DNA of 64,000 nucleotides from the human T2T-CHM13v2.0 reference genome, Homo sapiens: the NCBI RefSeq assembly GCF_009914755.1, contig NC_060925.1; one strand, 5' to 3'. The notes under the pieces were generated by a model. That model was not told the origin of the DNA. It saw only the letters and a list, made by a program, of their open reading frames with translations, and did no database searches. Both the position numbers and the translations under genes were made by a program. Position 1 is the stretch's first letter. The number at the start of each line of letters is the position of its first letter. Positions 1-64,000 of this stretch are shown piece after piece.

Positions 1-64
1 AGCACTTTCAAGTAAAATGTACAAAGAAAAACAATTTGTTACTTAAGCAGAATTAGCTAATCAC

Positions 65-39759
<39,695 letters not shown>

Positions 39760-40104
39760 GTCGGTGGGGCCAGGGACCCCAGTGGCAGCGGCCGACGGGG
39801 TAGAAGCGGAGAAGAAAGGCGAAGACCAGCAGGACCCAGACGCCTGGGCCGCCGCCTCTATCACCTCGCTCGGTGGCTCGCGCGCGCCCGCCCGCCGGAG
39901 ACTCCCGCGGCGGGACCCTGGGAAATCGAGTCCACCCTCAGCGGCAGCGTTTCAGCAACAGCACCTCACCGCCCGCGACCGAAGTGCGCGCGCAGCCGTT
40001 GGAAGCTACGAACCCTGGGAACCCGAGCTCAGAGGCTATCCCTGATCCTCTTGCGCACCCAATTTTCCGGCTTCCAGCTCCACCCACTTCAGGCCTTGTA
40101 GGGC

Positions 40105-40120
40105 TCTGGGAAATGTAGTG
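40105..40120 (-). promoter_or_regulatory. ZNF143/THAP11-HCF1 (ACTACAnnTCCCA) element
   Basis: The minus strand reads CACTACATTTCCCAGA, an exact match to the motif typical of bidirectional promoters. Confidence 0.8.
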
Positions 40121-40344
40121 TTTTTCTCATTCTTTTCCGGGAGCCCAATGCTGCACCGCCCTCTCAGCTTCCGTTTTTCTCCCCGCTCCCCTGGCTCTCC
40201 TATCTCGGCCCCGTAACCGCTGTCCGCACGGTGGCGCCACATACGTACTCGTCACCCCTTGGCCCTCCCTGAAGAGCTGGTGACCTTACCGTCAAAGCCC
40301 CGGGATGCCATGGATCGTCCTCGTTGGCGGCTTCTGGACACTGA

Positions 40345-40358
40345 GCCACTAGAGGGCA
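40345..40358 (+). promoter_or_regulatory. CTCF core motif
   Basis: GCCACTAGAGGGCA matches CCASYAGRKGGCR exactly. Confidence 0.7.
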
Positions 40359-40423
40359 TCGGTCCCGGTAGGGCCGGACGGCAGGCTCCGGGATACCGCC
40401 ACGCTCTCTATGGCGCCCAGAAG

Positions 40424-40432
40424 GGGGCGGGG
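40424..40432 (+). promoter_or_regulatory. GC box (Sp/KLF)
   Basis: GGGGCGGGG. Confidence 0.55.
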
Positions 40433-40485
40433 TGGCGACCGCAGTCGCTTTGGCTGAGGCTCTGCGGGGAAGGGAGGGGGGGCTT

Positions 40486-40494
40486 TTACGTCAT
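40486..40494 (-). promoter_or_regulatory. CRE/ATF-type site
   Basis: ATGACGTAA on the minus strand, just upstream of the ODR4 start region. Confidence 0.55.
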
Positions 40495-40536
40495 CAATCT
40501 GCGCCACCTGACTCCCAAGTCCCTGGCTTTGGAGTG

Positions 40537-40558
40537 GGAAGTGAGGTGTGGGAAGTAG
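40537..40558 (+). promoter_or_regulatory. Tandem ETS (GGAAGT) sites at the ODR4 start region
   Basis: GGGAAGTGAGGTGTGGGAAGTA. Confidence 0.5.
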
Positions 40559-40559
40559 G

Positions 40560-40705
40560 TCGCTTTCTGATGAATTCAGTGGCAGTGAATTGAGACCGGA
40601 GGGAATCTGGCCCCTAGAGGCTGGTACTTGGGCCCGAAACCCCCATCTCCGGCGGAGAGACCGTCCGAGGTAATTGTCTGCCACGAGTGCACATTCTGAA
40701 AACAG
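40560..40705 (+). other. ODR4: ODR4 non-coding exon 1 (5' end approximate)
   Basis: Strong donor CAG|GTAAGT at 40705/40706 at the edge of the CpG island; alternative donor GAG|GTAATT at 40669. Confidence 0.8.
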
Positions 40706-40722
40706 GTAAGTCAGCCTAAGTG

Positions 40723-40724
<2 letters not shown>

Positions 40725-40760
<36 letters not shown>
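40725..40760. repeat. (GT)18 microsatellite
   Basis: Direct count. Confidence 0.95.
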
Positions 40761-40763
<3 letters not shown>

Positions 40764-41732
40764 CTCTTTTCAAGAGAAAAAGGAAGGGACAGTGTTGGAA
40801 CCATATGGACAGTCACTCCGGCACACACTTCTGACGAACTTACCTTGTGTGAAACGGCGTACCTAAATGGTTTTTGGTGGTGGGGAGGTGGCACTGAGTG
40901 ATTCAGTACCCGGGAATTTAAGGACCCGGGTTAATTCTTCAGGAGGAGAATTAAAAGAAACCGGTAGCACTTTGAGTGTAGCCTATGTTTTAAATTTTTC
41001 GTTGCAGAAACGGTTACCTAACATTATATTGTTTTTAAAATTGAAAACTGTTGTAACTGAAGTTTTTAAACACATTGTTAATTTCTACAGTAACAGAACT
41101 TGTATGGTTCCAGATCATAATTCTGTAGTTTTAAAGCTCAATCCGTAGATTGTTTCGTGTTTACTCTTATGAAAGAATTTGTTAAATTATTCATTGTAAA
41201 TAATGCATTCCCAGTGTCGTCTCTCTGCAGTTCCCACAGTCGTGGGCCTTCTGTGAATTGGTGATTTAGTTCTTATATGAAATTTATTCTTTTTCTCTAG
41301 TTCTTACTTTTGAATCATGTTGTGAAGCCGTCTAAGAAATATAAATGGAAGCATTTTATGATATTTTGTAATAACTAAGGAAAAATAAATCAACAGCGGA
41401 GCTTAAGGTTGATTTTTCCCCAAAAATATTTTTTAGATAAGCATTGTAATTAAAGTTGCTGGTATATGAAGTATTATGCTATGTCCTAAGCCCACAGTAT
41501 TATCATACTGTTGATCTGTCATTTGGGAAATGTAGATTTTTCTGTACTTAGATTCACAGAATCCTAAAATTAGATAGGTTTTCAGATCTGCTAGGATTCA
41601 AATGCTTTATTTTATAGATTAGGAAACCAGAGCCCAGAAAGGTTGAGTTGTGTCAGTCACAGTGCTTGGACCACAAAGGCTTTGGCTGATATACAACATT
41701 TCTGGAAAATTATGACCCTATAAGGCAAAATA

Positions 41733-42051
41733 CAGTTGTCCCTTGGTATCCGTGGGGCATTGGTTCCAGGACCCTCTCACCTGCCCACCCCATGGATATG
41801 AAATCCATGGATGCTCCAGTTCCTTATATTAAATGGTGTAGCATTTGCATATCTTAAATCATCTCTAAGTTACTTATAATACCTAATACAATGTAAATGC
41901 TATAGTTGTTATATTATATTGTTTAGGGAATAGTGACAAGAAAAAACATCTTTAATGATACAGATGTAATCATGCTTTAAAAAAATAATTTTTCAATCTG
42001 TGGTTGGTTGAATACATGGAAGTGGAAACCACAGATGTGGAAAGCTGACTA
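41733..42051 (+). mobile_element. MER2-type Tigger MITE
   Basis: TA|CAGTTGTCCCTTGGTATCCGTGGGGCATTGGTTCCAGGACCC..GCTGACTA. Confidence 0.8.
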
Positions 42052-42502
42052 TATACATTTTTAGTACTGCCTTTTATAAAGTATGGTTGACTACATTTAA
42101 AAATTTTGAAAGAGCACTAAAGAAAAATTTATCTGACATTCAATCAGATTTCATAATTGAATAGATTTTCATCTCCCTATTACATTCAGTTTCTTACACA
42201 TTAATATGGCTACTAGGTGACACCCTAGAAGAAATAAGGTTAAAAGGTTAAATATAACTTTAGAATTACTTGTATTTGTTGCAAGAATTAAGAATTATTA
42301 GACCAGAAGGAAAAGGAGTATAATATGATATAGAGGAAAGTAGATACATAGAATTGCATACCTTAAGGCATTACTAAAAGGTAAAAGCCCTTAACTTCAC
42401 AGAGGCAACAGTGATATTTAGACAAGCATTCCTAGACTTAGTCTCTAAAAAATGATATGCAAATCTGATTCACGTCTATTGTTGTCAAAAAAGAGCTAGG
42501 AA

Positions 42503-42815
<313 letters not shown>

Positions 42816-43364
42816 TTAATGTATTTTGAGACAAAACTGAACAAGCTCATTGAAACAATAAGGAAACAGCCTCCAGTAGGACATTTCAGACTTGAATCCA
42901 TTCTCTGGGCTTTAGTTTTAAAATGCAAAACCGTTTTGTGACTGACAGTTTACTGGTATCAGATATACCACCCCAGCATATCTCTGGTAGCCTTAACTTT
43001 GTGGTACTGAATAAGATTCACATTTTTAACAGAATCCAAATGATGATGATTCCTAAATTGCAGTGTTCAAAATACTGTAACTGTGTTCCTGCAGTCTCTG
43101 TTTGTTTTATAGCTCTTTTGGATATCATCTCTTTTACATTTTCATCCTCACTGATTATGAACTCCTTGATTTAATCATTCATTATATTGCCTAGCTCTTT
43201 TATTCAATATCTTTGGTTTTAAGCTATAGAAATGCAAATCAAAGGAGCATAAGCCAATAGAGGGAATGAATATACTGACTTCCATCCACAGACCAGAGAG
43301 AAAACAGAGTAAGAGCTACCCGTAGTAATGATTTAATTGAAGGACTGGTTACGATTCCTCATTA

Positions 43365-43612
43365 TGAGCGTGGTGTTGAAAAACATGGATTCTAGAGCCA
43401 GAGTGTCTGAATTTAAGTCCCTCCTTTGCCACTTACCCAGCTTTGTCACTTTGGCAAGTTATTTAATCAACTTTTCTCATTTCAGTTTCTTCATCTATAA
43501 AATGAGGATTATAATAATGGTACCCACTTCCTGGGGTTTTATGAATTATTAATGTTACATGGAAAGTACTTACAATAATGTGTTGTACAAAGTAGAAGCT
43601 ATATGTTGTTAT
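43365..43612 (+). mobile_element. MIR
   Basis: TTGGCAAGTTATTTAA..TCAGTTTCTTCATCTATAAAATGAGGAT. Confidence 0.72.
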
Positions 43613-43899
43613 TGTATTGCTATTTATCTACTTAAATAACTCTTACTGTAGTATGTATTGCTCAAGGACAGAGATTGTGTTGCTCATCTTTGTGTTATCC
43701 CACTTAGCATAGTTTCTAAGCAAATAGTATAGTTCTTTCATATATGCTTATCAAGTAAATGAATTTGACTCTACCTCCTAATGAACTATTCAGAAATTCA
43801 TGTTTACGATTTTAGCAATGAGAACACCAAGACTTAGCAATAGAGTATCAAAGATAATACAACTAGGGAGTAGATCTAAAATAAGAAATCTGGTGTGTT

Positions 43900-44200
<301 letters not shown>

Positions 44201-44522
44201 AGAAATCTGGTGTGTTGCTTACTATTTAGTATCCTCTCCCTTATCCCAGGTATGAGTAAAAGGTTTGATCTCTCATGTCAACTCTGGTTGATTTGTGGTT
44301 GTTTCCTGCTGCATTGTATTGAGAAGAACTCTGGAACTGCATCTGAACTTTGCAAGAAGGAATACACTATGTAATAAGTATTTGCTGCAAGGCATGAGAT
44401 AGCCTCAGGATAGTATCACTTCTCTTGCTAAACTACTCCCATGATAAAGACATTGCAAATGATATTTTACCTAAATGCTGTATCTTTTCTTCTTGTGATA
44501 TAGGAGATTTTAGTTCCTAAAA

Positions 44523-63787
<19,265 letters not shown>

Positions 63788-63951
63788 TTATGAGTATAAA
63801 ATAAGTACTTTTTTGCGTATCTTCAACTGATATAGTAATAAGATATCAAGATATAGCAGATACGTCATCTTTTATAGCTACCTATCTATATTTTCAAGCA
63901 GTATATCATCTTTTATTATTGGATGAAAATTTTTCAGTTGCTACTCAGATT

Positions 63952-64000
63952 TTTTTTTTTTTTTTTAGACAGAGTCTCACTGTGTTGCCCAGGCTGGGGT
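63952..64000 (-). mobile_element. Alu 3' end, cut by the window edge
   Basis: Poly-T then AGACAGAGTCTCACTGTGTTGCCCAGGCTGG. Confidence 0.85.

What the first reader, a model, noticed from the sequence alone, without database searches (positions are those of the whole stretch)
63781..63810. ODR4 exon 11 splice donor appears destroyed (G|TT instead of G|GT), with an in-frame cryptic rescue 6 nt downstream
Seen: exon 11 ends ..CCA GAA AAA AAA G and is followed by TTATGAGT. Recalled: ODR4 continues EIPEKK-DSEKEF, which I place as a phase-1 junction (G|AT) at c.1000. The expected donor would be AAG|GTATGA, one G>T change at 63788 away (c.1000+1G>T). Inferred outcomes: (a) use of the new GT at 63787-88 removes 1 nt and frameshifts; (b) skipping the 91-nt exon frameshifts; (c) read-through gives VMSIK-stop (TAA 63802-04); (d) the cryptic TGA|GTATAA at 63794 adds 6 nt and gives in-frame KK-VMN-SEK. 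Outcomes a-c would remove the C-terminal membrane anchor. This haplotype may therefore carry a loss-of-function or naturally rescued ODR4 allele.
Basis: partly seen in the sequence, partly recalled or inferred. Interest (0 to 1): 0.82.

Follow-up and report, generated by a model that had tools for sequence, protein, structure and literature searches.

The report
ODR4 exon 11 splice donor missing
In this reference genome the intron after ODR4 exon 11 begins with TT instead of the usual GT, so this copy probably cannot make the normal membrane-anchored protein; it is an ordinary kind of splice-site variant.

Summary
Exon 11 of ODR4 ends at 63787 (an A8 run, then G) and is followed by TTATGAGT. 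Placed on this assembly, the RefSeq Select transcript NM_017847.6 has a TT-AG intron 11, while its other 12 introns are GT-AG.

In a sample of 328 Select donors on chr1, this was the only one that was not GT, GC or AT. Two Gnomon models already use the GT at 63787-88.

I recomputed all four outcomes and they hold. Only the +6-nt site at 63794 keeps the frame. It is the weakest nearby GT in my matrix (-6.0 bits; real donors score 1.4 to 14.5).

I could not see GRCh38, other primates, variant databases or RNA reads. So G>T versus loss of one G, the allele frequency and the actual splicing all remain untested. The most likely reading is a real, largely loss-of-function donor variant in this haplotype. 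That is an ordinary kind of event, with practical consequences for CHM13-based annotation.

The parts
63676..63696 (+). Acceptor of ODR4 exon 11: pyrimidine-rich tract ending in AG (63695-96)
   Evidence: sequence; one search shows the intron 10 acceptor is AG.
63697..63787 (+). ODR4 exon 11 (91 nt, c.910-1000), coding AVKRD...EIPEKK plus the first base of the next codon
   Evidence: RefSeq annotation. Translation. Pfam PF14778 profile positions 285-313 of 375, E = 1.8e-5.
63779..63786 (+). A8 run at the 3' end of exon 11 (codons GAA AAA AAA)
63788..63789 (+). TT at intron positions +1 and +2 of the annotated junction: the non-canonical donor
   Evidence: It is the only TT among 328 Select donors sampled. 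The 9-mer scores -3.84 bits.
63787..63788 (+). GT formed by the last exon base and the first T. Used as donor by Gnomon XM_054337258.1 and XM_054337259.1; removes 1 nt and shifts the frame
   Evidence: exon end 185753786. (GT-AG, 354 and 322 aa). (AAA|GTTATG, -1.82 bits). (stop 231 nt before the last exon junction).
63794..63795 (+). Cryptic GT that would add 6 nt in frame (Asp replaced by Val-Met-Asn)
   Evidence: 456 aa, frame kept. (TGA|GTATAA, -6.02 bits).
63802..63804 (+). In-frame TAA, reached by read-through or by any donor further downstream
   Evidence: 338 aa for retention and for the +17 and +29 donors.
63805..63806 (+). Next GT downstream (TAA|GTACTT); the extended exon includes the TAA
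   Evidence: -1.88 bits.

Best explanation
The ODR4 copy in this reference haplotype carries a real sequence variant that removes the GT donor of intron 11, at c.1000+1 of NM_017847.6. It is either a G-to-T change at 63788 or the loss of one G of a GG pair; the letters here cannot tell these apart.

Shown:
- The normal mRNA junction (...AAAAAAAAG|ATTCTG...) can be drawn on this DNA only with a TT-AG intron, or equivalently a GT-TA one. The major spliceosome is not expected to use either.

Inferred:
- Exon 11 still has a good acceptor, so the transcript is most likely processed in one of three ways: through the GT one base upstream (63787-88, -1 nt), by skipping exon 11 (-91 nt), or by retaining or extending into intron 11.
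- Each of these puts a stop codon more than 100 nt before the last exon junction, so by the 50-55-nt rule the mRNA should be degraded by nonsense-mediated decay.
- Any protein made would lack the last ~16% of the ODR4-like domain and the C-terminal membrane anchor.
- A minor in-frame product from the GT at 63794 (+6 nt) is possible but looks disfavoured.
- The net effect is a null or strongly hypomorphic ODR4 allele. From published ODR4 knockouts in HEK293 cells, its cellular signature would be less UFSP2 protein and more UFM1-modified RPL26.
For: - Sequence: TT at 63788-89.
- The RefSeq Select transcript, 2 further curated transcripts and 2 Gnomon models have TT-AG at this one intron, with every other intron GT-AG.
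- The exon 12 acceptor is TTTTAG|ATTCTG. The 454-aa ORF needs the G at 63787 as first base of the Asp codon.
- Donor census: 322 GT, 4 GC, 1 AT and 1 TT (this site) among 328 Select donors.
- Putting a G at 63788 raises the matrix score from -3.84 to 6.43 bits, the 14th percentile of real donors. One extra G gives 2.07 bits, within the range of ODR4's other weak donors.
- Outcomes and stop positions.
- Gnomon already models the -1 product on this assembly.
- Domain loss: exon 12 covers PF14778 profile positions 321-374 of 375. The strongest hydrophobic window is at residues 431-452.
- The locus is single copy, so no paralogue confuses the assembly.
- ODR4 function: described as ER-anchored in the PMC13137144 abstract. 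The PMC3945108 abstract, as seen in the listing, calls odr-4 a conserved tail-anchored protein. Knockout lowers UFSP2 and raises RPL26 UFMylation (bioRxiv 10.1101/2022.02.28.482207, passages).
Against: - I had no other human assembly, primate sequence, variant database or RNA read. That other genomes have GT here is therefore inferred from the existence of the curated mRNA and from splicing rules, not seen.
- The -1 GT is itself a poor donor by my matrix (-1.82 bits, below all 322 real donors), so which aberrant product dominates is a guess.
- The Gnomon -1 models may only reflect the software's preference for GT-AG when transcripts from other genomes are aligned. They are not evidence of use in these cells.
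- The matrix was trained on only 322 donors from gene-dense, G+C-rich tiles, and it scores 7 of ODR4's own 12 GT donors under the 7th percentile. It may undervalue A+T-rich donors such as the cryptic ones.
- No paper I could search mentions this variant.
Confidence: 0.7

Rival explanations
1. Naturally rescued allele. The spliceosome uses the GT at 63794-95, adding 6 nt in frame. This makes a 456-aa ODR4 in which one Asp is replaced by Val-Met-Asn, in amounts sufficient for function.
For: The frame is kept and the rest of the protein, including the membrane anchor, is unchanged. The junction falls between Pfam profile positions 313 and 321, which neither exon's translation aligns to. That suggests a length-variable linker that might tolerate two extra residues (inference).
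Against: TGA|GTATAA scores -6.02 bits. That is lower than all 322 real donors, lower than the -1 site (-1.82) and lower than the median of the 3062 GTs scored in the window (-2.23). It has A at -1 and A at +5, where 83% and 75% of sampled donors have G. No annotated transcript uses it.
Confidence: 0.12
2. Consensus error in the assembly. The cells really have GT, and one base next to the A8-G run was miscalled or dropped.
For: The site follows a homopolymer, and a dropped G in a GG pair is a typical long-read error type. I could not look at reads.
Against: From recall, not tested here: the published per-base error estimate for this polished assembly is several orders of magnitude below the rate of true single-base differences between two human haplotypes. 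The region is single copy and not in a masked repeat, so assembly should be straightforward.
Confidence: 0.04
3. The TT is the usual human state and is also in GRCh38, and the normal mRNA is made through a truly non-canonical TT-AG (or GT-TA) intron.
For: I could not see GRCh38. A Select transcript only has to match GRCh38 in its exons.
Against: None of the 315 sampled Select donors outside ODR4 falls outside GT, GC or AT. The donor is not U12-like: it reads TTATGA, and no branch-site-like TCCTTAAC motif lies in the last 60 nt of the intron (by eye; motif recalled). Gnomon built separate GT-AG models here, as it would to get round a non-canonical intron; I could not see what GRCh38 has.
Confidence: 0.04

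Closest known systems
Essential splice-donor (+1) variants of U2-type GT-AG introns, the standard 'predicted loss-of-function' class in human variant annotation
   Same: The obligatory G at +1 of a canonical-type intron is lost. The acceptor, pyrimidine tract and flanking exons are normal. The predicted consequences are the usual ones: cryptic donor use, exon skipping or retention, then a premature stop and mRNA decay.
   Different: Here it sits in a public reference assembly that represents a single haplotype, so no second, normal allele is in view. The annotation has had to draw a TT-AG intron. The exact change (substitution or 1-base loss) is not established.
One-base donor shift: when the last exon base is G and +1 becomes T, a new GT appears one base upstream (my own knowledge; two literature searches for a citable example gave nothing usable)
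   Same: G at 63787 plus T at 63788 form such a GT, and Gnomon's models XM_054337258.1 and XM_054337259.1 use it.
   Different: The shifted site has poor flanks (A at -1, T at +3, T at +5; -1.82 bits). Its use here is not demonstrated.
Recognised non-GT donor classes: GC-AG introns and U12-type AT-AC or AT-AG introns
   Same: They are also exceptions to GT at the donor and do occur in curated transcripts: 4 GC and 1 AT among 328 sampled donors, including a GC-AG intron in the neighbouring TPR gene.
   Different: The ODR4 site has T at +1, which neither class allows. It also lacks the strong consensus flanks of GC donors and the ATATCC box of U12 donors.

Membership tests
U2-type GT-AG intron | GT at intron positions +1 and +2 | tested here: not met
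   TT at 63788-89 for the annotated junction.
U2-type GT-AG intron | AG at the 3' end, preceded by a pyrimidine tract | tested here: met
   ...TTTCTTTTCCTTTTAG|ATTCTG at chr1:185760847/48.
GC-AG intron | GC at +1 and +2, usually with near-consensus flanks | tested here: not met
   TT at +1 and +2. The four GC donors in the sample read AAG|GCAAGT, CAG|GCAAGC, TCG|GCATGT and AAG|GCACTA.
U12-type intron | Donor box (A/G)TATCC(T) and a TCCTTAAC-like branch site close to the acceptor (motifs recalled) | tested here: not met
   The donor reads TTATGAGT. By eye, the last 60 nt before exon 12 hold no stretch with fewer than 3 mismatches to the branch motif.
ODR4-like protein family (Pfam PF14778) | Significant match to the family profile across the coding exons | tested here: met
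   5 of 6 exon translations tested match PF14778. Four score 30.3 to 53.5 bits, above the 24.5-bit cut-off. Exon 11 scores 24.3 bits (E = 1.8e-5), just under it. Exon 13, the linker, has no match. A whole-genome scan finds only this locus.
ODR4-like protein family (Pfam PF14778) | C-terminal tail anchor (single hydrophobic segment at the very end) | tested here: met
   The highest Kyte-Doolittle 19-residue window starts at residue 432 of 454 (mean 2.05), encoded by exons 13-14. The PMC3945108 abstract, seen in the listing, calls odr-4 tail-anchored.
Targets of nonsense-mediated decay (50-55-nt rule; established knowledge) | [quoted passage not shown] | tested here: met
   The stop lies 231 nt (-1 product), 231 nt (exon 11 skipped), 297 nt (+17) and 309 nt (+29) before the last junction, and far more for full retention. 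Whether decay actually occurs was not testable.
Loss-of-function splice variant relative to other human genomes | Other genomes carry GT at this position | not testable with these tools
   No GRCh38, pangenome, primate or variant-database access. Seven literature searches gave nothing on this site.

The most novel reading that the evidence does not exclude
The T allele is not private to this reference but a reasonably common human haplotype. On this reading ODR4, the ER anchor and stabiliser of the UFM1 protease UFSP2, would be a naturally occurring human knockout or hypomorph. Alternatively the allele could be kept functional by an unusual in-frame +6-nt donor.

One small RNA-seq study names a GRCh38 SNP 'located in ODR4', with neighbours in TPR and PRG4, as its top splicing-QTL signals (PMC12522691, passages). 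That would fit a common splice-altering haplotype at this locus. By my coordinate arithmetic, however, the named SNP lies in intron 3, not at this donor.
Probability: 0.1. Interest if true: 0.5.

Novelty: new member of a known kind. Interest (0 to 1): 0.27.

Why it matters
There are two practical points and one biological one.

First, anyone who uses T2T-CHM13 as the coordinate system inherits a broken ODR4 model. Curated transcripts lift over with a TT-AG intron, and ab initio models give a 354-aa truncated protein. Splice-aware aligners, variant-effect predictors and proteogenomic databases built on this assembly will therefore mis-handle a gene that is intact in the curated transcript set. 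Samples with the usual allele would be called as carrying a variant that appears to create a splice site.

Second, the CHM13 cell line may be a ready-made ODR4-deficient background. Published knockouts show that loss of ODR4 lowers UFSP2 and raises ribosomal UFMylation. Work on UFMylation, ER ribosome quality control or GPCR export in these cells would be affected.

Biologically it is one more example of a predicted loss-of-function allele carried without a second copy. That bears on how dispensable ODR4 is at the cellular level. It opens no new mechanism.

Tried and rejected
- Literature. No paper in the library links ODR4 or C1orf27 with this donor, with c.1000+1 or with CHM13. A search for the estimated hg19, hg38 and CHM13 coordinates as number prefixes returned only PubMed-id coincidences. 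The sQTL search gave one ODR4 paper; its SNP is not this site. Passages on C1orf27 in PMC5099142, PMC6072708, PMC4734150, PMC10944961 and PMC7788061 concern other variants or isoform names. I used two of them only as coordinate anchors. Supplementary tables, where loss-of-function variant lists normally sit, were closed and may well hold this variant.

- Citation for the one-base donor shift. Searches found nothing usable. PMC6395343 (passages) deals with other kinds of donor change, and I take nothing from it.

- Paralogue or processed pseudogene as a comparison. None was found. PF14778 matches only the ODR4 exons, and 301 bases around the donor are single copy.

- Solved structure. No PDB chain matches exon 11 or exon 12 translations.

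- Orthologue comparison. Not done. The word search needs a query near full length, which would have meant typing a joined sequence, and single exons are too short to reach 454-aa proteins.

- Second-site frame restoration. An alternative acceptor that would restore the frame with the -1 donor would need a purine-rich cryptic AG 14 nt into exon 12. I rejected this by eye.

- Intronic polyadenylation. The nearest ATTAAA is 859 nt into the intron and there is no AATAAA in the first 2.5 kb, so I did not pursue it.

- 'open_frame_aa 341'. It was not reproduced: the frame is 90 codons from stop to stop.

- PWM caveat. The matrix has 322 training donors from G+C-rich tiles. MaxEntScan and SpliceAI were not available.

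Full report
**What is in the sequence**

One search shows exon 11 of ODR4 ending ...GAA ATT CCA GAA AAA AAA G at 63787. The eight A's occupy 63779-63786. The next bases are TTATGAGTATAAAATAAGTAC.

GT dinucleotides lie at 63787-88, 63794-95 and 63805-06. A TAA in the exon's reading frame lies at 63802-04. Every coordinate in the finding is correct.

**What the annotation does with it**

I read the per-transcript table supplied for scripts and took exon 12 and the last exons from the same genome. I then extracted the splice dinucleotides of all 8 ODR4 transcripts.

- NM_017847.6 (Select), NM_001164245.2, NM_001164246.2, XM_054337257.1 and XR_008486081.1 end exon 11 at 63787. Each therefore has a TT-AG intron there.
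- Every other intron of every transcript is GT-AG.
- Exon 12 (chr1:185760848-185761033) starts ATTCTG after ...TTTCTTTTCCTTTTAG.
- Joined as annotated, the coding exons give an uninterrupted 454-aa protein. Exon 11 is c.910-1000, and the Asp codon after EIPEKK is split G|AT.

The only alternative way to draw the same mRNA is a GT-TA intron, which is just as non-canonical.

Two Gnomon models, XM_054337258.1 and XM_054337259.1, end exon 11 at 63786. They use the GT at 63787-88 with the same acceptor. This drops one base and gives 354- and 322-aa proteins that leave the frame after EIPEKK and stop inside exon 12 at chr1:185760911-13.

I do not count these models as evidence that the site is used in cells. 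A GT-AG-preferring aligner fed transcripts from other genomes would produce the same model.

**How unusual it is**

I fetched twenty 10-kb exon-dense pieces of chr1. With the window and the ODR4 pieces, that gave 328 Select donors: 322 GT, 4 GC, 1 AT (an ATATCC, U12-like donor in USP21) and 1 TT, the ODR4 site. None of the 315 donors outside ODR4 falls outside the three recognised classes.

**Strength of the candidate donors**

A 9-position log-odds matrix built from the 322 GT donors scores real donors from 1.39 to 14.52 bits, median 9.77. The candidates scored as follows.

| Site | 9-mer | Score (bits) |
|---|---|---|
| Annotated junction (63787\|63788) | AAG\|TTATGA | -3.84 |
| -1 site (GT at 63787) | AAA\|GTTATG | -1.82 |
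| +6 site (GT at 63794) | TGA\|GTATAA | -6.02 |
| +17 site (GT at 63805) | TAA\|GTACTT | -1.88 |

All are below every real donor in the sample. The median of the 3062 GTs scored in the window is -2.23.

The first reasonable GTs downstream lie at exon-end offsets +292 and +442 (7.4 and 9.07 bits). Both sit inside a masked repeat and beyond the in-frame TAA.

For orientation, a G at 63788 would raise the annotated junction to 6.43 bits, the 14th percentile. One extra G after 63787 would give 2.07 bits, similar to several of ODR4's own weak donors. Both routes to the present letters are therefore plausible, and the substitution gives the better ancestral donor.

There is a caveat. The training set is small and G+C-rich, and it rates 7 of ODR4's 12 GT donors under the 7th percentile.

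**Consequences**

| Splicing outcome | Protein | Stop relative to last exon junction |
|---|---|---|
| -1 nt (GT at 63787) | 354 aa | 231 nt before |
| Exon 11 skipped (91 nt) | 324 aa | 231 nt before |
| Intron retention | 338 aa, ending five residues after EIPEKK | far more than 300 nt before |
| +17 or +29 donor | 338 aa, ending five residues after EIPEKK | 297 and 309 nt before |
| Exons 11 and 12 skipped | 305 aa | 102 nt before |
| +6 nt (GT at 63794) | 456 aa, in frame; Asp replaced by Val-Met-Asn | normal stop |

By the 50-55-nt rule (established knowledge), every product except +6 should be a target of nonsense-mediated decay.

Pfam PF14778 (ODR4-like, 375 positions) aligns exon 11 to positions 285-313 and exon 12 to 321-374. 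Truncation therefore removes the end of the conserved domain. It also removes the linker and the hydrophobic tail at residues ~431-452.

The junction itself falls in profile positions that neither exon aligns to. That is weak support for the idea that a two-residue insertion could be tolerated.

**What ODR4 does**

- The PMC3945108 abstract, as seen in the listing, calls odr-4 a conserved tail-anchored protein acting with ODR-8/UFSP2 at the ER.
- PMC13137144 (abstract and section 9) describes C1orf27 (ODR4) as the ER anchor that recruits UFSP2. It places the AlphaFold3-predicted contact at residues Q259-C275, upstream of the break.
- bioRxiv 10.1101/2022.02.28.482207 (passages) reports that ODR4-knockout HEK293 cells have markedly less UFSP2 and phenocopy UFSP2 loss for RPL26 UFMylation.

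This gives a concrete cellular read-out for whether the allele is null.

**What I could not establish**

I had no access to GRCh38, other human or primate assemblies, variant databases or reads. Supplementary tables of papers were closed. Seven literature searches found nothing on this site.

Using two published hg19 positions in the gene (c.326 in PMC6072708; c.736 in PMC7788061), I place c.1000+1 near hg19 chr1:186,368,178. With a recalled offset, that is hg38 chr1:186,399,046.

One small study names a GRCh38 SNP 'located in ODR4' among its strongest splicing-QTL signals (PMC12522691). By the same arithmetic that SNP maps to intron 3. The study has 41 samples, so I treat it only as a hint that a splice-altering haplotype may be common at this locus.

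**Verdict**

The most likely reading (confidence 0.7) is a true donor-destroying variant in this haplotype with mostly loss-of-function consequences.

The alternatives are in-frame rescue through the +6 site (0.12), a consensus error (0.04), and a universally non-canonical intron (0.04). This is a known kind of event in a gene where it has not, as far as I could search, been described. Its main importance is practical, for users of this reference and of the cell line.

Noticed in passing
window 28068 (- strand), TPR: One TPR intron has a GC-AG donor (AAG|GCAAGT), one of 4 GC donors among the 328 sampled.
   Followed up: no
window 47894, 53291, 55594, 58757, 63184; chr1:185761033 and 185772416: 7 of ODR4's 12 GT donors score under the 7th percentile of my 322-donor matrix. 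The gene seems to rely on weak donors, or the G+C-rich training set undervalues A+T-rich ones.
   Followed up: partly
window 63940-64000, continuing to chr1:185754254 (L001:341-655): A masked repeat of 315 bases begins with a 17-T run followed by an Alu-like antisense start (family name recalled, not tested). It holds the best-scoring GTs near exon 11, at exon-end offsets +292 and +442. These are possible exonisation sites, but both lie after the in-frame TAA.
   Followed up: partly
window 63042-63056: XM_054337260.1 uses an exon 10 acceptor 14 nt upstream of the Select one. This shifts the frame and stops at 63062, giving 266 aa.
   Followed up: no
L013 (chr1:160302069, USP21): A Select intron has an ATATCC donor and an AG acceptor, a U12-like AT-AG intron. 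It is the only AT donor in the sample.
   Followed up: no
L024 (chr1:185760820-185761089): the genome search reported 'open_frame_aa 341' for the exon 12 match. Stop to stop, the frame is only 90 codons, and no ORF of 150 aa or more exists there. The column evidently means something else.
   Followed up: yes
between window 50822 (ODR4 exon 4) and 58713 (exon 9): The offset between published hg19 coordinates and this assembly changes from 614,389 to 614,390 (with my arithmetic). A 1-base length difference from hg19 therefore lies somewhere in these 8 kb.
   Followed up: no
PRG4-TPR-ODR4 region (GRCh38 chr1:186.30-186.38 Mb): PMC12522691 lists SNPs in PRG4, TPR and ODR4 among its strongest splicing-QTL signals, with 20, 17 and 21 events (passages). 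They may tag a single haplotype. The target events are in a supplement I could not open.
   Followed up: partly
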